Below, in pieces: positions 1-64,000 of a stretch of DNA of 64,000 nucleotides. The stretch comes from Escherichia phage AV124. Under the pieces are notes generated by a model. It worked only from the letters and a program-made list of their open reading frames with translations. It ran no database searches and was not told the DNA's origin. The DNA lies in sequence record OR352954, one strand, 5' to 3'. Numbering within the stretch: the stretch's first letter is position 1; the number at the start of each line of letters is the position of its first letter. A program made the translations under genes and the position numbers.

Positions 1-1200
1 AGGCCCGTGCATGACAAGGACTATGTTTGTGTCGGGTACACACACGAAGAGATGATCGCCGCCGGATTTACACAGGTTGGTGCAAATTTTGCAGTATACC
101 TTCATCCTGAAACCAAAGAAGAATACGCACTGGCCCGTACTGAGCGCAAAACGGGTGAGGGCCATACTGGCTTTGAGACCTTCTTCAGCCCGGATGTAAC
201 TCTGGAAGAGGATTTATCGCGTCGTGACCTGACGATCAATGCGATGGCTAAAGACATGGAAACAGGATTTATCATTGATCCGTTCAACGGTATGCATGAC
301 CTGTGCAACAGGACTCTTCGTCATACCACTTCGGCATTCATGGATGACCCATTACGTATCCTGCGACTTTTCCGATTCAAGGCCCAGCTGGGTGATGGTT
401 GGACTGTCGATCATGAGACATATAGTCTCGCTTACAACAACCGTTACCGCCTGGCAGAAATTAGCCCAGAACGCAAATGGAAGGAGATGGAGAAAGCTCT
501 TAATTCCAACAACTTTATGAGTTATGCTTACGAAATGGCCGTGCTTGGTGAACTCCCAGAGCTAGATGCCCTTCATGGTGTAGAGCAACCACCTGAGCAT
601 CATCCAGAGGGTGATGCCTTCATCCACACCCTGATGTGCCTGGAGCAGGCAGACAAAACCTTTTGCTCTCCTCAGGTGAAATTTGCGGTGCTGTGCCATG
701 ACTTTGGAAAGGCGATCACTTTCCGTAAGTACGGTAATCTCCTCGGTCATGAAGAAGCTGGTCTTGATCCTGTGCGGACGCTGTGCAGTCGAATTCGAGT
801 TCCTAACGAATTCAGGGATATTGCACTGTACGTGACAGAGCACCATACTCGTGTGCATTGCATTTTGGGCCGTGGGAATAATAAAGGAATCAAGCCACGT
901 TCCATGATGAAGCTTTTCGAAGCCGCAGGTAACGTGGCTAGTCAGAAGACACAGGACAAGGTGTTTGCCTTAGCAGACGCTTGTTTCTGCGATGCCCGTG
1001 GTCGTGGTGCCACGCACGCAGATAAGGAATACCCGCAAGGAAAAATTCTCCTTGATGCTTTCGATGCGGTTGTAAATACGGACAGCAAGGCGGTATCTTC
1101 AGCAATGCTGGAGAAAGGAAAAAGCGGCAAGGAGATCGGTGAGGCGATCCGTGTTGCACGTATTGATGCAATTCGTAATGTCCTTAAGGAGAGATCATGA
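1..1200 (+). CDS. cca: tRNA nucleotidyltransferase (CCA-adding enzyme) with HD domain; 5' end truncated by window edge
   Basis: Frame open from base 1; translation (DKDYVCVGYTHEEMIAAGFTQVG, YALARTERK, RRDLTINA, HHPEGDAFIHTLM, CHDFGKA) matches head and HD-domain motifs of bacterial class II CCA enzymes; track start at 7 is an internal GTG. Confidence 0.85.
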   Translation, partial: RPVHDKDYVCVGYTHEEMIAAGFTQVGANFAVYLHPETKEEYALARTERKTGEGHTGFETFFSPDVTLEEDLSRRDLTINAMAKDMETGFIIDPFNGMHDLCNRTLRHTTSAFMDDPLRILRLFRFKAQLGDGWTVDHETYSLAYNNRYRLAEISPERKWKEMEKALNSNNFMSYAYEMAVLGELPELDALHGVEQPPEHHPEGDAFIHTLMCLEQADKTFCSPQVKFAVLCHDFGKAITFRKYGNLLGHEEAGLDPVRTLCSRIRVPNEFRDIALYVTEHHTRVHCILGRGNNKGIKPRSMMKLFEAAGNVASQKTQDKVFALADACFCDARGRGATHADKEYPQGKILLDAFDAVVNTDSKAVSSAMLEKGKSGKEIGEAIRVARIDAIRNVLKERS

Positions 1201-1655
1201 AACTTGTAAGTCACGAAGATTTTAACTTGTGGTGGATAAGACGTTCTCCAAAGAATATTATAGACGCGAAGGCAGAGTATGCTCGACTTGTGGCGAGATG
1301 TGATTACCCGGCTTGGGAATTCCTTAAGTTCTTGGAAAAAGAGGCGAACAACTTTAGGACTGCAAATGAAGGGAAAAGGAAATTTCTTGTGTGGAAAAAT
1401 GGAGAGCTTCCTTTCCGCATAGAGAAGGTGGAAATCTTCGATATAACTGAGTATGGGGCTGATCACGCAATCAGTTTTAAAGGAATTTCTTGGGCGACTC
1501 TGTTTGAGAGAACGCTGCTCAACCATGCGTTAGCAAGACTTTTCAACCTGGCAGACAGCCACACGGAAAAAGATGAGAAACTGCTTGAACTTGAATCTTT
1601 CCAACAGACCAGAAATGAACTTGGGAATTGGCTGGAGGAGCAGAATAATGCCTAA
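1197..1655 (+). CDS. hypothetical protein
   Basis: ORF overlapping cca stop by 4 nt (coupled); no recognisable motif. Confidence 0.45.
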   Translation: MKLVSHEDFNLWWIRRSPKNIIDAKAEYARLVARCDYPAWEFLKFLEKEANNFRTANEGKRKFLVWKNGELPFRIEKVEIFDITEYGADHAISFKGISWATLFERTLLNHALARLFNLADSHTEKDEKLLELESFQQTRNELGNWLEEQNNA

Positions 1656-1857
1656 GGACAAAGAGGAGTACACTTACGAGAAACACCATTTCTTTCTGGA
1701 CAAACACGCAGGGAAACAAGTTTGTGCTTGGTGCGGCTTAGTCGCCCTGCGTAACAAGGCCACAGACTGGTGTATCGAAAAAGGTTGTAATTATCGCTTG
1801 CATCCAAGCTACAAGGGTGCTATGTTTAAATACACAGAGTTCTTTAAAAAAGGATAG
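1648..1857 (+). CDS. hypothetical small Cys-containing protein
   Basis: ATG at 1648 preceded by GGAGGAG; track ORF 1573..1857 shortened to SD-supported start. Confidence 0.4.
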   Translation: MPKDKEEYTYEKHHFFLDKHAGKQVCAWCGLVALRNKATDWCIEKGCNYRLHPSYKGAMFKYTEFFKKG

Positions 1858-1861
1858 AAAA

Positions 1862-2173
1862 ATGAATTATCTTGATGACGTTGTACTCCCTGTATGGAGA
1901 TTTATTTTTGATAACGCAGCCTTGTTGGTTATCGTTCTAAGCATCTTGGCTGGATTGTGTGTTGGTATCGTTTATCGTGCAGAGGATGATACAATCTGGG
2001 ATAAGTATGGAATACCGGCTTTTATAGCTGCTATGTGCGGTTTATTCCTTCCGGTGATTATAGGCTTGGGTATTCTACTTCTTCCTGCATTTATATTCCT
2101 CGCCATAACTGCGGCTATCAGTTTGGGGGTGTTCCTTCTGGTTAAGTTTGTGAAGGAAAGGAAAGAAAAATGA
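1862..2173 (+). CDS. hypothetical membrane protein
   Basis: ATG at 1862 after AAGGA; two long hydrophobic stretches. Confidence 0.45.
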   Translation: MNYLDDVVLPVWRFIFDNAALLVIVLSILAGLCVGIVYRAEDDTIWDKYGIPAFIAAMCGLFLPVIIGLGILLLPAFIFLAITAAISLGVFLLVKFVKERKEK

Positions 2174-2385
2174 TTTTTGCCATTATCTATATTATTCTCA
2201 GTATTATCACAGCGGGAGCTGTAATTTATTACACCCTTCGTGAACAAGATTTGCTGAGGGTAGAAGATATTTTAACTTCCCTGATCTGCGGTGTTTTTTG
2301 GTGGTTAACTATTTTATGCGGCGCCCGTGCTTGGATAGGAAAGCATCTTAATAGCAGGACAGTTGTGTATAGGAGAAAGAAATAA
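2170..2385 (+). CDS. hypothetical small membrane protein
   Basis: ATGA overlap with upstream gene; hydrophobic N-terminal half. Confidence 0.45.
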   Translation: MIFAIIYIILSIITAGAVIYYTLREQDLLRVEDILTSLICGVFWWLTILCGARAWIGKHLNSRTVVYRRKK

Positions 2386-2876
2386 TGAAGACACGCATGT
2401 ATTGCGTAGTAAATCAGTATATTGCAGGTATCCATGCCGGAATTCAGTCTGCTCATGCCATGACTGAAGTGTTCTTAGACTACCCACAGCGTAGGAACAA
2501 GGCCAGCAACCTGTTGTGGGACTGGGCGGATAGCGATAAGACGATGATCGTCCTTAATGGTGGCTACCAGTCAAACTTACAGGACCTTTGTTCAAAATTG
2601 CGGTTTCTCAGTGGCACTTACCCGTGGGCATTTTTCTGTGAAGAACACGATGCTCTAAACGGGGCAATGACAGCAGTTGCTGTTGTACTGCCGGAGTATA
2701 TGTACAACCCACAATACATGGAAGTTACGGATCTCGTATATCGACCAGGCCAACTCGTAGGGCCGCAGATTGCTAACCAGTACCGGGACGAGCTGGGCAA
2801 TGTGGTCCACAACTACACCCAAACAGAGAAAGACTTGATCACCATGATCAAATCCTTCCGCCTGAAAGGCGAATAA
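2385..2876 (+). CDS. peptidyl-tRNA hydrolase, Pth2-like
   Basis: GIHAGIQSAHAMTEV and PQRRN...MIVLNGG resemble the GKxAAQCSHAA / IQRRN...KVVVK core of Pth2-family hydrolases. Confidence 0.5.
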   Translation: MKTRMYCVVNQYIAGIHAGIQSAHAMTEVFLDYPQRRNKASNLLWDWADSDKTMIVLNGGYQSNLQDLCSKLRFLSGTYPWAFFCEEHDALNGAMTAVAVVLPEYMYNPQYMEVTDLVYRPGQLVGPQIANQYRDELGNVVHNYTQTEKDLITMIKSFRLKGE

Positions 2877-2877
2877 T

Positions 2878-3252
2878 ATGAATGATGTTCGTGGTGATAC
2901 TCTCAAGGTCGGCGACTCAGTTTATATTTATTTCGGGTACAATGAACTAAAACCTGGTATTGTAAAGCAGATCCGTGGTAAGCTGGCTAAGGTGCTGGTT
3001 GATGCATACCCTAACCGGGAAGACGACGAGAGTCGTTATTCCCTATCTAAGTGGAAACCTGGTGTCTGCATGATCAAGGCTGATGAGCCTACAGGTTGGT
3101 ATCCCGACGAGGTTATCCTACTCTTAGAAGAGATCCGCAGGTTGCGGGATGAGGCCCCTAGTAACAAAGAAGGTTTACCGACTAAACAACTATGCCAATA
3201 CCTCTTGAATTATTGGGATAGAAAACGACCATGTAACCTAGTCTGTTCATAA
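2878..3252 (+). CDS. hypothetical protein
   Basis: ORF directly after upstream stop; no motif. Confidence 0.5.
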   Translation: MNDVRGDTLKVGDSVYIYFGYNELKPGIVKQIRGKLAKVLVDAYPNREDDESRYSLSKWKPGVCMIKADEPTGWYPDEVILLLEEIRRLRDEAPSNKEGLPTKQLCQYLLNYWDRKRPCNLVCS

Positions 3253-3261
3253 GGAGAGATA

Positions 3262-4332
3262 ATGGAAAAGTTTGAAGTGATGCGATGCTATTCCGGTAGC
3301 CTCGCTTATGGCACAAATCTTCCAACTAGTGATGTGGATATTCGGGGTCTGTTCTGCGCCCCACCTAAATTCATCCGCACGCCGTTCTTTAACATCAAAG
3401 AGCAAACCTTGGAAGATGAAGAGGATGGGAAGATTTATGAGTTGACAAACTTCATGAGATTGTTTTCAGAGATGAACCCCAACATCATTGAACTGATGTT
3501 TGTCGATGACAAAGACATTTTACAAACCTCTGAAGTTTATGAATATCTTCGCACAATGGCCCCGGCACTGCTGACCAGTAAGGTAGCGTTCTCCTTCTCT
3601 GGGTATGCGATGGCACAGCTTAAACGTATTCGCGGTCATGATAAGTGGATCAGCAATCCGCAGCCTGAAGAAAAGCCTACGCAAAAAGAGTTCTTCCGAT
3701 TAGTTCACAACTATAGTGAGAACGAATTCCTTGCCGGGGCAATTAAGCACGATCGCTTCATGGAAGCAATGAACAATCTCAACGATATGTGTATCCTTGT
3801 ACCTTATGGGAACGATATCTATGGGGTGATGGAAAACTTCAGTAGCTCAGGGATGTTCAATGCTAACGGTTCAATTCGCCATGTTGACTATCAGCAACTT
3901 TCTGACTCTGACAAGCGGAGAAAACCTGTCTTTATTGTCAAATATTTGGCAGAGGAACACAAACAGGCCAAAGAGAAGCATCGTAACTATTGGACATGGA
4001 AACAGAACCGAAATGAAGTTCGTCACCAGCTCGAAGTTGATTTTGGTTATGACACGAAACATGCGATGCACCTTGTGCGCCTGATGCGTATGGCAGAAGA
4101 GATTCTTTCTGATGGGAAGGTCCTAGTGAAGCGTCCTGATGCTCAGGAACTTCTCGACATCCGGGCAGGTAAGTGGACTCTTGACGAACTGCTCTCTTGG
4201 GCTGATGAGAAGGACCGTTATATTCGTGAGGATCTGTACAAAAAGACACAGCTTCCTAAAATGGCGGATCTTGACCTGTTTGCTAGGGTTCTCATGACGG
4301 CTCAGGATATGTGTTGGAGTAAACTGGTATGA
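3262..4332 (+). CDS. Pol-beta superfamily nucleotidyltransferase
   Basis: N-terminal GS-x9-DVD motif (YSGSLAYGTNLPTSDVDIRG) typical of Pol-beta-fold nucleotidyltransferases; SD GGAGAG upstream. Confidence 0.55.
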   Translation: MEKFEVMRCYSGSLAYGTNLPTSDVDIRGLFCAPPKFIRTPFFNIKEQTLEDEEDGKIYELTNFMRLFSEMNPNIIELMFVDDKDILQTSEVYEYLRTMAPALLTSKVAFSFSGYAMAQLKRIRGHDKWISNPQPEEKPTQKEFFRLVHNYSENEFLAGAIKHDRFMEAMNNLNDMCILVPYGNDIYGVMENFSSSGMFNANGSIRHVDYQQLSDSDKRRKPVFIVKYLAEEHKQAKEKHRNYWTWKQNRNEVRHQLEVDFGYDTKHAMHLVRLMRMAEEILSDGKVLVKRPDAQELLDIRAGKWTLDELLSWADEKDRYIREDLYKKTQLPKMADLDLFARVLMTAQDMCWSKLV

Positions 4333-4541
4333 TTGAAGCACTGGTAGGAATATTTGGTGTTGCATATTCAATCATTGGCGTGATATACTCAATCAGGATG
4401 GAAAAGGACACAGTCCTTAAGCAAATCTATAAAGCCAAGACGGACCGGGACTGGTCTGAAATTTGTTTCACCATCGGTTTTGCATGGCCCTTCGGGGCCT
4501 TAATCCACTATGTTATGAGGAGAAGAAATGCGACAGCTTGA
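4329..4541 (+). CDS. hypothetical small membrane protein
   Basis: ATGA overlap with upstream gene; hydrophobic segments. Confidence 0.4.
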   Translation: MIEALVGIFGVAYSIIGVIYSIRMEKDTVLKQIYKAKTDRDWSEICFTIGFAWPFGALIHYVMRRRNATA

Positions 4542-4704
4542 GTTTATGGGGAGAATGGTAGAACTGGTTTCCGAATGGCAATCAGAATATAAGATGCACA
4601 GGAATCTCTCCGAAGAGCCTGAGAACTGGCCCGACACCAGAGATCAGGAAGATTGGTTGGGTGATTTCTTTGTTTGGCTACAATGTAAGGGGTATACAGT
4701 ATGA
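4528..4704 (+). CDS. hypothetical small protein (58 aa)
   Basis: ATG at 4528 preceded by GAGGAGAAG; below track size cut-off; fills gap between neighbours. Confidence 0.3.
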   Translation: MRQLEFMGRMVELVSEWQSEYKMHRNLSEEPENWPDTRDQEDWLGDFFVWLQCKGYTV

Positions 4705-4937
4705 GCTATGGGCCACTGACCGCAGAGCAGGCTAAGATCCTGCAAGACCGTTATTATGAGCAGCAAGGTATCAAGAAAGTTGTCTGGCCTTCTCCCGGTG
4801 ATGGTGATACCGGAACTGTGAAATGCATGCACGACGCTTGTCCTAATTGTGGTGGCACGGGTGTCAGAAAAGATGGCACTGGTTTATGCGTTCACGGCAT
4901 CTCTTGCCCTTGCCCTAAATGCAGCTTTAAGTGCTGA
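4701..4937 (+). CDS. hypothetical Cys-rich protein (putative zinc-binding)
   Basis: CPNCGG...CVHGISCPCPKCSFKC cysteine cluster. Confidence 0.4.
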   Translation: MSYGPLTAEQAKILQDRYYEQQGIKKVVWPSPGDGDTGTVKCMHDACPNCGGTGVRKDGTGLCVHGISCPCPKCSFKC

Positions 4938-5009
4938 ATCGTCCCTATCTTATATGATAACCCTGTTTTTCATGATAAAATGGATCTATCATTAAGATAG
5001 GAGGCTAGT

Positions 5010-5489
5010 ATGTTTCAAAAGATTGTACGTGAACACCCTATCCTTCGAGAGCACTGGCATACTCTGCTGGAAAAGGGTTTTATAGAAAACTCAAAAGGTT
5101 GCATCGCTCTCGTAAGGGAGCCTGTGACAGAAGAACGAGTTCTCGTCATAAGGGATGCCAAAAACGGCATCCTTTTTTCTATCAAAGTTGGTCGTCTGGA
5201 CGTCACTAGGGGTTCAAATACCATAAGACCAACAACTTACACTTTTCGTGTTGGAGACATGGGGAAGCTCTATCCAGAACATCTGGAAGAGGCCTTTGAT
5301 AGTTATGAAGGGTTCGAAGCCTCTATTCGTGATCTCTATAGATCGTTGGATAGGATTATCAGTGAACACAAGAAAACGCTAGGTGTAAAATACCGAGTAA
5401 AAGACTGGTTCAGAAATTCCAATAACCGCTGGTTTCTCCTAGCGGCAGTTCTCTACGGCCTGTTGACGGTATTTCTGACCTTGCACTAA
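5010..5489 (+). CDS. hypothetical protein with C-terminal transmembrane helix
   Basis: SD AGGAGG before ATG; C-terminal hydrophobic stretch WFLLAAVLYGLLTVFL. Confidence 0.5.
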   Translation: MFQKIVREHPILREHWHTLLEKGFIENSKGCIALVREPVTEERVLVIRDAKNGILFSIKVGRLDVTRGSNTIRPTTYTFRVGDMGKLYPEHLEEAFDSYEGFEASIRDLYRSLDRIISEHKKTLGVKYRVKDWFRNSNNRWFLLAAVLYGLLTVFLTLH

Positions 5490-5501
5490 GAGGAGATTCT
5501 T

Positions 5502-5876
5502 ATGAGAGATCGTCAGGAGTATTATCGTCAGTATGCCGCCCGTCGTCGTGAGATTGATCGTCAGCGGCGTTCTACACCAGAAGGTAAAGCAGAACAACTT
5601 CGTATCCGTCTTGCCCGTATTGAAGCAGAGAAACGCGCTACCCTTCATAGTGAGTGGGATGAGTTTGTCAGGGATGAGGCTGATCACTTGTGTTCTGTTC
5701 GTTGTGAAGATACTGGTATCAAGTGGGAACCAGACCACATGCTACCACTAAGGGCAACCAAAGTATCCGGCCTTAACTGTGGTGATAATATACAGGTGAT
5801 ACCTGCAACTCTCAACAGGAAGAAGAAAAACCGTATGATTTATACCGAAATGAATGAATGGTTGAAAGATGTATAG
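5502..5876 (+). CDS. HNH endonuclease
   Basis: WEPDHMLPL...GLNCGDNIQVIPATLNRKK resembles the HNH His-Asn-Asn core; SD AGAGGAG. Confidence 0.5.
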   Translation: MRDRQEYYRQYAARRREIDRQRRSTPEGKAEQLRIRLARIEAEKRATLHSEWDEFVRDEADHLCSVRCEDTGIKWEPDHMLPLRATKVSGLNCGDNIQVIPATLNRKKKNRMIYTEMNEWLKDV

Positions 5877-5908
5877 AAAAAACCCGGCGATTGCCGGTTT
5901 TTTTTTTA
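5877..5908. terminator. bidirectional rho-independent terminator
   Basis: A6-CCGGC-GATT-GCCGG-T10; stem-loop flanked by A-run and T-run between convergent genes. Confidence 0.65.
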
Positions 5909-6202
5909 TTGACCTTTGGATAGCTTTTCTATCACGAGATGGTCTGAATCATCCAGGTGCATCAGGTGATCAACTCGGATATCATGCAGGTATGGGAGTC
6001 CATCAACGTGGCAAAGAAACCATGATTCGTGACGAGGATAATATCCATTTACACCGAGAACGGTCTTCTCCAGCACAAGACAACGTTTACCGTTAAGGAT
6101 ATTATTCTCCGAGAATCCATACAACAGGCAGATTGAATCAACACAAACCTTATGGTCTGGCTCATTACGATCAGGCATACCACTATCTTCTAATTTCAGC
6201 AT
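5906..6202 (-). CDS. hypothetical protein
   Basis: Minus-strand ORF inside plus-strand block; overlaps upstream ORF by 7 nt. Confidence 0.4.
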   Translation of the reverse strand: MLKLEDSGMPDRNEPDHKVCVDSICLLYGFSENNILNGKRCLVLEKTVLGVNGYYPRHESWFLCHVDGLPYLHDIRVDHLMHLDDSDHLVIEKLSKGQ

Positions 6203-6435
6203 TTTTTATCTCCAAAGTTAAGTTCGCCATTCAACTTTTGTACACGGTGCGGGAGAATTTCCTGCCACCACCAATCCTTCTCATGAAGACGATAAGACAC
6301 ATAGACCTCTACGGTATCCTCGTCCTTACGGACAGTCCTGGTATAGATATCCCGAATGGTTGCTTCGAATTGACCGTCAACAAGGACGACCTCGTAAATT
6401 TTGTACTTGTCTTGTTCAAGAATTTGTTCTGACAT
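6196..6435 (-). CDS. hypothetical protein
   Basis: Minus-strand ORF, first gene of a two-gene opposite-strand cassette. Confidence 0.4.
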   Translation of the reverse strand: MSEQILEQDKYKIYEVVLVDGQFEATIRDIYTRTVRKDEDTVEVYVSYRLHEKDWWWQEILPHRVQKLNGELNFGDKKC

Positions 6436-6644
6436 TTTATCTCCTATTTGATTCTTTTTCCACCATGTTTTTCATAGATGGAGATGACTTTTTCTAAGTC
6501 TAGCACAGAAACGGTCTCGACAAACTCCACTCATCCTGTTCAAGCTCTTCTGCACAAGTAACACCGAAATCACTATAGTTCAAAATCAACCTCCTCTAAA
6601 GTCTGTACGGGGAGTATACCAACAAATTTGGTATCAATCAACTG

Positions 6645-6672
6645 TTGACACGACCTCTTTTTCTGTCATAAT
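6645..6672 (+). promoter_or_regulatory. sigma70-like promoter (TTGACA-N16-CATAAT)
   Basis: Consensus -35 hexamer and near-consensus -10 in intergenic region. Confidence 0.4.
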
Positions 6673-6842
6673 GCCAAGAAAAACAATTTCAGAGGAGAAA
6701 TCCTTGAGCATATTGTCAAAGCTGTCACCAACAACCAGAAAAAGAGAGACCAGTTTGAGAGAGGCTCATTAAATCGGGCAGTGATGACAGTGGCTATCGA
6801 TGAGCTTTTGTATGTTGGAGATTTCATAATGAAGAGGGGCGC

Positions 6843-6992
6843 ATGAAAAAATTCTGCGTCTATGGGTGGGTGAGCGTTGACAACGGCTGGTATTTGTGCA
6901 AATCTAGTGTCAGTGAAGACGAGCTTGCCAAGTTGCTGGACTACTACCGTAAAACTTGGCGTTATGTTAAGGGGATTTCTTACAATGAATAA
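6843..6992 (+). CDS. hypothetical small protein (49 aa)
   Basis: ATG after AAGAGGGG; below track cut-off. Confidence 0.3.
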   Translation: MKKFCVYGWVSVDNGWYLCKSSVSEDELAKLLDYYRKTWRYVKGISYNE

Positions 6993-7281
6993 ATTTAGGC
7001 TAAAATGTCAGGGTGGGCGATGGTGGGTTCAGGAAAAGTTCTTTGGATTCATGTGGCTAACCATTTGGAATTCCTCTTTGACGAAAGAAAGTGCAATGGC
7101 AAAGATTGCAGAGCACGTTCAGGAAAAGGAGGATGAGTGCATTTACTATCCAACACAGGAAGAGATTATCTCCGCAGTCTCTGCTAAAATGGTGCGACCA
7201 AGTACACCTCCCTCTCCACCAGCAGACTACTCTTTAAAAAGGAGACAGATATGTTCGAATGGTTTAAGCGAAGAAAGCTAA
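6988..7281 (+). CDS. hypothetical protein
   Basis: Track ORF 6877..7281 trimmed to internal ATG overlapping upstream stop (ATGAATAA). Confidence 0.4.
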   Translation, partial: NKFRLKCQGGRWWVQEKFFGFMWLTIWNSSLTKESAMAKIAEHVQEKEDECIYYPTQEEIISAVSAKMVRPSTPPSPPADYSLKRRQICSNGLSEES

Positions 7282-7520
7282 ACCTGATAGGTACATCAAA
7301 GTGGCAAATCAACTGGACAGATACAGGGTGTCAAGAGAAAGGGGTGTGGCTATATTACCAGTCAGAAAGTGGTAGACGGGAGATCGAATCATCTGCCATT
7401 CCCTGGGTCTATAAAGGTATGGGTGGTGAAACTCGCCTCCCAGGATATCCTGAGGCCCTGACGTGGTTGCGAGGAGGCACCCTACCAAAAAGCTTTGTTG
7501 GTGTTAAGGAGACGTTATGA
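7251..7520 (+). CDS. hypothetical protein
   Basis: SD AAGGAG before ATG. Confidence 0.45.
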   Translation: MFEWFKRRKLNLIGTSKWQINWTDTGCQEKGVWLYYQSESGRREIESSAIPWVYKGMGGETRLPGYPEALTWLRGGTLPKSFVGVKETL

Positions 7521-7762
7521 TTCAAGACGATTTTGAGTTGATAAAAAGAAACCTTCAGGAGTCTAGGAGCAATGGGATTTATTTCCGTGACCCGGCATGG
7601 CTGAAAGGAATTTACATCTATCTTTCCCAAAAAGGTAGTTTGTACATGGTCTACAACTTGGAGGACATGTTTGGAGGTGAGGGTTATCGATACACCCAGA
7701 TCAACGAGTACGATCTCCCTAACCTCGGTTGTAACTTTGAGATTTGGGAAGGTTCTGTATGA
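7517..7762 (+). CDS. hypothetical protein
   Basis: ATGA overlap with upstream gene. Confidence 0.45.
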   Translation: MIQDDFELIKRNLQESRSNGIYFRDPAWLKGIYIYLSQKGSLYMVYNLEDMFGGEGYRYTQINEYDLPNLGCNFEIWEGSV

Positions 7763-7935
7763 TTGAAATCTGGAAAACCTTGGGGTGTGTCATCATGACC
7801 ATTATTATGGGGACTGGCTTGGTGCTGACAACAGAATTCCGTGAATTCTTAGGGATGTTGTTGTTTGGAATGGCATTCGCATTCTGGGCTAACCTTTTCC
7901 TTGTCCGTTTTTGGCGGCTATTAGAAAATTATTAG
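7759..7935 (+). CDS. hypothetical small membrane protein
   Basis: ATG after GGGAAGG; hydrophobic throughout. Confidence 0.4.
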   Translation: MIEIWKTLGCVIMTIIMGTGLVLTTEFREFLGMLLFGMAFAFWANLFLVRFWRLLENY

Positions 7936-7943
7936 GAGACCAC

Positions 7944-8102
7944 ATGGGAAGCACTTTTACTGTTCAATACTGGACAAACGCCTACGAAGGCGAGTATAAA
8001 TACTACGTGTTCTGGCAGGGCGAGAGCTTTGACGAGGCCATTCGGCAGATGGTAAAATGTAAGGACAAAGGCTACGGTTGCGTGAAGCTGGAATGGCGTT
8101 AA
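7944..8102 (+). CDS. hypothetical small protein
   Basis: ATG after AGGAGAC; track ORF 7911..8102 trimmed. Confidence 0.35.
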   Translation: MGSTFTVQYWTNAYEGEYKYYVFWQGESFDEAIRQMVKCKDKGYGCVKLEWR

Positions 8103-8196
8103 CATATGGGCGCGAAGCGCCGCGCCGCCTCAATCCAGTACCCCCGCTACGCCGGGGCCTGGATTTTGCCGTCGATCTTTTTGTGAAGGAGTTTTC

Positions 8197-8304
8197 GTGG
8201 AAAATGTTAAAAAGGCATTAGAGCATCTTGATACAACGCGTCCCGGTATTCGATGGGCGGAAGGAGTTTCTAAGTTAATACCGACACCGGGAGTTATGAA
8301 ATGA
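8197..8304 (+). CDS. hypothetical small protein (35 aa)
   Basis: GTG after AAGGAG; ends in ATGA overlap with next gene. Confidence 0.25.
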   Translation: MENVKKALEHLDTTRPGIRWAEGVSKLIPTPGVMK

Positions 8305-8495
8305 CCACAGAAGAATACCTGAAAGAACTCTCTGATGAGCGACTGATTGAGTATGCCGAGACGGCAGAGAGTTACCTGGTAGAACACCCAGAACCTGAAA
8401 TTCTAAAAGGTCGTAGCCAAGTCCGTAAATGGGCCAGCTTTGCTCGTGAAGAGCTGGAACGTCGTAGATTAACGAAGGTGGGGAATGGAAAATAA
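8301..8495 (+). CDS. hypothetical protein
   Basis: ORF in co-directional array. Confidence 0.45.
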   Translation: MTTEEYLKELSDERLIEYAETAESYLVEHPEPEILKGRSQVRKWASFAREELERRRLTKVGNGK

Positions 8496-8805
8496 CATAA
8501 CCAGTCTTATTAGAAAGATAAGAGATATTTTCCCGCCTCAAGTAGACGTCAGTTGGGTAGGAAAAAACGGAAAATGTTATCAAGTAGCCTTGGTGCTCAG
8601 ACACATTTTCCCGGATTCAGAAATATGTTACTCCCCAAGTGAAGGCCATGTTTATACCAAAATAGGGAAGGTGTTCTACGATATAGAGGGGGCACATTTA
8701 TCCGTCCCTCCCGATACCACCAGATTGGATCATAACCGTGGGCACAAGCCGCACAGATGGCATAAAAGCTTTGGTGACATACCTATCGATAAATGGATAA
8801 TATGA
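8485..8805 (+). CDS. hypothetical protein
   Basis: ORF overlapping upstream gene end. Confidence 0.45.
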   Translation: MENNITSLIRKIRDIFPPQVDVSWVGKNGKCYQVALVLRHIFPDSEICYSPSEGHVYTKIGKVFYDIEGAHLSVPPDTTRLDHNRGHKPHRWHKSFGDIPIDKWII

Positions 8806-8806
8806 G

Positions 8807-9043
8807 ATGAACACCCTAAACACCTACACGAAAGTCTTTCACTTCTGGTGGCAAAATCTGGGAAGGCTCGATGTCGGCTCAAAAGATGAGGCACTCAGAG
8901 GTTGGCGAGACTGTATGCTTAAGCAGCACGAAATCAATGACAAAGGGAGTATCCTTCGGGGAACAGATGCTTATTGCTTGGGGTGGAACGCCGCTGTCGA
9001 GTTTATTCTTGGGGAGAATTACTATGGCTTACAGAACATTTGA
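8807..9043 (+). CDS. hypothetical protein
   Basis: ORF starting 2 nt after upstream stop. Confidence 0.45.
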   Translation: MNTLNTYTKVFHFWWQNLGRLDVGSKDEALRGWRDCMLKQHEINDKGSILRGTDAYCLGWNAAVEFILGENYYGLQNI

Positions 9044-9227
9044 TGAATGGAACGCCCGTGGGAGGATCGTCAAAAAGGGCGAGAAAGCTATGGGTCACCT
9101 TCTTGACGGAACTGCTCTTTTTGGGAAGGAACAGACCAAAGGGAAAAAGAGTCGTGACTGGGGAGAGACTGACCTGGGTGATGCGCCAGACTCCTGGTAC
9201 ATGGGTGGGCCTGAGGATTATTATTAA
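9024..9227 (+). CDS. hypothetical protein
   Basis: Track ORF 8871..9227 trimmed to internal ATG near upstream stop. Confidence 0.35.
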   Translation: MAYRTFDEWNARGRIVKKGEKAMGHLLDGTALFGKEQTKGKKSRDWGETDLGDAPDSWYMGGPEDYY

Positions 9228-9511
9228 TGAAACATATCCTACTGAAGAAGTGCAAACCTATAACCTACTGCAAATTCTGCAAAGCCATTGGTATACGCAG
9301 GCGTTGCACAGTTATGACGAAATACCAACCGCCGTGGGGACTGCGTGACTGGTACAAGCATTACGCCTGTGATGAACACAAACACCTGATTGAAGACCCC
9401 GACCCACGGGGAATCATGGAAGCTGCTGCAAAGAACCCTGCCCCACCACAAAAAGTTGCACGTGATGAGCACCACACAGAAGCTGACTATCAAACCTGGA
9501 TGAGGCTATAA
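9227..9511 (+). CDS. hypothetical Cys-containing protein
   Basis: ORF in array; CKFCK and CDEHKH motifs. Confidence 0.45.
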   Translation: MKHILLKKCKPITYCKFCKAIGIRRRCTVMTKYQPPWGLRDWYKHYACDEHKHLIEDPDPRGIMEAAAKNPAPPQKVARDEHHTEADYQTWMRL

Positions 9512-9940
9512 ATGATAAAACATTGCCATAATTGCAGTGCCTGTTGTGAAGTTATCGCCATAGATAACATCACGCACGAAGAATTTCACGAAAAGGTCAG
9601 GACCGGAAGAGTATCGGCTATCCACGGGGAGATGATGAAACCAATCTCCAGGGATGAGGCCTACAAACGGAATCCTCTTGTTGTTACAGGTCGTGAAGAG
9701 GTTGGTAAAGGAACAAAACACTTCACCAGCTACTTTACCTGCACAAAGCTGAAAGACAACAAGTGCTCAATATACGGGGATCGCCCGTACATGTGCAGCG
9801 GATATCCGTTCTATGACCGAGTGCCTGTGGACACACAATCACATGCTTCTCTGTGCAAGACACAGCTTCGCAGGAAGGACACCCCGTACTCCTCAACATG
9901 CACGTATGTCCCAAACCTGATCGCAGTCAAGAATATCTGA
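9512..9940 (+). CDS. YkgJ-like putative zinc/iron-chelating protein
   Basis: CHNCSACC near N-terminus and GDRPYMCSGYPF resemble the CxxCxxCC / RPxxC signature of the YkgJ family. Confidence 0.4.
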   Translation: MIKHCHNCSACCEVIAIDNITHEEFHEKVRTGRVSAIHGEMMKPISRDEAYKRNPLVVTGREEVGKGTKHFTSYFTCTKLKDNKCSIYGDRPYMCSGYPFYDRVPVDTQSHASLCKTQLRRKDTPYSSTCTYVPNLIAVKNI

Positions 9941-9950
9941 CCCACACAAC

Positions 9951-9981
9951 AAGGGAGCCTGAAGAGGCTCCTTTTCTTTTA
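9951..9981 (+). terminator. rho-independent terminator
   Basis: GGAGCCT-GAAG-AGGCTCC stem-loop followed by TTTTCTTTT, directly after last plus-strand gene. Confidence 0.6.
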
Positions 9982-9993
9982 TCTAAATTTTCC

Positions 9994-10022
9994 TTGACGT
10001 AAACAGTCAGCCCTGATATAGT
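9994..10022 (+). promoter_or_regulatory. sigma70-like promoter (TTGACG-N17-TATAGT) reading into ORF-poor region
   Basis: Hexamers with 17 nt spacing just past the terminator. Confidence 0.35.
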
Positions 10023-10834
10023 CATTATACGCCAAATCTCCTGAAGCGGGAGGATACAATCACCACCCCTGCGTGAAAGGTTGCACATCCCATTAACACA
10101 CATAATATGAAGGGTCTCCCCGATATGTCGATAAAACACCATTTCATAAACACATTGCCGTAACGTGTCGATGCCATAAACATTACGGTGCGAAGCACTT
10201 TGCCAAAGGCAAAAACCTCCGGTGCTATAAATATATCGCCTTGGGCGATTAGCCAGAGGCTAACCCGTACACGGGTAAATATATCGCGTAAACAGGCCCC
10301 TGTTTTCCCCGTATAACCACCCCTTCCCCCCGTGGGGAAATCAAAACATACCCCCTGCCGAAAATATCACTTGCCGAAAAATATCATGGCTTGGTCCTTG
10401 GGTAAAAAATATTGTATTCGCACCATCTGCGGTGTTAGACGGACAGCTCCGGGCGTCAACTATCTTTACGGATCTTTACAAAATATCATGGGCAAGGTCG
10501 ATCCGGTTCCCGGTTCCTCGGGGCCTCTTCAGGCATGATAGTTACTTGCCGAAACTAATAATAATTGGGTGTGTCAGATAGCAAGCTTATGGTTTGCCAG
10601 CTTAGAGCACGATTTGCTATTGACTTGTTTATATTTATATGAATTACACCATTTAACATAAAACACGTTATACGCACTGACCAACAACGCATAGCAGACT
10701 AATAATGCCCCAATGTTACCAGTGTGACGCATAGGACAGCCGCTTCAGGTCATTACATGGTGTGACTGTTACTGTGGTGATAGTTTCATATGTGATTATT
10801 CATGTTTTAGGGTTGTTTTGTGAATGAGACGACG

Positions 10835-10889
10835 AATGAGAATCATTATTATTTCGATTTCGAATTCAATTTCGAAATGAGAATCATTC
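10835..10889. repeat. two copies of palindrome AATGAGAATCATT flanking TTCGA-rich palindromic core
   Basis: AATGAGAATCATT at 10835-10847 and 10877-10889; related copies at 19711-19723 and 19744-19758. Confidence 0.6.
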
Positions 10890-11179
10890 CGCAAATATAA
10901 ATATTTTGTAAATTTATAAATAAAAGCTTGACGAGGGAAGAGAATCGTGTTTAGCAATACATACTCTTTGAGCATCATTATCATTTGCGACTAATTCCCA
11001 TAAACCCTTGCTACGCAAGGGATTGATAGATATTTTCGATAATAAAAACACTTGACACTTCAGATAAAATCATGCTCAAAAACAAGCCTTTTCTCATAAG
11101 ATACGATCATCATTCTAATGGTTTGTCAACCATTAAACACGAATTAATTTGATTAAACTGCTAATTGTTTACAGGGTTT

Positions 11180-11530
11180 ACTATCATCAGCGACACAATA
11201 ACACAATGCCCTTCGGGTTGTTTTCGCCACGGAAAACAATGTCCAGATTGACCAAAGGGGTTTTGTGAATCCCCTTTATCTGGACACAATAACACTAGGG
11301 CGATCAACGATAGTTGATCGGTGTTATCGTGGCGATGTGATAAAGTTTCATTGCTAATCATTACAGATGTAATGATAATATACTGTGATAATTTCGTCCT
11401 TGATCGTAGCGTCTACGAGCCACGATAACGCGAACGAGAATGCGATTTGTTCGCATTTGAGTTACCCTAGTGTTATTGTGTCGCTCGCTCCGCTCGCGCC
11501 ACTCCCCACGATTCGCGAACGAGAAATTTT
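11180..11530. repeat. nested inverted- and direct-repeat cluster (origin- or operator-like)
   Basis: GGACACAATAACACTAGGG (11283) vs reverse complement at 11464; GATCAAC-GATA-GTTGATC; GTTATCGTGG vs CCACGATAAC; CGAACGAGAA twice; several GC hairpins. Confidence 0.55.
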
Positions 11531-12142
11531 ATTGACAGAAAATGATTTCTATGCTCATAAAAAGCCAGTTCACACAATGAGTTAGATGAGGAAAGTTATC
11601 ATTATAGTGATTTATGCTCATATTCACTTCCAGTGCATAGAAATTCATGATTTATTCAGTTAATAACATGCGTTATTAATTAGGTGGGGTTGTGGGGTGA
11701 AAAGCCAGGACCGACACACAATTAAACGCAATATAAAGCGTTTTGAGCGTGGTTATCGGTTACCCTCATCATGGTATGTCTTGTGTTAGATCTCAATTAT
11801 GCACTTTTTTGCATAGCGGCGGGGCCGTGGTGTGGGTTGTTTATGGTGTGGATCTGCAAAGAGAAAAGCCAGGTAAAAACCTGGCCTTTGTGTGATTGTC
11901 TTATGACTGGCTAGCCATATTGTTTTAGATAGTTTACAGCGGAAATTATTGCTTGTGCTCGGCTGTACTCTTCGCCGTTCACACGATAGCGCCGCGCGCC
12001 TTTATGGCACTGGGTGATCATAACCTGGATTATTCCATCCATAACATAGAATGCTTTACTTACGAATAAAATCATCTGATACTTTGCAACCGTGATCCGT
12101 GGCGTATGTTATCGCGTCATCAATTTTTAACATGTCACAACC

Positions 12143-12355
12143 TCATTCATTGATTAGTTTAAATTCCGCTTCAGGGTGATAAAGATCAGCCATATAGCGC
12201 ATTTTGTAATAGAAAGATACTTCCACAATGTGAGGCGCTTCGATTTCTATTTGTGTGATGAGAACGCTACCCGGCTTAAATCCTGGGGCGATGTCCGGTA
12301 ATTCGATAATCATTCCGCCTTTTAAATCTTTCGCTTTTACAGTTCCCATGATCAT
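12143..12355 (-). CDS. hypothetical protein
   Basis: First ORF of leftward block; ATGA overlap with upstream gene. Confidence 0.45.
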   Translation of the reverse strand: MIMGTVKAKDLKGGMIIELPDIAPGFKPGSVLITQIEIEAPHIVEVSFYYKMRYMADLYHPEAEFKLINE

Positions 12356-12585
12356 TAGCCTTTTTTACGTTTCATTACTTTGATCGCTTTTATGCCTTTT
12401 TGTTCGAAAAATTCCGGGCTTCGCAATTGTGCGGCACTGCTACGGCTTTTTACCTTAGTAGACAATACACCATAATAGCGCCCGTCATCATACTGACCAA
12501 TAAAATAAAAATCGTTTACGCCATATTTTTCATCCCCTGCTTTCTGGATGATTTCGGATAACTTGTCAATACTAATATTAATCAT
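12355..12585 (-). CDS. hypothetical protein
   Basis: ORF in co-directional minus-strand array. Confidence 0.45.
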   Translation of the reverse strand: MINISIDKLSEIIQKAGDEKYGVNDFYFIGQYDDGRYYGVLSTKVKSRSSAAQLRSPEFFEQKGIKAIKVMKRKKG

Positions 12586-12633
12586 AATTGCTTTACCTCA
12601 AAGGATAGCGGGGCGGCTAGCGCCCCGGTTTGA

Positions 12634-12963
12634 TTATTTGTTAAGCTCTTTATATTCAGCGATCCAGCGGGTAAAAATCTCATACTGTTTTTGTGCTGCT
12701 TTCGCTGTTTTGTGAGAGATAACAGTTATATACCAGCAATTTCCTAAAACATAACCGGATGAATGATAAACCCACGGATATTTCGGATCGATCTCTTTCA
12801 GTTCTTTTTGACGTTCTGGGGACTCGCTCCAGACGTGAGAGACAAAATCAACGGCAGTATAACGGGGAACTTCAAGCGGGACACGCTGACCGAAAGCGTC
12901 AAACTTAAAATTGTGCGACTCTAAATGCTTGTCTAAAAAGGTGAAAAATTCTGATTTTGTCAT
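12634..12963 (-). CDS. hypothetical protein
   Basis: ORF in minus-strand array. Confidence 0.45.
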   Translation of the reverse strand: MTKSEFFTFLDKHLESHNFKFDAFGQRVPLEVPRYTAVDFVSHVWSESPERQKELKEIDPKYPWVYHSSGYVLGNCWYITVISHKTAKAAQKQYEIFTRWIAEYKELNK

Positions 12964-12969
12964 TTCCGT

Positions 12970-13137
12970 TTACCTCGTCAAGTTGTTTTCGTTTGTTTGC
13001 CCTACGAGATAAATAATAATATAAGCGGGGATCGCTGTAAATAGCTCTTTACGTATCTTTACATTACTGTCGTTGTTGAGAGTAATTCTCATTACCGGAA
13101 TAGCGGGCACCTCCGGTGGCTTTCCTCCGGTATCCAT
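12970..13137 (-). CDS. hypothetical small protein (start uncertain)
   Basis: Track ORF 12970..13242 trimmed to internal ATG; weak SD; hydrophobic C-terminus. Confidence 0.25.
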   Translation of the reverse strand: MDTGGKPPEVPAIPVMRITLNNDSNVKIRKELFTAIPAYIIIYLVGQTNENNLTR

Positions 13138-13210
13138 CGTTGCCGCTTCAAAAAAGAATAGCAAAAACCAGGACCGAAAGCAAGCCCTAGAATTGTAAAG
13201 ATTTTGCCTA

Positions 13211-13678
13211 TCATACCAGGCCGGATCGCTTCGCCTTTGCAATGTCTGAATATAATTTCCTGAAGTATGCCGGGCCTCGCTCGTTTACTCTCACATATTC
13301 ATCACGCGCCGCCAACTGGTGATCGTCGGGTAATAACCCATGATAACCACTGCTAACAACGGCAATCCGCTTTTTGTTGCAGTCATAGTAAACATATGAA
13401 CCATCGGCTAGATAAATTGTGCAGTTCTGCCGGATGTAGGGTATCAAATACGCGTTGCCCTGGTGCCGGATTTTGTAAAGCGCCATTTGTCCATTGTAGA
13501 TCCGGCGGACGTGATAAGGGTCATTGATTGCCTGGTGAATGTTTTCCTTCCAGGCCTGGCGAGCGTTGCCAACATTACGGATCAGCGCTTCCACCTCTGG
13601 GATCACGACGTTAGCACGGGCGGCGGCTTTTGCCTGGTCTGATAATTCATCGTAATAAAACATTCGTACACTAATCAT
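13211..13678 (-). CDS. hypothetical protein
   Basis: ORF in minus-strand array. Confidence 0.45.
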   Translation of the reverse strand: MISVRMFYYDELSDQAKAAARANVVIPEVEALIRNVGNARQAWKENIHQAINDPYHVRRIYNGQMALYKIRHQGNAYLIPYIRQNCTIYLADGSYVYYDCNKKRIAVVSSGYHGLLPDDHQLAARDEYVRVNERGPAYFRKLYSDIAKAKRSGLV

Positions 13679-13873
13679 TTTTTAATCCCCATGAAAGGAA
13701 AGCAAGCCAGATCGGCGGGGCGCAAGTGGTTAACACGTCGCCAGCCTTTTGGCGTTTCAACAAAAACGCGGTTTTCAATCCAGTGATAAATTTTACCAGA
13801 TCGCATATTGAGAAAACGTATCATTTGCGTTTATCCGTAAAAGTTGCCCCGGATCGCCGGGGCCTGGTGTACA

Positions 13874-14644
13874 TTATGCCACAATGGCGGGACGGTTTAC
13901 AACGGTTGTTTTTACGTCCTGATAGGTATCGTGTTTTTTAACGGTAGCCTTAAACTTAACAACCGCGCCAACCGGGCCGAACTCTTTTGATCCGATGTAT
14001 GTTACTAGGTCATCGCCCTGGCGGACTTTGATAATATAGTATGATGATTGATTCCATTCATCAATTTTGAGATAAGAGAAAACGATCTCACCCTCAAAAA
14101 CCAGGCGATCGCCAATGTTACCGATCCAATTGCTTTTTAAATCCTCGGCTTTACGCTCGGCGCGTTTCTGGTCACGGGCTGCAATGTAACCATGATCAAG
14201 AGCATAACCCAAACACGCCGCGCTTAGTGCTTCCATTACCGGGCCGTTATCTGGCTTGTTTGCCATATCAGCAAAAAATAAAACATAGGATTCTTTAACA
14301 TCGGCAAACGTTTTACCGCAATGCTTGCCAAAAGGAAAGCGCCCCGCTTCGATTTCTTCGATCCGGGCGGTATCGACGATCGACAATTTACCGCGACGTT
14401 GCCCCAGCTCAAAATCTGCGTAGCCTGCAAAAACTTGTTCAAAGTTTTCTGTGTTGGCGATCCGCGCGGTTACTCGATCAAAATATTCCTTTGCTTTAGT
14501 TTCTGCTTTTTGGGGATCGGTTGAAAGATTGCAGATGTAAGAATCTGCAAAAACGCCACCGCCAAAGTTACGGCGGCGCAATGTATACATTGCATTCAGC
14601 TTGCCGGAGTCGATGTAATAGGTAACGGTGATTTTAGTAGTCAT
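13874..14644 (-). CDS. hypothetical protein (FPFGKHCGKT motif)
   Basis: 256-aa ORF; hairpin CCCCGG-ATCG-CCGGGG downstream of stop. Confidence 0.5.
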   Translation of the reverse strand: MTTKITVTYYIDSGKLNAMYTLRRRNFGGGVFADSYICNLSTDPQKAETKAKEYFDRVTARIANTENFEQVFAGYADFELGQRRGKLSIVDTARIEEIEAGRFPFGKHCGKTFADVKESYVLFFADMANKPDNGPVMEALSAACLGYALDHGYIAARDQKRAERKAEDLKSNWIGNIGDRLVFEGEIVFSYLKIDEWNQSSYYIIKVRQGDDLVTYIGSKEFGPVGAVVKFKATVKKHDTYQDVKTTVVNRPAIVA

Positions 14645-14751
14645 TCTGTTTTACCTCGATTTGTGGGCCGTCGCATCATTGCCGCCCTATACATTAAATA
14701 TAATAAAAGTCGCTCACGTTTGCAAGCGACTTTTTAGATTAATTTTCTCAA

Positions 14752-15075
14752 TTAGTTAGCACGGAAAACATCGTTTACAATAGCAGTTGTAAACATCCAG
14801 ACCAGATCCGGGGTGGTTATCGGCAGGCTGTCAGCCTGTTTTATTGTTACTCCGCTTCTTTCAAGAGTGTAGGCGATAAAATGACGGTTTTCAAGTTTTC
14901 CACTATGTGATTGAATAGATTTTTCAGTACGGATCAGGACGGTTAAACGGTCCGCTTGTTCGCTGTCATTCTCATGACAAAACACTAACATGGTTTTTTC
15001 TCCCTGGCGATTAAAGTCACAATTAACATTATCGTTAACATTTTCCAGAAAGAAAAATTTGTTTGCCTTTTCCAT
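14752..15075 (-). CDS. hypothetical protein
   Basis: ORF in minus-strand array. Confidence 0.45.
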   Translation of the reverse strand: MEKANKFFFLENVNDNVNCDFNRQGEKTMLVFCHENDSEQADRLTVLIRTEKSIQSHSGKLENRHFIAYTLERSGVTIKQADSLPITTPDLVWMFTTAIVNDVFRAN

Positions 15076-15146
15076 ACTATTTTACCTTTTTGTTAGTGGG
15101 CCAATCTTGCCCGGTCCAAGTAATATAGCCTAACCGGGCCGGGTGA

Positions 15147-15443
15147 TCAATGATTATTTTCTTTTTCGGCGTACATCTGGATCAAGCTGGCTGCGTCGAT
15201 ATTGTCAACAAAAAACGAGGATACCGCCACCGCCGGATCACCGTCTACTGGTTCACCATCCGGCATAGGTTCGACTTCTGGCGATGGTATGCACGCCGGA
15301 TTAATCCAGCGCCCATAGCGCTGATAGTCAACGGCGACGATCTCGCAAGTCAATTGATCATCATAGCTTTCTACTACATAATCGCCACACTGTTTTAAGG
15401 CTAGCGCACTATAAAAACACACACCCGCGAATACTTCGAACAT
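15147..15443 (-). CDS. hypothetical acidic protein
   Basis: ORF in minus-strand array. Confidence 0.45.
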   Translation of the reverse strand: MFEVFAGVCFYSALALKQCGDYVVESYDDQLTCEIVAVDYQRYGRWINPACIPSPEVEPMPDGEPVDGDPAVAVSSFFVDNIDAASLIQMYAEKENNH

Positions 15444-15453
15444 GTTAACCGCC

Positions 15454-15696
15454 TTATTTTTTCAGAGTAATGATCGGGCGCTTGTCGCCCTCTTTGACGC
15501 CAGGATCTAACGTATCGCAGATCCCCACTTGCTCACCCTTTTTCAAAGTGTAGCTGTTTTCGTACACCTCGCAAGCTTGTTCGTCATCAAAAACTTTCTT
15601 TACAGTCCAATCACATTGTAATGACATTGAACTAACAGAAATGTGACAAGCTAATAAAATAAATCCGAACATGGTAGCCGCCTTAATGGGGCGCAA
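15454..15696 (-). CDS. small lipoprotein (predicted lipobox LLAC)
   Basis: N-terminus MRPIKAATMFGFILLAC: basic n-region, hydrophobic core, L-L-A-C lipobox; mature part about 63 aa. Confidence 0.5.
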   Translation of the reverse strand: MRPIKAATMFGFILLACHISVSSMSLQCDWTVKKVFDDEQACEVYENSYTLKKGEQVGICDTLDPGVKEGDKRPIITLKK

Positions 15697-15710
15697 GGCC
15701 CCGCTATTGA

Positions 15711-16034
15711 TTATTTGTTGATCTGGTTTGTCTGATTATAGATCCCATATTGAACACGGGACACGGTAACAGATTGAGGGAGTAAGCAACGAACACGATC
15801 CGCGCGGTTGTCATATTTTTTAATATGCGCCGGAGTATTGTTGCGGGTAAACTTAACACGCAAACGTAATTTATTTGGATCGCGGTCATCGATGCCGGTT
15901 ACCACACCGAAAGCGATTTGGCCATAGTTATGATAAACCATTTTACCCAGAAATTTTGATTCAAGATCGGCGATGTTAGATTTTACGTTTTGCATGTTGT
16001 TTACCTTTTTCAGAGTGGCGGTGAATTCCGCCAC
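15711..16034 (-). CDS. hypothetical protein
   Basis: ORF with SD-like AAAAAGG before ATG. Confidence 0.45.
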   Translation of the reverse strand: MAEFTATLKKVNNMQNVKSNIADLESKFLGKMVYHNYGQIAFGVVTGIDDRDPNKLRLRVKFTRNNTPAHIKKYDNRADRVRCLLPQSVTVSRVQYGIYNQTNQINK

Positions 16035-16295
16035 TGATTAAAGGATAGCATAACGCCGACAGGATGCAACAAATATTTTTAGAATTGTTGAGAACTGTTC
16101 TCATATGCAGTGATATGCATAGAAAATCGCTGTTATGCAATTAGTTTCAACTGGTTACTAAATTTGTGGCGTTTTGAGCGTGGCGCGGCTATCCGATACC
16201 CTCTAAAACGCCCTCAAATCGATTCTAAGCGCTTCAATCTGTAGCCCTGGTAAGTGCATTGCTACGCTGAGATCTCGCTAAATTCACTTTTTTGC

Positions 16296-16324
16296 ATAAA
16301 AAAGCCGGGGATAATTCCCCGGCC
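16296..16324 (-). terminator. rho-independent terminator (minus strand)
   Basis: GCCGGGG-AATTAT-CCCCGGC followed by TTTTTTAT on minus strand just after stop of 16328..16543. Confidence 0.6.
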
Positions 16325-16327
16325 TGG

Positions 16328-16543
16328 TTACTCACCTGTTACGGCGTATCGCTGCAAATTACGTTTACGATCGGCAAGGCGTTTATTTAACTTCGGGTCG
16401 TACTGGTCCGGCGACCATTGAACCGCGATCCGTTCCGGCTTATGCCGTTTATTGTTACGCTCTCGCCGCTCGTTAGTCTCACCAAAAGCAAGGCGATCGC
16501 GCTGGCTTGTCATCTTCTCAAAGTTGCGGCTTTTTGCTGTCAT
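16328..16543 (-). CDS. hypothetical highly basic small protein
   Basis: 71 aa rich in R/K/E (RRERNNKRHKPER); possible nucleic-acid binder. Confidence 0.45.
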   Translation of the reverse strand: MTAKSRNFEKMTSQRDRLAFGETNERRERNNKRHKPERIAVQWSPDQYDPKLNKRLADRKRNLQRYAVTGE

Positions 16544-16880
16544 GTTTTGATCCTCTGTGGTTGTATGTTTCCGCTCGCCATTCCGCGATCTGTTTTTTGC
16601 GATACTCGATCAGCTCTTCGATGTAGTCGAAAGATCCCTCTTTATGTACCAGGACCACGCCGCCCCGGTGTTTAATCTCACAAATCAGGCCGCTACCCTC
16701 CAAATCATTTAACGGCCCGGATCGCCTGGTGTGGTACTCCTCCCCCTGGAAGCAATATTCTATATAATGAAACATTGTTTTAACCCTGTACCAGTAGTAA
16801 AACCACTTCAGAACACGCCAGATCCTGACGTGAATTTTTGCATAATAACAAAATATGAGTAGAATCAAAAATTCTTTCAT
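16518..16880 (-). CDS. hypothetical protein
   Basis: Track ORF 16518..16952 trimmed to ATG adjacent to upstream stop. Confidence 0.35.
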   Translation of the reverse strand: MKEFLILLIFCYYAKIHVRIWRVLKWFYYWYRVKTMFHYIEYCFQGEEYHTRRSGPLNDLEGSGLICEIKHRGGVVLVHKEGSFDYIEELIEYRKKQIAEWRAETYNHRGSKHDSKKPQL

Positions 16881-16881
16881 A

Positions 16882-17277
16882 TTACGCCGCGCTGTTTTTA
16901 AATGGCTTATCCCATGATCCGAACTGTAGATCGATATAGTGACCAACATCAAAATAATCTGTCATCACGTCGCTATTGTTATAATTATCAGTGTCTAGCG
17001 CTTCAATGATTTTTTCAAGCGTTGCGGTAAACTCTTTATCACTCGAATAAGTATGAGCGTTATAATGGTTAACACTGATATATGTAAAGCCGTCCGGGTA
17101 TCCTTCTTTAACTGATTTATGATCCATTTTAGACACAAGATCAAACGGCGCGGATCGGATAGTGCAAACAATAGTTGAATAGTGACGGATCGCAAATGTT
17201 GCTTTCCAACCTTTGGGCAATACAGCTTTTACCGCTTCGACAATTTTCGCTTTCTTCTCTTTATTCATGTAGGCCAT
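16882..17277 (-). CDS. hypothetical protein
   Basis: ORF with SD AAAAGGTAAAC before ATG. Confidence 0.45.
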   Translation of the reverse strand: MAYMNKEKKAKIVEAVKAVLPKGWKATFAIRHYSTIVCTIRSAPFDLVSKMDHKSVKEGYPDGFTYISVNHYNAHTYSSDKEFTATLEKIIEALDTDNYNNSDVMTDYFDVGHYIDLQFGSWDKPFKNSAA

Positions 17278-17336
17278 TTTGTTTACCTTTTAGGTTATGC
17301 CGGGGACAATTCCCCGGCTTTAATCAGTATAGCGGT

Positions 17337-17849
17337 TTAAAGAATCTTTGCAACGTCTTTATAAGACCATGCAAAAAGAGAATTTTGCTTACCTGGTGCA
17401 ACGTCCGCCAGACGTCCAGCAAATCGGGCGCGGTTATGGGGGAACTCAAAGACTACCACGCGCCCGGATATCATTTCCACGCGATCACCGTTTTTCAGAA
17501 GTTTAATCCGGTCAATCAGTGCTTTATGCTCTTTTTTGTGTTTAACATGTTGACGACAAGCGGCGCGCCAATTAACGGAGAATTCATCTTGTTGCGTGGA
17601 TCGCTTAAGGAATTTTTCAGGACAATTGTAATAACACGGGCCGCAGGATTCATCCATATCTTTATAAAAAACCATACCATCTTTGCGGGAAAGGATTGTA
17701 ACACGAATGTAAAGACTTTCATCTCTCGCCCTTGCAAGCTGATAAACTTCATTGCCTACAATAGACGTTTCGATCACGCGGTTATCAGTCAGATAATTTT
17801 CAACAAATTTTTTGTTATTAAGATTAGAATAAATGCTAGTCCAGCCCAT
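17337..17849 (-). CDS. hypothetical protein
   Basis: ORF with SD GAGGTAAATAAA before ATG; downstream of consensus promoter. Confidence 0.5.
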   Translation of the reverse strand: MGWTSIYSNLNNKKFVENYLTDNRVIETSIVGNEVYQLARARDESLYIRVTILSRKDGMVFYKDMDESCGPCYYNCPEKFLKRSTQQDEFSVNWRAACRQHVKHKKEHKALIDRIKLLKNGDRVEMISGRVVVFEFPHNRARFAGRLADVAPGKQNSLFAWSYKDVAKIL

Positions 17850-17891
17850 TTTATTTACCTCGTTTAGTGTTTAATTTGTTGGTGCCTGGTA

Positions 17892-17921
17892 ATTATAGGC
17901 CCTTTCCGGGCCTGGTGTCAA
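17892..17921 (-). promoter_or_regulatory. sigma70 consensus promoter TTGACA-N18-TATAAT with hairpin-forming spacer
   Basis: Minus-strand read: TTGACA CCAGGCCCGGAAAGGGCC TATAAT; -35 overlaps stop of upstream gene. Confidence 0.5.
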
Positions 17922-18703
17922 ATGATACGTTCGAATTTATCGAATCTTTTTGCGGATCTGCCGTGAACGTCGATCACGACGTTGGCGCGTTTACCATCGC
18001 ATAAGCCGCAATCTAAGCAGCTAATGTTGTGAGTGGTATTAACGCAAGTGATCTCGCCCTCCAGGCGGCGCATATTGTGAGTTTTCACGCGGAAAGTTTT
18101 ATAACCCTTGCGCCATGCTGTGATCGCTTGTTTTTCCGTATCGGCTGAGATCTGGCAAATGGTAGCGATACGATGATCAAAATTCTTATGGTGGATCTGG
18201 TGAGTGTACCCCGTATTGCCTTGCGTATGGTTGACCATGTTTTGCCATACCTCAAAAGGGACCGCCGCCGGATCGCCGTAGGAACCTAAACGGATATAAC
18301 GCCCCGCAAAATGTACCAGATCGCGAGAATCAAGATCTTTATAATTGCCTTTTTTGTAAGACTTCCAGACTGACAGCGGGGCCTGGTGTAATGTCACATA
18401 ACAAGCGCCGTTTAAGCTGGTACGATGGGGACACATACCGCAAACAGATGAATCAAGTTTTTTAGCGCTCGCTTCCAGTGGGCTAACATCCTCACGCATG
18501 ATCCAGGTTTGAACCATATCGCCAGTCTTATCGTTAGCGGTTGACATTGTAGCAATGACCACGATCGGGGCCTTATCCAGGACTGACGGGCCTTTATATA
18601 ATACATAACCCTTTTTTGCTGTGGATTTTTTACCCGGTACACTATGCACGATCTCGGATTCAGAGTTGACAACCAGACCATTATTAAGTTTAAACGTAGA
18701 CAT
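17918..18703 (-). CDS. hypothetical protein
   Basis: 261-aa ORF; several Cys (CGMCPH, CLDCGLC). Confidence 0.5.
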   Translation of the reverse strand: MSTFKLNNGLVVNSESEIVHSVPGKKSTAKKGYVLYKGPSVLDKAPIVVIATMSTANDKTGDMVQTWIMREDVSPLEASAKKLDSSVCGMCPHRTSLNGACYVTLHQAPLSVWKSYKKGNYKDLDSRDLVHFAGRYIRLGSYGDPAAVPFEVWQNMVNHTQGNTGYTHQIHHKNFDHRIATICQISADTEKQAITAWRKGYKTFRVKTHNMRRLEGEITCVNTTHNISCLDCGLCDGKRANVVIDVHGRSAKRFDKFERII

Positions 18704-18795
18704 TGCTTTTTACCTCGATTTATCGCGGCCCTTGCCGCCTGAGAAAACACTTTAGCAAGGGCGCTAACTGAAAGCAAGCGCCCAGGGTAAAATAT

Positions 18796-18963
18796 TTTAT
18801 TTAGCTAGTGATAAGGTTTTTCCGTGGTTGATCCCAGGGATAACCCATTGCCCGGCGCCATCTTTAACAGGCTGACGTAAACGCGCCGCCGTGGTTACCT
18901 TGCTGTTAACATTACGGGCAAAAGCGCGGGCCTGGTCACGGGTAGTAAAAGAAATATTTTTCA
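18796..18963 (-). CDS. hypothetical small protein (55 aa)
   Basis: ATG after GAAGAGG on minus strand; below track cut-off. Confidence 0.3.
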
Positions 18964-19252
18964 TGTTGTAGCCTCTTCAGTAGATGTAATTTTGTTTTGC
19001 CCTGGATTTTGGAGATCCTCACCTTTCCGGGCCAGATTGAATCCTCATCGCTTGCGCTTTACTCCACGCCCCACTATTTCAACCGGGGGCCTTGGATTCA
19101 CCCCGCCCCGGTGAGATGAATATTAAGTGATAGCGATCCCCGCGTCAATCCCCTGGATGAAAATAAATTAAAAATATTTTTGTTCGTGTGGGCTTGCGCC
19201 CCGGCCTGGTTAGTGTACTATATAAGGACTCCCACAAATAAAGGTAAACGAA

Positions 19253-19438
19253 ATGGAAAACGCAAAAGTGATAACGAGTGAAACAATGGTTACCCTTTCC
19301 ACCTGGGAGACGGAAAGCGCAGCGCCCCAGGTTAGGATCGTGCCTTTACCCTTCGCGTTGAAAATGTATAATGCAGGATTTACCAGGGTGAGAATTGTTG
19401 CGGAAAATGGGGAAGTGATCGCGGACTCCTGGGAGTAA
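19253..19438 (+). CDS. hypothetical small protein (plus strand, within minus block)
   Basis: ATG after AAAGGTAAACGAA; promoter-like TTGCGC-N16-TACTAT upstream. Confidence 0.3.
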   Translation: MENAKVITSETMVTLSTWETESAAPQVRIVPLPFALKMYNAGFTRVRIVAENGEVIADSWE

Positions 19439-19818
19439 AAAATATTTTATCACGGGGCTTGCAAACGGCCCCGACCTGGGTTATATTTATCAGACAGGAG
19501 AAGAGACGCCACCCCCACGGCGGAAAGGCGGGGCTAACATACCAGGCGCGGCGATCTGGTTGGAAGGTGGATCGCCGGTAGCTCGCCTTAAGCCTGTTTG
19601 TAAAGAATTGTAAAGACGATTGCAACCGGGGGTAGGATATACTATATTATACACATAGCGGGAACATTGAAACCGGAGTACAAAACACCGGGGGTGCCTA
19701 TCATTCAGCAAATGAGAATGATTACCATTCAAATAACTAAATAAGAATGCTTCTCATTCAACAAAAAATTTAAATATTGACTTCTGATTTTTCGTGTGAG
19801 ATACTGAGCGATACCCCT

Positions 19819-20024
19819 AAAAAATTTTTTCGCGTAAGAAAACAAATACGATCTGGAAATTGAGATCTCGATCGAGAACCGGGCCGAAAAATTTTTTCTA
19901 GAGAGAAAACAATTACGATCTCGATTTTGAAAAACCGATCGAGAACCCGGTTGATACAGAGAAAAATTTTTTGATAGTGAGAGCAAATACGTTTTTGAAA
20001 ACGAAAAGTCGATCGAGAACCCAG
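19819..20024. repeat. three tandem imperfect direct repeats of about 70-75 bp
   Basis: Each unit has AAAAATTTTTT, GAGAAAACAA(T)TACG and CGATCGAGAACC; units start near 19819, 19887, 19962. Confidence 0.7.
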
Positions 20025-20297
20025 AGTTTGCTACCTGAAAATTTGAGTTATCTTTTTCGCTTATTTGAGATAAATGTCCAATCTTGATGCCAAGATACCT
20101 ATAGCAATCATACACTTGTGCATCATTTTTCGACATAGCTCCCACAAAGGTTTGAGATAATCTACTCCCAAAACTCTTGATTTAAAAATTTGCAGGGAAG
20201 ATGAAATCCGTTTCAAAAACGATTTTGAAAACCATTTCGAATTTTAAAATATCTTTGGGATATTAAATATCATACAAATATCCCACAGTTTTGAATC

Positions 20298-21134
20298 TTA
20301 TCTGGGATTGAAAATATCCTTCCATTTAATAATATCATAGGTTGTGCCTGTAGAAATTTCATACATTTTAATCTCATCTGGGGTCGGATTACAAATGTCA
20401 ATGAAAAATGTGCTCAATACAGAAATCAGGAACCGTTCTGTCTTTCCTGGGACTGTGTAAACAATACGCATATCACCGGGAATAGGAGAAATGGCCAAGG
20501 AGGTAGGGCCATTCATAAGTGTAACGGTATTATCAGCAATCTTGATACGACCATCGACACCATACACCAAATCATGGACAGAAGAATAATGTGCAAGCAC
20601 CTCTACTACCGGGTTACCGACAAGGTTCACGAGGTAATCAAGATACAGGTCTCGCCATCCACGATTCTGCATCATGTACCGTATATGGGAACCTCCATCA
20701 AACATCTCGCCCAGTTGCTCTGCGATCCAGGCAACACCATTTGCAATGTCTTCTCTGTTCCAAGTGTTGTCGATATCTAAAATATCCTTGCTGAACTTGT
20801 TCAAACGGCGCATAGCATTGAGTACATACTCACCTCTTTCAACGAAGGCACGTTCAGTGTCTTTTGCATAATCGAGAAGCCCTTCAACCTCTGATCCTGT
20901 GGCGTATTGCTTAAGGTCATCAAGCACACTTTCCACACTGGCCTTGGCCTGATTGAAAGTATACTCATCAGTCTCGTCAGTAGAGAATTCTACACCACCA
21001 AGGGCGTATGTAGCATCATCATAGAGCTTTTTGAGATCATGACGCATATCCGGGAAGTCATAACCAACCTTGTTATGAGGGATAAGTTCAAGAGTGTTTA
21101 AAATAGTAGTCATCGTATATCGTCCTGTAATCAA
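20298..21134 (-). CDS. hypothetical protein
   Basis: 278-aa ORF; no motif. Confidence 0.5.
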   Translation of the reverse strand: MITGRYTMTTILNTLELIPHNKVGYDFPDMRHDLKKLYDDATYALGGVEFSTDETDEYTFNQAKASVESVLDDLKQYATGSEVEGLLDYAKDTERAFVERGEYVLNAMRRLNKFSKDILDIDNTWNREDIANGVAWIAEQLGEMFDGGSHIRYMMQNRGWRDLYLDYLVNLVGNPVVEVLAHYSSVHDLVYGVDGRIKIADNTVTLMNGPTSLAISPIPGDMRIVYTVPGKTERFLISVLSTFFIDICNPTPDEIKMYEISTGTTYDIIKWKDIFNPR

Positions 21135-21394
21135 TCCTGAGGCGTTTTATTAAAAGGCAGTACGTTTGCCTATCTTACATGCTAAAAACCCCGCTACGGC
21201 GTTCCTACGCATCATACGGGGTATTCTAGCATCTGTTTTTCAGTCACGTTTCATTTGGTAGCGCATATACGCCATATTCATTCTGTGTTTGACGTTGTAA
21301 GTTACCGGAAGATGACCAAATACAAAGTAACAGACATCATACAGGATCTCCCAGAACTTAAAAACCAAATATTTAGACCGTTTTTCTAAGCTCA

Positions 21395-21805
21395 TCATCT
21401 CACCTCCACAGGTTCAATAAAATAGTTCTGGCCTTGTTTTGTTTGACAAAATGAACCAATGTACCAGACACCGCCGCCGCCATGCTGGGTGATACGGAGA
21501 ATATCATACCCACCAAGCTTTTCTGGTCTTTTGACACTTGCTGGTGCATCGACTATCTTCATCAACAAATCAAACCCAGACATTGACATCAGGAACTTGT
21601 TCCCGTCTTGATCGACCATTTCAATATTCGCAGCAGAACGACCACGACTGAATCCAGTATACTGGAGTTTCAGCTCTCGAATTTCATGACGATCGGAAAC
21701 ATCCACCTTATCTTCCATCTTCCAGTCATGGGCGTACCCGGTATACCAAGCATTACTGCCCTTCAGGTATAGTGCGGGGTATCCGCGCTTTCCTAACTTA
21801 GCCAT
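21395..21805 (-). CDS. hypothetical protein
   Basis: Track ORF trimmed to ATG with GAGGG SD overlapping upstream stop. Confidence 0.45.
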   Translation of the reverse strand: MAKLGKRGYPALYLKGSNAWYTGYAHDWKMEDKVDVSDRHEIRELKLQYTGFSRGRSAANIEMVDQDGNKFLMSMSGFDLLMKIVDAPASVKRPEKLGGYDILRITQHGGGGVWYIGSFCQTKQGQNYFIEPVEVR

Positions 21806-22148
21806 GCTTACCCTCGTTCTTTTCAATACCAAGGATCATACCCTGGAGTTGCTGTTTCATTGGAATCAGGATTGGCATATCGTCAATCCAGACATCTGGT
21901 GTCCAGCGATTTTCTGCACACACCTGTGCCTTTTGTACACCACTACAGTAGATTATCTTGATATCCAGCTCATTAGCCCAGAACTCAATGTCCGAGTTAT
22001 TATCAGTCGGATATCGGAAGGTAACGAAACGAACATCAAAGTCACCCTCGATGACCATCAAATCAACAATGTGATGCCACATGGTTGGATTTAACGTGAA
22101 AGTATCATCGAAGTCAAGTGCTATTTTCTTTTTCTCGAATGGTTTCAC
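21798..22148 (-). CDS. hypothetical protein
   Basis: ORF in minus-strand array. Confidence 0.45.
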   Translation of the reverse strand: MKPFEKKKIALDFDDTFTLNPTMWHHIVDLMVIEGDFDVRFVTFRYPTDNNSDIEFWANELDIKIIYCSGVQKAQVCAENRWTPDVWIDDMPILIPMKQQLQGMILGIEKNEGKHG

Positions 22149-22531
22149 TCAGCCTCCCACTTGACTACAATCCCATGTGCTGACAAATACTTTTCAACAC
22201 TGACCTTGCATTCCAGCCGACACGCATTATGTATTGCTGCCAAATCATCATTGCCGAATTCACCATCAACGTAATCAGATGGTAATCGGCGGGATGCTAG
22301 ATTCACGGTGACGGTGCGGGACTCCAACTGAGAAATCCGCTGCTGCACCTTCTCCAGCGCCTCTACCAGCGCGAGAACGTTGACAGGGTTAGCAAGACTA
22401 ATAAGATTTATCTTTGACTTATGAACGGTACAAATCTGATGGCCTTCCTCAAACCATTCACTGTCGTAATTTTTAATAACGCGCACTGCTGCCGCTTTCA
22501 GGCTCTGCGCCAGTTCGTTGATATCAATCAT
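22145..22531 (-). CDS. hypothetical protein
   Basis: Track ORF trimmed to ATG preceded by AAAAAGGA. Confidence 0.45.
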   Translation of the reverse strand: MIDINELAQSLKAAAVRVIKNYDSEWFEEGHQICTVHKSKINLISLANPVNVLALVEALEKVQQRISQLESRTVTVNLASRRLPSDYVDGEFGNDDLAAIHNACRLECKVSVEKYLSAHGIVVKWEAE

Positions 22532-23174
22532 GCTGAGAATCCTTTTTATCTTCTTTTGTTTTGGCGGCTGCATCCAACTCTTCAGTATATTTCTTGATTT
22601 GAGCATCAAGATACTTAATGGTGCTATCAGCCAGTTGTTGTGTACGTGGTGACTCAACCACATTCTGACCTACATACGCTGCCAGCATCTTATAGGCCGT
22701 CTCTTTCTGCGGCATAAAGTTAGCGTACAGGATACCTAGGAAACATATAACCATGCCAAAGACTGCGATCTTACGTGGACCTTTGGTAACATCCTTTACC
22801 ACAACAGGTGTTGTTGATTGGCCTTCCTTCCGGGTTACTTTGTAGATTGTGGACTGCTTAATATCGTTGCTGGAGACCCTTCCATTCGGCAAGCGAACTC
22901 GAAGCGTATTATCACTGTTCCATACCGTAACGATTTCAATCGTATCCCCGGCCTTACATCCATTCCAGTCTTGATTAAGAATCAGGTTTTCACCTTCGAA
23001 GAACTGATACCCTAAGGCTGTACCATTCTTCTCAAGATCTTCATAAATCTTCTGACCGAAATAGCAACCGGCGTATGCGAGAGCAGAGATAAGCATCAGA
23101 GCAACCCAACCACCATAATTACCGTCTGTAGTCAGAACATCAATTACATAAATCAGAAAAGGCCATGAACCCAT
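22524..23174 (-). CDS. hypothetical membrane protein (two TM segments)
   Basis: Hydrophobic stretches near N-terminus and mid-protein; Lys-rich C-terminus. Confidence 0.5.
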   Translation of the reverse strand: MGSWPFLIYVIDVLTTDGNYGGWVALMLISALAYAGCYFGQKIYEDLEKNGTALGYQFFEGENLILNQDWNGCKAGDTIEIVTVWNSDNTLRVRLPNGRVSSNDIKQSTIYKVTRKEGQSTTPVVVKDVTKGPRKIAVFGMVICFLGILYANFMPQKETAYKMLAAYVGQNVVESPRTQQLADSTIKYLDAQIKKYTEELDAAAKTKEDKKDSQHD

Positions 23175-23199
23175 TTTGTAATCTCCTCTTAGGATAACT

Positions 23200-23460
23200 T
23201 TAATTAAGTGTTAAATTTCCAACAGTTTCAATGAAGCCGAAGGGCATAGAGAATACCTTCACCATATAAATCTTGTCCTTACCATCTTCATAGTAAGGCA
23301 CAACTACAACATCATCAGCTCCCAGAGGAAGCATAGTCATAATCATACCAGAATCTACAACGTATTCAAGCACAGCTTCTTTGGTGGCAGGAATTTCTTT
23401 CTCTGTTTGTTTGCTTTCCAACAGGCCACCACGGTGTTGACGAATACGGATCGTTTTCAT
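23200..23460 (-). CDS. hypothetical protein
   Basis: ORF in minus-strand array. Confidence 0.45.
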   Translation of the reverse strand: MKTIRIRQHRGGLLESKQTEKEIPATKEAVLEYVVDSGMIMTMLPLGADDVVVVPYYEDGKDKIYMVKVFSMPFGFIETVGNLTLN

Positions 23461-23777
23461 TTGTTGTCGGCCTCGCGCCGCCCCCAGTTAAGTCGTTCAT
23501 AAGATTCACTGTCGCCCATGCCTCCATCACATAAGCGAACAAGTTCGCACTTCCACACACATCTAACACCCGTAAACGGGTTAGCTCATGGCTAATCCAC
23601 TTGTGGATGACTGAAGTGATGAATCACTTCCTCTTGAAACTAACTATACACTAACTAAACCATAGATCAAGATCTTTTTATAAAGATCTATGTTTTATGT
23701 TTTTAAGATCTTATGTGTATTATTTTATATATGTATTCATGTGCAAAATTTGCATGACACGAGACGCAAAATTTGCA
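23461..23777. promoter_or_regulatory. operator-like palindromes in intergenic region
   Basis: 32-bp near-perfect palindrome CATAGATCAAGATCTTTTTATAAAGATCTATG (23661-23692); direct repeat GCAAAATTTGCAT at 23743 and 23766. Confidence 0.4.
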
Positions 23778-24056
23778 TCACAAGACGGTGTACTCATACG
23801 TACTCATCCCTCTGCGTTCTGTAGATAGATACCCTAGTGCCACGAGGTTTTTTATGGATGTACTGATTGACCTTTCAGACACACCCGTAGCTTCACTAAT
23901 CGTTTTATAACTAGCAAAGTATTTCTTCCCTTTTGTCTCTAAGTATCCTGCCTTGTACTTTATGTGGAGCAGGACACGAAGATCTGTGCATGACAGGTTC
24001 TTATCATGCAGCTCTTTTTCGTCACAAGCTACCCACTTCTCACTCTTTTTTGGCAT
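23778..24056 (-). CDS. winged-helix DNA-binding protein (putative transcriptional regulator)
   Basis: ASYKTISEATGVSERSISTSIKNLVALGYL is a typical HTH recognition pattern; start trimmed to ATG after GGAG. Confidence 0.45.
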   Translation of the reverse strand: MPKKSEKWVACDEKELHDKNLSCTDLRVLLHIKYKAGYLETKGKKYFASYKTISEATGVSERSISTSIKNLVALGYLSTERRGMSTYEYTVL

Positions 24057-24450
24057 CCAAGTATTTCTCCAAATGAGTGAGTACAACCCCTTGGGCATAC
24101 TCTTGAGATGCATCATTGTGGTGAAGAACAGCCAGATCACATCCAAGTTTGTGCAAACTCCTCTCGAATGGAGACAAGTGTGTCATCATAACTTCGACCA
24201 GACTAAGCTCTTCTTCTGTGATGTGGAGGGGATCATCCGTGAAATCCCTGGAGATGAGAATCTCTCTCTCACCTCCTTCTCCGTGACCATAGACCTCGAC
24301 AATCCTCCTGTTACAGAAAATTTCGTACTGATAGCCGTTCCAATCTTGACCGTCTTGGGCTTCAAAGTTCACAATGAGGCAACAACCAAGCCCCAACAAG
24401 AGTACCTGGAAATCCAAATTGTGAACAATTTTTTTATTTAAAGTGTTCAT
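24040..24450 (-). CDS. hypothetical acidic protein
   Basis: ORF in minus-strand array. Confidence 0.4.
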   Translation of the reverse strand: MNTLNKKIVHNLDFQVLLLGLGCCLIVNFEAQDGQDWNGYQYEIFCNRRIVEVYGHGEGGEREILISRDFTDDPLHITEEELSLVEVMMTHLSPFERSLHKLGCDLAVLHHNDASQEYAQGVVLTHLEKYLDAKKE

Positions 24451-25873
24451 CTAAGTCCACAGCTTTTCCAAATGGTGGAATCCAACCCTTGCGCCCACCG
24501 CAGATAACCCAGAGAGTGTTGTACTTACGCCCCCAGCTTGAGCCACGATGTCTCAGGTCCTCTATGTAACCATCTGTGAAGATTATAACCTCTTTTGCCT
24601 TAGGAATAAACTCATCGATGTACTCAAAAGCACATGCAGCAGTTGTCCCACCAGTCGATGTAACTCTGTAATCCAGAATTTCCTTTATGTTATCCTGTGT
24701 GTACACGTTGACGTTGCCAACTTGGGTTGACCAACAGAACAATGTGATACGGAAACATTGGTACAGGGTGCTCAAAGCGATTATCTCATTGAAGATACGT
24801 GTCATTGTTTGACGAGAGATAGAACCTGAAACGTCAAAACCGATTACAATATCAACAGTCTCTGTTCTTTTTCTGCCAGGCATAACCATGAACTGTTTCT
24901 TAGTTAGAGCGCCGTGATCACGAAGGACTTTTGTCATTCCTCCTGATCGACGACCTAAGACCCGATAAGTACGGTCTGATTTAACACGAGAAATCATTCG
25001 CTGCTTAATGATTTGCAGGTAATTAATCTTCGGTTTACCTTTTTGTGCGATTAATTCTCTGGCTTCTTTTGGCCCTTCACCACCTGCGGCTTTCATAGCA
25101 GCGTCAATCATGTCCTCAGACCAAGACATATCCTCATCTTCCTGATCAGCAGACTTCTGTGGGTGTGGGTCCGTATACCCCAGGATGTCAAGGTCTTTAT
25201 CATAATCCCCTATGTGCGCTCCCAGCGGCTTACCTTCACCGTCACCAATCTCTTCCGGTAGTAGAGCATAAATCTCTTCAGCCGTTTTTCCCTCATATTG
25301 GTAATCGCAATAACAGTAAGCAAGGAAACCAAATTCTTTTGACTTATCAAACACTTGTCGATGAGTGAACCATTTCAAACTCTCGGCTTTCTGGCCCAAC
25401 TCCTTGACTAGGTCAGTATTGATATAGTGATCAGCGGCGATGTTGAAACGTTTGCGATCAAATGTTTTCCCACGAGACATGTGGTCGTTGGTGACATGGC
25501 GGACCTCATGCATCATGATGAATACAATTTCTTTCATGGTCTTTTGACGATAAAATACATTGATGTACTCTTTGTAATCATCTTTTTGCTGTTGTGTCAT
25601 CATCGGATGCTTGTCAATACGAGCAAAGACTTTTTTCTTGCGATCAGCAGGCATACCCATAATGAACTCTGGGTTAAAGTATAGATTGCGATGATCAGTT
25701 GCTGCGGTTGGAAGCCATGCACAGTCAACTATCAGCGGCATACCGCTTAATAATGTCCCATAGAATGGTCGATTAGTAAGTAAAGCGATGCGGGCAGACT
25801 GAACTCTCTTCAGTGCTTCATCAGCCAGTTCCATAATGCTTTCTTTTTCATCAGTATACATTCTTATCTCCAA
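24434..25873 (-). CDS. vWA domain protein with N-terminal HExxH metallopeptidase-like domain
   Basis: HExxH motif (MMHEVRH) in N-terminal half; MIDAS-like DVSGSIS in C-terminal half. Confidence 0.6.
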   Translation of the reverse strand: MEIRMYTDEKESIMELADEALKRVQSARIALLTNRPFYGTLLSGMPLIVDCAWLPTAATDHRNLYFNPEFIMGMPADRKKKVFARIDKHPMMTQQQKDDYKEYINVFYRQKTMKEIVFIMMHEVRHVTNDHMSRGKTFDRKRFNIAADHYINTDLVKELGQKAESLKWFTHRQVFDKSKEFGFLAYCYCDYQYEGKTAEEIYALLPEEIGDGEGKPLGAHIGDYDKDLDILGYTDPHPQKSADQEDEDMSWSEDMIDAAMKAAGGEGPKEARELIAQKGKPKINYLQIIKQRMISRVKSDRTYRVLGRRSGGMTKVLRDHGALTKKQFMVMPGRKRTETVDIVIGFDVSGSISRQTMTRIFNEIIALSTLYQCFRITLFCWSTQVGNVNVYTQDNIKEILDYRVTSTGGTTAACAFEYIDEFIPKAKEVIIFTDGYIEDLRHRGSSWGRKYNTLWVICGGRKGWIPPFGKAVDLDEHFK

Positions 25874-25910
25874 GAAAAAAGGCCATCAGTTACGATGGCC
25901 TTATTATAGG

Positions 25911-26171
25911 TTAATTCATCACCCTTTGCAATGCAATTTGGGGTAAAAATTCATCTATCCCCTCAACCCTGAAACCCCACGCTAATTGTGGACCAGGCGC
26001 TCCCGGAAGGTGAGGAACAGCAAACAAGACGATCCCATCAATAGCTCCGCGAATCGCGTTCTCTGTGAAAGTCTCTACCAGATCCCCGAAATTAAGACCC
26101 GGCCTGAAGCCAGCATTCAGCATTTTTTGCTCTGGCGCGGATGCAGGCCTGCCCAAGATATCTTCGTACAT
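25911..26171 (-). CDS. hypothetical protein
   Basis: ORF in minus-strand array. Confidence 0.4.
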   Translation of the reverse strand: MYEDILGRPASAPEQKMLNAGFRPGLNFGDLVETFTENAIRGAIDGIVLFAVPHLPGAPGPQLAWGFRVEGIDEFLPQIALQRVMN

Positions 26172-27037
26172 TACACCACCTTGTTGAGCATTGCTGCAAC
26201 TTTTGGCAGGCTCAGGCCCGTCTGGATCATCAGTTGGGTCATCGCAGTTTCCATTTTCTTGGAGACAATGATGAAATTATCTTTGGCAAAGCCAATGTTC
26301 AGATCCAGAATCAGAATAGATTTCGGTTCTTCAGTTAATTTTTCACCAGATAAGGCACAGGTGTTGCGAATGTATCGTGCCTTAAATTGCGAATAGGTGA
26401 CCGATACAGACATTCCAGCCTCGTGGAAGGTGTTGCAGTAACGGGCATACGCCAATGCAACAGAGACGTCCTCAGGCAACTTCTGGGCCTCTTTCTGAGC
26501 ACTTGTCTCTTCCGCCGCAGGTTTTTGGTTGTGAACATGTTCTTCGGCATTATCCATAGCGTTCTGCATTGTCTCTTCAGTATTCATTTCGTTCTCCTGT
26601 TGTGGGATATATTTGGTTTTCAGTTTTTCAAGGTGGTCTTTGGACATGTTCAACATCATGGCCTTTACTATTTCGCGATCTAAAGGATCTTGAATCAGTA
26701 TAGATGTTGTCTTGTCAACTAAACGGTCCTTAAGTTGGTTTGCGCGAAGCATAACCACACAGACGTTTCCCCGGACATACCCTTTCGAGTCATCGATTCT
26801 CTCTATAGACGGATACCTTGGGTTAGCTTCCTCACCATCATTCGCGATGTTGGTACTGAAAGGTAGCCCCGTGTAATCACAAGAGCCGTGGCCCAAAAGC
26901 TTGAATCCGAGCATACGCATATCTTGCATTGTTAAATCACAGTCAAGGCCCCGTTTTCGAGCATTCAACTTCTTATGCTTCAAACGATTCCTCAACTTTT
27001 CCACTTCTTCAGGTGTAAACTCTTGTAATACAGACAT
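26171..27037 (-). CDS. HNH endonuclease-like protein
   Basis: CDYTGLPF...PSIERIDDSKGYVRGNVCVVMLRANQLK matches phage HNH nuclease core; SD AAGGAG. Confidence 0.5.
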   Translation of the reverse strand: MSVLQEFTPEEVEKLRNRLKHKKLNARKRGLDCDLTMQDMRMLGFKLLGHGSCDYTGLPFSTNIANDGEEANPRYPSIERIDDSKGYVRGNVCVVMLRANQLKDRLVDKTTSILIQDPLDREIVKAMMLNMSKDHLEKLKTKYIPQQENEMNTEETMQNAMDNAEEHVHNQKPAAEETSAQKEAQKLPEDVSVALAYARYCNTFHEAGMSVSVTYSQFKARYIRNTCALSGEKLTEEPKSILILDLNIGFAKDNFIIVSKKMETAMTQLMIQTGLSLPKVAAMLNKVV

Positions 27038-27076
27038 TTCTAACTCCTTGGGTCTTGCCCGTTCTTAGTAAGGTGA

Positions 27077-27104
27077 TTATCACCATTCGGAAAAGGGTTG
27101 TCAA
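27077..27104 (-). promoter_or_regulatory. sigma70 consensus promoter TTGACA-N17-GATAAT (minus strand) in divergent region
   Basis: Minus-strand read TTGACA ACCCTTTTCCGAATGGT GATAAT upstream of SD AAGGAG and ATG at 27037. Confidence 0.5.
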
Positions 27105-27170
27105 CCCTTGATTTCTAAAAAGTGGCGGTGTATCTTTGTCCATTATTCGTATAAGAGGGTAAGTGAGATT

Positions 27171-28178
27171 ATGAGCAAAGTAGATATTAATGTAAAACCA
27201 AACGAGGCTTGGAATGAGGAGCGAGATTTCATAGATAAGTTGTTACAAGGGAAGCAGGCTGCTCAAGAGAGATTTCTTTCAACTTTTGAGAGGGACAGAC
27301 ATGTTGACAATCCCATCACCCGCTTTATCGAGTATCTTCGTGGGGTGGGGGATCAGAATCCTGTGTTGGAAATTGTTTTGTCTTGCCTTCATAAACTTCC
27401 CACACATGGCGGACCTTTTTATTGGGAATGGTTTGATGGTAATGATGAGGATGTGATGGATTTCGCTTTTGATATGAATCGGAAGACTACCTCTCATTCC
27501 CTATCCAGTATGGTGGCAGAGCATAGAACACATCGCACAGGCGGAAATCATCCTTGGTCAGATCGTTTAACAGAGACAGTGGAACTTTGTTTTCATGGTC
27601 ATGGGAATAGTGAGGCGTTTAAATGCTCGTTCTGGGATTTTTCACACCGTACCCGCAATTTTCTTTATCATTTGAAGCCTCTTCTTGAGGATATGTCGAA
27701 TGGGGATGACCTTCGTTTAGTTGTAGAGTATGCGAGTCATCAAAGAAATGCCTCGATATCGTGGAAGAATCTCCCTGCTGGTCGATTTGAACTTCTGCAT
27801 GTGAGGCTGGTTTGTGGTGACTTGGTTCTTTACTCTGACTATCTTGAGCCTTCGGCGTTCGATCGTGTTTGTAGCCAACTGAACCATTCTGTTATCAACA
27901 TCATGAACAGAAAGATCGCTAATAAGGCACGTAAAGCAATGTTCGTTTGTTCTCCGAAAGAAACGATGTTCCACTTGGAATATGACCCCAAGCTACAGAG
28001 CATGATGGAGGGGGACTCCCCGACAGAAGAAGAACTCATGATGATGTCTATTGCAGGATATGAAGATGAGTTTTGGCTTGACAACGTAAAATCTTTCGAT
28101 AGACTGAACATAAAACCCTTTAACCTAGAGGAAGCTGTCAAATGGTATCAACAGACAAGAGTTGTATTCAAGCTTTAA
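27171..28178 (+). CDS. hypothetical protein
   Basis: First gene of rightward block; track ORF 27108 trimmed to ATG after AGAGGG. Confidence 0.5.
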   Translation: MSKVDINVKPNEAWNEERDFIDKLLQGKQAAQERFLSTFERDRHVDNPITRFIEYLRGVGDQNPVLEIVLSCLHKLPTHGGPFYWEWFDGNDEDVMDFAFDMNRKTTSHSLSSMVAEHRTHRTGGNHPWSDRLTETVELCFHGHGNSEAFKCSFWDFSHRTRNFLYHLKPLLEDMSNGDDLRLVVEYASHQRNASISWKNLPAGRFELLHVRLVCGDLVLYSDYLEPSAFDRVCSQLNHSVINIMNRKIANKARKAMFVCSPKETMFHLEYDPKLQSMMEGDSPTEEELMMMSIAGYEDEFWLDNVKSFDRLNIKPFNLEEAVKWYQQTRVVFKL

Positions 28179-28651
28179 GTCCAGCACAAGAACTTGCTTT
28201 GGCAATTAAAATTGCAGCAGAAGGCCACCTGAATCAGAAAGATAAGGGTGGTAACCCGTACATCCTTCATCCACTGAAGGTAATGCACTACCTGAAGACT
28301 GATGATTTTCAGCTCATGGCTATCGCTGCCCTACATGATGTTATCGAAGATACTGACGTTATGGCGGCTGATCTCGTGATGATGGGATTCTCCAACCGTG
28401 TTGTCTGTGCAGTGGTCCTACTGACGAAGACACCAAACCAGTCACCAGAAGAATATTTTCAGGGTATTGCAAGCAACTACGACGCGGTTCGTGTGAAGCT
28501 TGCAGACCTGCGTCACAACTCTGACGTTCGTCGCCTGAAAGGTCTGACAGATAAGGATTTGTTGCGTGTTCGTAAGTATCACGACATGTATCTTCGTTTG
28601 ACAAAGATGAAAGAACACCACGAAGCGATCAACGTCTTATCTAAACTATAA
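28142..28651 (+). CDS. HD-domain phosphohydrolase, SpoT/RelA (p)ppGpp-hydrolase-like
   Basis: GNPYILHPLKV and AALHDVIEDTD match the SpoT-type HD hydrolase signature. Confidence 0.75.
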   Translation: MVSTDKSCIQALSPAQELALAIKIAAEGHLNQKDKGGNPYILHPLKVMHYLKTDDFQLMAIAALHDVIEDTDVMAADLVMMGFSNRVVCAVVLLTKTPNQSPEEYFQGIASNYDAVRVKLADLRHNSDVRRLKGLTDKDLLRVRKYHDMYLRLTKMKEHHEAINVLSKL

Positions 28652-28710
28652 AGGAGTGCCACTGATGACAATTAAATCAAGTGATGAATTTGAACTGAGG
28701 GGGATAAAAA

Positions 28711-29088
28711 ATGCCTGACTGGAAAACTACTCTTGACATAAGTGATATATGGTCTAAAAGAAATGGTGAATGCGGCAGAGAAGACTGGACAGACAAGACG
28801 GTGCATGAGCTTGCTAAGGAGATAGCTCGTCGTCTTGAACGGAAATTCCCTCGCGAGTCAAACTATGACAACTGGGATAATGGCTGCGATTATGAGCTGT
28901 GTGATATAATTGGCTATTTCCGGGATGTTTCAACATACCCAGATTGGTTAGCCTCTATTGCGGAATGTGAGAATGAGGGGTATGATGCCGACCCAATTCG
29001 CCATTATACACCCTTGCGGGAATTCAACGACATCATGAAAGATTTTTATGATTGGTGTGATGAAAATCGTGTTTGGGTGGATAAATAA
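28711..29088 (+). CDS. hypothetical protein
   Basis: ORF in array; Trp/Asp-rich. Confidence 0.45.
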   Translation: MPDWKTTLDISDIWSKRNGECGREDWTDKTVHELAKEIARRLERKFPRESNYDNWDNGCDYELCDIIGYFRDVSTYPDWLASIAECENEGYDADPIRHYTPLREFNDIMKDFYDWCDENRVWVDK

Positions 29089-29151
29089 TCATTGCAATGG
29101 GGGAGGATCAAATGTATCCTGCTCCCGAATTTCATTTACAGGAGACAAATA

Positions 29152-30348
29152 ATGTCAAGTCGCAACATCTTTTCTGGTAACTGGATCACTTTGCGTGATC
29201 TCCCGCCGCTCGTACAATTTTGCCAGCGTCACAAACGTTCACTGATGATCTTCGGCGGGGCAGGTATTGGTAAAAGTCAGGCTGTGAAGCAAATTGCGGA
29301 TTCTCTTTTCGGGCCTGGTGATAACTTGGTAGACTTCCGCTTGGCTGATAAAGATAACACCGACCTCACCGGGGTGCAGATTCCATACACCGATGACAAT
29401 GGTGTTACTCGCACAGTGTACGCCTTGCCGGATTTCTGGCCTCGTGATCCTAACTGGAAAGGTATTGTGTTCCTTGACGAGCTTCTCCACGCCGAGCCTT
29501 ACCTTCAGAAACTGGCATTCCAAATCATGCTGGACCGTCGAATCGGGACCTACCAGTTCCCTGAAGGGGCTGTACTGGTTGCTGCTGGTAACCGTGCTGG
29601 GGATGGTACTGCCGTGACTGCACTGGAAGCTCCTTTGGCTAACCGTATGATGCTGGTAGAGCTTACCTATAGCGCATCGGTGTTCATCGAAGACTATGCC
29701 ATGCAGAACGGTATTCATTCGTCAATCATTGGTTTTCTGTCTCGTAAGAACAGTGCTATTGAAAACTATGAAGAAATGCTGGATATCGGGTGTCCTTCTT
29801 TCGCCACACCGCGTACTTTAACTTACGCCAGTGATGTATTGTACGATTACGATGCTAATTTGCTGCCTGCCAACCTAGCTAAGGTTGCTCTTCAGGGCTT
29901 CATTGGCACACCTTTAATGGCTGAACTGTGGGCATACCACACTAAGATTCGTAATATGGTCCCGATCGAAGACGTTATGAACGGTACTGCCCAAGACCCC
30001 GGAGACCTTCCATCCGATAGTTTGTGGATTTTAGGTTCCGAAGGTGCTATTTGGTTGCGTAAGGCTATTGCAGATACCAACTACACCGATGATCAGATTA
30101 TTGAATTCTCTGGTAACTTCCTACAGTATCTTTATGATCACTTTATGGACCAGAACCGAGACTTCGTAAGCTCTATTTTCCTGTCGTTCATTAAGGAAAA
30201 TGCATTCGGTAAGGCGCTGTTGACCACTGCAAGCAACCGTGACAAGCTTCCTGCACGTTTGTTGAAGGCAAAGCCCATCATAATGAAAATTATGGCAGAC
30301 TTCCAGGTCAACTACGCTGAAGATATTAAGCTTATCGAAGGAAAATAA
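29152..30348 (+). CDS. AAA+ ATPase (AAA_5/MoxR-like)
   Basis: Walker A GGAGIGKSQ, Walker B VFLDEL, sensor region AAGNRAGDGT; start trimmed to ATG after AGGAGA. Confidence 0.6.
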   Translation: MSSRNIFSGNWITLRDLPPLVQFCQRHKRSLMIFGGAGIGKSQAVKQIADSLFGPGDNLVDFRLADKDNTDLTGVQIPYTDDNGVTRTVYALPDFWPRDPNWKGIVFLDELLHAEPYLQKLAFQIMLDRRIGTYQFPEGAVLVAAGNRAGDGTAVTALEAPLANRMMLVELTYSASVFIEDYAMQNGIHSSIIGFLSRKNSAIENYEEMLDIGCPSFATPRTLTYASDVLYDYDANLLPANLAKVALQGFIGTPLMAELWAYHTKIRNMVPIEDVMNGTAQDPGDLPSDSLWILGSEGAIWLRKAIADTNYTDDQIIEFSGNFLQYLYDHFMDQNRDFVSSIFLSFIKENAFGKALLTTASNRDKLPARLLKAKPIIMKIMADFQVNYAEDIKLIEGK

Positions 30349-30350
30349 TA

Positions 30351-30379
30351 TTGACAGCCCCTCTTGGGGCTGTTATGCT
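30351..30379 (+). promoter_or_regulatory. sigma70-like promoter TTGACA-N17-TATGCT with hairpin in spacer
   Basis: TTGACA GCCCCTCTTGGGGCTGT TATGCT; spacer forms CAGCCCC-TCTT-GGGGCTG stem-loop. Confidence 0.4.
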
Positions 30380-30411
30380 TCATGTATCAAACAAAACGAG
30401 GATAGACTCAA

Positions 30412-30750
30412 ATGCAAATTACTGAAACTCTGAATGATCAACAACGTCTTATGTCTTTGGGACACAAAGAAGCTCTCCAACAGACATTCCCTATTTTCAA
30501 CGAGCTGACTGCTGACGGCTATGAAGTTGAGTTCTATTATGTGGATGGTTTTGGTGGCCTGACCATCGTTCCAAGCGTGAAGCGTATCCGCGTTAAGGCA
30601 AACCAAGAAGCGTTAGCGGATGCTGATTATTGTTCTAGCTTCGCGCACAAAGTACGCCAGTCTTTTGAATCGCGTCTGACTAATCCTAAATTCTTGGCAG
30701 GCCAGAAAATTTCTACCAGACTCAAACACAAGGGTCATTACAGTGTCTAA
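30412..30750 (+). CDS. hypothetical protein
   Basis: SD AGGATAG before ATG. Confidence 0.45.
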   Translation: MQITETLNDQQRLMSLGHKEALQQTFPIFNELTADGYEVEFYYVDGFGGLTIVPSVKRIRVKANQEALADADYCSSFAHKVRQSFESRLTNPKFLAGQKISTRLKHKGHYSV

Positions 30751-30903
30751 TTCTGTGATCTACAAAAACCAGTTTCGTAACATCTGGCGCAAGTTTGTTA
30801 ACGGTAAAGGCTATGTGTCTGGTGACCAAGGCCTCACTTGGACAGAAAACGGTGCCTCTGAGGACTTGATAAAGCGATTACCTTATTACGTGGAGGTTAA
30901 AGT

Positions 30904-31203
30904 ATGATCCGTTCACCCGGTTTTGGTTATATCTACATCCCAGATTTCACTGGGGAAGATCGTCTTGTTAGGATCAGTGATCTTGACATCAGTGATATTG
31001 AAAATCAGGCACGATATGGACAGGCTGAAAAAGAGTGTTATATTCGTACAGATAATGGCTTCTGTCAGACAAGCTGGACATCGGGCATAACTGCAATGGA
31101 AGTTCTTGAGAAGATTGCTAAACACGATAAAGATAATCTTGGAGCCTTCCGTGATTATGCACATCGTAACCGGATTGTCTTAATGAAGGGGGAATTATGG
31201 TAA
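30904..31203 (+). CDS. hypothetical protein
   Basis: SD GGAGG before ATG. Confidence 0.45.
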   Translation: MIRSPGFGYIYIPDFTGEDRLVRISDLDISDIENQARYGQAEKECYIRTDNGFCQTSWTSGITAMEVLEKIAKHDKDNLGAFRDYAHRNRIVLMKGELW

Positions 31204-31523
31204 AAAACTTTTCGAATTCTGACGATATCCCTTCTTCTGTACCAATTACGGAAGAGCATTTCCAGATTGTTGGTAATGCGTGGGAGTTGGTTATGTCATA
31301 CAAACCAATTTGGTATGATGTTGAAGCACTTTCCTACTTCTTCGTGTTCTGCTCTAATCGAGACAGCATGTATAAGCCTGCTTGCGATGCTGTTGATCGA
31401 CTCTATGGTGAGATCAAGAATGAAGGTTGGAACGATAATCGAATTCAGCGTTTCAAGAACTTAGATGCTCTGTCGCGTGAAATTCATGATACGACCCCTG
31501 ATATGTTCGTTCAGGACATGTGA
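31197..31523 (+). CDS. hypothetical protein
   Basis: ORF overlapping upstream stop. Confidence 0.45.
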   Translation: MVKNFSNSDDIPSSVPITEEHFQIVGNAWELVMSYKPIWYDVEALSYFFVFCSNRDSMYKPACDAVDRLYGEIKNEGWNDNRIQRFKNLDALSREIHDTTPDMFVQDM

Positions 31524-31795
31524 TGAGAGACATACCTGAGAGCAAGTATCAATGCTTCTGGAAGTGCCGCCGCTGTGGAACATTCCTACGCCTAGGTGTT
31601 AGGTATTGTGATTGCGGCTGTCAGGAGATCGTTGCAGAGCTTATAGGTCTCGATGTGCTGGCAAGTTATGGCTACCTTCCCGACCGAAAGGTAGAGGTTG
31701 AATTGAAAGGCCAAAAACCTAAAAGGTTAGAAGATTTGCGAAAAGCACAAGCGTATCTGAATGAACTTATCAAACTGGTGGAAGAAGATGGCTAA
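31520..31795 (+). CDS. hypothetical zinc-ribbon protein
   Basis: CFWKCRRCG...CDCGC cysteine pairs. Confidence 0.45.
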   Translation: MMRDIPESKYQCFWKCRRCGTFLRLGVRYCDCGCQEIVAELIGLDVLASYGYLPDRKVEVELKGQKPKRLEDLRKAQAYLNELIKLVEEDG

Positions 31796-31964
31796 GTTTA
31801 AATTCCAGAAATCTGAGCTAAACGAGTGTTGGTGGCTTGACACCGCCGACTGTGTTATGGCAGGATACACCTATCGACGGCATCGGGTTTTTGTTGTCTG
31901 TGCGAAAAATCGTGCGGATGCTATTGAATCCATGAAAGAGTTTAAAGAGAGGAGTTGCAAATGA
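31791..31964 (+). CDS. hypothetical small protein
   Basis: Track ORF trimmed to ATG after GGAAGAAG. Confidence 0.35.
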   Translation, partial: AKFKFQKSELNECWWLDTADCVMAGYTYRRHRVFVVCAKNRADAIESMKEFKERSCK

Positions 31965-32473
31965 AGGAGAGCGAAGAGGCATTGCAGGCACTTAAATCTT
32001 CCTTCTCATATGACCCTGAGACAGGTTTGTTTACTTGTATCAATCCTCTCGCTCGTCGTCATTTTGGTAAGGTTGCAGGCACAAAAAGGAAAGATGGGTA
32101 TATACGCCTCGGTGTTAAGGTAAGCGGCAAGCTGAAAATGTTTCTCGCGCATAGGGTTGCCTGGGCTTTTTATCACGGTGTGTGGCCTGATGGCCTTATT
32201 GACCATAAAGACTGGGACAGACAAAATAATAAAATAGACAATCTCAGGGTTGTTGACAAAAGCACAAATAATTATTATTATTCCCCTTGGAAAGGGAAGT
32301 CACAGACAGGTTACAGGGGTGTTAGGATAGATAAAAGGAGAAATCCTCCCAGATATCAAGCTATTTTCTGCGACACTCATCTTGGGATGTTCTCTACAGC
32401 AGAAGAGGCATATGCTTGCTATCAAAAGTATGTTATGAAGACACAGGAGATTATCGCAGATGCTGAAATATAA
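31955..32473 (+). CDS. HNH homing endonuclease with AP2-like DNA-binding domain
   Basis: HRVAWAFYHG...IDHKDWDRQNNKIDNLRVV (HNH) followed by GYRGVRI...YQA (AP2-like). Confidence 0.65.
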   Translation: MQMKESEEALQALKSSFSYDPETGLFTCINPLARRHFGKVAGTKRKDGYIRLGVKVSGKLKMFLAHRVAWAFYHGVWPDGLIDHKDWDRQNNKIDNLRVVDKSTNNYYYSPWKGKSQTGYRGVRIDKRRNPPRYQAIFCDTHLGMFSTAEEAYACYQKYVMKTQEIIADAEI

Positions 32474-32951
32474 AGTTGGTGATTTGATTAAAGCTATTCA
32501 AGATGGTGAAGTAAATGTTTTTGGTCATGGTTGTAATTGCTTTGTGACTATGGGTAGCGGGATCGCCCCGTTGATCAAAGAAGCATTCCCTAAGATGTAC
32601 GCTGCCGACCTGAAAACTGAGAAGGGCGACAAGACCAAGCTGGGAACCTGTACAATGGCCTTTTTGAATGATGGGTCTCTCGTAGGATTTAATCTGTACT
32701 CACAGTACGGTTATAATCGCCGCAAACAGGGTCTCAGGGACCTTGACTACAATGCCCTGTATGATTCAATGGTTGAAATGAAAAAGCTCTTACAGAGCTA
32801 TACAGACGGCCCTATGGACACCTATCGAATCGGGTTCCCTAAACTAGGTGCTGGGCTTGCAGGGGGTGACTGGAATGTCATCGAAGCAATGATCAAATCA
32901 ATCTTCTTTGATTGTGATGTAACTGTGTACATTCTGCCGGAGAAAAAGTGA
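32460..32951 (+). CDS. macro domain protein (ADP-ribose binding/processing)
   Basis: GDLIKA..VNVFGHGCNCFVTMGSGIAPLI and IGFPKLGAGLAGGDW match macro-domain core motifs. Confidence 0.65.
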   Translation: MLKYKVGDLIKAIQDGEVNVFGHGCNCFVTMGSGIAPLIKEAFPKMYAADLKTEKGDKTKLGTCTMAFLNDGSLVGFNLYSQYGYNRRKQGLRDLDYNALYDSMVEMKKLLQSYTDGPMDTYRIGFPKLGAGLAGGDWNVIEAMIKSIFFDCDVTVYILPEKK

Positions 32952-32952
32952 T

Positions 32953-33126
32953 GACAGAAAAGAAAAACCTACACCCTGATACTGCATATGATCGTATTGT
33001 TGCGGCAATTCGTGCAATCGACCCGAAATTGGTAGACGCCCTTGACAGAAAGGATGCCCTCAACGATATTAATGATGCTTGCTATGAAGTTTTATGGCAA
33101 GATTGGATGGGGGATGATGAATGATT
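32953..33126 (+). CDS. hypothetical small protein (57 aa)
   Basis: Below track cut-off; start overlaps upstream stop, stop overlaps next start. Confidence 0.3.
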
Positions 33127-33330
33127 GAACTTAAAGACGGCATGGTGGCCCACACCAAGAAGATCGACCTTCACGTTGGTAACACAGTGTTTACATACAA
33201 TGCACCACGAGGAAAGAGCTTTGTTGTTCTTCTACTTGGCGTAGAGAAGCCGGATGGTCAAGGAGAAGGTATTCAGATTGACGAATGGCTGAATAGTCGT
33301 GGCTGGAAGCTGGAGGGTCCTGATGAGTAA
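33121..33330 (+). CDS. hypothetical protein
   Basis: ORF in array. Confidence 0.4.
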   Translation: MIELKDGMVAHTKKIDLHVGNTVFTYNAPRGKSFVVLLLGVEKPDGQGEGIQIDEWLNSRGWKLEGPDE

Positions 33331-33541
33331 ATCGGTTTTTGTCATCTATGACACTGTTGACAAATGCCTCTGGAACCACAAAGCCAAGATTGGGTGGATT
33401 AGTTCCGGCGCGGCGAAGAACGCCTGGAATCTTGCCCACGCAACCTGGAGTGGGAAGCAGTATTTTGATGACCAGCAAAGATATGTAGTTCTTGAGCTTT
33501 CTGGCGGACACGTTAGTAAATTATTTGAGGAGAATAAATGA
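33323..33541 (+). CDS. hypothetical protein
   Basis: Track ORF trimmed to ATG after GGAGGG. Confidence 0.4.
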   Translation: MSKSVFVIYDTVDKCLWNHKAKIGWISSGAAKNAWNLAHATWSGKQYFDDQQRYVVLELSGGHVSKLFEENK

Positions 33542-33894
33542 CCATGAATGAATCTGTAGATTCTGCAACCACCCCAATGATCGGTGGTAAGATTTACGCT
33601 GGCGTTATCATCAACGCCCGTCCGTTTGTGGAGGTATGGCCCCGTTGTATTTGTGGTTATCTGGCTGGCAAGGATCATCACAACCGAGGGTTTGATAATG
33701 GCCCTATTCGTACCTCCACGGTGCAAAGCCTGCTGCTGGAGAATGGTAAGCTATTCGCCATCACACTGAATAGCGCTTATCGCCTAGAATCTGTAGATCT
33801 GGCAGCTTTTCTTAATTGTCCTGGGTGGTTCGATGACCTTGATAATTTGATCACTCAGGCTGTAGCTCCTAAAAAGGGGGTGTCCATTGACTAA
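33538..33894 (+). CDS. hypothetical protein
   Basis: ATGA overlap with upstream gene. Confidence 0.45.
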   Translation: MTMNESVDSATTPMIGGKIYAGVIINARPFVEVWPRCICGYLAGKDHHNRGFDNGPIRTSTVQSLLLENGKLFAITLNSAYRLESVDLAAFLNCPGWFDDLDNLITQAVAPKKGVSID

Positions 33895-34930
33895 ACCAAT
33901 TAAATACCCAAGCACCGCACAGTTCCGTCAGGTTATCCGCACCATGCATGATAAACTGACGTTCGACGGTCTTGATGAAGAAGGCAATATCAAGCGTAAG
34001 GTTTTGCCACCGGACGCATACTTGATCCCGTACATTGGTACGGTTAAGCTCCACGGCACAAATGGTAGCGTGGTATTCCACTCTGAGGATGAAGTTGTCT
34101 TCCAGTCCAAAGAGCGTGTCGTTACTGTAGGTGACGATAACAATGGCTTCGCGGCTTTCATGTCTCGAAAAGACACCTCAGAGCTGCTTTCCCAGGTTAA
34201 ATACCTGTGTGAAGTCAATGAAGTTGAGTTCCAGTTCCCGGTTGAAATTGCTGGTGAATGGGCTGGTCGCGGCATTCAGAAAGGTGTTGCCATCACTGAA
34301 GTAGAGCCATTCTTTGCTATCTTCCGTGTGGCTGTAGGCCGGGATGAGGCGACGGATACCCTCAACTGGCTACCACCAACGTTCCAGTTTGGAATGGGAT
34401 TGCCGGATGCTCGTATCTACAGTATCCTTGACTTCGGTTACTGGATGGCTAATATCCCATTCAATGAGCCAGAACTTGTCCAGAATGACTTGGCAGAACT
34501 GACTCGTGAAGTGGAAAACAAATGCCCGGCAGGTAAGTTCTTTGGCGTAGAAGGTATCGGTGAAGGCATTGTCTGGTCTCCAAAAGATCCTGAGCTTTCT
34601 AAAATCTCTGGTCTGTGGTTTAAAGTCAAGGGTGATAAACATTCTGTATCCAAAGTTAAGACCCTGGCAGCGATCGACCCAGAACGCCTCGCAAGTATGC
34701 GTGAGTTCGTTGAGTACGCTGTGACGGAAGCACGTCTTGAGCAGGGTGTTAGCGAAGTCGGTCTTGACCAGACTAAGATTGGTGAATTCATTGGATGGAT
34801 TAACCGAGACATCAACAAGGAAGAGGGTGATGTTCTGGAAGCCAGCTCCATGACCATGAAAGATGTTGGTAAGTTTATCAGCAACAAAGCTCGTGCATGG
34901 TACATGACTCGTCTGAGTGAGGAGGGCTAA
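33887..34930 (+). CDS. RNA ligase, Rnl2-like
   Basis: Nucleotidyltransferase motif I KLHGTN, EIAGEWAGRGIQKGV (cf. T4 Rnl2 FGEFAGPGIQKNV), motif IV EGIVW, motif V WFKVKGDK. Confidence 0.75.
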   Translation: MTKPIKYPSTAQFRQVIRTMHDKLTFDGLDEEGNIKRKVLPPDAYLIPYIGTVKLHGTNGSVVFHSEDEVVFQSKERVVTVGDDNNGFAAFMSRKDTSELLSQVKYLCEVNEVEFQFPVEIAGEWAGRGIQKGVAITEVEPFFAIFRVAVGRDEATDTLNWLPPTFQFGMGLPDARIYSILDFGYWMANIPFNEPELVQNDLAELTREVENKCPAGKFFGVEGIGEGIVWSPKDPELSKISGLWFKVKGDKHSVSKVKTLAAIDPERLASMREFVEYAVTEARLEQGVSEVGLDQTKIGEFIGWINRDINKEEGDVLEASSMTMKDVGKFISNKARAWYMTRLSEEG

Positions 34931-35112
34931 TGGCCCTCATTGTAGCCACAACGCGGTCTGTTGAAAAAAGACCTGGACATTCTTTCACCGAGTGTGATAC
35001 CTTGATTTTCGAAGATGAAGAACAGGGAAAAAAGTTTGTTAAAGATAACAAACAGTTTGTCTATAATGTCCAAAAAGCGAGGGTCATTAAAAATGGTGAG
35101 ACCAGAACCTAA
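34930..35112 (+). CDS. hypothetical small protein
   Basis: ATGGCC overlapping upstream stop. Confidence 0.35.
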   Translation: MALIVATTRSVEKRPGHSFTECDTLIFEDEEQGKKFVKDNKQFVYNVQKARVIKNGETRT

Positions 35113-35278
35113 GTTTAAAGTCGGGCAGACAGTCAAAGATACCTGGAGCGGCAAGGTTGGCCCTATTTCCACCATGTACTTTTCAGAAGGAGACCAGTAC
35201 AACAAGGCAGAATGGGCATATTCTATAGACCATATCGGGTGGTTATTCCATCCAGAGTCTGACTTGGAGTCGGTGTAA
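35093..35278 (+). CDS. hypothetical small protein
   Basis: Track ORF trimmed to ATG after GAGGG. Confidence 0.35.
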   Translation: MVRPEPKFKVGQTVKDTWSGKVGPISTMYFSEGDQYNKAEWAYSIDHIGWLFHPESDLESV

Positions 35279-35697
35279 TGGGTCTTCGTGAATACTTAGC
35301 AGTCAAATTAAAACATGCAAAGGGGCAATCTATGGTTAAAGTGAATGGTAATACCATCACGATCAACGGGAATACCGTCGTTAATGGTGACATCATTGGT
35401 GGAGACTTGAGTATTTCTGCAAATGGGGATAAAATCCTCATCAACGGAAAAGAGGTCTATACCACTTCTGATAAAAACATTACCGTAGTCATCCACGGAA
35501 ATACAGGAAGCATAAACACCACATCTGGTGGTGTGAAGGTGTATGGCACAGCAGGTAATGTTAAGACTGTTTCTGGTGATGTCCGTATCGAAACAGGGTC
35601 ACTTGCAGATGTGACTACCGTCTCAGGAGATGTTATAGCAGAAACCATTGAAGGTAATGTGAAAACAGTTTCAGGAGATGTTTCTCACCGTCGTTGA
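35278..35697 (+). CDS. beta-strand repeat protein (bactofilin/GIN-like repeats)
   Basis: Repeats of TVSGDV / NG-x-I pattern throughout the 139-aa product. Confidence 0.4.
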   Translation: MGLREYLAVKLKHAKGQSMVKVNGNTITINGNTVVNGDIIGGDLSISANGDKILINGKEVYTTSDKNITVVIHGNTGSINTTSGGVKVYGTAGNVKTVSGDVRIETGSLADVTTVSGDVIAETIEGNVKTVSGDVSHRR

Positions 35698-35701
35698 TAT
35701 A

Positions 35702-35724
35702 CAGCCCCATTATGGGGCTTTTTA
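35702..35724 (+). terminator. rho-independent terminator
   Basis: AGCCCCA-TTA-TGGGGCT followed by TTTTT. Confidence 0.55.
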
Positions 35725-35739
35725 ATTTGGAGTGTAAAT

Positions 35740-36270
35740 TTGAAATTGAAAAATATGATTTTGGCAACCGCCTGTATCCTTTCTCTGACTACCACACCTG
35801 TCTTAGCCAAAGAAAGTGTAAAGAAGCCCAAAGTTATCCATCTTTGTAAGAAGGATGACACAGCGGTAAACATTTTAGCCTGCAACATGTACAAAGAAGC
35901 TCGTGGAGAGAGTGATTCCGGGTTAATGTCGATCGCATTCGTAACTTTGAATCGTAAGGATAACGATAAGTACCCTGGAACAGTAAAGAAGATCGTCTAC
36001 CAGCCCGGACAATTCTCCTGGACATCTTCAGGAACAACGTTTAAAGTCTATGAAAAGGATCGCTGGGAGAAGGCACAAGAGTTTGCAAAAGTTCTGATCA
36101 AGATTCATAAACAAAACAGGGTCGTCTACGATGCTCTGGACATAACACATGGAGCAACCCACTACCATTCACGAAAAGTAAAACCCTACTGGACAAAGGC
36201 CATGCTACGCACAGTCAGGATCGATAACCATATCTATTATAAAGAGAAAGAAGATTCTCAGGGGGCATGA
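35740..36270 (+). CDS. secreted cell wall hydrolase, SleB/CwlJ-like
   Basis: N-terminal signal peptide (MKLKNMILATACILSLTTTPVLA); NMYKEARGES...VTLNR...YQPGQFSW matches SleB/CwlJ catalytic-domain motifs. Confidence 0.6.
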   Translation: MKLKNMILATACILSLTTTPVLAKESVKKPKVIHLCKKDDTAVNILACNMYKEARGESDSGLMSIAFVTLNRKDNDKYPGTVKKIVYQPGQFSWTSSGTTFKVYEKDRWEKAQEFAKVLIKIHKQNRVVYDALDITHGATHYHSRKVKPYWTKAMLRTVRIDNHIYYKEKEDSQGA

Positions 36271-36274
36271 ACTC

Positions 36275-36430
36275 ATGAAGAAATTCTTAGCAATATTTGT
36301 TTGCATTACCCCTTTGTGTGTGATATTGTCACTGTCACAGCCCATATATTGGGAACAAATTTGTGGAGCATACGCAATAGGTATGGCTACAGCGGCCTTT
36401 AGACTAAATACAAACAACTGCAAAAAGTAG
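36275..36430 (+). CDS. hypothetical small membrane protein (51 aa)
   Basis: Below track cut-off; hydrophobic; weak SD. Confidence 0.25.
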   Translation: MKKFLAIFVCITPLCVILSLSQPIYWEQICGAYAIGMATAAFRLNTNNCKK

Positions 36431-36439
36431 GAGAAGTAG

Positions 36440-38431
36440 ATGATAATCGAGCGTAATGAGAAGAAGGTAGAAGTTAGTACCAACGTCAAACGCTATCAAG
36501 CTGGTATCGCGATCAATGCTGAAACTTTCAGTATCTTGATCGATGGTATTTATGAGGACAAGATCCTTGCTGCCTGTCGTGAACCCCTGTTCAATGCGGT
36601 AGATGCACACACAGAAGCCGGATGCCGGGACAAACCGATTATCATCCACTCCCCAACGGACTTGGAACCGTGGTATTCTGTCAAGGATGGTGGTATTGGG
36701 ATGGACTTTGACATGGTTACCCAGACCTTCATGATGCTGGGATCGTCCACTAAACGTGAATCCAACGATCTGATCGGTGCGAAAGGTATTGGTTCCAAGG
36801 CCCCGTTCACCGTTACGGACATGTTCAGTGTCATCTCTATCAAAGATGGTACTAAAACTGTGTACTCTGTTCATAAAGACCAAGGTATTCCTGAGGTTGT
36901 TCCTCTTCACGAGTCTAAAACCATAGAAGAAAATGGTGTTGAAATCAAATTCAACGTTGATCCGACAGAGACTGAGAAATACCGCCGTGCAATTATTAGT
37001 TGCCTGCGTTATGCTAAGTTCCCTTACGAGATCAATGACCCGTTTGTGACTTCATCTATTCGAGACCGTACCTACCCGGTGCAGTATACGTTCAAAGATG
37101 AAGAATCTGGTTGGATGCTGGAAATGTATTCGTCGGTATCTAACAACGCCGATAGCGTTGTGGTTATGGGACAACAGCCATACAAGTCAAAGTTTCTGAG
37201 CAATAACCCTGAATGGCCTTTAATGATGGTTTCCATTCCGATCGGGGATTGTGACGTAAACCCAGGACGTGAATGGACTATCGAGGGTAAGAATGACCGT
37301 GGATTCGAAGAGCGTCTTAAGGCATTTGTCCAGACTGCCCTTGATCGTCGTGGTGAAGAAATCTATCATGAACTCCGTAAGCTTTCAAATCTGGCTGATG
37401 TATTAGCTTATATGAAGCGGGTAGGTGGTTGGTTTGCCACTAAATATGGTGCAAAGTACATCGCAGAACTCTTCGCAGAGCACACTAACTCTTTGAATAT
37501 TAAAGAGTGCGTGACTTATAATGGTCATGGTGAAAAGCGGAGGATGGATAAGACATACTCTTACACAGACATGATGAACGGCTTCCACCTTGTCTACAAC
37601 GATATTAATAAACTTGTTCGTAGCCGTTGTAATCAGTTATTTGATGTAACAGGCAAGGCCGTCTATCTGACGGACAATCTTGGTGTGGCACAAATGTGTG
37701 ATAATCCATTCTTTGCGGGAATGGTCCATAAGCTGTCGGATTTGGAAAAGCGTCCAGCATCGAAATCGGATAAAAAGTATGGCGGATATAGCCTGTATGA
37801 ACCAGGGCATCCAGTATGGATCATTGAGCAGAGTGGAGCTATTAGGAAAACACGTATCTCCCGTGCGGAATTTGATGATATCAAATATGCCATGGTCTAT
37901 TCTGGTGGTCAGGCACGAGGGACTTGTGACCTTGGGTCTACGGCGTACCTTTCTAACCGTCATCAACCGGAGACCTTCTTGTCAGATCTTGGTATTGATG
38001 ATAAATTATACATCGTACCTTTAAACCGAGTGAGTTGGCTGGATGATGATGTTAGGATGATTACACAGGACGACCTTTATAAGGTTGCAAGTTCAAACCT
38101 GTTGGATTATCATCTTAGTCAGTTAACCAGACAGCGTGAGTATCGCTCTCTCTTGGACGACTTAAAGGGAATAGGTGTAGAGGTTGTCAAAGATCCTGAA
38201 TACAAGCAAAAGGTTAATATGGCTAACACTCTTTACAATATTAAAGGTTATTATAGTGCAGAAAGAACTGCGAAGAGAATCATCAATGGACGTATTCGTG
38301 TTGGGAAAAGTCTGATTAACAAGGTAAAAGAGCGTTACCCGTTGCTGAAACACGTCCCGATGCAACATTTTAACTCACCAGAGGTGGTTGAGTACCGTAA
38401 ATTTATTGATAGCAAAGGAGAAAATAAATGA
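36440..38431 (+). CDS. rIIA: rIIA protector from prophage-induced early lysis (GHKL ATPase-like N-terminus)
   Basis: N-terminal 150 aa align closely with T4 rIIA (MII..E, REPLFNAVDAH, VKDGGIGMD, ESNDLIGAKGIGSKAPF). Confidence 0.8.
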   Translation: MIIERNEKKVEVSTNVKRYQAGIAINAETFSILIDGIYEDKILAACREPLFNAVDAHTEAGCRDKPIIIHSPTDLEPWYSVKDGGIGMDFDMVTQTFMMLGSSTKRESNDLIGAKGIGSKAPFTVTDMFSVISIKDGTKTVYSVHKDQGIPEVVPLHESKTIEENGVEIKFNVDPTETEKYRRAIISCLRYAKFPYEINDPFVTSSIRDRTYPVQYTFKDEESGWMLEMYSSVSNNADSVVVMGQQPYKSKFLSNNPEWPLMMVSIPIGDCDVNPGREWTIEGKNDRGFEERLKAFVQTALDRRGEEIYHELRKLSNLADVLAYMKRVGGWFATKYGAKYIAELFAEHTNSLNIKECVTYNGHGEKRRMDKTYSYTDMMNGFHLVYNDINKLVRSRCNQLFDVTGKAVYLTDNLGVAQMCDNPFFAGMVHKLSDLEKRPASKSDKKYGGYSLYEPGHPVWIIEQSGAIRKTRISRAEFDDIKYAMVYSGGQARGTCDLGSTAYLSNRHQPETFLSDLGIDDKLYIVPLNRVSWLDDDVRMITQDDLYKVASSNLLDYHLSQLTRQREYRSLLDDLKGIGVEVVKDPEYKQKVNMANTLYNIKGYYSAERTAKRIINGRIRVGKSLINKVKERYPLLKHVPMQHFNSPEVVEYRKFIDSKGENK

Positions 38432-39663
38432 GCAATCTTTTTAAATCCCGTGCAGATGCTCGTGTTTGTGCTGCAAGTCGTGGTATGAAAGTTGTGGACC
38501 GTGGTGTATCTCCGGCGGTCCTGGCAGAGGGGCGTTGGATGGTTGTCCCCAAAGACAGTATTGGTGCTTCCCCGGAAAAGACGATTTCCTTCGATATGGA
38601 AACTTACCCTGCGCCAACTGCTTCTATGTTCTTTGCGAGTCGGGGAGAAGCCCGAGCATTCTCTAAGACTGTACAGAATGCGAAGATTATCGATCATGCA
38701 AAGACAACAGCAGGACATGACAAAGAGGAGGGGGTTGTCAAGGACCTTGGCAAGCGTGGTAAGCGCTGGGAAGTGGTGTTCGTAGTTTCTGATGTAGAAG
38801 TGAGCATTACTGTTCCTCAGCTTCCAGAACCTACACCTGTGCCTATTAAGATTTCGGTTGTTGATGACACGAAAGCTGATCCCATTGTCATCATGACACC
38901 AGGCAACGTTTCCATCACACTTCCCGATGGAACTATTCATACTCTGGGCAGTAACAGCGAAATCTTTAACGACGTTGGTATGTTACTGTTAAACAACAAG
39001 ATCGACGAAGCCGTAGCTCTTATTGAGGCGGGAATCGCTGCAAAAGCTGAGGTGGCAATCGATCTTGGACCGGATATGAAGCTACTCGACGGTGTTCTAT
39101 ACTGGCACGGCATCAAACAAGAAAGCGGTATTGCTCGCCGTATTGTTTCGGATATCGAGACCGGGAAGTTCGATAACCGTTATGTTGAGTTCATGCGTAA
39201 ACTGATGCTCAACCCTTCTTACAAATCGGTTGAAATGCTGTACGACTTCCTGGAGCATAACAAGTTTGAGATCCTGGAGAATGGCAACATCTTGGCCTAC
39301 AAGGGGCTTAAACGCACTGAGAATGGTCCTCGTGACTGGTTCACAGGCTTGGTCCCTAACTGGGCTAACACCACCGTCACGATGCCAAGAAACATGGTTG
39401 AAGATGACCCAACCAAAGCTTGTAGTCAAGGGCTGCACATCGCTTCCAAGGAATATGCCCGCGATTATGGCAATGTGGTTGAGGTTTCTGTTGACCCGGC
39501 AGACATTGTTAGCGTACCATATAACTACAATAACAAGAAATGCCGATGCTGCCGCTATGAAGTATTGACAGGAAAAGAAAAGCCAGCAGGTGCTCCTGAT
39601 GTTATTGTTGTGGGTGTAAGGGGTGCTATCCTGGACGAAATTTATCTCGATAAGGAGGATTAA
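38428..39663 (+). CDS. rIIB: rIIB protector from prophage-induced early lysis
   Basis: C-terminal region matches T4 rIIB (CSQGLHIASKEY vs CSRGLHVCSKSY; IVSVPYNYNNKKCRCCRYEV vs VVSIPIDYNDAKMRTCQYEV); directly downstream of rIIA. Confidence 0.75.
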   Translation: MSNLFKSRADARVCAASRGMKVVDRGVSPAVLAEGRWMVVPKDSIGASPEKTISFDMETYPAPTASMFFASRGEARAFSKTVQNAKIIDHAKTTAGHDKEEGVVKDLGKRGKRWEVVFVVSDVEVSITVPQLPEPTPVPIKISVVDDTKADPIVIMTPGNVSITLPDGTIHTLGSNSEIFNDVGMLLLNNKIDEAVALIEAGIAAKAEVAIDLGPDMKLLDGVLYWHGIKQESGIARRIVSDIETGKFDNRYVEFMRKLMLNPSYKSVEMLYDFLEHNKFEILENGNILAYKGLKRTENGPRDWFTGLVPNWANTTVTMPRNMVEDDPTKACSQGLHIASKEYARDYGNVVEVSVDPADIVSVPYNYNNKKCRCCRYEVLTGKEKPAGAPDVIVVGVRGAILDEIYLDKED

Positions 39664-40970
39664 TGTCTGATTTTGGAGTGGGAACGGAAGAGGCCTTAGG
39701 TGCTATCATTGAAGGCAAAAACGTTTTCATTACGGGGCCGGGGGGCAGTGGCAAGAGCCATCTGATCAAAACAATCCAATCCCTGTATCCAAGTTCAACA
39801 TTAACAGTGGCCCCGACAGGGGTCGCTTCACTTAATGTTGATGGAATGACAACTCATCGAGCTTTCGGGTTATCAATGGGGATAGCCACAGAAGATGATG
39901 GTAAGACAGTAAAAACTAAACCTAAAAAACTTTTAAAAAGCAAATCTCTTGAGCGTATCATTATTGATGAAATATCTATGGTCCGAGCCGACAAATTGTG
40001 GGAAATGGATCAGAAACTGCGTGTTGCGAGAAGGGAGCCTAAGAAAGCTTTCGGCGGTCTTCAGGTCATCATGTTTGGTGATTTCTTTCAGAACCCTCCC
40101 GTTCTGACAGAGTCTGAAGAAAACGCTTACTTTGAACTCCACAGCACAGAATTATCTTGTTTCTCAGACACTTGGGGAGAGATAAGTCCATACCCTGTGC
40201 TTCTTGACAAGATTTATCGTCAAAACAGCGTGCATTTTTCATCGCTATTGAATCATATGAGGAAAGGCGAGCGTATTGATGAAATAGTTAAATTCCTCAA
40301 CAATCAGTGCTATTCAAAGGGTGCAGCACTGAATGCGATTACCCTAACTTCAACTAATGCCGCAGCGGAGCGTATCAACAAAAAGCATTACGATCAGATA
40401 CCGGGTGAAGAGGTTATTTACAAAGCCTCCAAAACAGGAGATTTTGCCCAGCGTCCAGTTGCTGAGAGTCTACACCTCAAGGTAGGGACTCGTGTCATGA
40501 TCACCGTTAATGATCAGAATCCAGATGAAGACGGTCCTAAATTTGTCAACGGAACGAGGGGTATTATCAAGGCTCTCGGAAAATTTTCGGTAGATGTTGA
40601 GCTGGAAAATGGTAAGATCGTAGAGATCGAAAAGAATGTGTGGGAGAATGTAGAATACTTCCCAAGAAAGGTTATCAAGAATGGTAAGACTGAAGAGGAA
40701 TTGGAAAAGATTGTTGTTGGAACATACACAAACTTGCCCATTCGCCTTGGTTATGCAGTGACCATTCACAAAGCTCAAGGCTTGACTTTGCCAGAGGTTA
40801 ATATAGACTTTGGTTATGGAGCTTTTGCTCCTGGGATGGCCTATGTTGCCTTTAGCAGGGCCACTTCTACAAAAGGTTTAAGATTGTTGCGTCCGGTTAA
40901 AGAACGTGATATTATCGTAGACCAAAGAATTGTTAAATTCTACAAAGACACATTCCCAGGAAAATTTTAG
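39663..40970 (+). CDS. SF1B DNA helicase, Dda/RecD-like
   Basis: Walker A ITGPGGSGKSH, Walker B IIIDEISMV, C-terminal TIHKAQGLT motif. Confidence 0.75.
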   Translation: MSDFGVGTEEALGAIIEGKNVFITGPGGSGKSHLIKTIQSLYPSSTLTVAPTGVASLNVDGMTTHRAFGLSMGIATEDDGKTVKTKPKKLLKSKSLERIIIDEISMVRADKLWEMDQKLRVARREPKKAFGGLQVIMFGDFFQNPPVLTESEENAYFELHSTELSCFSDTWGEISPYPVLLDKIYRQNSVHFSSLLNHMRKGERIDEIVKFLNNQCYSKGAALNAITLTSTNAAAERINKKHYDQIPGEEVIYKASKTGDFAQRPVAESLHLKVGTRVMITVNDQNPDEDGPKFVNGTRGIIKALGKFSVDVELENGKIVEIEKNVWENVEYFPRKVIKNGKTEEELEKIVVGTYTNLPIRLGYAVTIHKAQGLTLPEVNIDFGYGAFAPGMAYVAFSRATSTKGLRLLRPVKERDIIVDQRIVKFYKDTFPGKF

Positions 40971-40979
40971 GAGAAAATA

Positions 40980-41438
40980 ATGGCATCATATTCTCGTCTG
41001 GAGCTGGTAGAAAAGTTCCGCAAAGAACTTGAAGTATGGAATCAATGGCAGGTTCCTCGCTCTGAAAAAGCTATGGACACTACCCACATCCAAATGGCCT
41101 CTCTTGACGAGATGATGTCTGCTTATGGGTATGTCCCTCGTCGTCTTTCGAACTTCCCAGAAGTTAAAGATGGTCGCTTTGGCTACCAGCTTGCATTCCC
41201 TCGATGTAAAAAGATTTGTCGCCCATTCTTTATCTCGTTACAGGATGCAGTTAGCATCCATAATGGCAATGGGTACAAGGGGAATCCATTCCGTAGGTTG
41301 GGGGATCGCATGAGTTTTGCTCTACAGAACCGTATTGTTGAGCAGGTGGCGGTTCAGAGGGATAAGTCTTTGGAAGGTGGTATCAAATCAACTAAGAAGT
41401 GGATTAAGTTCTATGAGGAGAACAAAAATGCAGGTTGA
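40980..41438 (+). CDS. hypothetical protein
   Basis: ORF in array. Confidence 0.45.
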   Translation: MASYSRLELVEKFRKELEVWNQWQVPRSEKAMDTTHIQMASLDEMMSAYGYVPRRLSNFPEVKDGRFGYQLAFPRCKKICRPFFISLQDAVSIHNGNGYKGNPFRRLGDRMSFALQNRIVEQVAVQRDKSLEGGIKSTKKWIKFYEENKNAG

Positions 41439-41610
41439 AGATTTTACCGACTTGAGTAAGGTAACAACAGAAAAGCTAATGAAACTCCGTGATATCGCTC
41501 AAGATTATCACGATGAGATGCAGCAAGCTGAACTGGAAGCGTGGGAAAGACTCCAAGATATAATTCATGAAATTGTCAAGAGGGCGAAGAATGTTCAAAC
41601 GTCTAATTAA
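41428..41610 (+). CDS. hypothetical small protein
   Basis: Track ORF trimmed to ATG after GAGGAGAA. Confidence 0.35.
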   Translation: MQVEDFTDLSKVTTEKLMKLRDIAQDYHDEMQQAELEAWERLQDIIHEIVKRAKNVQTSN

Positions 41611-41905
41611 CTGGCTCTTTGCCAAAGAGGATGACACCACAGAAAATGAAGTTCGGGTATTCGACTTCACAGAGCAAGGGCCTGGTCATGACATCACTAT
41701 GCGAGTAATCAATGATGGTGAATATGCAGAGGCAGTGGTTGCCCTGAAACTTGCGGATCTGCCGCCTGCGGTTGGTGACTTCATTGTCGTAGTTTTAGAT
41801 GGTGTCCACAATACTTTTGTGGTAGAAACAGTGGAAGGCGTGAGCCTGACAGTTACTAAATTGACCCTGACTCGTTATGAAGGTGCAGAAGATGAAACAT
41901 CGTGA
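41591..41905 (+). CDS. hypothetical protein
   Basis: Track ORF trimmed to ATG after GAGGG. Confidence 0.4.
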   Translation: MFKRLINWLFAKEDDTTENEVRVFDFTEQGPGHDITMRVINDGEYAEAVVALKLADLPPAVGDFIVVVLDGVHNTFVVETVEGVSLTVTKLTLTRYEGAEDETS

Positions 41906-42374
41906 AAATATTTGTAAGCTTATTGATGATTTGAAGCGCATCGCAAGACAAGCAACACCAGGTAAGTGGTGGATAGATTCACATGGCCATGCTATGGTTG
42001 CATTTTCAACGGAAGATGCTGGCATGGAAACAGTGTTTGTGACAGACGGGAATATGGGTCCGGTTGTGCGCCATGAGAACACAGGTAATCTCTCGGCTTG
42101 GCGCAATGATATGGATGCAACATACATTGCGACTGCCTGCCCTCAGAATGTGCTGGCAGTTCTGGAATATCTAAGTTCTGGTGCTAACGCGTGGAATACC
42201 ATAAGCACTTATATGGAAACTCGCCTGCATGGTGATGCAGCCGCTTTACGTAATGATGTAAGCCGGAAGTTGTTTGATGACGGTTGTCATAGTGCAGCAA
42301 TCCATGCAATTCAGTTTATCGAGGCACTGATTGACCAGAATATTGAATTAAAGGCCGAACTGGAGTCTAAATGA
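41892..42374 (+). CDS. Ead/Ea22-like protein
   Basis: QATPGKWW motif characteristic of the Ead/Ea22 family; start ambiguous (41877 or 41892). Confidence 0.45.
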   Translation: MKHRENICKLIDDLKRIARQATPGKWWIDSHGHAMVAFSTEDAGMETVFVTDGNMGPVVRHENTGNLSAWRNDMDATYIATACPQNVLAVLEYLSSGANAWNTISTYMETRLHGDAAALRNDVSRKLFDDGCHSAAIHAIQFIEALIDQNIELKAELESK

Positions 42375-42607
42375 TAAAAGATTGTTTTGGGAATGAGGCG
42401 AGAGTTGGCGACAAGATCGCCTTCTCTCAAGGCAATGCTGGAGCAAAAAAGTGGGAATTCGGGGAGATTACCCGGATAACCGATAAGTGCATATATTTTC
42501 ATGGTCGCGCCGGGGGAATGTTCCGTGACTGGCGTGATGATACCGAGCTTCGCCGTGGAGAAGGCGCGTTCGTAATTAATTTAGAAGCGAGAGGACTTAA
42601 TGAGTAA
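42371..42607 (+). CDS. hypothetical protein
   Basis: ATGA overlap with upstream gene. Confidence 0.45.
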   Translation: MIKDCFGNEARVGDKIAFSQGNAGAKKWEFGEITRITDKCIYFHGRAGGMFRDWRDDTELRRGEGAFVINLEARGLNE

Positions 42608-42884
42608 AGCCGCACTTCCTGTAGAGATCGAATTCAGTTATGACCACCCTACTGCTGGTGTCGTCACCGTCGAAGCACTTTATTCTGTGATGGAAGGCGA
42701 CCGTAACAGTCGTGAAAGCGATGTAGATTACAACGGTTTCCAGGATCTGGAGTATTATGCTGTATTCTCTGGAGATAAACAGATCTACGTTGACATTCCA
42801 GATGATGTCCTATACCATCATTTACGCGAGTATATCCGCAATCTTGAAATTGTAGGTTGCTTCCAGGAAGAGGAGGATTTTTAA
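42600..42884 (+). CDS. hypothetical protein
   Basis: ORF in array. Confidence 0.45.
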   Translation: MSKAALPVEIEFSYDHPTAGVVTVEALYSVMEGDRNSRESDVDYNGFQDLEYYAVFSGDKQIYVDIPDDVLYHHLREYIRNLEIVGCFQEEEDF

Positions 42885-43102
42885 TGAAACACGAAGTTAA
42901 AGTCGTTGAATTCGAATTCGGTAAACACAGAGGTCCAGACTATGTGGCTAAAGTGTTGGCAGAACATCTTGATGAAGGATATACTATCGTAGGGCAATCT
43001 GAAAGTGCTAGATATCTGACCTACACTCTAGTTAAAATTATCCCAATTTCCATGACGGGTACGGTAACAAATGCCGATCACCAAGGGGTCAGTTTCCACT
43101 AA
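42884..43102 (+). CDS. hypothetical protein
   Basis: ATG after GAGGAGGA. Confidence 0.4.
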   Translation: MKHEVKVVEFEFGKHRGPDYVAKVLAEHLDEGYTIVGQSESARYLTYTLVKIIPISMTGTVTNADHQGVSFH

Positions 43103-43805
43103 GGGAGGCCGTTTGAAGAAGAAAGTGATCATTCTTTATGATTACACTTCGGTCATGGCGCGTCCTTGGTTAGAGGCTGGCTATGAAGTTTGGACTTTTG
43201 ATGGTCAACATTCACCAGGAGTCACCCGCGAGGGTGACCTTGTTAAAGTCGGGATGTGGTTCTTCCACGACAAGACCGTTCAACAAGCTCAAGAGATCAA
43301 AGAAATGGTTGGTGACAATGTTCACATCGTCTTTGGTTTCCCGGAATGTACTCACCTGACCAATGCGGGTTCACGTCATTGGGCTAAGAAAAGAGCAGCA
43401 AACCCTAACTTCCAGAAGGAAGCAATGGAACTTTGCCTATTGGTAGAGAAGGTTGGAGATTTATATAATGTTCCGTGGGCCTTTGAAAACCCTGTCGGTG
43501 TTCTTTCTTCAATGTATCGAAAACCTGATTACATGTTTGATCCTAAGGATTACGGCGGGTATCTCCCAGCCAATGATATACACCCACTATATCCGCACGT
43601 ATACCCTCCTCAGGACGCGTATAACAAGAAGACGTGTATTTGGATGGGTAATGGCGCAAAACAGCCTGACAAGCTTCCTGTGAAGGAATTGTACAAGGAC
43701 AATCCGGGCTGGAAGAAGTGTGGTGGCAAATCCACCAAGACTAAAAATATTCGTAGTTGTACACCTCGCGGTTTTGCGGAGGCGTTTTACCAGAAAAATA
43801 AATGA
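43071..43805 (+). CDS. DNA cytosine-5 methyltransferase-like protein with degenerate SAM-binding motif (start ambiguous; alternative TTG at 43113)
   Basis: LEAGYEV (post-motif I region), FGFPECTHLTNAG (motif IV-like PC), AFENPVG (motif VI-like ENV); canonical FxGxGG replaced by YDYTSVMARP. Confidence 0.35.
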   Translation: MPITKGSVSTKGGRLKKKVIILYDYTSVMARPWLEAGYEVWTFDGQHSPGVTREGDLVKVGMWFFHDKTVQQAQEIKEMVGDNVHIVFGFPECTHLTNAGSRHWAKKRAANPNFQKEAMELCLLVEKVGDLYNVPWAFENPVGVLSSMYRKPDYMFDPKDYGGYLPANDIHPLYPHVYPPQDAYNKKTCIWMGNGAKQPDKLPVKELYKDNPGWKKCGGKSTKTKNIRSCTPRGFAEAFYQKNK

Positions 43806-45877
43806 GAGGGATAATGGGAAATGGACCGGATTGGGCGGCGTATCGCAAAGGCGGCAATGAAAACCCAAGAGCAGGTTTTGGAAGTAATCGCGGAGGCAAG
43901 TTGAGTTATAGTAACAATCGAGTAGAAGAGACCCTGGAATCAGTGCTGTCTGGCACCCGCATCATGGCTGTTCCCGAAATGAGTCTCTCTCTTGAAGCAG
44001 CACAGTATTTTAAGATCCGTTCTGCGGTATCCCCGGCGGATGGTATCACCCCGGTAGCAACATACTTGCCATATTATGATAAGTATGGGAAACTGACAGG
44101 ATTCAAGAAACGTGACTGGACGCTACAAAAGGAGAAGACGGGACACTTTTCAACTGTTGGCGCTGTGAAGGCATCATCTCAGTTCTTCGGGCAGCATGAA
44201 GCCTCTATGGGTGTTGGTCGTAAACAGATCAATATCGTAGAAGGTGAAGGTGACGTATGCGCAGCATGGCAGGCAGCGTATGAGATGGTCAAGGCTATGT
44301 CTACCAGCCCAAAAGCCAGTAAAGGCGTTAAGGACTGGGCCGATAGCATCCTAAAAGGTATCCGTCATATCCAGAACGACGAAGACATTGGCGGTCTTCC
44401 GACACTACCTTATGTCGGATTAAACTGTGGTACTGCAAACGCTGTTGATACTTTCGCAAACAACGAAAAGTTCATTCGCAGTTATGAGAAGGTAGTCTTA
44501 GGTTTTGATAACGATGAAGCAACAGCGTTAGAAAAAGAAAAGAAAATAAAGAAAGGTAAAGAAGCAACCGACGATGTAGCCAGCTTCCTGCTGTCAGAAA
44601 ACATTTACGTTGTGCGATATCCCAACGAGCGTAATGACCCGGATGGCTTTAAAGACATTCGTGACATGTTTGATGCTGGTAAGATACGTGAACTTTACGC
44701 AATGTTCACCAAAGCAGACGATCGCTATGTTCCTGATAAATTGATCGGTCTTAAGGATATCACCATTGAAAACCTTCGTAAGAAGAAAAAAGATGGTGTT
44801 CCATTACCGGGTATGCCGGGGCTTTACAACCTTACCAGAGGCCCTCGTACTGGTGAGCTTTGGACATTGACCGGGCCGTCTGGTGGTGGTAAGTCTACAA
44901 TCTCTCGTAAGATTGAATACGCAATCATTGATTATCTTCGTGATATGTCAATTCCCCGCCTCGATGGCTGGACCGAGAGTGAGAAAGTAGCTATCATCCG
45001 GCTGGAAGAGGATGAAGAAGAGTCTGTAAACAGCTTGTATGCTGAAGAGCTGAAGGTGGACCCTAAGGCATTTGTTGCTGACCCGGAGCAGTTCTTAACC
45101 GAAGAGCAACACCTTGAAATTCACCAACGCTGGATTAGGGAAGATAAGATTAAGATCTTCGATCACTTTGGTTCTATCCCGACAGACCAGCTTATTCAGA
45201 AACTTAAGCAGATGGTGTTCCTTGATGGTTGTAAATGGATCATCCTCGATCACCTGTCGATGGTAATCTCTGGTCTTAAGTCCGACAACGAACGTCGAGA
45301 CCTTGATAACATCATGACCGAGCTGGCGGCTTTCTGTAAGAAGTACGATGTTTTCATCTTATCAATCAGTCACATGAAGCGTAAAGAACTTCAGCTTCCG
45401 AAAGATAAAGATGGGAATCTATTACCGTTCTGGTATCCGGTCCGTAAAGAAGACCTGCGCGGTTCTGCGGCCCTTGAACAACTCTCATGGGTGGTTCTGG
45501 GTGTTGAACCAGAAGAGCTTCCTGACCGCTCCCGTGGACGTGTACGTATCGTGGTGCTGAAGAACCGCCCACACAAAAAACTGGGTATCGCTGATACAAT
45601 GGTTATGGATGACAACGGGCAGTTCTCCGATGCTTCCGGCTGGGAATGGGAAGATGGGATGTTCAAGCTTAATGGTGAAGTTATGCTTCGTCCTCAGAGT
45701 CTGATCCATCAACTCTCTCTGGAAACTCCGGTTGGAAAGGTAAATGTTCCGGCACCTGAGTATAAGCCAACCATCGATCTTGATAGGACACCAGTCCCTA
45801 CTCTTGATCCTGACGATGATACGCCTTTCGCCCCGATAGGATTGCAATACGCAAAACATGCAATTTATGTAATTTAA
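43802..45877 (+). CDS. primase-helicase (TOPRIM primase fused to DnaB-like helicase, T7 gp4-like)
   Basis: TOPRIM motifs IVEGEGD and GFDNDEA; helicase Walker A GPSGGGKST and DnaB-like WIILDHLS. Confidence 0.8.
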   Translation: MRGIMGNGPDWAAYRKGGNENPRAGFGSNRGGKLSYSNNRVEETLESVLSGTRIMAVPEMSLSLEAAQYFKIRSAVSPADGITPVATYLPYYDKYGKLTGFKKRDWTLQKEKTGHFSTVGAVKASSQFFGQHEASMGVGRKQINIVEGEGDVCAAWQAAYEMVKAMSTSPKASKGVKDWADSILKGIRHIQNDEDIGGLPTLPYVGLNCGTANAVDTFANNEKFIRSYEKVVLGFDNDEATALEKEKKIKKGKEATDDVASFLLSENIYVVRYPNERNDPDGFKDIRDMFDAGKIRELYAMFTKADDRYVPDKLIGLKDITIENLRKKKKDGVPLPGMPGLYNLTRGPRTGELWTLTGPSGGGKSTISRKIEYAIIDYLRDMSIPRLDGWTESEKVAIIRLEEDEEESVNSLYAEELKVDPKAFVADPEQFLTEEQHLEIHQRWIREDKIKIFDHFGSIPTDQLIQKLKQMVFLDGCKWIILDHLSMVISGLKSDNERRDLDNIMTELAAFCKKYDVFILSISHMKRKELQLPKDKDGNLLPFWYPVRKEDLRGSAALEQLSWVVLGVEPEELPDRSRGRVRIVVLKNRPHKKLGIADTMVMDDNGQFSDASGWEWEDGMFKLNGEVMLRPQSLIHQLSLETPVGKVNVPAPEYKPTIDLDRTPVPTLDPDDDTPFAPIGLQYAKHAIYVI

Positions 45878-45933
45878 TACCAACTGAGAGGTGGGCGACG
45901 GTACAGTCTAGCCCACTTTGAATAGGAGGAATC

Positions 45934-48300
45934 ATTAAAGGTCTGTTTATACTGGATAACGAGGCCGATGGCCTGTTAGACGAAGTAACTAAGTACCATT
46001 GTACTTTGCTGAAAGAATTCGGAGTCAACAACTGGAACCTGTTTTTAGACCCCGCACACCCTGAATATGAAAGCGCTGTAGCCTTTGCCAGGAGCAAGAA
46101 GGATGCTAATCTTACAATTCGTTCATACGACGAGCTGGAAAGCTTCCTGAAGACTTGTAGAGCCATTGCGTGTCACAACCTGTTTGGTTATGACCTGCGC
46201 CTGTGGAAGAAGTTATCGGGCATTGAATATGATATGTTCAAAGACCCGAAGTGCATGGGGACGATTGGGGATACACAGGTAAATCTCTACGACACCCTCT
46301 CTATGAGCCGTGTGCTTTATCCTGACCGTCCATTACCTAACGGTTGCCCTGACTCTGTTCTTAACCCGGTAACCGGGAAGCGAGACCGTGTAGGTCCTCA
46401 TGGCCTGTTGGCCTGGGGCTACCGCGTAGCAAACAAGAAAGTTCAGATCGATGACTGGCGTAACCAACCCTTGTGGGAATACGTTAATCGTGTCTGGGAA
46501 GACGTTTTAATCAACGAGTTAGTATGGCAATCCCTGATCGATGAATCTACAGGTGCTCGCTGGCCTGATGACAAGCAGTTCATGTACAAAGATAAACCGG
46601 AAGGGATGCGGCAGATCAACTGGAAGAACGCGCTACGCCGCCGTATGTTGACTGATTACCTGATGATTGAGCAAGAAATTCAGGGTGTTCCATTCAATAA
46701 GCATGAAGCTGAAAAGCTGAGAGACCGTATTGATGTAATGATGAAAGAGATTGAGGAAGAAGTAGAACCTCAACTCCCGCTCAAAGAGATGACGAAGTCT
46801 CAACAGCCAAAATTCCCTGCTAATCCTTTTGATGGTGCAGGAAGAATTTCCCATCACGGGTGGAATTGGTTAGAATACAAGCTGGGATATCCAGTTAATC
46901 GTGAAGCGCTGGAATTCAAAGGTCCACCGAAGACGGCGTTTAAAGGTAACGGTGATGTAAGTGCAGCAGGGGAAAGATACTGTATCCAGAATGGTGTTGA
47001 AGACCCGGCAGCGATGCCAGACTTCATTAGAAGCCAGATAAAGAAAGAGAATACCCTTGTCCCATTGCCACCAGACCTAATGGAAAAGGCAATTGCCGAT
47101 CTTCGTGCTGGAAAGATGCCAGACCTGATGGTTCCGATGAAGATCTCGAACCAGGACGACATCAAGAAGTACCTGATCCGCGATGCGGGATGGAAACCAA
47201 CGCTCTGGCGTGTTAAAGATGTGACGAAAGACCAGTTCAAAAAGACCCGCGATGATGCGGAGGTTGATGGTCTGGTGCGTAAGTACATCGAAGAACTTGG
47301 AGAGTCCGAGTATAAATCTCTGATTCTTGAGCACTTAAATAATAGTGACGCAAAGTTCAATATCTCGGAAAACAAGTTCGACCATCGTCATGGTTCTGAT
47401 CGTGTTTACGAGGAGGTCTTCAAGAAGTTCCGACGCAAAGCTCGTCAACTGCCGACTTCACCACAGTTGAAGGATAACTTTGGCAAGCTGTGTCCTAACC
47501 TTGAAGTTATCGATGTTCACTTGGCTAAACAGATTGTTAAGTGGCTGTCATTACGTAACCGTCGTTCTGTTCTCGACCCTATTGACGAGGATAAAAACGA
47601 TACAGGGCTGTTGAATCATCCTCGCCTGGCGATTGATGGAAAACTTCCAGCTCGTTTCTCTGGTATCACTAACACCGGGCGTTGTAAGCACACCATTTGT
47701 GCAAACATGCCTAAGCCAGATCCTAAGGTGTTGTTGGGTAAAGAGATGCGTGGTCTCTGGGGTGTGACCGATGAATATTACCAGGTCGGTATCGATGGTT
47801 CTAACCTCGAAGGTATGATCGCGGCATGGGGTGCATATCAGTTCGATGGTGGTGAATACCTCCGTATCATGGAAAGTGGAGATGCCCACGCACGAAACGC
47901 CGAGGCATACACCAAAGCTTCTGGTACTCTGGTAACGCGTAACGGTGGTAAAGGGGTAACCTACGGCATCATGTATGGTGCTCAGGCAGCTAAGATTGCA
48001 GCAATGCTTCACATTTCCCTTGACAAGGCACAGGCGGTAATCGATGCTTTCTGGGATAGTAACTTTGGTTTGAAAGGTCGTAAGGAATGGCTTGAAAACT
48101 TCTGGGAAGCAACGGGTAAACGTTATATCCCTGGTCTCGATGGTCGTAAGATTTGGACCCGTTCTAAGCACTCTCTTCTGAATGCTTTCCAGCAAAACGG
48201 TGGTGCATCTCTATTCGATCTGGTTGGTATCCTGCTTCACTGGGAACTGATCAAACGTGGCTGGTATGATGATGACGTTCGTCGCCTGATTTACTACCAT
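45934..48300 (+). CDS. DNA polymerase, family A (T7 gp5-like), 5' exon; apparent non-canonical start
   Basis: Alignable to T7 gp5 (LDNEADGLLDEVTKYHC exo I region, GPHGLLAWGYRV, motif B KGVTYGIMYG); frame open from 45922 with no ATG/GTG/TTG before conserved exo I motif; exon ends at YYH just before motif C. Confidence 0.75.
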
Positions 48301-49071
48301 AAATAACATTGTGGCTTTGTGAGGTAACTCACATCGAATAACTCCTTTAATTGCTGGGAGGCTAAGGTTGATATTCACTCGATAATAGAGTAAAATACAA
48401 CTATGTTAATCAGCAGCGAAGAGGATCAATGAAAAGTGTAAACTACCACGGATATGTGGTTTACGAAGACGGAACCATTATCGGAAGGCGCGGGAAACCG
48501 ATGCAAAAGGTAGATAATGGGAGGGGCTACCTAATTGTAAGTCTCTACCTTAATAAAAGAACAACGACAAAAGCTGTGCATGTTTTAGTGGCTGAGTGTT
48601 TCGTTCCCAACCCGGATAACCTCCCAGAGGTTGACCACAAGGATGGTGATAAGACCAACAACCACTACACCAACCTCCGCTGGGTAACAAGAGGTAAGAA
48701 CATAGAACATTGCTACACGTTGGAAGGTAGAAGTGCAACAGGTATTGCCAATGCAAACAGTAAGTTGTCAGAGGGAGAAGTGGAGAAAATCTGCTACCTC
48801 TTGCAGGAAGGCTTTAGTCAAGCTGCCATCCGAGACATGGGCTACCCATACGGAACAGTTAGGGCCATCAAGCAGAGACGACAATGGCTGCATATATCAT
48901 CTTCGTATCATTGGTCTTAACGTTCAGAGGCCAGCCGAAAGGCGTAGACGAGCGAGTGCCGTCGAAATGGGGAGCATCCTGAAAAGGATGGTGATATGGT
49001 CCGATCCTACGTGAAAACGTATGGCAACACGTAATGGTGTGGGCGAGATTAACGACCTCGCTAAACTTTTG
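48301..49071 (+). mobile_element. putative group I intron in DNA polymerase gene, carrying HNH homing endonuclease
   Basis: Polymerase frame stops at YYH-K-stop; in-frame C-terminal continuation DEYQ resumes at 49072 and restores motif C HDE; upstream exon ends in T, intron ends in G; internal ORF has own SD. Confidence 0.6.
48429..48920 (+). CDS. HNH homing endonuclease (intron-encoded)
   Basis: EVDHKDGDKTNNHYTNLRWVTRGKN HNH core; SD GAGGA before ATG. Confidence 0.7.
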   Translation: MKSVNYHGYVVYEDGTIIGRRGKPMQKVDNGRGYLIVSLYLNKRTTTKAVHVLVAECFVPNPDNLPEVDHKDGDKTNNHYTNLRWVTRGKNIEHCYTLEGRSATGIANANSKLSEGEVEKICYLLQEGFSQAAIRDMGYPYGTVRAIKQRRQWLHISSSYHWS

Positions 49072-49419
49072 GATGAATACCAGCTCCAGGTTCCTAAGAA
49101 ATACCTGAAGAAGTGGGAGTTCGACACCCTGGAAGAGGCAACAGCTTTCGTCAAAGAATGGGAAGCAAAAGGCCGGGTATTTGACGGACATGAATGGAGA
49201 AAGGCCGTCAAAGATGACAACGGTGATAAAGTCAAGGATGCGGAAGGCAATACAGTCTACGAAGGTATTTTCGGGGACGATGGTAAAATCCACATCCAGT
49301 ATTGCCCTGTTGGTGAAATGGTCGTAAGATGTGTAGAGAAGGCCGCTCGTATCATGGGCAGTCCTGTACATATCACAGGGGCATATCTTACGGGCGCCAA
49401 TTGGGCGCAATGTCATTGA
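49072..49419 (+). CDS. DNA polymerase, family A, 3' exon (motif C to C-terminus)
   Basis: DEYQ...TLEEATAFVKEWEAKGRVFDGHEW...ANWAQCH aligns with T7 gp5 C-terminus (HDEIQ...RTEEIAQVV...WVGDHW...PNWAICH). Confidence 0.65.
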   Translation, partial: DEYQLQVPKKYLKKWEFDTLEEATAFVKEWEAKGRVFDGHEWRKAVKDDNGDKVKDAEGNTVYEGIFGDDGKIHIQYCPVGEMVVRCVEKAARIMGSPVHITGAYLTGANWAQCH

Positions 49420-49437
49420 TATATAAGGATATTTTAT

Positions 49438-50073
49438 ATGGAATTATGGAAAGACATCCCCTCTACGGAGGGGAGATACCAAGTAAGTAATTATGGAAGA
49501 ATAAAAAGGCAACGGTATTCTCGCATAAACAGCAATCAAGCAGCAAGTTGGGAGCAAGTATATGAAACAAAGATATTAAAGCCTTCAAAGGACACACACG
49601 GTTACCTACAAGCTTGTTACCTTGTGGAAGGAGAGAGGACTATAGCCCTGGTCCATAGGCTTGTTGCAGAAGCCTTCCTTGCACCGCCAAGTCAAGAGTT
49701 GATAGATGAATGTATGAAGGCTGGTCACAAAGTGGTTCTTGTCAACCACAAGGATGGAAACCCACTTAACAACCATGTTGACAACCTTGAGTGGTGTACT
49801 CCTTCTTACAACAATGAGTATAGTCCCCAAGATTATTCAAATAGGTCTGGGGATAACTGTAAACATGCGGTTCTTAAAGAATCTGATGTTGACAAAATAC
49901 TGGAACTACGTGGTAAAATGAGTCAGCAGGCCATCGCGGATATGTTCGATGTGAAACAGATCACTATCAGCAACATTTTCACCGGAAGGTCTTGGTCTTC
50001 TTATACCGGAATACCTCGCAAAGAGCGTAACAAAGGAAAACGTGCAGCTAAGACCAAACTGTTATCACAATAG
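49438..50073 (+). CDS. HNH homing endonuclease (free-standing, NUMOD-like N-terminus)
   Basis: IPSTEGRYQVSNYGRIKR N-terminal module; HNH core VNHKDGNPLNNHVDNLEW. Confidence 0.7.
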   Translation: MELWKDIPSTEGRYQVSNYGRIKRQRYSRINSNQAASWEQVYETKILKPSKDTHGYLQACYLVEGERTIALVHRLVAEAFLAPPSQELIDECMKAGHKVVLVNHKDGNPLNNHVDNLEWCTPSYNNEYSPQDYSNRSGDNCKHAVLKESDVDKILELRGKMSQQAIADMFDVKQITISNIFTGRSWSSYTGIPRKERNKGKRAAKTKLLSQ

Positions 50074-50081
50074 GAGATACC

Positions 50082-50309
50082 ATGTTTCCGAACAAACCTA
50101 AAGAAGCCACCCATTATTTTATGTATCCAGGGCATCCTACTCCGGGTGGTAATTGGGCATACTATGTCAGCTTTTTCAGGAAAGTTGCAGGTGAGTGGAT
50201 GGTGTACACTACCGATACCGACAATGAGTACCCAGGCTGGACATTAGCTTCTCGACGCTATAAGAATAAAAGCTTAGAGACTATGATTGAATATTTGCAA
50301 GAAATTTAA
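50082..50309 (+). CDS. hypothetical protein
   Basis: SD GGAGA before ATG. Confidence 0.45.
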   Translation: MFPNKPKEATHYFMYPGHPTPGGNWAYYVSFFRKVAGEWMVYTTDTDNEYPGWTLASRRYKNKSLETMIEYLQEI

Positions 50310-50405
50310 AAAATAGTGTTGACACCCGTTTCGAATAGCATTAAAGTGTATCACATGAAGACGAGAGATCTCGCTTCAAAACAACCTCACAAACAGGAGA
50401 ACGAA

Positions 50406-52436
50406 ATGACCGCAAAATATGAAACCGTACCTTATGCTGACTTCGTAAAAGCTCTGAAAGCTCAGTTCGCTGTCATGCAAGCGCTGGGTGCGCTTTACAC
50501 GGTCGATGTACCGAAAGATGAACTGTACGACCTGTACCTTGATTCTTTCCCGGAAGGCACCAACCTGATGTATAAAGAGCGCCGTGAATACGACTGCAAC
50601 TGCTGCAAGAGCTACATCCGTACTCTGGGCCGCGTAGTTGCTATTCACAACGGCAAGCTGGTATCTATTTGGGACGTTAAAGTTGGTGGTTATTACCAAG
50701 TAGTTGCCGATGCGATGAAAGCGCGTGTTGAAAGCTCCGAGATCCGCGATCGCTTCTTCCACTTCGAAGGCCGCGTTGGTACTGAGAGCAACGTAGTTCT
50801 CCTGGAAAATGGGAAAACCAAAACCTGGACCCACTTCCATCAGGCCCTGCCTCGCGAACTGGTTAAACGTGGTGAAGATATCCCTTCTGCCCTGGGTGAG
50901 TACCGTGACAACGCAACTGTGCTGGCACGTTCTCTGAAAGATATCGATATGGACTCTGCCGAAACGGTAATGGACCTGATCAACCAAGGCTCTCTGTACC
51001 GTGGTGATGAGAAAAAGCACATTGTTGCTGCCTTTATTAAGGCGAAACGTGCATACGACAAAACGCCGGAAGACCAGCGAATGAACTTCTGCTGGAAACA
51101 AAGTGAAACGCTGGGTAGACTGGGTCGCTTCCGTAATGATGTCATCGGAACACTGATGAGCGATCTGGCAGAAGGTGTTGATCTTGAAGCCGCAGTGAAG
51201 TCCTTTGAAGACAAAGTCTCAGGGACCAACTACAAACGTACTACTGCTCTGGTAACTCCGGGCATGATCAAGGCAGCACAAGAGAAAGTTGAAGCCCTCG
51301 GCTTGACTGAATCTCTGGCACGTCGCTTTGCGGTGACCTCTGACCTGACGATCAACAACGTGTTGTTTGCTGACCGTTCTGCAAAGGCCCAAATGAACGT
51401 ATTCGAGCAACTGGCAGCGTCAACCAAAAACGCGCCTAAGTCACTGTCGAAAGTGGAAGAGATCAGCATTGAGGATTTCATCAACAACGTTCTACCGAAA
51501 GCGGACACTATCGAAGCGCTGGTTGAAGGTCGTCTGACACCGAACCTGATGAGCTTGGTTGCCCCGGCAAACGCAGGTGCTCCTAACCTGTTCAAATGGG
51601 ATAACGGCTTCTCCTGGTCGTATAATGGCGAAGTAACTGACTCCATCAAGGAGCGTGTGAAAGCCGCTGGCGGCAGCGTGACTGGTGACCTGCGTGTTTC
51701 GTTGTCTTGGTACAACAGTGATGACCTCGACCTGCACGTATTCGAGCCTGGTGGCGGTCAAATTTACTTCGGTAACAAACGTGGTCGCTCAACGGGTACG
51801 CTGGATGTGGATATGAATGCCTATGGCAAGTCAGACGCACACCATCCGGTTGAGAACGTTACGTGGGAAAATGAGCGTAATATCACGGAAGGTGTTTACA
51901 AGGTTGTTGTTAACAACTATAATAAGCGCATGACTGATCGCGTTGGCTTCGAAGTCCAGATGGAATACAAAGGCCAAGTGTTCAACTTCGCATACCCGCA
52001 AGCTTTGGGTAATAGCAAGAGCCAGACCGTTGTAACATTTAAGTATTCTCGTGCGAAAGGTGTTGAAATTGTAGACAGCATCGGGCATACTAAGCAATCT
52101 AAAGAAGTGTGGGGCGTCTCTACCGAGACCTTCCAGAAAGTTTCTCTGGTGCTAAATTCTCCTAACTTCTGGGATGGTCAGACCAAAGGTAACAAACACT
52201 ACTTCTTTATGCTGGAAGGTTGCATTAACCCTGACGATACTCGTGGCTTCTACAATGAGTATCTGCGTGACGAGCTGCATGAGCATCGTAAAGTGTTCGA
52301 AGTGTTGGGTTCCAAGCTCAAAGCTGAACACTCCGCTGATCAACTGAGCGGCCTGGGCTTCTCGTCTACCCAGCGTAATGAGTTGGTTGTGAAGGTGACT
52401 GGTTCTTTCAACCGCACCCTGAAGATTAAGTTCTAA
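50406..52436 (+). CDS. hypothetical protein (676 aa), strongly codon-optimised
   Basis: ATG after AGGAGAACGAA; CTG/CGT/GGT/GAA/AAA-dominated codon usage and higher GC than flanks; hairpin after stop; track start 50316 likely upstream extension. Confidence 0.6.
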   Translation: MTAKYETVPYADFVKALKAQFAVMQALGALYTVDVPKDELYDLYLDSFPEGTNLMYKERREYDCNCCKSYIRTLGRVVAIHNGKLVSIWDVKVGGYYQVVADAMKARVESSEIRDRFFHFEGRVGTESNVVLLENGKTKTWTHFHQALPRELVKRGEDIPSALGEYRDNATVLARSLKDIDMDSAETVMDLINQGSLYRGDEKKHIVAAFIKAKRAYDKTPEDQRMNFCWKQSETLGRLGRFRNDVIGTLMSDLAEGVDLEAAVKSFEDKVSGTNYKRTTALVTPGMIKAAQEKVEALGLTESLARRFAVTSDLTINNVLFADRSAKAQMNVFEQLAASTKNAPKSLSKVEEISIEDFINNVLPKADTIEALVEGRLTPNLMSLVAPANAGAPNLFKWDNGFSWSYNGEVTDSIKERVKAAGGSVTGDLRVSLSWYNSDDLDLHVFEPGGGQIYFGNKRGRSTGTLDVDMNAYGKSDAHHPVENVTWENERNITEGVYKVVVNNYNKRMTDRVGFEVQMEYKGQVFNFAYPQALGNSKSQTVVTFKYSRAKGVEIVDSIGHTKQSKEVWGVSTETFQKVSLVLNSPNFWDGQTKGNKHYFFMLEGCINPDDTRGFYNEYLRDELHEHRKVFEVLGSKLKAEHSADQLSGLGFSSTQRNELVVKVTGSFNRTLKIKF

Positions 52437-52486
52437 TTAAACAGCCCCTTCGGGGGCTAATATTGAAATCATAGAGGAGATAAAAG

Positions 52487-52882
52487 ATGACCACTACTAA
52501 CCTGTTCGAAGTTGCCACCCGTAAAAAACTGCGTTTTGCAAGTCCGAAAGGTCTACTGACCACAGAAGATCTGTGGGATCTGCCGATGACTGGTAATACC
52601 AGCCTAGATACGGTTTCCAAACTGGCTAACCGTGATGTGAAAGCATCTGCTGAAGAAAGTTTCGTTGTCGAGGCCAGTGCTGTAAATGGCGAAGCAAACC
52701 TGAAGCTGGATATCCTGAAGTACATCATCTCGGTGCGTAAAGCGGAGATCGCGGATCGCCAGGCAGCGAAAGAGAAGGTTGAGCGTAAGCGTAAACTTCT
52801 GGACCTGCTGGCAGAGAAGGATAACGAGAAAGATGCAGCGATGACTCGTGAAGAAATCCTGAAAGAGCTGGAATCTCTGTAA
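52487..52882 (+). CDS. hypothetical protein (131 aa), strongly codon-optimised
   Basis: ATG after AGGAGATAAAAG; same codon bias as upstream gene; followed by terminator. Confidence 0.55.
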   Translation: MTTTNLFEVATRKKLRFASPKGLLTTEDLWDLPMTGNTSLDTVSKLANRDVKASAEESFVVEASAVNGEANLKLDILKYIISVRKAEIADRQAAKEKVERKRKLLDLLAEKDNEKDAAMTREEILKELESL

Positions 52883-52889
52883 TCTGCCC

Positions 52890-52914
52890 GCCAAGGCCCT
52901 TCGGGGCCTTTTTG
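52890..52914 (+). terminator. rho-independent terminator
   Basis: AAGGCCC-TTCG-GGGCCTT followed by TTTTT. Confidence 0.6.
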
Positions 52915-52927
52915 CATTGGAGAAAAA

Positions 52928-53287
52928 ATGAAAGTAACTGGCAAACAAACTGTTGTACAGAACGTGGAAGTAGATATCTCTGATGAAGAGATCATGAATA
53001 TTGTCAAGGCACAAACACCAGACTACCTCGCAGATGTCCTCACCAAAGAACTGCTGAGGAACTTCATCTATAGCTTGCCAGCAGATTTTACTGGTGAGCG
53101 GGCCGTGTGGGAAACACGTAAAAGAGGATATGAACCGTTTCTTGTACTTGTCCATGTAGACGCTTGGTGGGACTACCACAACAATGTTGGTGTGGATGAA
53201 GAAGTCAGACCGCTCACCGAAGAAGAAACGGCAAAATATAATATGATTTGCGGTTTGCGGGACTACATTAAGCATCTGCAAAAATAA
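52928..53287 (+). CDS. hypothetical protein
   Basis: SD GGAGAAAAA before ATG. Confidence 0.5.
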   Translation: MKVTGKQTVVQNVEVDISDEEIMNIVKAQTPDYLADVLTKELLRNFIYSLPADFTGERAVWETRKRGYEPFLVLVHVDAWWDYHNNVGVDEEVRPLTEEETAKYNMICGLRDYIKHLQK

Positions 53288-53356
53288 TTCAAAAGCCTCT
53301 TGACTTCATGGTTGAGGGGCTTTATTGTTATGGAAGCTAAATAACCTGGGGGGTGT

Positions 53357-53524
53357 ATGTTAGAGGCAATCAATTATTTCTTTTTAGTTCTGGCAGCAGT
53401 GGCCTGTGTTTCTTGTGCCTTCGGTGCTGTCTTTTCAAAAGATGAAACACACCGTACGGTGTACGTGCTTTGTGCAGTCATCAACGCCGCTTTTACGGTG
53501 CATCTCTGGAGTATCGCCCTATGA
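53357..53524 (+). CDS. hypothetical small membrane protein (55 aa)
   Basis: ATG after GGGGGG; hydrophobic; below track cut-off. Confidence 0.3.
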   Translation: MLEAINYFFLVLAAVACVSCAFGAVFSKDETHRTVYVLCAVINAAFTVHLWSIAL

Positions 53525-53715
53525 AGCTTTCACATTTTATTTATGCTGTGTTAGGCCTTATGGCCCTGACCATGCTGACAACGTTGGGGCTTTCATTTAC
53601 AGCAGGTCATGAGCAACAAACAAAAGAAATTTTGGGCGCAGGTTTCGGTATGTTCATGCTTGAATTCTTCCTGCTTCTTTTGGGAGGCGTGATTGTGGAT
53701 ACTTCCGGCTGGTAA
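53521..53715 (+). CDS. hypothetical small membrane protein
   Basis: ATGA overlap; two hydrophobic helices. Confidence 0.4.
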   Translation: MKLSHFIYAVLGLMALTMLTTLGLSFTAGHEQQTKEILGAGFGMFMLEFFLLLLGGVIVDTSGW

Positions 53716-53725
53716 GGAGAAATAA

Positions 53726-53932
53726 ATGCGTGGATTTATGCCTTTGGTGAAACCTTTAGTAATCGTTGGAATAATTGTGGTAGTGGCGCTTTTTATTGTT
53801 GACACAGCAGATACCGTCACTCATAATTGTAAGCCTAACGGTGAGCAACGCCTTGCAAACAGTGCGGATGGCATTGTCGTTGAGAACAAACTGATCTGCG
53901 ACGGTGGTCGCGTGAAGTGGTCTCGCTACTAA
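53726..53932 (+). CDS. hypothetical small membrane protein
   Basis: SD AAGGAGAAA; N-terminal TM helix. Confidence 0.45.
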   Translation: MRGFMPLVKPLVIVGIIVVVALFIVDTADTVTHNCKPNGEQRLANSADGIVVENKLICDGGRVKWSRY

Positions 53933-53967
53933 ATCCTGACTAAATAATCTCAAGAGGAGAAAAACAA

Positions 53968-55056
53968 ATGACGATTACTCGCGGCCTTATCTTCGGGAAG
54001 TTTGCACCCCTGACCAACGGGCATATTGAATTCATTCGCCAGGCGGCTTCGCAGGTTAGTGCTCTGTACCTGTTCCTGTCATATGATCAGAAATTCGTTG
54101 ATGCACAACCAGAATGGATTCGTCCAAAGCTGGGGCTTGCTGATCGTTATCGTGACCTGCTGGATGTTATTGCCGATGAGGGACTTGACAACGTGAAGGT
54201 AGACTACGTTGATGAGTCGAATATCCCAGGATACCCTGAAGGCAGTGCTGCCTATGCAAAACTGATCCGTGAAAAGCAACCGTTCGTTAAGTACGATTTT
54301 GCTTTCTCTTCTGAGCCGGAGTATGAGTCTTACTTCAGTGAGTTCTTCCCTGAAGCGAAGCATGTAGTTATCGACGCAGAACGTAAAGCTGTTCCTATCT
54401 CAGCCACGATGATCCGTAATGATCCGTACAACAACTTCTACAACCTAGCGTGGCCTGCACGTAAGCGCTTCATGAAGAAGGTTGCCATCATTGGTGTTGA
54501 GAGTACGGGCAAGACAACCCTGACAAAACATCTGGCGCATACCTTCGGTGCTGGTTGGATTCCTGAGATCGGACGGCTTATCTGTGAGCGTGAATATCAC
54601 TCCAGTGAGTTCGCAATGTCTCGTGAAGACTACCTGCGTATCGCTATGGAGCACCGCCTGAAGGAGATGGAGTTGGCTGGTTGGGGTGATCGTGGGGTTA
54701 TGTTCTCTGACACCACAAACCTGATCACACACTTCTCTGGTGTTTGTGCTGATAAGATCGACTACGCAGACCTGTTGTTCCGGACACTAAGCCGTGAAGA
54801 GAGCTACAACTTCTATGACCTGTTCCTGCTCCTCACACCAGAGGTTCCGTGGGTTGCTGATCCTCTTCGCTTGCAGGATACACCAGAGAAACGTAAAGAA
54901 ACCCATTCTTTGCTTGACACAATGATCAGAGCATCTTACGATACAAGCAAGGTGGTGGTTATCTCCGGCAGTGATTACGAAGAGCGTACTCAGAGAGCTG
55001 AAGAAGCTGTCCGTAAATTGCTGAATATCAAAGGAGAACAAGATGGATCAAACTAA
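53968..55056 (+). CDS. nadR: bifunctional NMN adenylyltransferase / ribosylnicotinamide kinase (NadR-like, no HTH domain)
   Basis: N-terminal nucleotidyltransferase signature GKFAPLTNGHIEFI (GxFxPxHxGH); C-terminal P-loop GVESTGKTT; layout as NadR catalytic domains. Confidence 0.75.
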   Translation: MTITRGLIFGKFAPLTNGHIEFIRQAASQVSALYLFLSYDQKFVDAQPEWIRPKLGLADRYRDLLDVIADEGLDNVKVDYVDESNIPGYPEGSAAYAKLIREKQPFVKYDFAFSSEPEYESYFSEFFPEAKHVVIDAERKAVPISATMIRNDPYNNFYNLAWPARKRFMKKVAIIGVESTGKTTLTKHLAHTFGAGWIPEIGRLICEREYHSSEFAMSREDYLRIAMEHRLKEMELAGWGDRGVMFSDTTNLITHFSGVCADKIDYADLLFRTLSREESYNFYDLFLLLTPEVPWVADPLRLQDTPEKRKETHSLLDTMIRASYDTSKVVVISGSDYEERTQRAEEAVRKLLNIKGEQDGSN

Positions 55057-55468
55057 TCTGGCAATTCTTCAGTTCTTGAAAGAGGATTTGGAGAGAACCG
55101 AGGCATGGACTTTCCACTATGTTATTGAGGAGGCCTTAGACCTCAGTCCGATGGTGGTGGACATCTCCCTCACGCAACTGGAGCAGGGTAAGATGATCAC
55201 TCGCTGCCTGTGTGGTTGCAATGGCATTATGATTGCCCCTGGTGGGTATGAGGTGCTTCCAAAGCCTGAAAAGAAAGAGCAGATTCTGGTCTGGAAAACA
55301 GCACAAGGAGATGTTGTCAGGTTGACTCATATGGCAGATGATCATCTCCGTAACGCGATGGTATGGCTTCTGGAGCAGCCCTATTTGAGCGAAGAATACG
55401 AAGGTGTTGGTATAACGACATGGCTCAAGGAGATGTCAATTGAACTGCACAGGAGATTTTCACTATAA
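55043..55468 (+). CDS. hypothetical protein
   Basis: ORF overlapping nadR stop. Confidence 0.45.
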   Translation: MDQTNLAILQFLKEDLERTEAWTFHYVIEEALDLSPMVVDISLTQLEQGKMITRCLCGCNGIMIAPGGYEVLPKPEKKEQILVWKTAQGDVVRLTHMADDHLRNAMVWLLEQPYLSEEYEGVGITTWLKEMSIELHRRFSL

Positions 55469-55662
55469 TGGCGATCAAAGTAATCTCCGAAGGTACTCCG
55501 TTTACGGCAACGTGTAAGAGTTGCAGGTCTGTGGTTGAATACAATTACACGGATACCTATGTATATTCCTACACTGTTGCTCGTGGAATGCGGGTAGGTC
55601 ATGGTGCGTACCGCTGCATCACCTGTCCTGTGTGCTCATCAAGGATCAGGCATAATGGCTAA
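55468..55662 (+). CDS. hypothetical zinc-ribbon protein
   Basis: CKSC and CITCPVC motifs. Confidence 0.4.
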   Translation: MAIKVISEGTPFTATCKSCRSVVEYNYTDTYVYSYTVARGMRVGHGAYRCITCPVCSSRIRHNG

Positions 55663-56008
55663 GGTGCTCAACTTCTACCACATTGGTAAAGTGATCCCTG
55701 AAAATGCCGAATACATGGGGCGAGCAATGCCCCATCTAGGCCTGAAGCAATCTAAATTCGCTAACCCATATAAGTTGTCGAAGGATGAGCCTCGTGGAGC
55801 CACCATTGAGCGCTATCGCGTGTGGTTGTGGCAACAGATCCGTTCTGGGAAAATTACTATTCAAGATCTTCTTGACTTGGATGGTAAAGACCTTGTATGC
55901 TTCTGTAAACAGCCGAACAAAGAGGTGGCATGTCATTGTGATGTGATACTTGCGGCAATCGAATGGGCAAAACAGAGGAAGACAAATGGCAATTCATGCA
56001 AAAAGTAA
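55655..56008 (+). CDS. hypothetical protein (conserved Cys/His motif)
   Basis: Track ORF trimmed to ATG; VCFCKQP...CHCDVILAAIEW motif. Confidence 0.4.
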   Translation: MAKVLNFYHIGKVIPENAEYMGRAMPHLGLKQSKFANPYKLSKDEPRGATIERYRVWLWQQIRSGKITIQDLLDLDGKDLVCFCKQPNKEVACHCDVILAAIEWAKQRKTNGNSCKK

Positions 56009-56222
56009 TGGTCTGCTGATCGGCGGTAAGATCATCGAGGAGACACTGACAGGCTGGGTTTTCCAGGCAATGGATAACAAAGGTACTAATTTTGTGTTCA
56101 AGTCAGATGAGAAGAACCAAGTTTTTGACGGACCGAATGCTGTTGACGAAGCAATGGCTTGGCAAACTAAAGTCCGGGCAGAAATGAAAAATAAAAAGAG
56201 AAAGGGGCGCAAAAATGGCTAA
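55986..56222 (+). CDS. hypothetical protein
   Basis: Track ORF trimmed to ATG after GAGGAAG. Confidence 0.4.
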   Translation: MAIHAKSNGLLIGGKIIEETLTGWVFQAMDNKGTNFVFKSDEKNQVFDGPNAVDEAMAWQTKVRAEMKNKKRKGRKNG

Positions 56223-56475
56223 AGATACATGGGAAGTATTTCAGGATGACGACGAAATAAAGGTCATTGTCTCAGGCTCTCTTGAGGTAGGTGCCGGGTG
56301 GCGATCTTACAGCGACGTGTGTTCAGAGATTAATAACCTTGATGATGCAAAACTCATTGCCGCAGCACCTGAATTGCTTGACGCGGTTCTGGATCTGAAG
56401 TATAAGTTATACGGTAACGGCGCAGCAAGTCCTAAAATCGAGGCACTGTTGAAACGCTTGGAGAGAATTACATGA
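56215..56475 (+). CDS. hypothetical protein
   Basis: ORF in array. Confidence 0.45.
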   Translation: MAKDTWEVFQDDDEIKVIVSGSLEVGAGWRSYSDVCSEINNLDDAKLIAAAPELLDAVLDLKYKLYGNGAASPKIEALLKRLERIT

Positions 56476-56702
56476 ACAAATACTACTTCGCCTTCGGAAT
56501 GAACCAAGAAACGAAGGATGGTATGTCTCTCGGTAATTACTACGTCTGCATCGAAGCCAAACACCATTACGATGCCAGATTTGAGATGTTCGATGCTCGT
56601 GGCAGTTCTTGGTCTTTTTGCTACACAGAAGAAGAATTTGCTGGACAACCAGAAAAATATGGATTAAAGTCTATTTCGTTAGACGAAGTTCGTATCCGAT
56701 AA
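56472..56702 (+). CDS. hypothetical protein
   Basis: ATGA overlap with upstream gene. Confidence 0.45.
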   Translation: MNKYYFAFGMNQETKDGMSLGNYYVCIEAKHHYDARFEMFDARGSSWSFCYTEEEFAGQPEKYGLKSISLDEVRIR

Positions 56703-56722
56703 ACAATAGGAGAAAAGATTAC

Positions 56723-57424
56723 ATGATGAATCTATACGTAAAAACAACCTGGACAGACTTCTATGGTTGGACAAAACTCGAATACCTTTGGCTTCTAATC
56801 TGTTCTGCATCCATTGCAACGGTCTCTATCGTTACAGGTGGTACGGTGGTGGAGTTTATTTCCTCCGTCACAGGCATCGTCGGTGCGATTCTGGTTGCGA
56901 AAGGTAAACTTTCCAGCTACTATTGGGGCTTCATTGCCACGGTTCTGTATGCATATATCTCTTTCACGTACAAGTTGTACGGTGAGACGATTATGTACAC
57001 CCTGTTGTTCACCCCCATGCAGGTCATTGGCGGGGTGATCTGGGCGCGTAAGTTAACCGTCTCTGCGGATGGTGAGCGTGCGGATGTCATAAAGAAATAT
57101 CTGACCACAAAACAGCGCTGGATTGTTGGTATCGGGACATTGGTGACGATCGGATTATACGCCGAGTTCGTTAGCCTATTGAAAGGAAGTATGCCGGGTC
57201 TAGATTCTGCGACAGCAATCCTGTCAGTTCTAGCAACCTACCTGATGATGGTTCGTTATGCAGAACAATGGCTGATTTGGCTACTGGTGAACACTGTTGC
57301 AATTGTTATGTGGGTACAAGCTACGATTCATCATCAAGGAGCTGGTTCTGCAATTTTGGCTATGTGGGTCACATTCTGGCTCAACTCTCTTTATGGTTGG
57401 TATAAGTGGAGAAAGAATGGCTAG
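56723..57424 (+). CDS. pnuC: nicotinamide riboside transporter PnuC
   Basis: Multi-TM protein; TGIVGAILVAKGKLSSYYWGFIATVLYAYISF and C-terminal WLIWLLVNTVAIVMW resemble conserved PnuC segments; ATG after AGGAG; track start 56609 is upstream extension. Confidence 0.7.
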   Translation: MMNLYVKTTWTDFYGWTKLEYLWLLICSASIATVSIVTGGTVVEFISSVTGIVGAILVAKGKLSSYYWGFIATVLYAYISFTYKLYGETIMYTLLFTPMQVIGGVIWARKLTVSADGERADVIKKYLTTKQRWIVGIGTLVTIGLYAEFVSLLKGSMPGLDSATAILSVLATYLMMVRYAEQWLIWLLVNTVAIVMWVQATIHHQGAGSAILAMWVTFWLNSLYGWYKWRKNG

Positions 57425-57538
57425 AAAACTAGTGTACGGGGTGGGCGAGTGATTCAACGCTTTACGGAAGTTCTAGACGGTATACTGGAAGACATTTCAA
57501 ATTTACGTGAAACAACCAATTTTGGAGGGGGGTAATAT

Positions 57539-57910
57539 ATGATTGGATTTTGGGAATGGTTGACCATGCACAACAACTGGGTTCCTGGCGTTATCATGTA
57601 TGCAATGATGTTGCTATGGGCTTTGGTCATCGCTTTCCGTAGTACGTGGAAAGGGTATGTTGTTGCAATCGTCTTGATGGCTGGTGTTGGTGGTACACTG
57701 TTTAACTTCCTCAGCACATACCTTGACGGTTATGGAATGTATCAGCGCCATTATACTACTTGCGCAAAGCCAGAGGCTGTGGTATCATTCTATGTGTTTG
57801 ATGCAAAGAAAGAGCGCTGTTATAAACCTGTTGTTGGATTTGCACCTGTTGATGATAATCAGGTAAAGACTCTGACACCGAAACAAATGGAGACTGGAGA
57901 ATGGCTTTAA
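57539..57910 (+). CDS. hypothetical membrane protein
   Basis: SD GGAGGGGGG; two TM helices. Confidence 0.45.
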   Translation: MIGFWEWLTMHNNWVPGVIMYAMMLLWALVIAFRSTWKGYVVAIVLMAGVGGTLFNFLSTYLDGYGMYQRHYTTCAKPEAVVSFYVFDAKKERCYKPVVGFAPVDDNQVKTLTPKQMETGEWL

Positions 57911-58185
57911 CTCGTGAAGAACGCACAGGTGCCAAGTTTGTCGAGATGTATGAAGCAAGCTTAGGGGACAATCCTAATCTGGAAGAACAGTTAGTTCTCT
58001 CATATTTCAAGAAAAATGTAGAGGACCTGCCCGTGGACTTGTCTGATCCAACAAGTTTCCACAAAGCATTCCGGCAGGTTGACATCTGCCGTAAAGGTTA
58101 TCAAGACATGGTGATTTGGTCCCTGATGTCTGGTGGAGAATTAAATACAATCTGGAAAGTTTTGGAGGAATTTTATGCTAATTGA
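57901..58185 (+). CDS. hypothetical protein
   Basis: ORF overlapping upstream stop. Confidence 0.45.
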   Translation: MALTREERTGAKFVEMYEASLGDNPNLEEQLVLSYFKKNVEDLPVDLSDPTSFHKAFRQVDICRKGYQDMVIWSLMSGGELNTIWKVLEEFYAN

Positions 58186-58477
58186 TGAACTTGGTGTTAG
58201 TGGCCTTGTCCCAGATGCTTGGGCAGAGGCATATGGTAAGCCACAAGCTGATCCTCATTCTGTTTTCGCAGAGCTGCTTGGTGTAACACGACAACAAGCG
58301 AAGGTAATCAATTATGAGTATATGTACTCTGAAGAGGCCAAGCATGTTCGGGCGATCAAACTGTGGCATCTGGCGGGAAAAGAAACTCGGTATGTTTACC
58401 GGAAGCTTGCTAACCTCTTGTTGGAGAATGGGGTTATTGTTCCTCCACTGAGAGAAATTCTTGAAGAGATGGATTGA
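58175..58477 (+). CDS. hypothetical protein
   Basis: ORF in array. Confidence 0.45.
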   Translation: MLIDELGVSGLVPDAWAEAYGKPQADPHSVFAELLGVTRQQAKVINYEYMYSEEAKHVRAIKLWHLAGKETRYVYRKLANLLLENGVIVPPLREILEEMD

Positions 58478-58478
58478 A

Positions 58479-58883
58479 ATGACTAAAATCCGAAAATTTT
58501 TCAAATGGTTATTGGGGTTATTCAGTACAACAACGGTCGTATCTATAGGGAAAGGAAACAGCACTTTTGTTAGCCAAACAACCAAGGTGACCACAATATC
58601 TTCTGAAGAGCTTAATGAGATGCTCAACAAAGCCTTTCGTCAAGCAAGACAAAATAGTGAGCGTAGATTGAAAATGTCACCCCCAACGCCACCTTCACCG
58701 CCTAAAAGACGTGTGGTCGTGGAGGATGGCGGTTATCGCCGGAGAAATGATGATGCGGCGATCATCAATACAACCACGATTAGTGATACGTATACCCATC
58801 ATACGCCAAGTCACTCGTCAAGTAGTCATGACTCGTATTCCTCCTGTGATTCGAGTTCATCATTTTCAGGTAGTTGTGATTAA
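58479..58883 (+). CDS. hypothetical membrane-anchored protein with Ser-rich C-terminus
   Basis: N-terminal TM helix; Pro-rich linker; Ser/Cys-rich tail. Confidence 0.4.
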   Translation: MTKIRKFFKWLLGLFSTTTVVSIGKGNSTFVSQTTKVTTISSEELNEMLNKAFRQARQNSERRLKMSPPTPPSPPKRRVVVEDGGYRRRNDDAAIINTTTISDTYTHHTPSHSSSSHDSYSSCDSSSSFSGSCD

Positions 58884-58892
58884 GGAGATAAA

Positions 58893-59114
58893 ATGAAAAT
58901 TGGTTTCTTAGGTCTTTTGGCGTTGGTATTTATCACGCTTAAACTGTGCGGCGTGATCGCCTGGTCTTGGTGGCTTGTTCTACTGCCGCTCTACTTCGGG
59001 TTGGCACTTGTTGTTAGTTTCGGGGTGGTTTTTGTTCTCGGAGCTTTCGGTGTATTCGCTGCTTCTGCGCTTATTGAAAAACTCAAATTCTGGAATAAAA
59101 AATCTGGAAAATAA
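58893..59114 (+). CDS. hypothetical small membrane protein
   Basis: SD AAGGAGATAAA; two TM helices. Confidence 0.45.
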   Translation: MKIGFLGLLALVFITLKLCGVIAWSWWLVLLPLYFGLALVVSFGVVFVLGAFGVFAASALIEKLKFWNKKSGK

Positions 59115-59117
59115 TTA

Positions 59118-59146
59118 TTGACATAACGAGTGTAAAGGGGTAAGAT
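59118..59146 (+). promoter_or_regulatory. sigma70-like promoter TTGACA-N17-TAAGAT
   Basis: Consensus -35 with 17-nt spacer; hairpin AAGGGG-TAAGATA-CCCCTT overlaps -10. Confidence 0.4.
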
Positions 59147-59173
59147 ACCCCTTCACTCATAAATGGAGGATTG

Positions 59174-59512
59174 ATGACTGAAGAAGTAACCCCTACCAAC
59201 GAAGCACGATTCCTTGGACTAGACCCCAATCAGTTCGGAACTGTGGTCTTCCTCTCAAGTGCCAGCGTTCAGATGGCTGACCATATCAATTCTGAACCCG
59301 TCAGAAAAGAAATGGAACGTTTAATCAGTGAAGGCAAACACGAAACTATCGAAACGGCGTTGGCCTGGGTTCGTGGTCAGCGTAATGCTGTGATGCAACT
59401 GAGCGGAGCTTCAACCTTCGCGCAAAACCTTTTGGCGCAAGTTGAAGATATGTTGGTTGATCAACTTCTTGCTGTACCAGTTACACAAGCCGTTGAAGAA
59501 AAATCTGAGTAA
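59174..59512 (+). CDS. hypothetical protein
   Basis: SD GGAGG before ATG. Confidence 0.45.
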   Translation: MTEEVTPTNEARFLGLDPNQFGTVVFLSSASVQMADHINSEPVRKEMERLISEGKHETIETALAWVRGQRNAVMQLSGASTFAQNLLAQVEDMLVDQLLAVPVTQAVEEKSE

Positions 59513-59525
59513 TAAAGGAGAGAAG

Positions 59526-60713
59526 ATGAGCGTAGTAAACGAATACAAAGACCCAATGTCCGGCAAAGTAAACCACTTCGCAAAAGGCAGCATCAAATTC
59601 ATCAGCATCAAACCCGTGAAGAATGCTGATCAAGATGGTATTAAGCGTACCCACATCCCTGCACGTAACGGTCAACCTGCTAAGGTGATTGAAGCCACCC
59701 ACACTATCAGCTTTTTAATGCAGGAAGTTGATGCGGATAATAACGTGGTAGACCCACAGAGCCAAGGCGATTGGATTGGTATGGGTGAGAAGAAACTTCA
59801 CGCCAGCCACACGGATAAGGTTCAGGTCAAGTTTGATTCCGGTTATAAAGATATTCTAGCTGGCATGGTTGTATCTTTCCCGCTGAAAGTCTCTAAGAAT
59901 GGGGATAAAACCTATATCAACGGCACTTTAAGCGGTAAGACATTCAACATTCTGGATGAAAGCAAAGCGGGCCAAGCTGCCCCTCGTCAACAGCAGTCTT
60001 CTGCCCAGGCAGCACAGTCGGGCGGTGGTGTTAAGATCTATGGTGAGATTACCGAAATCGTAGGTAATCTGGCGACTGTTAATGACGAGAAGAACGGCCC
60101 CGGCGGTGTAGTTCTTTCCGATGAACAACTGGCACAGGTATCTGTTGGTGGACGAATGACTGCCTTTGTGGATATGTCTAACGGTAACATCCTGAATGGA
60201 TTCAAAGCTTACGGCCCCGCAGGTCAGAACAACGGCGGTTCTGGTGGTAAAAAGAGTGGTGGGTACGACCAATTTGGTGTTGAAACAGGGCACGCCATTA
60301 ACGGTCTGAAAGAGTTGATGGGTGCTGGTTATAAAGTGAAGGATGAGCTGGAGACAGCTAAAGCCATTCACCGTGCCACATTGGATATGAAAGCGTTCGT
60401 TGCGGAGCGTACTGGTAAGCCAGTCGATTCTAACCCGGTTGGTGCAAGTGCAGGCAACGCAATTCTGGTTGCATGTAGCCGTTTCAATGCTAAGTCAGAT
60501 GTTTCTGAAGCAACGATTCTGAACGCAGCCAAAGATGTGTATACAAAGCTCTCTGAGCCGCTTTATACGTTCATTAGTGAAAGTGCCAAGGGTGCCGATC
60601 AAACTCCGTCACAGCCCGTCCAGGAGCGTTTAACGACACCTCCTGCCCAAGAGGCGCCCGCTATGGATTTTGATGAGCCACCGATGGACTGGGACGAAGA
60701 AATACCGTTTTGA
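59526..60713 (+). CDS. single-stranded DNA-binding protein (SSB-like)
   Basis: Gly-rich linker (GQNNGGSGGKKSGG) and acidic C-terminal tail MDFDEPPMDWDEEIPF typical of SSB; ATG after AAGGAGAGAAG. Confidence 0.55.
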   Translation: MSVVNEYKDPMSGKVNHFAKGSIKFISIKPVKNADQDGIKRTHIPARNGQPAKVIEATHTISFLMQEVDADNNVVDPQSQGDWIGMGEKKLHASHTDKVQVKFDSGYKDILAGMVVSFPLKVSKNGDKTYINGTLSGKTFNILDESKAGQAAPRQQQSSAQAAQSGGGVKIYGEITEIVGNLATVNDEKNGPGGVVLSDEQLAQVSVGGRMTAFVDMSNGNILNGFKAYGPAGQNNGGSGGKKSGGYDQFGVETGHAINGLKELMGAGYKVKDELETAKAIHRATLDMKAFVAERTGKPVDSNPVGASAGNAILVACSRFNAKSDVSEATILNAAKDVYTKLSEPLYTFISESAKGADQTPSQPVQERLTTPPAQEAPAMDFDEPPMDWDEEIPF

Positions 60714-60715
60714 TA

Positions 60716-61141
60716 ATGAAAAGATGTTCTAATTGTGGGGCTGAAAAGCCCCTTGAACAATTTCAGATCAGGAGGGCTTCTAAGGATGGATATACCGCAT
60801 CGTGCAAGATTTGTCTTAAGGAACGCGACCGAATCAGGGACCAAGATCCTGAACGTAAAGCAATGAAAGAACGATACGTTAAAGGTATCGGAAGAGAAGC
60901 GGCAGCACGAGCAAAGCGGAAGTATATCGAGAAGAATCCGAAGAAGAGATCTGTGCATATAAAAACAGGTAATGCGATCCGTGACGGCAAGATATTTAAA
61001 CAGCCTTGTGAAGTTTGCGGAAGTGAAAATGTACAAGCTCATCATTGTGATTACGATAAACCTTTAGAGGTTATGTGGCTATGTCCTATTCATCATGAAG
61101 AGTGGCACAGGCAATACGGCGAGGCAAAGAACGCTATATAA
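60716..61141 (+). CDS. HNH endonuclease (zinc-finger type)
   Basis: CSNCG...CKIC zinc-finger pair and HHCDYDKPLEVMWLCPIHHEEWH HNH core. Confidence 0.65.
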   Translation: MKRCSNCGAEKPLEQFQIRRASKDGYTASCKICLKERDRIRDQDPERKAMKERYVKGIGREAAARAKRKYIEKNPKKRSVHIKTGNAIRDGKIFKQPCEVCGSENVQAHHCDYDKPLEVMWLCPIHHEEWHRQYGEAKNAI

Positions 61142-61173
61142 AAGAAAAGGCTCCCAAATGGGAGCCTTTTTTA
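61142..61173. terminator. bidirectional rho-independent terminator at strand switch
   Basis: A-run, GGCTCCC-AAAT-GGGAGCC, T6; between convergent HNH (+) and tail fibre (-) genes. Confidence 0.7.
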
Positions 61174-62934
61174 TTACGGTCTTTGATAGACAGCTACATC
61201 ATAGACAGTCCCTCTTCCACAATAGGTTACTTGTAGAATTGTAACTGAATTTGCAGTAGTGCTGATCGTACCACCATTTATGATTTTATAAGATGCATCA
61301 AGGGTGACGGCATGTCCGCCAGTTGCATCCTGGAACAGATAGATCGTGGCAGTAAAAGCACTACCAAGATTTGCCCAAGGCCCGATAGTTAAAGTATTTG
61401 TCACATCTACGTTGTAGATGTTATTCATCTTCGTCAGATCAGAGCCTGTCCCTCCTGGTGTCCAAGTTGTTCCTGCGGAAGGTGTGGTAACAGAACCAGG
61501 GGTTGTTCCTACAAAATTCGCAGTGACCTTAGGAGCCGTTGCTTCACCCGTAATAACGAGGGATGCACCTTTTAGAGACCCGTATGCCTCTATTGTGGTG
61601 GTTGCCAGAACGGAGTTAGGGTTAATGTCCTTCCCGTTGACATCAACAGAAACGCCCGTTAGAGTACCAAGTACGTTAAGATTGTTTACAGTTGTTGTGC
61701 CTGTCCCACCATTATTAAGGTTGGCGTTTCCAGTAACTGTAAGGTTGGTGCTTACCGTAGCTGCCCCAGTAACTGCAAGCAGGCCCGTGATGGAGAGGTT
61801 TCCTGCAACAGAGCTAGCACTACCGGCTGTAAATCCCCCAGTTAATGTGCTGTTTCCATCGACTGTTAATGAACTTACTACGCCTAAATTCTGAATAGAG
61901 GCACTTCCGAGAGTTGTTACACCGTTTACAGTTAGATCAGACCCTATCTCGGCTGTTGTCGTTGTGGCAATAGAGTTGGGGAGAATGTCTAAGCCATCAA
62001 CACCGACATTGACACCGGACAACGAACCCGTTACTCTTACGTTTTCAAGTTCTGTCGTTCCGGTTACCTTAAGTCTTGGTTCCGTAGAGGCCTTGGAAGA
62101 GTTCCCTCGGATATACACATAGTCGAAGGTGTTATTACCGACACCAGTTAATGACATTGTGGTGTTATCTGCACTAGCTGTCCCATTCACAATAACTGCG
62201 GAAGTCAGATTATTGGTTTGAACAGAGTTCGGAGATATGATAGTCTTCAGATAGTTAGAGGCAGCGGTGTAGTCAAAAGAAAGAGTGGCAGTTTGTCCAG
62301 ATAACGAAATTTTCTGGAATTTACCAAGCACACCAGAGGCATCAAGCGTCCCACCAAATTGGGATGTCCCAGAAACAACCAATGTGTTAAGGGTTGAAGC
62401 ACCAACCACCGTAAGAGCAGCATAACTTGGAGAAGACCCAGCAAGAGAATTGATCGCTGCTGCGACAGCCAAGTTGACAAATGCAGTTGTCGCTATTGCA
62501 CCACTATTACTTCCCTGAGCAGGGGTAGGCGCTGTCGGAGAACCGACAAATGCAGGGGTATTAAGAGGTGCAAATTTTTCAGAAACTACAACGGAGTCAT
62601 TATAAACTTTCCAAGCGGTGCTTGTGGACGGATCGGCAGGTAAAGTGATAGGTGTAGATGGTGACGCTCCTGGGGCATACCACCAGAAAGTCCCTGCTGA
62701 ATTGGTGAAGGAATACAGTTGATTAAAAACTGTCGCCTGTGTACCAGCCACCCAAGGTTGTGGTGGTGTTTTAAAATACACATTGTCAAGAAGCGCTTTA
62801 CGTAATGTTGGAATCGTGCTACCATCTTCTACAATAACAGTGTCGATCGCCGATCCGTTGACCACCTTATGGAGACGCTCAGAATCCTCGATAACCTGAT
62901 CCACAGCCTGTTCAAATTGTGTTGTATCAGCCAT
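61174..62934 (-). CDS. tail fibre protein
   Basis: 586 aa, Gly/Ser/Thr/Asn-rich with repeated TVxG / LTVTG beta-rich segments typical of phage fibres. Confidence 0.6.
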   Translation of the reverse strand: MADTTQFEQAVDQVIEDSERLHKVVNGSAIDTVIVEDGSTIPTLRKALLDNVYFKTPPQPWVAGTQATVFNQLYSFTNSAGTFWWYAPGASPSTPITLPADPSTSTAWKVYNDSVVVSEKFAPLNTPAFVGSPTAPTPAQGSNSGAIATTAFVNLAVAAAINSLAGSSPSYAALTVVGASTLNTLVVSGTSQFGGTLDASGVLGKFQKISLSGQTATLSFDYTAASNYLKTIISPNSVQTNNLTSAVIVNGTASADNTTMSLTGVGNNTFDYVYIRGNSSKASTEPRLKVTGTTELENVRVTGSLSGVNVGVDGLDILPNSIATTTTAEIGSDLTVNGVTTLGSASIQNLGVVSSLTVDGNSTLTGGFTAGSASSVAGNLSITGLLAVTGAATVSTNLTVTGNANLNNGGTGTTTVNNLNVLGTLTGVSVDVNGKDINPNSVLATTTIEAYGSLKGASLVITGEATAPKVTANFVGTTPGSVTTPSAGTTWTPGGTGSDLTKMNNIYNVDVTNTLTIGPWANLGSAFTATIYLFQDATGGHAVTLDASYKIINGGTISTTANSVTILQVTYCGRGTVYDVAVYQRP

Positions 62935-62945
62935 TTAAGGTCTCC

Positions 62946-63221
62946 TTATTTAATTTCTTGTTTATCTTCATCTTCCGCTGCCTTTATAGCTAAACCCCAG
63001 CGAAGTGAGATTAGCTTGCTTATAAGTTGTGGAGCTGCTACAGTAGGTGCATATACCCACATGTACCATTCTGTAAGGGTTCCTTTAAATCCCCAGTACA
63101 GGAAAACAGCCGTCATGGATGCCAGACCTATATTGCTCCAAAACTTGGTATGTGAGGCCTTATCAGGGTCTATAGGGGACCTGACTAAGTCCTTTAGGAA
63201 CTTCATTATTCGAGTTGGCAT
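62946..63221 (-). CDS. hypothetical small membrane protein (holin-like?)
   Basis: Track ORF trimmed to ATG after GAGGT; two TM segments, charged C-terminus. Confidence 0.35.
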   Translation of the reverse strand: MPTRIMKFLKDLVRSPIDPDKASHTKFWSNIGLASMTAVFLYWGFKGTLTEWYMWVYAPTVAAPQLISKLISLRWGLAIKAAEDEDKQEIK

Positions 63222-63234
63222 TTTACCTCGGGGA

Positions 63235-63708
63235 TCAATGAGTGAAGAATGGTAATGCCCTGGCAATCACCAACAGGCTTATGACAGTTGCAGTTTTTAT
63301 CCATTCCTTTATCGTCGTGTCTTTAAAATTTGCACAAAGTATGATAATTTCCATCCAAGTTTGGTAGGAAGAATTTATTACAAAATCAAAGAGTCCGGGG
63401 ATTATTAACGGAAACTGCATGGATATTATCTGGCAGAAGAGAATTGGCACTGCTACAGAGAGTGTTAGCTTTTTCTTCCATCCCGATAATATACACGCAG
63501 CACCAAAGATAAAAGAGATATCTAGGAACCAACATAGATTAAGGTAAAGAGATAGATCGAAAAACTGGGTGTTTGAAGAAAACCACCATAGGAGGGTATT
63601 CTCAAGAAAGATATGGACCATGCCAAAAACAGACATGATCCTTATACCTTTGTCAGAATGAAACAACAAAATAATAAAGCACAGAAAATAGAATACTGAG
63701 CTTATCAT
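63235..63708 (-). CDS. hypothetical multi-pass membrane protein
   Basis: At least four hydrophobic helices; ATGA overlap with upstream gene. Confidence 0.45.
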   Translation of the reverse strand: MISSVFYFLCFIILLFHSDKGIRIMSVFGMVHIFLENTLLWWFSSNTQFFDLSLYLNLCWFLDISFIFGAACILSGWKKKLTLSVAVPILFCQIISMQFPLIIPGLFDFVINSSYQTWMEIIILCANFKDTTIKEWIKTATVISLLVIARALPFFTH

Positions 63709-64000
63709 TTTGCGGATCTTTCCATTAACATCTGGAATTGCTTGGTGAGGTCTGTTCTTAAATCACCAACATCTCCCTTGATGTCCCTTCTAAGATCGGA
63801 AACATCATCCCTAATCGCTTTTAGCTTTTTATCTAAGATATCATCCAGCTTTTCTTTAGTGACCATTTCGGCCCTTATACGGATGATATCTTTGTCAAGC
63901 TCATCAAGGCGCTCTTGAGTCTTTTTGTAATCCGAGTACGTTATTCTTAGGACTCCGATCAGGACAAAGGTAATAACCCCCCAGACCGCCTTCAGGATAG
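63705..64000 (-). CDS. hypothetical membrane/coiled-coil protein, 5' end beyond window
   Basis: Minus-strand frame open to window edge; N-terminal-side TM (ILKAVWGVITFVLIGVL) then charged heptad-like region. Confidence 0.4.
   Translation of the reverse strand, partial: ILKAVWGVITFVLIGVLRITYSDYKKTQERLDELDKDIIRIRAEMVTKEKLDDILDKKLKAIRDDVSDLRRDIKGDVGDLRTDLTKQFQMLMERSAK

Follow-up and report, generated by a model that had tools for sequence, protein, structure and literature searches.

Fur boxes as such are textbook material, and at the aerobactin operator Fur spreads from its box into the neighbouring AT-rich DNA. Sites for host regulators are also met in phages: the stx1 promoter, which is phage-borne, is controlled by a Fur box, cyanophages carry 'pho boxes' of the host PhoB as well as NtcA sites, and IHF sites are present at lambda cosB and P1 pac. 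The Fur consensus, as given in PMC10665472, is GATAATGATAATCATTATC, and the same paper reports GATAATGAGAATCATTATT among the earlier-described iron boxes of Gram-negative bacteria. In temperate lambdoid coliphages a Fur box is located upstream of the cargo sitABCD (PMC6969025), and K. pneumoniae Fur boxes, of a quality comparable to the sites described below, have been found positive by FURTA and by EMSA (PMC11282780).

Here we analyse a window of DNA, i.e. the whole stretch of 64,000 nucleotides, from Escherichia phage AV124 (sequence record OR352954), a virulent phage of about 145 kb, whose closest relatives are the Mydoviruses of Klebsiella, Raoultella and Proteus, within the Vequintavirinae. 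Short palindromes recur in two of its conserved non-coding control regions and, on the evidence of sequence comparison, they are probably Fur boxes, acting as operators for Fur, the iron-sensing repressor of the host. The features of the two regions are collected in Table 1.

The first region, locus 1, is a convergent, ORF-poor junction, as the small plus-strand genes end at 10538 and the minus-strand ones at 11161. At the equivalent junction rV5 features a 2.6-kb gene-free gap, where a 'non-coding' box is drawn in the rV5 genome paper (PMC3606486). In Klebsiella phage DP the junction coincides with the physical end of the genome: a 514-bp repeat_region is annotated at both ends, the two copies being identical at 514 of 514 positions. 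The boundaries of the terminal repeat in the window were transferred from this annotation; the record of phage KP12 starts, by arithmetic from the match coordinates, at the position equivalent to the start of the repeat. Since the DP repeat maps to 10438-10951, boxes 1 and 2 would lie within the terminal repeat, 65-115 bp from its inner boundary.

The second region, locus 2, is another non-coding stretch, spanning 19.44-20.30 kb, where three plus-strand promoter-like elements are followed by three 67-bp repeats. AATACG and GATCGAGAACC, the cores of the repeat, are each present three times and show cross-genus conservation, and the period of the array is not a multiple of 3.

Table 1. Boxes, promoter-like elements and repeats at the two loci (positions are those of the window; promoter-like elements are predictions)
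Feature	Position	Strand	Remarks
Terminal-repeat equivalent	10438..10951		by homology to the 514-bp direct terminal repeat of Klebsiella phage DP
Promoter-like TTCACA-N18-AATAAT	10795..10824	-	consensus scan 10/12; -35 about 8-10 bp from box 1; predicted
Fur-like box 1, ACGAATGAGAATCATTATT	10832..10850		core 10835-10847; 14/19 consensus positions, 16.1 bits
ATTTCG hexamer repeats, weak dyad between boxes 1 and 2	10851..10875		TRF period 6, 4.2 copies
Fur-like box 2, CGAAATGAGAATCATTCCG	10873..10891		core 10876-10888; 12/19 consensus positions, 8.0 bits
Promoter-like TTTACA-N18-AATGAT	10883..10912	-	consensus scan 9/12; -10 hexamer inside box 2; predicted
TTGACG-N18-TAGCAA element	10928..10957	+	after an A/T-rich GTAAA stretch; straddles the terminal-repeat boundary 10951/10952
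Fur-like box 3, GAGCATCATTATCATTTGC	10970..10988		14/19 consensus positions, 12.7 bits
Fur-like box, GAGAGTAATTCTCATTACC	13078..13096		14/19 consensus positions, 12.9 bits
Composite Fur-like box, GCAAATGAGAATGATTACCATTCAA	19708..19732		two overlapping 19-mers, 15.7 and 16.5 bits; covers the 19711 copy
Second, weaker Fur-like box of locus 2, AAGAATGCTTCTCATTCAA	19743..19761		12.0 bits; contains GAATGCTTCTCATTC at 19745-19759
Promoter-like P3, TTGACT-N17-GATACT with upstream TG	19777..19805	+	consensus scan; points into the repeat array; predicted
Tandem repeat array	19820..20030	+	TRF; 3 units of about 67 bp, downstream of P3

The starting point was a prediction made from the letters of the window, according to which the 13-mer AATGAGAATCATT is found twice near 10.8 kb. 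Exactly two occurrences exist in the 64 kb, at 10835-10847 and at 10876-10888; the second had been placed at 10877, 42 bp from the first, which is off by one, its true start being 10876 and the start-to-start spacing 41 bp. As for the related copies described some 9 kb away, AATGAGAATGATT is indeed found at 19711, and GAATGCTTCTCATTC is also present, but at 19745-19759 and not at 19744. These copies adjoin the tandem array, as had been observed, the array (67-bp period) starting at 19820. The number of sites turns out to be larger than the four initially noticed: AATGATTACCATT, at 19717-19729, is one more example of this type of pattern, and Fur-like sites were identified at 10970 and 13078, in addition to weak ones. 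The 5-3-5 dyad, as drawn originally, is real, but forms just the centre of a longer site of 19-21 bp. Similarly, the 'TTCGA-rich palindromic core' between the first two copies exists, in the form of about four ATTTCG hexamers, but is a weak palindrome: its 25-nt inverted arms are only 76% complementary, and the stretch does not fold better than shuffled sequences, either as DNA (z = -0.38) or as RNA of either strand. No indels are found in this stretch in eight phages. A search of the window with the pattern AATGANNNTCATT returned 2 matches against 0.20 expected, and 3 out of 100 shuffled sequences reached 2; this degenerate-pattern count, taken alone, is only suggestive.

The 13-mer AATGAGAATCATT coincides with the centre of the classical 19-bp Fur box, and five window sites, at 10832, 10970, 13078, 19708 and 19714, each match the consensus at 14 of 19 positions. 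In addition, positions 10835-10850 reproduce the aerobactin (iucA) Fur operator without a mismatch over 16 consecutive nucleotides; the 52-nt aerobactin promoter, which includes GATAATGAGAATCATTATT, is itself 100% identical on more than 600 plasmids, where it lies directly upstream of iucA. The internal symmetry is also that of Fur sites: TGAGAATGATTACCA, at 19713-19727, fits the 7-1-7 pattern, the perfect version TGATAATGATTATCA being found in 4MG, and overlapping 19-mers, offset by 6 bp, are present at both loci. The consensus derived from 45 unique phage sites, nnTAATGATAATCATTcTC, agrees with that of Fur at every informative position. The sole systematic departure concerns position 17, where C is preferred to A, and its symmetric counterpart, position 3, which has G; this turns TGATAAT into TGAGAAT within the heptamer; the iucA operator has the same variant. 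A preference of this kind, G/C at positions 3 and 17, could nevertheless indicate a distinct or additional binder. ArgR, Zur, PurR, NsrR and TyrR were also considered, by inspection of their consensuses only, and none of them appears to fit the spacing of the TGA/TCA half-sites.

Sites were scored with a position weight matrix obtained from 11 published Fur boxes (PMC10665472), and thus independent of the window; the matrix is small, and the consensus itself is counted as one of its 11 sites. The five window sites named above score 12.7-16.5 bits, to be compared with 14-27 bits for the sites on which the matrix was trained. The corresponding sites of related phages reach 20-23 bits, and match 16-17 of the 19 consensus positions. 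When the 64-kb window was scanned, the three top matches, all of about 16 bits, were found at 19714, 10832 and 19708. Individually, single sites at this level are not beyond what is seen in shuffled sequences, where the mean maximum is 14.4 bits. Collectively, 9 matches of at least 12 bits are found against 2.9 expected, and 11 of the 17 matches of at least 11 bits fall within 3.75% of the window (binomial P = 2e-12, for regions picked post hoc). With this matrix, shuffles preserving the local AT-rich composition give P <= 0.001 for each of the two loci.

The matrix was also applied to complete genomes of relatives, in which the remaining sequence, including dozens of sigma-70-like early promoters, acts as an internal negative control. 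In 4MG (148,567 bp) nine of the ten best matches are located either in the homologous terminus region (118.4-121.0 kb) or in the homologue of locus 2 (129.9 kb); 6 matches score at least 16 bits against 0.26 expected, and 5 at least 18 bits against 0.07. In rV5 (137,947 bp), a member of a different genus, the best two matches of the whole genome, of 23.4 and 18.3 bits, are found 136 bp apart at the locus 2 homologue. The box sequences are thus enriched, clustered and non-randomly placed.

The original prediction had also pointed to conservation in related genomes as a relevant observation; little or no variation is seen in the box cores when eight phages are aligned at locus 1 and 11 at locus 2. 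At locus 1 the eight Mydovirus and Seunavirus phages show zero indels between boxes and invariant box cores, and the differences found among relatives move towards the Fur consensus. Box 1 becomes AATGATAATCATT in GAP31, 4MG and EC152, and the register-shifted CATAATGATAATCATTTGC, of 20.1 bits, in FENT2. Box 2 is weak in the window (8.0 bits), in contrast with 14.7-16.2 bits in its Seunavirus relatives, with a core that is invariant in the eight phages. Around box 3, relatives feature slightly displaced Fur-like sites, such as CGCAATGATAATCATTAAC in 4MG, and the 4MG counterpart of the box at 13078, GATAGTGATTCTCATTACC, scores 18.5 bits and ranks third in the 4MG genome.

Within this first region a minus-strand ORF, 10574-10732 (52 aa, hydrophobic), the sole downstream candidate, was considered as a possible gene for a Fur-regulated small protein and discarded: it is open in Mydovirus, and other frames are open in Seunavirus, so that it is the DNA, rather than a protein, that is conserved. 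No Pfam or PHROG match was obtained for this ORF.

At locus 2 no part of the non-coding DNA is as well conserved in 11 phages as the block ATTC..G.AAATGAGAATGATT.TCATTCAA, whose flanks diverge. The set spans seven genera and two subfamilies (Mydo-, Seuna-, Certre-, Avuna-, Vequinta- and Henunavirus, plus the Phapecoctavirus nepoznato, which belongs to a different subfamily, Stephanstirmvirinae). The composite box reaches up to 23 bits in rV5 and nepoznato. The number of boxes varies from one, in Henunavirus, PVP-SE1 and 24-2-1, to two in rV5 and four tandem copies in CB7, CR9 and nepoznato, and the sites remain Fur-like despite these changes in copy number (1-4) and in register. By BLAST, the segment containing the Fur boxes was found in 279 phage records; exact-pattern scans of IMG/VR returned only contigs of about 85-150 kb, or fragments.

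These observations bear on the possibility that the dyads are chance palindromes of AT-rich DNA, or else form hairpins in the RNA of non-coding transcripts, a reading that we regard as highly improbable. The region is AT-rich (30-32% G+C), but chance is ruled out by the local shuffles together with conservation. The dyads can indeed form short hairpins, and at locus 2 these reach z values of -2.2 to -2.5; at locus 1, however, both RNA and DNA folds are no better than those of shuffled sequences, the consensus fold of the 11 phages amounts to -5.8 kcal/mol with a covariation term of about zero, a G-A mismatch falls in the would-be stem in most phages, and the sites are present in both orientations. 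A scan of the whole window and of both loci against Rfam gave nothing above threshold.

The position of the boxes relative to promoter-like elements is also constrained. In six out of six phages the P3 -35 hexamer of locus 2, TTGAC(A/T), is preceded by a Fur-like box whose end lies 15-17 nt upstream of it: in the window it is the weaker box, 19743..19761, that ends 17 nt before the -35 at 19777, and in PVP-SE1 and 24-2-1, which lack a 36-bp unit, a strong box takes the place of the weak one at the same distance from the -35. At locus 1 the distance from the end of box 2 to a conserved TTGAC (10928) is exactly 38 nt in eight out of eight phages, and box 3 is located just downstream of this plus-strand element, in which TTGAC and GTGTTTAGCA are invariant in the eight phages. 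Having a poor -10, the element may act as a promoter or else belong to the terminus signal. On the minus strand, the TGTAAA and ATCATT of the 10883..10912 element are conserved in the locus 1 alignment, and the 10795..10824 element, the top-scoring promoter-like match in the region, contains the invariant ATTATTC and TTTTGT. The box at 13078 lies, on the minus strand, 43 nt upstream of a promoter-like element with GTAAAGA repeats and TTTACA. A constant layout with a box at -81 was considered and abandoned: it fits the sites at 10876 and 13078, but fails in 4MG, where about 230 bp are inserted.

The predicted promoters in question point into non-coding DNA. Occlusion of the classical kind is not an obvious mechanism, since most boxes lie upstream of the best predicted -35, and not over the -35 and -10 hexamers.

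The original prediction had proposed that the two ORF-poor regions share operators for a dimeric regulator. The general idea holds up, in that the sites behave as would be expected of operators for a dimeric DNA-binding protein at both regions: they feature dyad symmetry, are strongly conserved across genera and are kept at fixed spacing from promoter-like elements. As to the binder, phage early proteins had been suggested for binding assays. Host Fur is the likelier candidate, by the match to the consensus and to iucA, by the top matrix matches in three genomes and by the lack of a phage Fur: a tblastn search with E. coli Fur against 50,697 phage records detected no Fur homologue in any Vequintavirinae record, and in the 17 ORFs neighbouring the loci no DNA-binding domain was detected with Pfam and PHROGs, which returned only families of unknown function. 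A binder of the Fur type would then have to be a host protein.

It might still be argued that the sites are operators for a dimeric regulator encoded by the phage itself, their likeness to Fur boxes being coincidental, or that a phage protein competes with Fur for them. Dyad symmetry, conservation and promoter-linked geometry would suit any dimeric regulator, the systematic G/C at positions 3 and 17 of the phage consensus could reflect its preference, and candidates might hide among the many small early genes of unknown function, several helix-turn-helix proteins being annotated in 4MG. We consider this unlikely: besides the result on the 17 neighbouring ORFs, the annotated rV5 regulator, gp153, has no tblastn match in the window, and a Fur matrix obtained independently singles out these very loci in three phages. 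Moreover, with several sites matching 16-17 of 19 consensus positions, host Fur would be expected to bind, whatever else may recognise them.

The vicinity of the terminus raises a different question, namely whether the repeats are signals for packaging or terminus processing, recognised by the terminase, or belong to the architecture of a replication origin, with no part for Fur. In favour of the former is the location of boxes 1 and 2, inside the terminal repeat and beside a symmetric boundary element; in favour of the latter, iteron-like, GATC-enriched repeats lie next to locus 2. The motif is nonetheless unlikely to be a pure packaging signal, because it is not confined to the terminus: it is also found far from it, at 13078 and 19708-19761, and the same holds for the internal locus of relatives. 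An origin at locus 2 is speculative, as the origin-like features are weak: the enrichment in GATC (6 against 1.3 expected) is not unique, GATC being denser elsewhere in the window, and a single DnaA-like box is found. Neither proposal accounts for the match to the Fur consensus or for the genome-wide results of the matrix, and we judge both of them very improbable.

If the boxes are operators for host Fur, their effect should depend on iron. In iron-replete cells Fe2+-Fur dimers would occupy the boxes, which would be free under iron limitation. As the boxes occupy fixed positions beside promoter elements of the sigma-70 type, early transcription, for the most part non-coding, would be modulated by Fur. 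At P3, Fur bound 15-17 nt upstream of the -35 would cover the presumed UP-element zone. At locus 1 it would overlap the -10 of the minus-strand 10912-10883 element, and would also sit just downstream of TTGACG at 10928. Repression is the likeliest effect; Fur could bring it about by covering the UP-element zone of P3 and, at locus 1, the -10 or +1 regions, and by extending into the AT-rich DNA alongside. The opposite sign of regulation, activation from upstream positions, is a less likely alternative. Occupancy by host Fe2+-Fur, the direction of regulation and the titration effect discussed below are inferred.

With 5-10 boxes per genome and hundreds of replicating copies, Fur would probably be titrated, and host iron uptake derepressed as a consequence; replicating phage DNA should act as a Fur sink, given that in the titration assay a reporter under Fur control is derepressed by Fur boxes in multicopy (PMC11282780). 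Titration would probably be a side effect or an additional function, favouring the import of iron for the iron-dependent ribonucleotide reductases encoded by these phages. One may go further, and suppose that the boxes bind Fur but have been selected as a decoy, cis-regulation of phage promoters being incidental. The four tandem copies of CB7, CR9 and nepoznato fit such a role, as do the 5-10 good boxes per genome, two of which, lying in the terminal repeat, are doubled, the behaviour of multicopy boxes in the assay just mentioned and the presence in relatives of genes for iron-dependent NrdAB and NrdDG. A decoy, however, needs no fixed distance from a -35, and yet these distances persist across an indel; a single box suffices in Henunavirus, PVP-SE1 and 24-2-1; and, Fur being abundant in the cell, titration early in infection would be weak. 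Selection as a decoy thus seems to us quite improbable, and we retain the view that the boxes probably serve as operators for host Fur.

A broader proposal can be put forward only tentatively, and may well not hold: that in a whole lineage of virulent enterobacterial myoviruses, comprising Vequintavirinae and Phapecoctavirus, host Fur boxes have been incorporated at the genome ends and at a conserved non-coding locus, either as an iron sensor or as a Fur sink. As a sensor, the boxes would gate early transcription, DNA entry or replication from those regions; as a multicopy sink, they would force the infected cell to import iron for the enzymes of the phage.

The conserved boxes suggest that these phages read, or manipulate, the iron status of their host. 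If so, the efficiency of infection would depend on iron and on Fur, a point of practical interest, as members of Vequintavirinae and Phapecoctavirus (rV5, PVP-SE1, the Klebsiella Mydoviruses, phi92-like phages) are often proposed for use in phage therapy and biocontrol. Iron is limiting in infected tissues, in contrast with iron-replete laboratory media, and if the early or terminal control regions of these phages are wired to Fur, the infection programme, the burst size or the takeover of the host could vary from one setting to the other. The known cases in which phages co-opt host nutrient regulators, in the cargo genes of temperate phages and in cyanophages, would also be joined by one that involves the core non-coding architecture of a virulent phage of enterobacteria, and the idea of a viral Fur decoy is raised.

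What appears to be new is that, in virulent enterobacterial myoviruses, Fur boxes are part of the core equipment of a whole lineage, both in the terminal repeat and in a conserved non-coding locus. A full-text literature search, of incomplete coverage, found no prior description of Fur boxes in these or in other virulent enterobacterial phages; the rV5 (PMC3606486) and CB7 genome papers describe sigma-70-like promoters and the non-coding block, with Fur unmentioned.

Among known systems, the closest is the iucA operator of Enterobacteriaceae, with which the phage sites share the same 19-bp dyad GATAATGATAATCATTATC, made of hexamer or 7-1-7 units, the TGAGAAT variant, and a box just upstream of, or abutting, a -35 hexamer (a predicted one in the phage) with AT-rich DNA alongside. 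Unlike it, the phage sites are carried by a virulent genome, in non-coding DNA, beside predicted promoters with no obvious iron gene, and several of the boxes lie 50-120 bp upstream of predicted start sites. The IHF sites of lambda cosB and P1 pac offer a parallel for a host-protein site within about 100 bp of the packaging or terminus region, but the phage Fur boxes recur far from the terminus, and an architectural role for Fur is unsupported. FURTA relies on the same principle as the proposed titration, many copies of a Fur box per cell sequestering Fur and derepressing Fur-controlled genes (PMC11282780), although there it is a laboratory artefact of high-copy plasmids. As in temperate phages, a phage-borne promoter would be tied to the host Fur regulon; in those phages, however, one box serves an accessory gene of bacterial type, expressed from a prophage, whereas here multiple boxes, deeply conserved, are found in the early and terminal non-coding regions of a lytic phage's own genome. 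Finally, the pho and NtcA sites of cyanophages are similar in that a lytic phage places sites for a host nutrient sensor at its own promoters; the regulator, the nutrient and the host phylum are different, and the cyanophage sites precede recognisable auxiliary metabolic genes.

The terminal-repeat equivalent, placed by homology to the annotated 514-bp terminal repeat of Klebsiella phage DP, has boundaries at 10438 and 10951, each precisely separating a TTGACG-N16/18 element from a TA(A/G)CA(A/C) hexamer. The two boundary elements are mutually inverted, each is preceded by GTAAA-type repeats, and a pattern identical in kind is found in DP. Because the inverted elements straddle both boundaries, an inward-facing promoter-like element would be predicted across the repeat boundary at each genome end; alternatively, the same symmetric elements could be terminase nick sites. 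A direct repeat, GTAAAGA-N3-GTAAAGA, is found at three places (see the table), a -35-like hexamer beginning 3-4 nt downstream in all of them. This repeat looks like a putative UP-like or factor-binding module, common to one class of early promoters.

Repeated and promoter-like features, with the 142-aa ORF
Feature	Position	Strand	Basis or content
142-aa ORF	9512-9940	+	PF03692, E = 7.6e-7
TTGACG-N16/18 element and TA(A/G)CA(A/C) hexamer	10415-10485	-	boundary element
TTGACG-N16/18 element and TA(A/G)CA(A/C) hexamer	10895-10960	+	boundary element
GTAAAGA-N3-GTAAAGA	10463-10479	-	sequence match
GTAAAGA-N3-GTAAAGA	13046-13062	-	sequence match
GTAAAGA-N3-GTAAAGA	19600-19616	+	sequence match
TTGACA-N(17-18)-TGCTCAWAAA	11052-11082	+	promoter-like
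TTGACA-N(17-18)-TGCTCAWAAA	11532-11561	+	promoter-like
12-mer ACACAATAACAC	11193-11204	+	sequence match
12-mer ACACAATAACAC	11284-11295	+	sequence match
12-mer ACACAATAACAC	11470-11481	-	sequence match
TTGCAA-N17-TATATT	19459		predicted promoter-like
TTGCAA-N17-TATATT	19620		predicted promoter-like
Tandem array, 3 units of ~67 bp	19820-20030		cores AATACG and GATCGAGAACC, A5T6 tracts

Both copies of the TTGACA-N(17-18)-TGCTCAWAAA element, kept in phage 4MG, lie within the ORF-poor stretch at 10.95-11.9 kb. Since they face the block of minus-strand genes at its 3' ends, transcripts starting from them would be predicted to be antisense or non-coding. A non-coding stretch of under 300 bp contains two direct copies and one inverted copy of the 12-mer, similar copies of which are visible in DP and 4MG.

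At locus 2, the non-coding stretch at 19.44-20.30 kb, each TTGCAA-N17-TATATT element is followed by a GC-rich segment, all within 19455-19700; neither segment has a match in Rfam. The first (about 19490-19590) is nearly invariant among the 7 phages compared, and is for this reason a candidate small non-coding RNA; covariation in the second is weak. Further downstream, the tandem array is kept across genera, its two cores being invariant among the three units, and GATC is overrepresented (6 occurrences vs 1.3 expected). With a period of about 67 bp, not a multiple of 3, the array is non-coding; ORFs annotated across it in some records, one with the remark "poor ribosome-binding site", are probably spurious. 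Two public records of 135-137 kb, MG065647.1 and MG065666.1 ("Campylobacter phage D#" and "A12a"), match the locus-2 segment with identity and query span equal to those of rV5-like coliphages, and may be mislabelled.

About 900 bp upstream of the Fur-like boxes, palindromic sites resembling host Fur operators, the 142-aa ORF encodes a domain with a CxxCxxCC motif, described as "putative zinc- or iron-chelating", and a link to metals is possible. A weak Fur-like site (11.7 bits on a matrix of 11 published boxes) is found at 11538, in the spacer of the second TTGACA copy. At 11430-11454, the window carries a degenerate version, GCGAACGAGAATGCGATTTGTTCGC, flagged by the scan as a terminator-like hairpin, in place of the strong box found at the equivalent position in DP (GAAAATGATAAGGATTATC, 19.2 bits), PVP-SE1 (19.5 bits) and FENT2 (18.7 bits); we read this position, by comparison with these relatives, as an example of Fur-like site turnover inside the lineage.

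Follow-up and report, generated by a model that had tools for sequence, protein, structure and literature searches.

Genomic context of the repeat cluster

The window analyzed here is a stretch of 64,000 nucleotides from Escherichia phage AV124 (OR352954), numbered 5′ to 3′ on one strand. A direct terminal repeat (DTR) of 514 bp, present once in the window, was mapped by homology to 10438-10951; it is the context of the element described below and not a part of it. The 514-bp DTR of phage KPP-1 was derived from doubled read coverage and PhageTerm (PMC9862379). The DTR is also annotated in phage DP, and over its whole length it aligns with the window at 94-95% identity. By PhageTerm these phages are classed as T7-type DTR packagers (PMC9862379; PMC7471380), and the homology mapping indicates a T7-type genome end in the window, with a short exact direct terminal repeat and fixed ends. 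The element occupies the stretch 230-580 bp into the unique DNA adjoining the DTR. A fixed site beside the DTR amid unconserved genes suits a cis-acting DNA site at least as well as an RNA gene.

The tract following the DTR is non-coding: its open reading frames are short and not conserved, and indels in it are non-triplet. A + strand ORF of 47 aa (11771-11914) shares a short motif with phage Gotham; it was rejected because it would cross a terminator and because neither BIS47 nor PVP-SE1 has a matching ORF. This terminator, a hairpin at 11868-11885 that is T-rich on both strands, was detected on the + strand by a terminator scan and read by eye on the - strand (GCCAGGTTTTTACCTGGC followed by TTTTCTCTTT). 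It closes the tract against the convergent - strand genes, and PVP-SE1, Mydo and Gotham have an annotated terminator at the corresponding position. Genes converge on the tract and cumulative GC skew reaches its maximum here, with the minimum and the point of divergence near 26 kb. GC skew was rejected as an indicator of an origin since it only follows the direction of transcription; the rV5 genome paper likewise notes that skew tracks transcription in these phages. The neighbouring genes all belong to PHROGs of unknown function. Flanking proteins were dropped as synteny anchors, as the genes are unrelated across BIS47, Gotham and the window: the 264-nt genes beside the tract in BIS47 and Gotham are unrelated to each other, and neither resembles the neighbour in the window. 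Elsewhere the window encodes a DnaB-like/T7-gp4-like primase-helicase, a family A polymerase and an HTH_36 protein.

Promoter-like sequences around the element

Promoter-like sequences, assigned by consensus matching, lie on both sides of the repeat cluster, all on the + strand. A candidate sigma-70-like promoter directed toward the element is located at 11052-11081, with TTGACA at 11052-11057, an 18-nt spacer carrying TGc, and TCAAAA. The TTGACA and its flanks are invariant in seven aligned phages; the site is not listed by the promoter scan. The 14-mer TTTGTCAACCATTA (11122-11135) forms a run of invariant alignment columns 48-67 nt ahead of the stem arm; it might serve as a -35 region or as a protein-binding site. 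At 11179-11184 a -10-like TACTAT is followed by CATC and then by the outer copy of the stem arm, from AGC at 11189, and may be part of a promoter. Comparable sequences occupy this position in the relatives: TTACYATCA directly precedes the arm in Mydovirus-type phages, the uncultured contig L112 has TGTTACTAT, an extended -10, and the corresponding sequences are TGATTATAAT in Gotham and TTGCAT-N18-TACAAT in FFH2. In most phages the -35 region immediately before it is poor. A small hairpin with a T-run just 5′ of the arm, seen in rV5 and in the window, could halt read-through transcription. Downstream, a further candidate promoter that belongs to the context of the element lies at 11532-11560 (TTGACA, a 17-nt spacer ending in TGc, TCATAA). 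Its TTGACA is invariant and TATGCTCA is conserved (22/24 sequences), and no conserved ORF follows it.

Repeat content of 11180-11530

A dense cluster of nested repeats within 11180-11530 had been reported in a preliminary description of this DNA, and every repeat in its list was found where it had been placed. The main inverted repeat consists of GACACAATAACACTAGGG (11283-11300) and its exact reverse complement (11465-11482), 18 nt with 100% complementarity separated by a spacer of 164 nt. A third copy of the stem arm, AGCGACACAATAACAC at 11189-11204, is a perfect 16-nt complement of 11470-11485. The palindrome CGATCAAC-GATA-GTTGATCG occupies 11301-11320, GTTATCGTGGC (11323-11333) pairs with GCCACGATAAC (11419-11429), CGCGAACGAGAA is present twice (11429 and 11514), and a GC hairpin, AAAGGGG...CCCCTTT, lies at 11254-11277. 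Five exact copies of the 11-mer CACRATAACRC are present, all inside 11194-11480, with none in the rest of the 64 kb. The direct repeat CCACGATwaCGCGAACGA has its first copy at 11420-11437 and its second at 11505-11522. The extra motif copies and the flanking direct repeats look iteron-like, a point against the RNA-gene reading given below.

The density of repeats is well above chance. The longest spaced perfect inverted repeat has 18 nt, against a maximum of 15 nt in 2000 dinucleotide shuffles of 11180-11530. It is also the longest in the 64-kb window, where only one of 364 tiles, the one studied here, holds an inverted repeat of at least 13 nt. The folding z-scores were -9.4 (+ strand) and -7.8 (- strand) with RNA parameters, and -8.4 and -7.0, respectively, with DNA parameters, which predicted the same fold. 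The preliminary description had located the feature correctly and drawn it slightly too short, as the conserved 3′ part reaches ~11533 and abuts the conserved promoter at 11532-11560.

The repeats are helices of one fold

The repeats form the helices of a single fold, in which P1 encloses P2, P3 and P4, and P5 with a T-run follows on the 3′ side (positions on the + strand). The arms of the 18-bp closing stem P1 are at 11283-11300 and 11465-11482, the latter being the exact complement of the former, and the conserved block of the relatives begins exactly at the 5′ arm. The outer arm copy (11189-11204) is a spare, an alternative 16-bp partner of 11470-11485. It is separated from P1 by an inserted module of ~78 nt (11205-11282) that contains three small hairpins and is flanked by a duplicated 13-nt sequence, GACACAATAACAC. 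The insert is present in the window, Seunavirus GEC_vB_MG and PVP-SE1, and is missing from BIS47, DP, 4MG and EspYZU15; in relatives that lack it the spare arm copy joins P1 directly.

Within P1, the P2 hairpin (11301-11320) has an 8-bp stem and the loop GATA, and occurs in the compensatory variants CGATCAAC/GTTGATCG, CGATCACGC/GCGTGATCG and CGATTAGC/GCTAATCG. Readings by eye of DnaA boxes, IHF sites and Dam sites gave no convincing match, and the GATC of P2 is lost in several relatives. The 5′ arm of P3 (11321-11333, 13 nt) is invariant in 24 sequences, and its 3′ arm (11419-11431) overlaps copy 1 of the direct repeat. P3 holds an invariant U-G pair, which on the - strand would correspond to A.C. 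The AT-rich tip of P3 (11334-11418) varies in length, with indels and low identity, and carries local hairpins at 11357-11376 and 11407-11419. Its GC content of 0.36-0.39 is that of an AT-rich unwinding region such as iteron origins have. The P4 hairpin (11433-11463) pairs 11438-11445 with 11451-11458 and AAC (11433-11435) with GTT (11461-11463); three versions with compensatory changes were seen, AATGCGA/TCGCATT, AATGATAA/TTATCATT and AACGATA/TATCGTT. Among the homologues, the two P1 arms are 80 to 225 nt apart.

The 3′ tail (11483-11533) is GC-rich and nearly invariant. It comprises GC..TCGCGCCAC, which is universal in all clades, P5, copy 2 of the direct repeat and a T-run at 11527-11533. 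In P5, 11491-11498 pairs with 11514-11521 to form an 8-bp stem with one C.A mismatch and a loop of 15 nt, which is 16 nt in most relatives. The T-run is interrupted in the window (TTTTATT), and the terminator scan lists no terminator at P5. A clear terminator after the element is missing in Vequintavirus and in L112.

Conservation and covariation of the element

Conservation in related phages had been put forward as a check on the cluster, and the element proved to be kept: a non-coding element of ~250 bases with a defined multi-helix fold is conserved across at least four genera of the rV5-like (Vequintavirinae) phages. Homologues were found in ~180 independent phage records as well as in metagenomes. 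Each genome carries one copy of the element, at a site that is syntenic from clade to clade, and the element is more conserved than the genes around it; within Vequintavirus it is ~100% identical while its flanks vary. In both large clades the P1 5′ arm marks the precise start of the conserved block. The tail flank GC-N(7-11)-TCGCGCCAY is common to Seunavirus/Mydovirus, Vequintavirus and Avunavirus phages and contig L112.

The helices were assessed in 24 distinct Seunavirus/Mydovirus sequences. Over 49 pairs, 97.8% of positions were paired, and eight pairs showed double-sided changes (44 cells); none of 500 shuffles was as good and slid controls gave ~0. For P1 in four clades (20 distinct arm pairs), 11 pairs had double-sided changes, again with 0/500 shuffles reaching this. 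P1 is 18 bp long in the four clades (17-18 bp in L112) and its sequence differs in each, as in ..ACACTAGGG, ..ACGCAGTAG, ..ACGCTGAGG and ..TATAAAAGCAG. RNAalifold recovered P1-P4 and P5 without an input structure. The compensatory substitutions expected of the helices of a structured non-coding RNA are thus present. In essentially all sequences P1 is perfectly Watson-Crick, with almost no G-U; ordinary RNA stems show this pattern less typically than do inverted repeats at the DNA level or substrates of RNase III.

The fold is also strand-specific. In all 31 homologues, the independent Vequintavirus clade included, the minimum free energy of the + strand was below that of the - strand, by a mean of 10 kcal/mol. 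One-sided changes nearly all gave G-U on the + strand, with only one A.C. Strand specificity of this kind is expected of a structured RNA, and a + strand of DNA fits it equally well.

The pattern of changes bears on the proposal that the cluster is a double-stranded operator array, in which a phage regulator bound to the CACRATAAC motifs and palindromes would control the promoter at 11532. Five to six motif copies in both orientations are packed within 320 bp and absent elsewhere in the 64 kb, and the -35 of the conserved promoter borders on the invariant sequence of the P3 arms and tail. The arms nevertheless covary outside the motif (in the distal 5 bp of P1, the inner P2 pairs and P4), and pairing is kept while stem lengths and loops vary. 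Strand asymmetry would be meaningless for duplex sites, the site spacings of 91, 38, 98, 51 and 35 nt have no helical phasing, and in Vequintavirus the motif is completely different while the architecture is the same. We therefore regard an operator array as improbable.

The preliminary description had read the cluster as an origin- or operator-like array of initiator or regulator binding sites. It was right that a real conserved non-coding element is present and not random AT-rich repeats, but the symmetric parts do not act as independent double-stranded sites would: they covary as single-strand helices, the + strand is the more stable in 31/31 cases and phased direct repeats are lacking. Protein binding is still plausible, because the 18-20-nt direct repeat and the spare stem arm exceed the needs of pairing.

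A ~200-bp unit bounded by perfect 18-bp terminal inverted repeats, with an adjoining ~78-nt insert between 13-nt direct repeats, also resembles a miniature inverted-repeat transposable element. The element lacks the dispersed copies and the target-site duplication of such a transposon, with one copy in 64 kb and flanks (AGC/GCT) that extend the inverted repeat; conservation runs past the right arm, and the element is missing from the plasmids searched and, among the matches listed, from bacterial contigs. A transposable element, or a chance or assembly artefact, is already contradicted by the syntenic single copies, the conservation and the presence in ~180 independent phage records and in metagenomes, and was rejected as very improbable.

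Database and literature searches

A search of the whole window against Rfam release 15 at gathering thresholds gave no matches. When 10400-12000 was searched at E<5, only weak, unrelated snoRNA and sRNA matches were obtained, none of them over 11180-11530. Nothing was found in a tRNA/tmRNA search, and blastn (E<0.01) against a plasmid collection gave no match. In bacterial contigs the tail pattern occurs at no fewer than 120 loci, which serve as a negative control; among the matches listed none had the P1 partner arm, the best having at least 5 mismatches in 18. A metagenome scan with a 17-mer returned 65 loci, mostly chance matches, with ~7 true homologues. Two IMG/VR contigs (L101 and L105) were rejected, as they carry the tail pattern in apparent coding sequence and have no stem. 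A likeness to the AAV Rep-binding element (GCTC repeats, CCACTCC) was dropped because Vequintavirus has no GCTC repeats. Literature searches found neither a paper on the element nor a transcriptome of any Vequintavirinae phage.

A candidate gene for a structured RNA

The best reading, which we put forward tentatively at a little under an even chance, is that the cluster is the gene of an undescribed structured non-coding RNA. The RNA would be ~250 nt in most relatives and ~340 nt in the window because of the insert. Host RNA polymerase would transcribe the + strand within the non-coding tract that follows the DTR. Its 5′ end would coincide with the P1 5′ arm or precede it by a few bases, and would arise either from a weak or extended -10 immediately 5′ or by processing of read-through from the strong upstream TTGACA promoters; its 3′ end would be at P5 and the T-run. 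This reading is favoured by conserved TTGACA promoters upstream in the same sense and, in several clades, by -10-like elements 4-8 nt before the arm, both consensus matches. The conserved block begins at the P1 5′ arm, as expected for a transcript start. P5 with a T-run, likewise a consensus match to a terminator, is present in 24/24 Seunavirus/Mydovirus sequences, and a hairpin with a T-run in Av-05 and TH18.

In such an RNA the perfect 18-21-bp P1 duplex would be a likely site of RNase III-type processing or a stabilising stem. The invariant blocks would be contacts for a phage or host protein; they comprise both P3 arms, the base of P1 (GACAYAATA/TATTRTGTC) and, in the tail, GC..TCGCGCCAY. 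The spare arm and the repeated CCACGATwaCGCGAACGA appear to offer P1, P3 and P5 alternative partners, and the RNA may therefore switch between two conformations. It may serve as an early-expressed protein-binding RNA or as a cis-acting RNA at the genome end.

The strand asymmetry and the flanking repeats also fit, with a lesser probability, an origin or priming site that acts through single-stranded + strand DNA, which we consider possible but rather doubtful. An R-loop formed from the upstream promoters, or a replication fork, would expose the + strand, which would fold into the same helices; the conserved tail would be shown to the T7-gp4-like primase-helicase, the AT-rich centre would unwind and the repeated motifs would bind an initiator. 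DNA parameters predict the same fold. The + strand is the non-template strand that rightward transcription displaces and also, for a rightward fork, the template of the lagging strand, and the bias towards it agrees with this role. The AT-rich core is variable between conserved repeats, and the motif copies and 18-20-nt direct repeats are surplus to pairing. T7 has promoter-dependent origins, one of them just inside the left terminal repeat. The genes of the window provide a DnaB-like helicase, a family A polymerase and an HTH_36 protein resembling the N-domain of PHROG 8102. This HTH protein, named in the preliminary description at 23778-24056 as a candidate binder, is real (23778-24146, - strand) and matches Pfam HTH_36 and the N-terminal part of the PHROG 8102 'replication initiation protein'.

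Against this, the placement that an origin-like array would imply is not borne out: gene orientation and GC skew mark the locus as a point of convergence and cumulative skew peak, with divergence near 26 kb, and not as the switch in skew and transcription from which divergent forks would start. The phased direct array of iteron origins, at least three direct repeats of 17-22 bp, is absent, as the copies here are of mixed orientation with one 18-nt pair 85 nt apart. A separate iteron-like tandem repeat lies at 23743-23785, right beside the initiator-like HTH gene. The tail of the RNA-like strand is C-rich, which would disfavour a stable R-loop, and nothing similar was found on any plasmid searched.

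The position of the element raises a further alternative, a cis signal for maturation of the DTR or for packaging. Terminase would be guided, or copying of the repeat primed, by the folded DNA strand or by a protein bound next to the repeat, much as has been proposed for the hairpin near the T7 concatemer junction. In Mydovirus-type phages and Vequintavirus Gotham 200-330 bp (200, 241, 312 and 332 bp) separate the element from the right DTR edge, and its orientation is the same, despite unrelated neighbour genes; position and orientation are thus kept in both clades with a mappable repeat. The ~100% identity in Vequintavirus between variable flanks, the perfectly Watson-Crick arms and the T7-type DTR class assigned by PhageTerm (PMC9862379; PMC7471380) agree with such a signal. 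The distance to the cut site is variable, however, and hairpin-primed copying from this side would, from its geometry, need a - strand fold when the + strand is favoured. Nothing like the element was seen at the other DTR edge in the region read, and no terminase is known to recognise a multi-helix junction. A packaging signal is thus an unlikely explanation.

Comparison with known systems

As in the T7-type left end, a short DTR is followed by a promoter-rich non-coding tract with repeats and an inverted repeat a few hundred bp in, and the phages share T7-type packaging (by PhageTerm) and a replisome with a family A polymerase and a gp4-like helicase. The sequences are unrelated, and the element here is a conserved five-helix fold backed by covariation. 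T7 has its own RNA polymerase and short AT-rich origins, and the hairpin proposed near its concatemer junction, a simple quasi-palindrome, is located on the opposite side of the repeat.

The structured primer and origin RNAs, ColE1 RNA II and those of the T4 oriF/oriG R-loop origins, likewise have a promoter followed by a folded conserved RNA or displaced strand that may act in cis on DNA; in contrast to them, no RNase H and no hybrid-forming G-rich segment was seen here, the tail is C-rich and origin activity is putative. Repeated motifs flank an AT-rich core in lambda ori as they do here, and a protein with the N-terminal wHTH of O-like initiators is encoded. In lambda the iterons are direct repeats in phase with one another, located within the initiator gene or next to it, whereas the copies in the element are mostly inverted, unphased and mutually pairing, and the HTH gene is 12 kb away. 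Plasmid ssoA, the filamentous-phage minus-strand origin and G4 oric share with the element an extensive intrastrand pairing that is specific to one orientation, with a few invariant blocks on an otherwise variable fold. The replicons they belong to, however, must pass through a single-stranded stage, and no such stage is known for these double-stranded DNA myoviruses.

The length and the pairing of the ends in a long stem resemble phi29 pRNA and bacterial 6S RNA (~170-250 nt), and the gene of the pRNA, too, is found at the far left of a linear phage genome. Unlike these RNAs, the element has no Rfam match even at E<5 and shows no central-bubble rod and no complementary loop pair; its function is putative. 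In a further, improbable reading the element represents a novel kind of phage RNA, or of folded DNA strand, with a cis role at the genome ends of terminal-repeat myoviruses. It might serve as an RNA cofactor or guide for duplication of the terminal repeat or packaging, functionally like phi29 pRNA, or as a structured primer that sets an end-proximal origin, with the spare arm and repeated tail as a state switch.

Implications for Vequintavirinae phages

Vequintavirinae phages, among them rV5, PVP-SE1 and Klebsiella Mydovirus phages, are widely used candidates for therapy and biocontrol, and in the rV5 genome paper this zone is drawn merely as a grey 'non-coding' box. A discrete, covariation-backed element tied to the physical genome end is a precise target for mutagenesis by deletion or compensatory change, transcript mapping and protein pull-down. 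Its signature, GACAYAATA...TATTRTGTC-GC-N(7-11)-TCGCGCCAY together with the 18-bp stem, finds the element and the neighbourhood of the DTR in arbitrarily opened assemblies. Should the element prove to be an RNA, Rfam would gain a new phage RNA family; should it prove to be a DNA signal, the subfamily would have its first described cis-acting element for a genome end or an origin.

Repeats at 11180-11530 form the helices of a single fold

The cluster of nested repeats noted at 11180-11530 in the preliminary description is confirmed, and by self-comparison and shuffling its repeat density is far above random expectation. A perfect 18-nt inverted repeat has its arms, separated by 164 nt, at 11283-11300 and 11465-11482, and its core is found again at 11189-11204, as had been described. 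The palindrome CGATCAAC-GATA-GTTGATCG at 11301-11320, the complementary pair GTTATCGTGGC (11323-11333) and GCCACGATAAC (11419-11429), the two copies of CGCGAACGAGAA (11429 and 11514) and the GC hairpin AAAGGGG...CCCCTTT (11254-11277) were likewise all found. Five exact copies of CACRATAACRC are present inside 11194-11480 and none elsewhere in the 64 kb. In 2000 dinucleotide shuffles of the region the longest spaced perfect inverted repeat was at most 15 nt, against the 18 nt observed, and among 364 window tiles only the one holding the element has such a repeat of 13 nt or more. Folding z-scores were -9.4 (+ strand) and -7.8 (- strand) with RNA parameters, and -8.4 and -7.0, respectively, with DNA parameters.

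Blast revealed a conserved block in 58 Seunavirus and Mydovirus records, whose left edge coincides with the start of the left arm (11283) and whose right edge is at about 11560. When 24 distinct sequences were aligned, the listed repeats proved to be helices of one fold. The closing stem P1 (11283-11300 with 11465-11482; 21 bp where AGC precedes the arm) encloses hairpin P2 (11301-11320), stem P3 (11321-11333 with 11419-11431; arms invariant, tip AT-rich and variable in length) and hairpin P4 (11438-11458, extended by 11433-11435 with 11461-11463). The GC-rich tail 3' of P1 is almost invariant. With the structure specified by us, 97.8% of cells are paired and 8 pairs are changed on both sides (44 cells); these values were reached by none of 500 shuffles and were abolished when the partner was slid by 1-3 columns. 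RNAalifold, run without a supplied structure, recovered P1-P4 and added hairpin P5 (11491-11498 with 11514-11521), with a T-run after it.

Immediately upstream, 11205-11282 is an insert of about 78 nt with three hairpins, flanked by two copies of the 13-nt GACACAATAACAC. Seunavirus GEC_vB_MG and PVP-SE1 also have it and the closest Mydovirus relatives lack it, a distribution that suggests that the module was inserted at the stem arm or arose there by recombination.

The element lies beside the terminal repeat

The window is from a member of the Vequintavirinae whose nearest relatives are Klebsiella Mydovirus phages. The tract 10540-11860 is devoid of credible ORFs and separates + strand genes on the left from - strand genes on the right, the latter ending at a terminator hairpin (11868-11885). 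For phage KPP-1, a 514-bp direct terminal repeat was established from doubled read coverage and PhageTerm (PMC9862379), and the annotation of phage DP gives a repeat of identical extent. This repeat aligns end to end with 10438-10951 at 94-95% identity; therefore the window spans the physical genome ends and the element lies 230-580 bp inside unique DNA, past the right repeat edge. The repeat is present once in the window, as in a circularised or concatemer-type assembly; in the virion, the left end would map to about 10438, with a second repeat copy, ending at 10951, on the right. Vequintavirus Gotham, with an annotated 459-bp terminal repeat (PMC7471380), shows the same order of features: terminal repeat, a non-coding stretch of about 1 kb, a terminator and - strand genes.

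Several further features were seen in this neighbourhood. TTGAC(A/G) is conserved about 18-20 nt before the right repeat edge (window 10928-10951, AAAAGCTTGACGAGGGAAGAGAATCGTGTT up to the edge; Gotham 435-459, CACTTGACAAAGAGGAGAAAAACTTGTC up to the edge) and could either belong to a promoter that cutting divides in two or serve as the cut-site motif of the terminase. The gap between repeat and element in Gotham (460-660) carries about six spaced (G)TTTACA(C) and four TGACA(T/A)AAT copies, recalling the arrays of short repeats on either side of the T7 terminal repeat. The approximately 300 nt at 11560-11867, 3' of a conserved putative promoter at 11532, also appear non-coding and may give a second non-coding transcript; they contain a hairpin TTAATAACATGCGTTATTAA (11660-11680) and GGCGGGGCCGT (11821-11831), a motif also present ahead of the terminator in Gotham (1430-1440). 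Elsewhere in the window, ORFs unrelated to the element encode an RlaP-type protein (3262-4332, + strand; RNA repair pathway, polymerase beta family) and a DUF2201 metallopeptidase/VWA protein (24434-25873, - strand).

Versions of the element in other clades

No similarity between Gotham and the window was detectable by blast. Gotham has an 18-nt perfect inverted repeat, GACATAATATAAAAGCAG, with arms 116 nt apart, 200 bp from the repeat edge; the repeats nested inside it are of another motif, AGGCAACTAT, and its tail GCGACTCCGTCGCGCCAT is similar to the window tail GCTCGCTCCGCTCGCGCCAC. In 120 Vequintavirus records the conserved block likewise begins at the left arm; seven representatives have it in almost identical form but differ in the upstream flank. 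A pattern built from the common tail, TGGCGCGA-N(7-11)-GCGACAYWAT, retrieved two more versions from IMG/VR: Avunavirus Av-05 with its relative TH18 (P1 arms GACACAATAACGCAGTAG) and an uncultured 140-kb contig, L112 (P1 arms GACATAATAACGCTGAG). Conservation in related phages extends from the Seunavirus/Mydovirus block to Vequintavirus, Avunavirus and L112. In the four clades P1 is 18 bp long (17-18 in L112), with arms separated by 80-225 nt, and has 11 pairs with compensatory changes, matched by 0 of 500 shuffles. Common to all four are 5'-GACAYAATA, TATTRTGTC-3' and the tail GC-N(7-11)-TCGCGCCAY.

As a control, bacterial genome contigs gave at least 120 chance matches to the tail pattern, and the partner arm was found in none of the matches listed. 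Plasmids gave no match to the element, no Rfam family matches it, and it was not found in the literature searched. A mobile element is excluded by single copy, synteny and the absence of a target duplication; such an origin, or an artefact, is barely credible.

A weaker stem-closed hairpin cluster, with arms GCTAATAATAAGCCA and TGGCTTATTATTAGC 98 nt apart, is found at 587-732 of the WPEC1 record (Phapecoctavirus-like), some 600 bp in from its start and before - strand genes, and is possibly a distant counterpart in Stephanstirmvirinae. Eighteen records labelled 'Campylobacter phage' (e.g. MG065690.1; some UNVERIFIED) are rV5-like Vequintavirus genomes carrying the element, and their host label looks doubtful. 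Several ENA phage records (e.g. OY757067.1) have 'major head protein', 'terminase large subunit' or 'tail fiber protein' annotated over the non-coding tract, all flagged as partial pseudogenes; the annotation seems offset from the sequence.

Strand preference and the possible role of the element

One-sided substitutions in the helices are nearly all G-U on the + strand, P3 has an invariant U-G, and the reverse case (A.C) occurs in one sequence only. The + strand has the lower minimum free energy in 31 of 31 homologues, an independent Vequintavirus set included; the mean difference is 10 kcal/mol. It follows that the functional strand points away from the terminal repeat, and conserved putative TTGACA promoters at 11052 and 11532 have the same sense.

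Strand bias combined with selection for pairing within the strand usually points to RNA, and stable RNAs typically have the 5' end paired with a distal segment through a long closing stem. The sequences demonstrate the fold, its conservation and its position; transcription, processing, binding by protein and function are inferred. A structured RNA gene is the leading reading, at slightly less than an even chance. The long P1 stem, by analogy with stable RNAs, would fit it, and the predicted upstream promoters point in the correct direction. A -10-like hexamer precedes the arm by 4-8 nt in several clades, as TGTTACYAT (Mydovirus-type phages, L112), TGATTATAAT (Gotham) or TTGCAT-N18-TACAAT (FFH2); from it a transcript would start at the stem, which would explain the sharp left edge of conservation. 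P5 and its T-run follow the element in all Seunavirus/Mydovirus sequences, and a hairpin with T-run does so in Av-05 and TH18; in Vequintavirus no clear terminator is seen 3' of it. Against an RNA gene, the -35 regions directly upstream are poor, and a small hairpin with T-run lies right before the arm in rV5 and the window.

Other features speak for a role at the DNA level. P1 is perfectly Watson-Crick nearly everywhere, the element keeps its place beside the terminal repeat although the adjoining genes are unrelated, and motif copies exceed pairing needs. The spare arm lies at 11189 in the window, inside the element in Av-05 and upstream in L112, and 18-20-nt direct repeats, surplus to pairing, always have one copy 3' of P1. 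The spare copies might also be alternative pairing partners of a conformational switch. The initiator or regulator array first proposed is only partly supported. A duplex operator array, which leaves the covariation outside the motif and the strand bias unexplained, is most improbable. A maturation or packaging signal for the terminal repeat would fit the location, but the distance to the cut site varies (200-332 bp) and the favoured strand does not fit, making it quite unlikely.

A single-stranded-DNA or R-loop origin is somewhat doubtful. The phage encodes a DnaB-like helicase, a family A polymerase and a 92-122-aa HTH_36 protein matching the N-terminal part of PHROG 8102 'replication initiation protein'; therefore an origin-binding protein probably exists, and the EMSA proposed in the preliminary description is sensible. 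However, the site is a convergence point and skew maximum, phased direct iterons are absent from the element, and the HTH gene is 12 kb away and directly adjoined by a pair of tandem 20-nt repeats (23743-23785). The short intergenic tract there (23570-23790), beside the HTH_36 gene (23778-24146, - strand), is a candidate alternative origin, with the tandem repeats GCAAAATTTGCATGACACGA (23743) and GCAAAATTTGCATCACAAGA (23766), tandem ACTAACTAWAC and a 13-nt inverted repeat.

The repeat cluster thus belongs to a multi-helix element of the Vequintavirinae that is conserved, non-coding and strand-specific.

Follow-up and report, generated by a model that had tools for sequence, protein, structure and literature searches.

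Two intergenic regions of Escherichia phage AV124 (OR352954; the window hereafter means the whole stretch of 64,000 nucleotides that was analysed) share a similarity that covers ~215 nt, from 16298 to 16086 (locus 2) and from 11815 to 11604 (locus 1). Judged by sequence, the two loci are paralogous copies of a conserved non-coding cassette of ~215 bp found in the early region of rV5-like and phi92-like phages. The cassette is most likely a DNA-level control module rather than a structured RNA. The reading that we favour, with somewhat less than even confidence, is that of a regulatory cassette acting at the DNA level, whose paired operator-like sites would lie ~17 helical turns apart and which would also mark mosaic breakpoints.

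The proper reading of both loci is on the minus (gene) strand. The sequence-only reading had described a two-part module built of a 15-mer, a linked segment and a second word. The 15-mer GCGTTTTGAGCGTGG was indeed found exactly at 11738-11752 and 16169-16183, with no other copy in the window, and the TATC(G/C)G(A/T)TACCCTC segment was present as claimed. The second word, CACTTTTTTGCATA, occurs exactly only at 11802-11815 and 16285-16298, but the end proposed for the first module (11805) cuts this word. We estimate that ~2 exact 15-mer repeats are expected in 64 kb, and a single repeated 15-mer is unremarkable; a scan allowing up to 3 mismatches returned 3 matches compared with 1.3 expected. 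The 15-mer was also matched in IMG/VR (at least 120 contigs among the matches listed); the contigs fetched showed no blast homology, and we therefore discarded all of these as chance matches. Local alignment of the two intergenic regions scored 47, compared with 18.9±2.5 in shuffled sequences, indicating a joint similarity far beyond chance. The two-part description did not survive this analysis. Both words belong to a larger unit, within which the first occupies non-homologous positions in the two copies, with the 15-mer block at unit position 64 in locus 1 and 116 in locus 2. The words are accordingly 64 nt apart at one locus and 116 nt at the other, because the 15-mer block is a shifted sub-repeat. 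At locus 1 this sub-repeat (S1, 11738-11767, minus strand; GAGGGTAACCGATAACCACGCTCAAAACGC) contains the 15-mer and matches sub-repeat S2 of locus 2 (16168-16212) in a register shifted by ~52 nt (score 31 versus 11.2±2.0 in shuffles).

To define the family we used an nhmmer profile of 16 units, which recovered 16298-16086 and 11815-11604; note that the model includes the 16298-16086 sequence itself. The copy at locus 2 (type 2; 16086-16298, minus strand) is a non-coding cassette of ~213 nt running from the first head site to just beyond the second, and the copy at locus 1 (type 1; 11604-11815, minus strand) is a complete cassette at the edge of a ~2-kb ORF-poor stretch. Both regions have homologues in ~58 phage genomes. 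Orthologues of the locus 2 unit were found in 48 phage records at 76-97% identity, and those of the locus 1 unit in FENT2 (87%) and in PVP-SE1, 4MG and GAP31 (72-75%). Seunavirus and Mydovirus carriers comprise PVP-SE1, 4MG, GAP31, FENT2, Mydo, KNP2 and BIS47, and the Stephanstirmvirinae phage FBKp34 also possesses a unit (E = 8e-40). In total, 33 distinct unit copies were collected, including those of IMG/VR contigs. There are two copies in the 64-kb window and two to five in relatives, as counted in the 16-kb loci examined, and every copy lies on the gene strand within a single early-gene neighbourhood. The 16 units, from six phages, align over 215 nt nearly without gaps, with 42 invariant columns interspersed among free ones. 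Compared with its orthologue in PVP-SE1, the locus 2 unit shows 76% identity; over the surrounding gene-unit-gene block the figure is ~73%. Existing annotation of the unit is either none or hypothetical-protein calls only. No frame is open across the units (in each frame the longest open stretch falls to 14-21 codons in the least open unit). A mini-ORF starting from the ATG of TATGCA was also rejected, since it lacks an RBS and its stops differ between units (by inspection). Blastn against 5,426 E. coli genomes, run to detect a host origin of the unit, matched only a 29-nt terminator, and a search of the literature on the motif and on the transcriptomes of these subfamilies found nothing relevant.

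The same 18-bp inverted repeat, TATGCA-N6-TG(C/A)ATA, opens and closes each unit. At locus 2, head site A is located at 16281-16298 (minus strand; TATGCAAAAAAGTGAATT, an inverted repeat TATGCA-N6-TGAAT that includes CACTTTTTTGCATA) and the second site, A', at 16104-16121 (minus strand; TATGCATATCACTGCATA, a perfect inverted repeat), 177 nt downstream of A. At locus 1, A is located at 11798-11815 (minus strand; TATGCAAAAAAGTGCATA, a perfect inverted repeat) and A' at 11621-11639 (minus strand; TATGCACTGGAAGTGAATA, with an N7 spacer), 176 nt downstream. Three of these four site copies match the dyad pattern with 0 mismatches (16298/16121, 11815/11639), and TATGCA-N6-TGMATA forms only two pairs in the window, spaced 176 and 177 bp. 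Across two phage subfamilies the distance from A to A' is 177±1 bp, even where the interiors are diverged or rearranged. An exact pattern match places a second TATGCA at +177 in 26 of 33 units and at +176 in two; the remaining five are type 3 copies, in which the second site reads GATGCA. FBKp34 likewise has TATGCA at +177. Single-nucleotide indels in the units compensate one another, and the unit keeps its length even though an in-register comparison of the two interiors, locus 1 with locus 2, gives no significant similarity. This constancy of length is in part inherited, because the units are homologous. Further, TG(C/A)ATA half-sites repeat in ~10-bp steps ahead of the second site (half-sites at +159, +169 or +179, +189). 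In locus 2 an extra TGCATA half-site, within TTGCATA, lies at 16134-16139 on the minus strand, 13 nt upstream of A', and doubles as a -35-like hexamer (TTGCAT-17-CATATC, by inspection). The commonest form of the site is asymmetric (TATGCA...TGAATA), and this asymmetry indicates selection on sequence and not on base-pairing.

At 10.4-10.5 bp per turn, a spacing of 177±1 bp would correspond to about 17 helical turns; the argument that both sites share a helical face rests on this assumed pitch. We propose that a dimeric or oligomeric DNA-binding factor, encoded by the phage or by the host, would bind both sites on the same face of the helix. The promoter-proximal A' overlaps weak internal σ70-like hexamers, and one to a few helical turns separate it from the main early promoter downstream; given this overlap and the nearness to the early promoter, binding would be expected to modulate early transcription. 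The simplest mode would be repression or shut-off through looping, and activation seems less likely. Looping operator pairs of this kind include araO2-araI1, which are ~210 bp apart, lac O1-O3 and gal OE-OI. The cassette resembles these in that the same dyad site occurs twice at a fixed distance close to whole turns, with one site at or overlapping a promoter and a variable interior. In contrast to ara, lac and gal, the cassette has no predicted cognate protein, its looping is a conjecture, and its interior contains additional conserved blocks, B and D. DNA-binding domains were not recognisable in the 20 neighbouring ORFs. The genes downstream of the units are unrelated to one another, which eliminated a shared downstream regulator gene, and, by eye, no ARG box, Fur box, CRP, IHF, NsrR, MotA box, σ54 or boxA element fits both the sequence and the spacing.

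The surroundings of the units are also conserved. Each unit follows a terminator or hairpin and precedes a σ70 early promoter, a 5'UTR and an RBS, and the paralogy between units extends into this promoter and the 5'UTR/RBS. Of the three options offered by the sequence-only reading (a phage-specific promoter, a structured RNA or a regulatory site), a regulatory site or promoter-associated element thus fits best, in view of this co-oriented placement, of the rigidly spaced dyad sites and of the weak σ70-like hexamers that the second site overlaps. At locus 2, a rho-independent terminator (16302-16325, minus strand; 10-bp stem and T-run) abuts head site A, and the gene upstream of it is T7 gp1.1-like (PF08200 for 16328-16543). 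At locus 1, a terminator-like hairpin with a T-rich tail (GCCAGG-TTTTTA-CCTGGC; 11858-11885, minus strand) follows ORF 11911-12075, and ~43 nt separate it from head site A further downstream; the terminator scan listed this hairpin on the plus strand only (11868-11885), and its reading on the minus strand, with the tail TTTTCTCTTT, was made from the sequence. Downstream of the locus 2 unit we found a σ70-type early promoter (16042-16069, minus strand; TTGCAT-16-TATCCT, its -10 preceded by TG); behind it come a 5'UTR hairpin, an RBS (AAGGT) and an ATG at 15995. The authors of the FBKp34 genome annotate an equivalent promoter, and relatives have stronger ones downstream of the unit, such as TTGACA-17-TATTAT. 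A palindrome, GAGAACAGTTCTC, lies between A' and the promoter at 16090-16102 in locus 2; in relatives, the same motif class, ATGAGAAnnnnTCTCAACAA, precedes the type 1 and type 3 units. The -10 element of the downstream promoter is located at +240/241 in 11 units and at +251-253 in 10 units, approximately one helical turn apart; the type 2 promoter of PVP-SE1, at +257, falls outside this one-turn pattern. The promoter immediately downstream of each unit is of the type described by the σ70 plus UP early promoter consensus of Certrevirus phages (AAAA-N3-TGTTGAC-N19-TATAAT; PMC7344957) and by the σ70 promoters that the annotations of PVP-SE1, rV5 and FBKp34 contain. The difference is the 215-bp unit upstream of it, which is in no published consensus or annotation.

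We also considered that the cassette stacks tandem promoters before early genes and requires no dedicated regulator, with the head motif serving as the -10/start region of an unusual σ70 class (e.g., TTGCAT-N17-CAtAAt, with TATG ending the spacer). In distant members of the family the second site directly adjoins the RBS and ATG, which implies that the promoter must be inside the unit and that part of the unit may act as RNA; an internal promoter seems necessary there. A' has a -35-like TTGCAT (T, G, A and T invariant) 17 nt before CA(T/A)A(A/T)N, the best example being the CTGCAT-17-CATAAT of L187, and type 3 heads carry TCAACA-17-CAAAAT (both by inspection). Alternative hexamers, TTGAAA-16/17-GATACT or TATATT, occur at unit positions 149/172 with scores of 8-12. 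In the window, weak candidates occur at A' (TTGCAT-17-CATATC; TTGAAA-16-GATTTT, score 7.9). A σ70 consensus scan, however, detected no promoter at the words of the sequence-only reading, including the head sites. In most copies the -10 hexamer does not end in the conserved T, and head site A lacks a -35 in most units; in type 2, as at locus 2, the terminator occupies the would-be -35 position. Upstream -35-like sequences of the distant class (TTGTCA/TAGCAA) were set aside as promoters, as they lie inside the loops of terminator-like hairpins (by inspection). Further, the canonical promoter downstream is the only one that the annotations by the authors of related genomes contain, and conservation over 215 nt with a fixed spacing of 177 bp exceeds what σ70 recognition explains. 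We regard tandem promoters as quite unlikely.

The other option, a structured RNA, found little support. An Rfam cmscan of 9000-19000 at E<=10 returned only sub-threshold chance matches, and a tRNA/tmRNA scan of the whole window returned none. The RNAalifold consensus over the 16 units reached only -0.79 kcal/mol, with no fold common to the family, and the folds of orthologue groups were weak (~-16 kcal/mol per 215 nt), had positive (unfavourable) covariation terms and differed between types. On these results we rejected an RNA structure spanning the whole unit. Single-sequence fold z-scores were modest (-2.6 for the locus 2 unit, -1.75 and -1.4). The stem-loop that had been proposed for locus 2 (GGCGTTTTGAG ... 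CTCTAAAACGCC; 16168-16212, minus strand, coinciding with S2 and including the 15-mer at 16169-16183) does form in MFE folds but is not recovered in the RNAalifold consensus of the type 2 orthologues. By inspection it is kept in Mydovirus-type copies and not in Seunavirus ones, and is thus lineage-specific. Neither is it a rho-independent terminator, as the terminator scan did not report it on either strand; its flanks read CTCAAATCG on the plus strand and ACAAATTTAG on the minus strand.

RNA-structure support was limited to the small block D hairpin and, weakly, to hairpin B. The block D palindrome (TTAATAAC-GCAT-GTTATTAA) is located at 11660-11679 in locus 1, with its equivalent at ~16141-16161 in locus 2. 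Its pair 141/155 is AU in 9 and GC in 7 units of the 16-unit consensus, and AU to GC and UA to AU exchanges occur between types. Hairpin B (AAACGC-TTTATATT-GCGTTT; 11724-11743 of locus 1, minus strand) has a hairpin-like palindromic equivalent in most units. In 27 of the 33 units its fold on the gene strand is the more stable of the two (mean z of -1.79, compared with -0.90 for the complement), a hint of an RNA-level role for that sub-element. An alternative reading is an RNA-level element. Transcripts of the unit, arising by read-through or from a promoter located at or within the head site, might serve as a long 5' leader or be processed into a non-coding RNA, in which local hairpins (B, D and the locus 2 stem-loop) would control the stability, processing or translation of the downstream early gene. 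The invariable co-orientation of units and genes, the RBS and ATG immediately after the second site in distant phages, the strand bias of hairpin B, the base-pair exchanges of block D and the z-score of the locus 2 unit are consistent with such an element, and the related phage ΦTE expresses an intergenic non-coding RNA (PMC3475682). However, besides the weak, type-dependent folds and the lack of an Rfam match, the unit has no terminator at its end and, at locus 2, a strong terminator directly upstream. Its best-conserved motifs are dyads whose asymmetry would make for poor pairing in an RNA, and a constant total length over rearranged interiors is not expected of an RNA. On balance we consider an RNA-level element rather unlikely.

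The RNA of ΦTE, an rV5-like phage, is pseudo-ToxI, in which 36-nt repeats arranged in tandem mimic an antitoxin RNA (PMC3475682). The cassette is likewise a non-coding, repeat-containing intergenic element in an rV5-like phage genome, but the unit is not tandem, yielded no conserved RNA fold and shows no similarity to ToxI by eye.

In the preferred reading, that of a DNA-level regulatory cassette, a secondary role would be that of homologous-exchange points, because the cassettes are repeated; exchange between them could give rise to mosaic breakpoints and to gain or loss of units. The type 3 unit is present in 6 of 6 relatives compared and absent in AV124, where window 13066|13071 corresponds to Mydo 4374|4577; at the empty site (13060-13080, minus strand) the downstream promoter and 5'UTR are kept. 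This natural loss indicates that the unit is dispensable at that locus. No target-site duplication was seen at 13060-13080, and the excision junction is not clean. Further, homology to KNP2 and BIS47, the nearest Klebsiella relatives, breaks off within the cassette of locus 1 (at 11693), whose copy in the window resembles that of FENT2 (unrelated to FBKp34) and not those of these relatives.

The same observations could reflect a recombination or selfish module with no regulatory role, which persists via homologous exchange or spreads as a miniature mobile element. The presence/absence polymorphism of type 3, the breakpoint within the locus 1 cassette, the FENT2-like copy, the variation in copy number from 2 to 5 and the repeats at the unit ends are compatible with such a module. 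In contrast, the paralogous types are ancient, and apparent purifying selection has kept each of them conserved between genera and even between subfamilies; invariant columns among free ones argue for a function beyond homology. A MITE-like mobile element in particular was rejected on the grounds that the empty site shows no target duplication and that the copies lie in one region and one orientation, which together with the unclean junction also speaks against selfish spread; the two ends of the unit repeat one site, itself a dyad, in direct orientation. A module devoid of regulatory function is, in our judgement, highly improbable.

Exchange of this kind is known for the PeSL (promoter-early stem-loop) cassettes of T4-type phages (Arbiol et al. 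2010, PMC2839356; Comeau et al. 2014, PMC4122927), which are likewise repeated intergenic cassettes in the variable early region of large lytic myoviruses, lying before small genes without assigned function. PeSLs share with the present cassettes a stem-loop terminator, a σ70-type early promoter with an AT-rich upstream region and an RBS, as well as the association with indels and mosaic breakpoints, here the loss of type 3 and the break at 11693. Promoters annotated in FBKp34 with a GC hairpin between -35 and -10 resemble a PeSL subclass. However, PeSLs are short and number ~50 per genome, compared with 2-5 for the cassette, and there is no sequence homology between the two. The arrangement is also less compact, as a unit of ~215 bp with paired dyads is inserted and leaves a gap of ~230 bp between the terminator at 16325-16302 and the promoter. 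A promoter of the PeSL kind is found downstream of the unit only, and the words of the sequence-only reading are not that promoter. Promoter and terminator activity and the formation of mini-circles have been demonstrated for PeSLs.

Taken further, the DNA-level reading would describe a hitherto undescribed device, in which a phage protein or a hijacked host protein loops DNA via the TATGCA-N6-TGMATA pair, times or silences a subset of early genes in Vequintavirinae and Stephanstirmvirinae, and doubles as a recombination handle that shuffles early-gene modules; we offer this extended version as a speculation of low probability. Among the therapeutic candidates against Klebsiella, Salmonella, E. 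coli and Cronobacter, the rV5-like and phi92-like phages are in wide use, and published genome papers on these phages list σ70-type promoters only. If the reading is true, the unit would be the first concrete handle on the control of early transcription in these phages, offering a defined DNA bait for a regulator search and a defined element to delete. It would also mark the exchange points of early-gene modules, which is relevant to annotation and engineering. If the unit is only an accessory promoter or leader, it would be a useful yet ordinary annotation feature.

Finally, promoters combined with an unwinding or structured region prime DNA replication at T4 oriF and oriG, and the cassette, as a unit built of phased repeated sites, could be an element of this origin type, of which the locus 1 copy would form part together with the adjoining ORF-poor region and its structured conserved domain. 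However, the locus 2 and type 3 units sit between ordinary small early genes, several copies are present per genome, one locus can dispense with its copy, and the units have neither an AT-rich unwinding element nor a linked initiator gene. A replication origin is accordingly very hard to credit. As a separate observation, the ~2-kb ORF-poor stretch bordered by locus 1 is AT-rich and repeat-rich, and contains at 11175-11500 a strongly structured, covarying conserved domain.

The 15-mer GCGTTTTGAGCGTGG matched exactly at 11738 and 16169 and nowhere else in the window, and the second word, CACTTTTTTGCATA, was exact only at 11802-11815 and 16285-16298. Both words thus recurred as the sequence-only reading had claimed; the end coordinate that it assigned to the first copy falls inside the second word. 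One 15-mer repeated within 64 kb is close to chance expectation. The alignment score of the whole intergenic regions of the two loci was 47, versus 18.9±2.5 for shuffles. The shared module was real and larger than described, namely a conserved, unannotated non-coding cassette family. The genes flanking both loci are on the minus strand, and we therefore read the unit on the minus strand throughout. The window derives from a Klebsiella myovirus of the ~145-kb class (KpS8/Mydo/KB57 type; rV5-like, Vequintavirinae).

We searched for further copies and conservation. Fuzzy matching of the head word, run on the window plus 16-kb loci from five relatives, detected 19 copies (2-5 per genome), all on the gene strand. 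Sixteen full units from six phages aligned nearly without gaps over 215 nt (70% mean column identity, 42 invariant columns). In a profile search, the full units of the window numbered exactly two (16298-16086, locus 2; 11815-11604, locus 1); IMG/VR contigs supplied others, which brought the distinct units to 33 in all. One additional unit came from a different subfamily, Stephanstirmvirinae, represented by Klebsiella phage FBKp34 (E = 8e-40). Every exact head-motif match in full-length IMG/VR contigs of 4MG, PVP-SE1, KNP2 and BIS47 was within this one early-gene neighbourhood. Most public records carry no feature at the unit, and elsewhere there are only hypothetical-protein or misplaced calls. 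The locus 2 unit was 76% identical to that of PVP-SE1 (coding neighbours, ~73%); by sequence identity, it is at least as conserved as the adjacent coding genes. Further, each paralogous type (type 1 at locus 1, type 2 at locus 2, and type 3) has its own head variant, which is maintained across genera, indicating that the types are old and were not recently homogenized.

The element 5' of the unit is a rho-independent terminator, a T-rich hairpin or a ATGAGAAnnnnTCTCAACAA palindrome; at locus 2, a rho-independent terminator (16325-16302, minus strand) abuts the unit. The hairpin and T-run of this terminator, GCCGGGGAATTATCCCCGGCTTTTTTATG (16295-16323), matched the convergent E. coli terminator pdeA/nupC at 29/29 positions; of 5426 complete E. 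coli genomes, 3303 contained this 29-mer. Either host capture or convergence may account for the match. The unit starts with site A, a dyad of the form TATGCA-N6-TG(C/A)AT(A/T), followed by GAGATCTC and by two sub-repeats (AGGGTA..CGCTyAAAACGC), the first of which forms hairpin B with GCGTTT. Next come block D, a small palindrome, then TTGCATA and finally A', the second copy of the site, which ends the unit. The only dyad sites of this form in the window make up two pairs (16298/16121 and 11815/11639). By exact pattern matching, 26 of the 33 units had a second TATGCA at +177 from the head, and two others had it at +176; the five units without a match were type 3 copies, in which the second site is GATGCA. 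The A-to-A' distance in FBKp34 was also 177 bp, with TATTCA-N6-TGAATA as A'. TG(C/A)ATA half-sites were located at +159, at +169 or +179, and at +189.

The 15-mer block is part of the first sub-repeat at locus 1 (unit position 64) and of the second at locus 2 (position 116). This shift accounts for the unequal distance between the two words (64 nt at one locus, 116 nt at the other), and the total A-to-A' length is preserved despite the rearranged interior. Matched in the shifted register, the 15-mer blocks scored 31 versus 11.2±2.0 for shuffles; in register, the interiors of the two loci showed no significant likeness. A LexA-box-like CTG-N10-CAG (CACTGCATATGAGAACAGTT) and a GAGAACAGTTCTC palindrome overlap the second dyad of locus 2 (~16091-16110, minus strand), and among the orthologues only the Mydo-type and PVP-SE1 ones share them.

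A consistent σ70-type promoter was present ~218-258 nt from the head; it is predicted at 16069-16042 (minus strand; TTGCAT-16-TATCCT) for locus 2, and its strongest form in relatives was TTGACA-17-TATTAT. Paralogy among the units extended past them to take in this promoter and, beyond it, a conserved 5'UTR with the RBS. The genes 3' of different units were unrelated to one another. In FBKp34, the authors' annotation marks precisely this promoter and leaves the sequence 5' of it blank. The -10 element fell into two position classes, +240/241 (11 units) and +251-253 (10 units), approximately one helical turn apart, with PVP-SE1 type 2 as an exception (+257). The RBS and ATG come immediately after A' in the most distant units, where a promoter must therefore lie within the unit; weak internal candidates were TTGCAT-17-CAtAAt and TTGAAA-17-nATAnT. 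Plain tandem promoters, to which such hexamers would belong, are a distinctly improbable account of the unit. No DNA-binding domain was recognizable in 20 neighboring ORFs. The product of the small gene just 5' of locus 2 (16328-16543, minus strand) is homologous to the T7 gene 1.1 protein (PF08200, E = 2.7e-7).

A coding role of the unit was excluded. A structured RNA, one of the natures suggested for the module, was rejected because there was no Rfam match, the consensus fold of 16 units was only -0.79 kcal/mol, and, for type 2 as for type 1, the orthologues folded weakly, with unfavorable covariation terms and a different fold in each type. The long stem-loop described at 16168-16212 was present in single-sequence folds but absent from the consensus fold of type 2 orthologues; by inspection, Mydovirus-type copies keep it and Seunavirus ones do not. 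Single-sequence z-scores were modest (-2.6, -1.75 and -1.4). AU/GC and UA/AU exchanges in block D and the strand asymmetry of hairpin B (mean z -1.79 versus -0.90) hint at RNA-level constraint. An RNA-level leader or non-coding RNA is judged unlikely. The best-conserved motifs were the dyads, whose most frequent form is asymmetric, and the half-sites were spaced in ~10-bp phase. Further, the unit length was fixed though the interior turns over, with 1-nt indels compensating, and the unit sits in a stretch shielded by the upstream terminator. These sequence features favor, tentatively, a DNA-level cis-regulatory cassette with paired operator-like sites, and the regulatory-site interpretation is retained to that extent.

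The type 3 unit was carried by all six relatives compared (Mydo, KNP2, BIS47, FENT2, 4MG and GAP31) and is missing from AV124, in which the ATGAGAATTACTCTCAACAAC palindrome is followed by 8 odd bases and then by the retained promoter and 5'UTR (~13066-13071). At this empty site (~13060-13080), the -35 element of the kept promoter is TTTACA, not TTGACA. Since the unit is gone and the promoter retained, the unit is a discrete module that can be dispensed with locally. For locus 1, the homology shared with the closest Klebsiella relatives ended at 11693, inside the cassette, and restarted at 12137; the stretch between resembled Enterobacter phage FENT2. The break is a mosaic junction, of the same kind as reported for the promoter-early stem-loop (PeSL) cassettes of T4 (PMC2839356, PMC4122927). 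The probability that the other readings leave falls to a module for recombination or mobility, or to a role of the origin type.

Among described systems, the unit comes nearest to the PeSL promoter/terminator cassette known from T4-type phages, which shares its context, its terminator-plus-σ70-promoter composition and its association with shuffling. PeSLs are compact and number ~50 per genome (PMC2839356, PMC4122927). In contrast, the 215-bp unit is an extra conserved element, with paired dyads, between terminator and promoter, and has only 2-5 copies. Mechanistically, its closest likeness is to looping paired operators, the binding sites here being putative. Other intergenic promoters of these phages carry a G+C-rich hairpin beside or between the hexamers (12609-12647 and 15687-15724; L196 1680-1709 and 1988-2016); this arrangement, for example TTGACGCGCCCAAGGAAAGGGCGCATAAT in FBKp34, is that of one PeSL subclass. 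We found no published description of the unit and no transcriptomes for Vequintavirinae or Stephanstirmvirinae in the literature. The rV5, PVP-SE1 and Certrevirus genome papers describe σ70-type promoters only, plus an unexplained 'non-coding' box in rV5.

This box is probably the ~1.9-kb stretch at ~9975-11900, which lies between convergent gene blocks and contains no ORF >71 aa. Its G+C content has a minimum of 0.31 near 10850-11150, and it contains many short direct and inverted repeats (AATGAGAATCATT, TAAATATATCGC, AAAATATCATGG and GACACAATAACAC, twice each). Identity of parts of it was 66-94% with relatives and 72-75% with PVP-SE1, a phage of another genus. Within it, ~100 nt past the locus 1 cassette, is an exceptionally stable, conserved multi-hairpin domain (11175-11500; z = -8.2 and -9.6 for the minus and plus strands, respectively; 82% identity with the PVP-SE1 counterpart), which overlaps the mechanical ORFs 11161-11361(-) and 11385-11585(+). 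Perfect inverted repeats of 18 nt (11283-11300/11465-11482), 16 nt (11189-11204/11470-11485) and 11 nt (11323-11333/11419-11429) are nested in the domain. In eight phages, its core (11283-11500) had 51 consensus pairs, 99% paired, with compensatory double changes in nine pairs, and the observed covariation was reached by 0 of 500 shuffles. G·U intermediates were nearly absent, which fits a hairpin or cruciform in DNA, perhaps an origin, as well as it fits RNA. The domain may be a replication origin or cruciform; a large non-coding RNA is the other candidate.

Elsewhere in the window, a 64-74-nt repeat with the pattern AAAAATTTTTTC...ACGATC...GATCGAGAACCCGG was present in three copies in tandem, diverged from one another (69-100% identity), at 19820-20024 in an AT-rich region.
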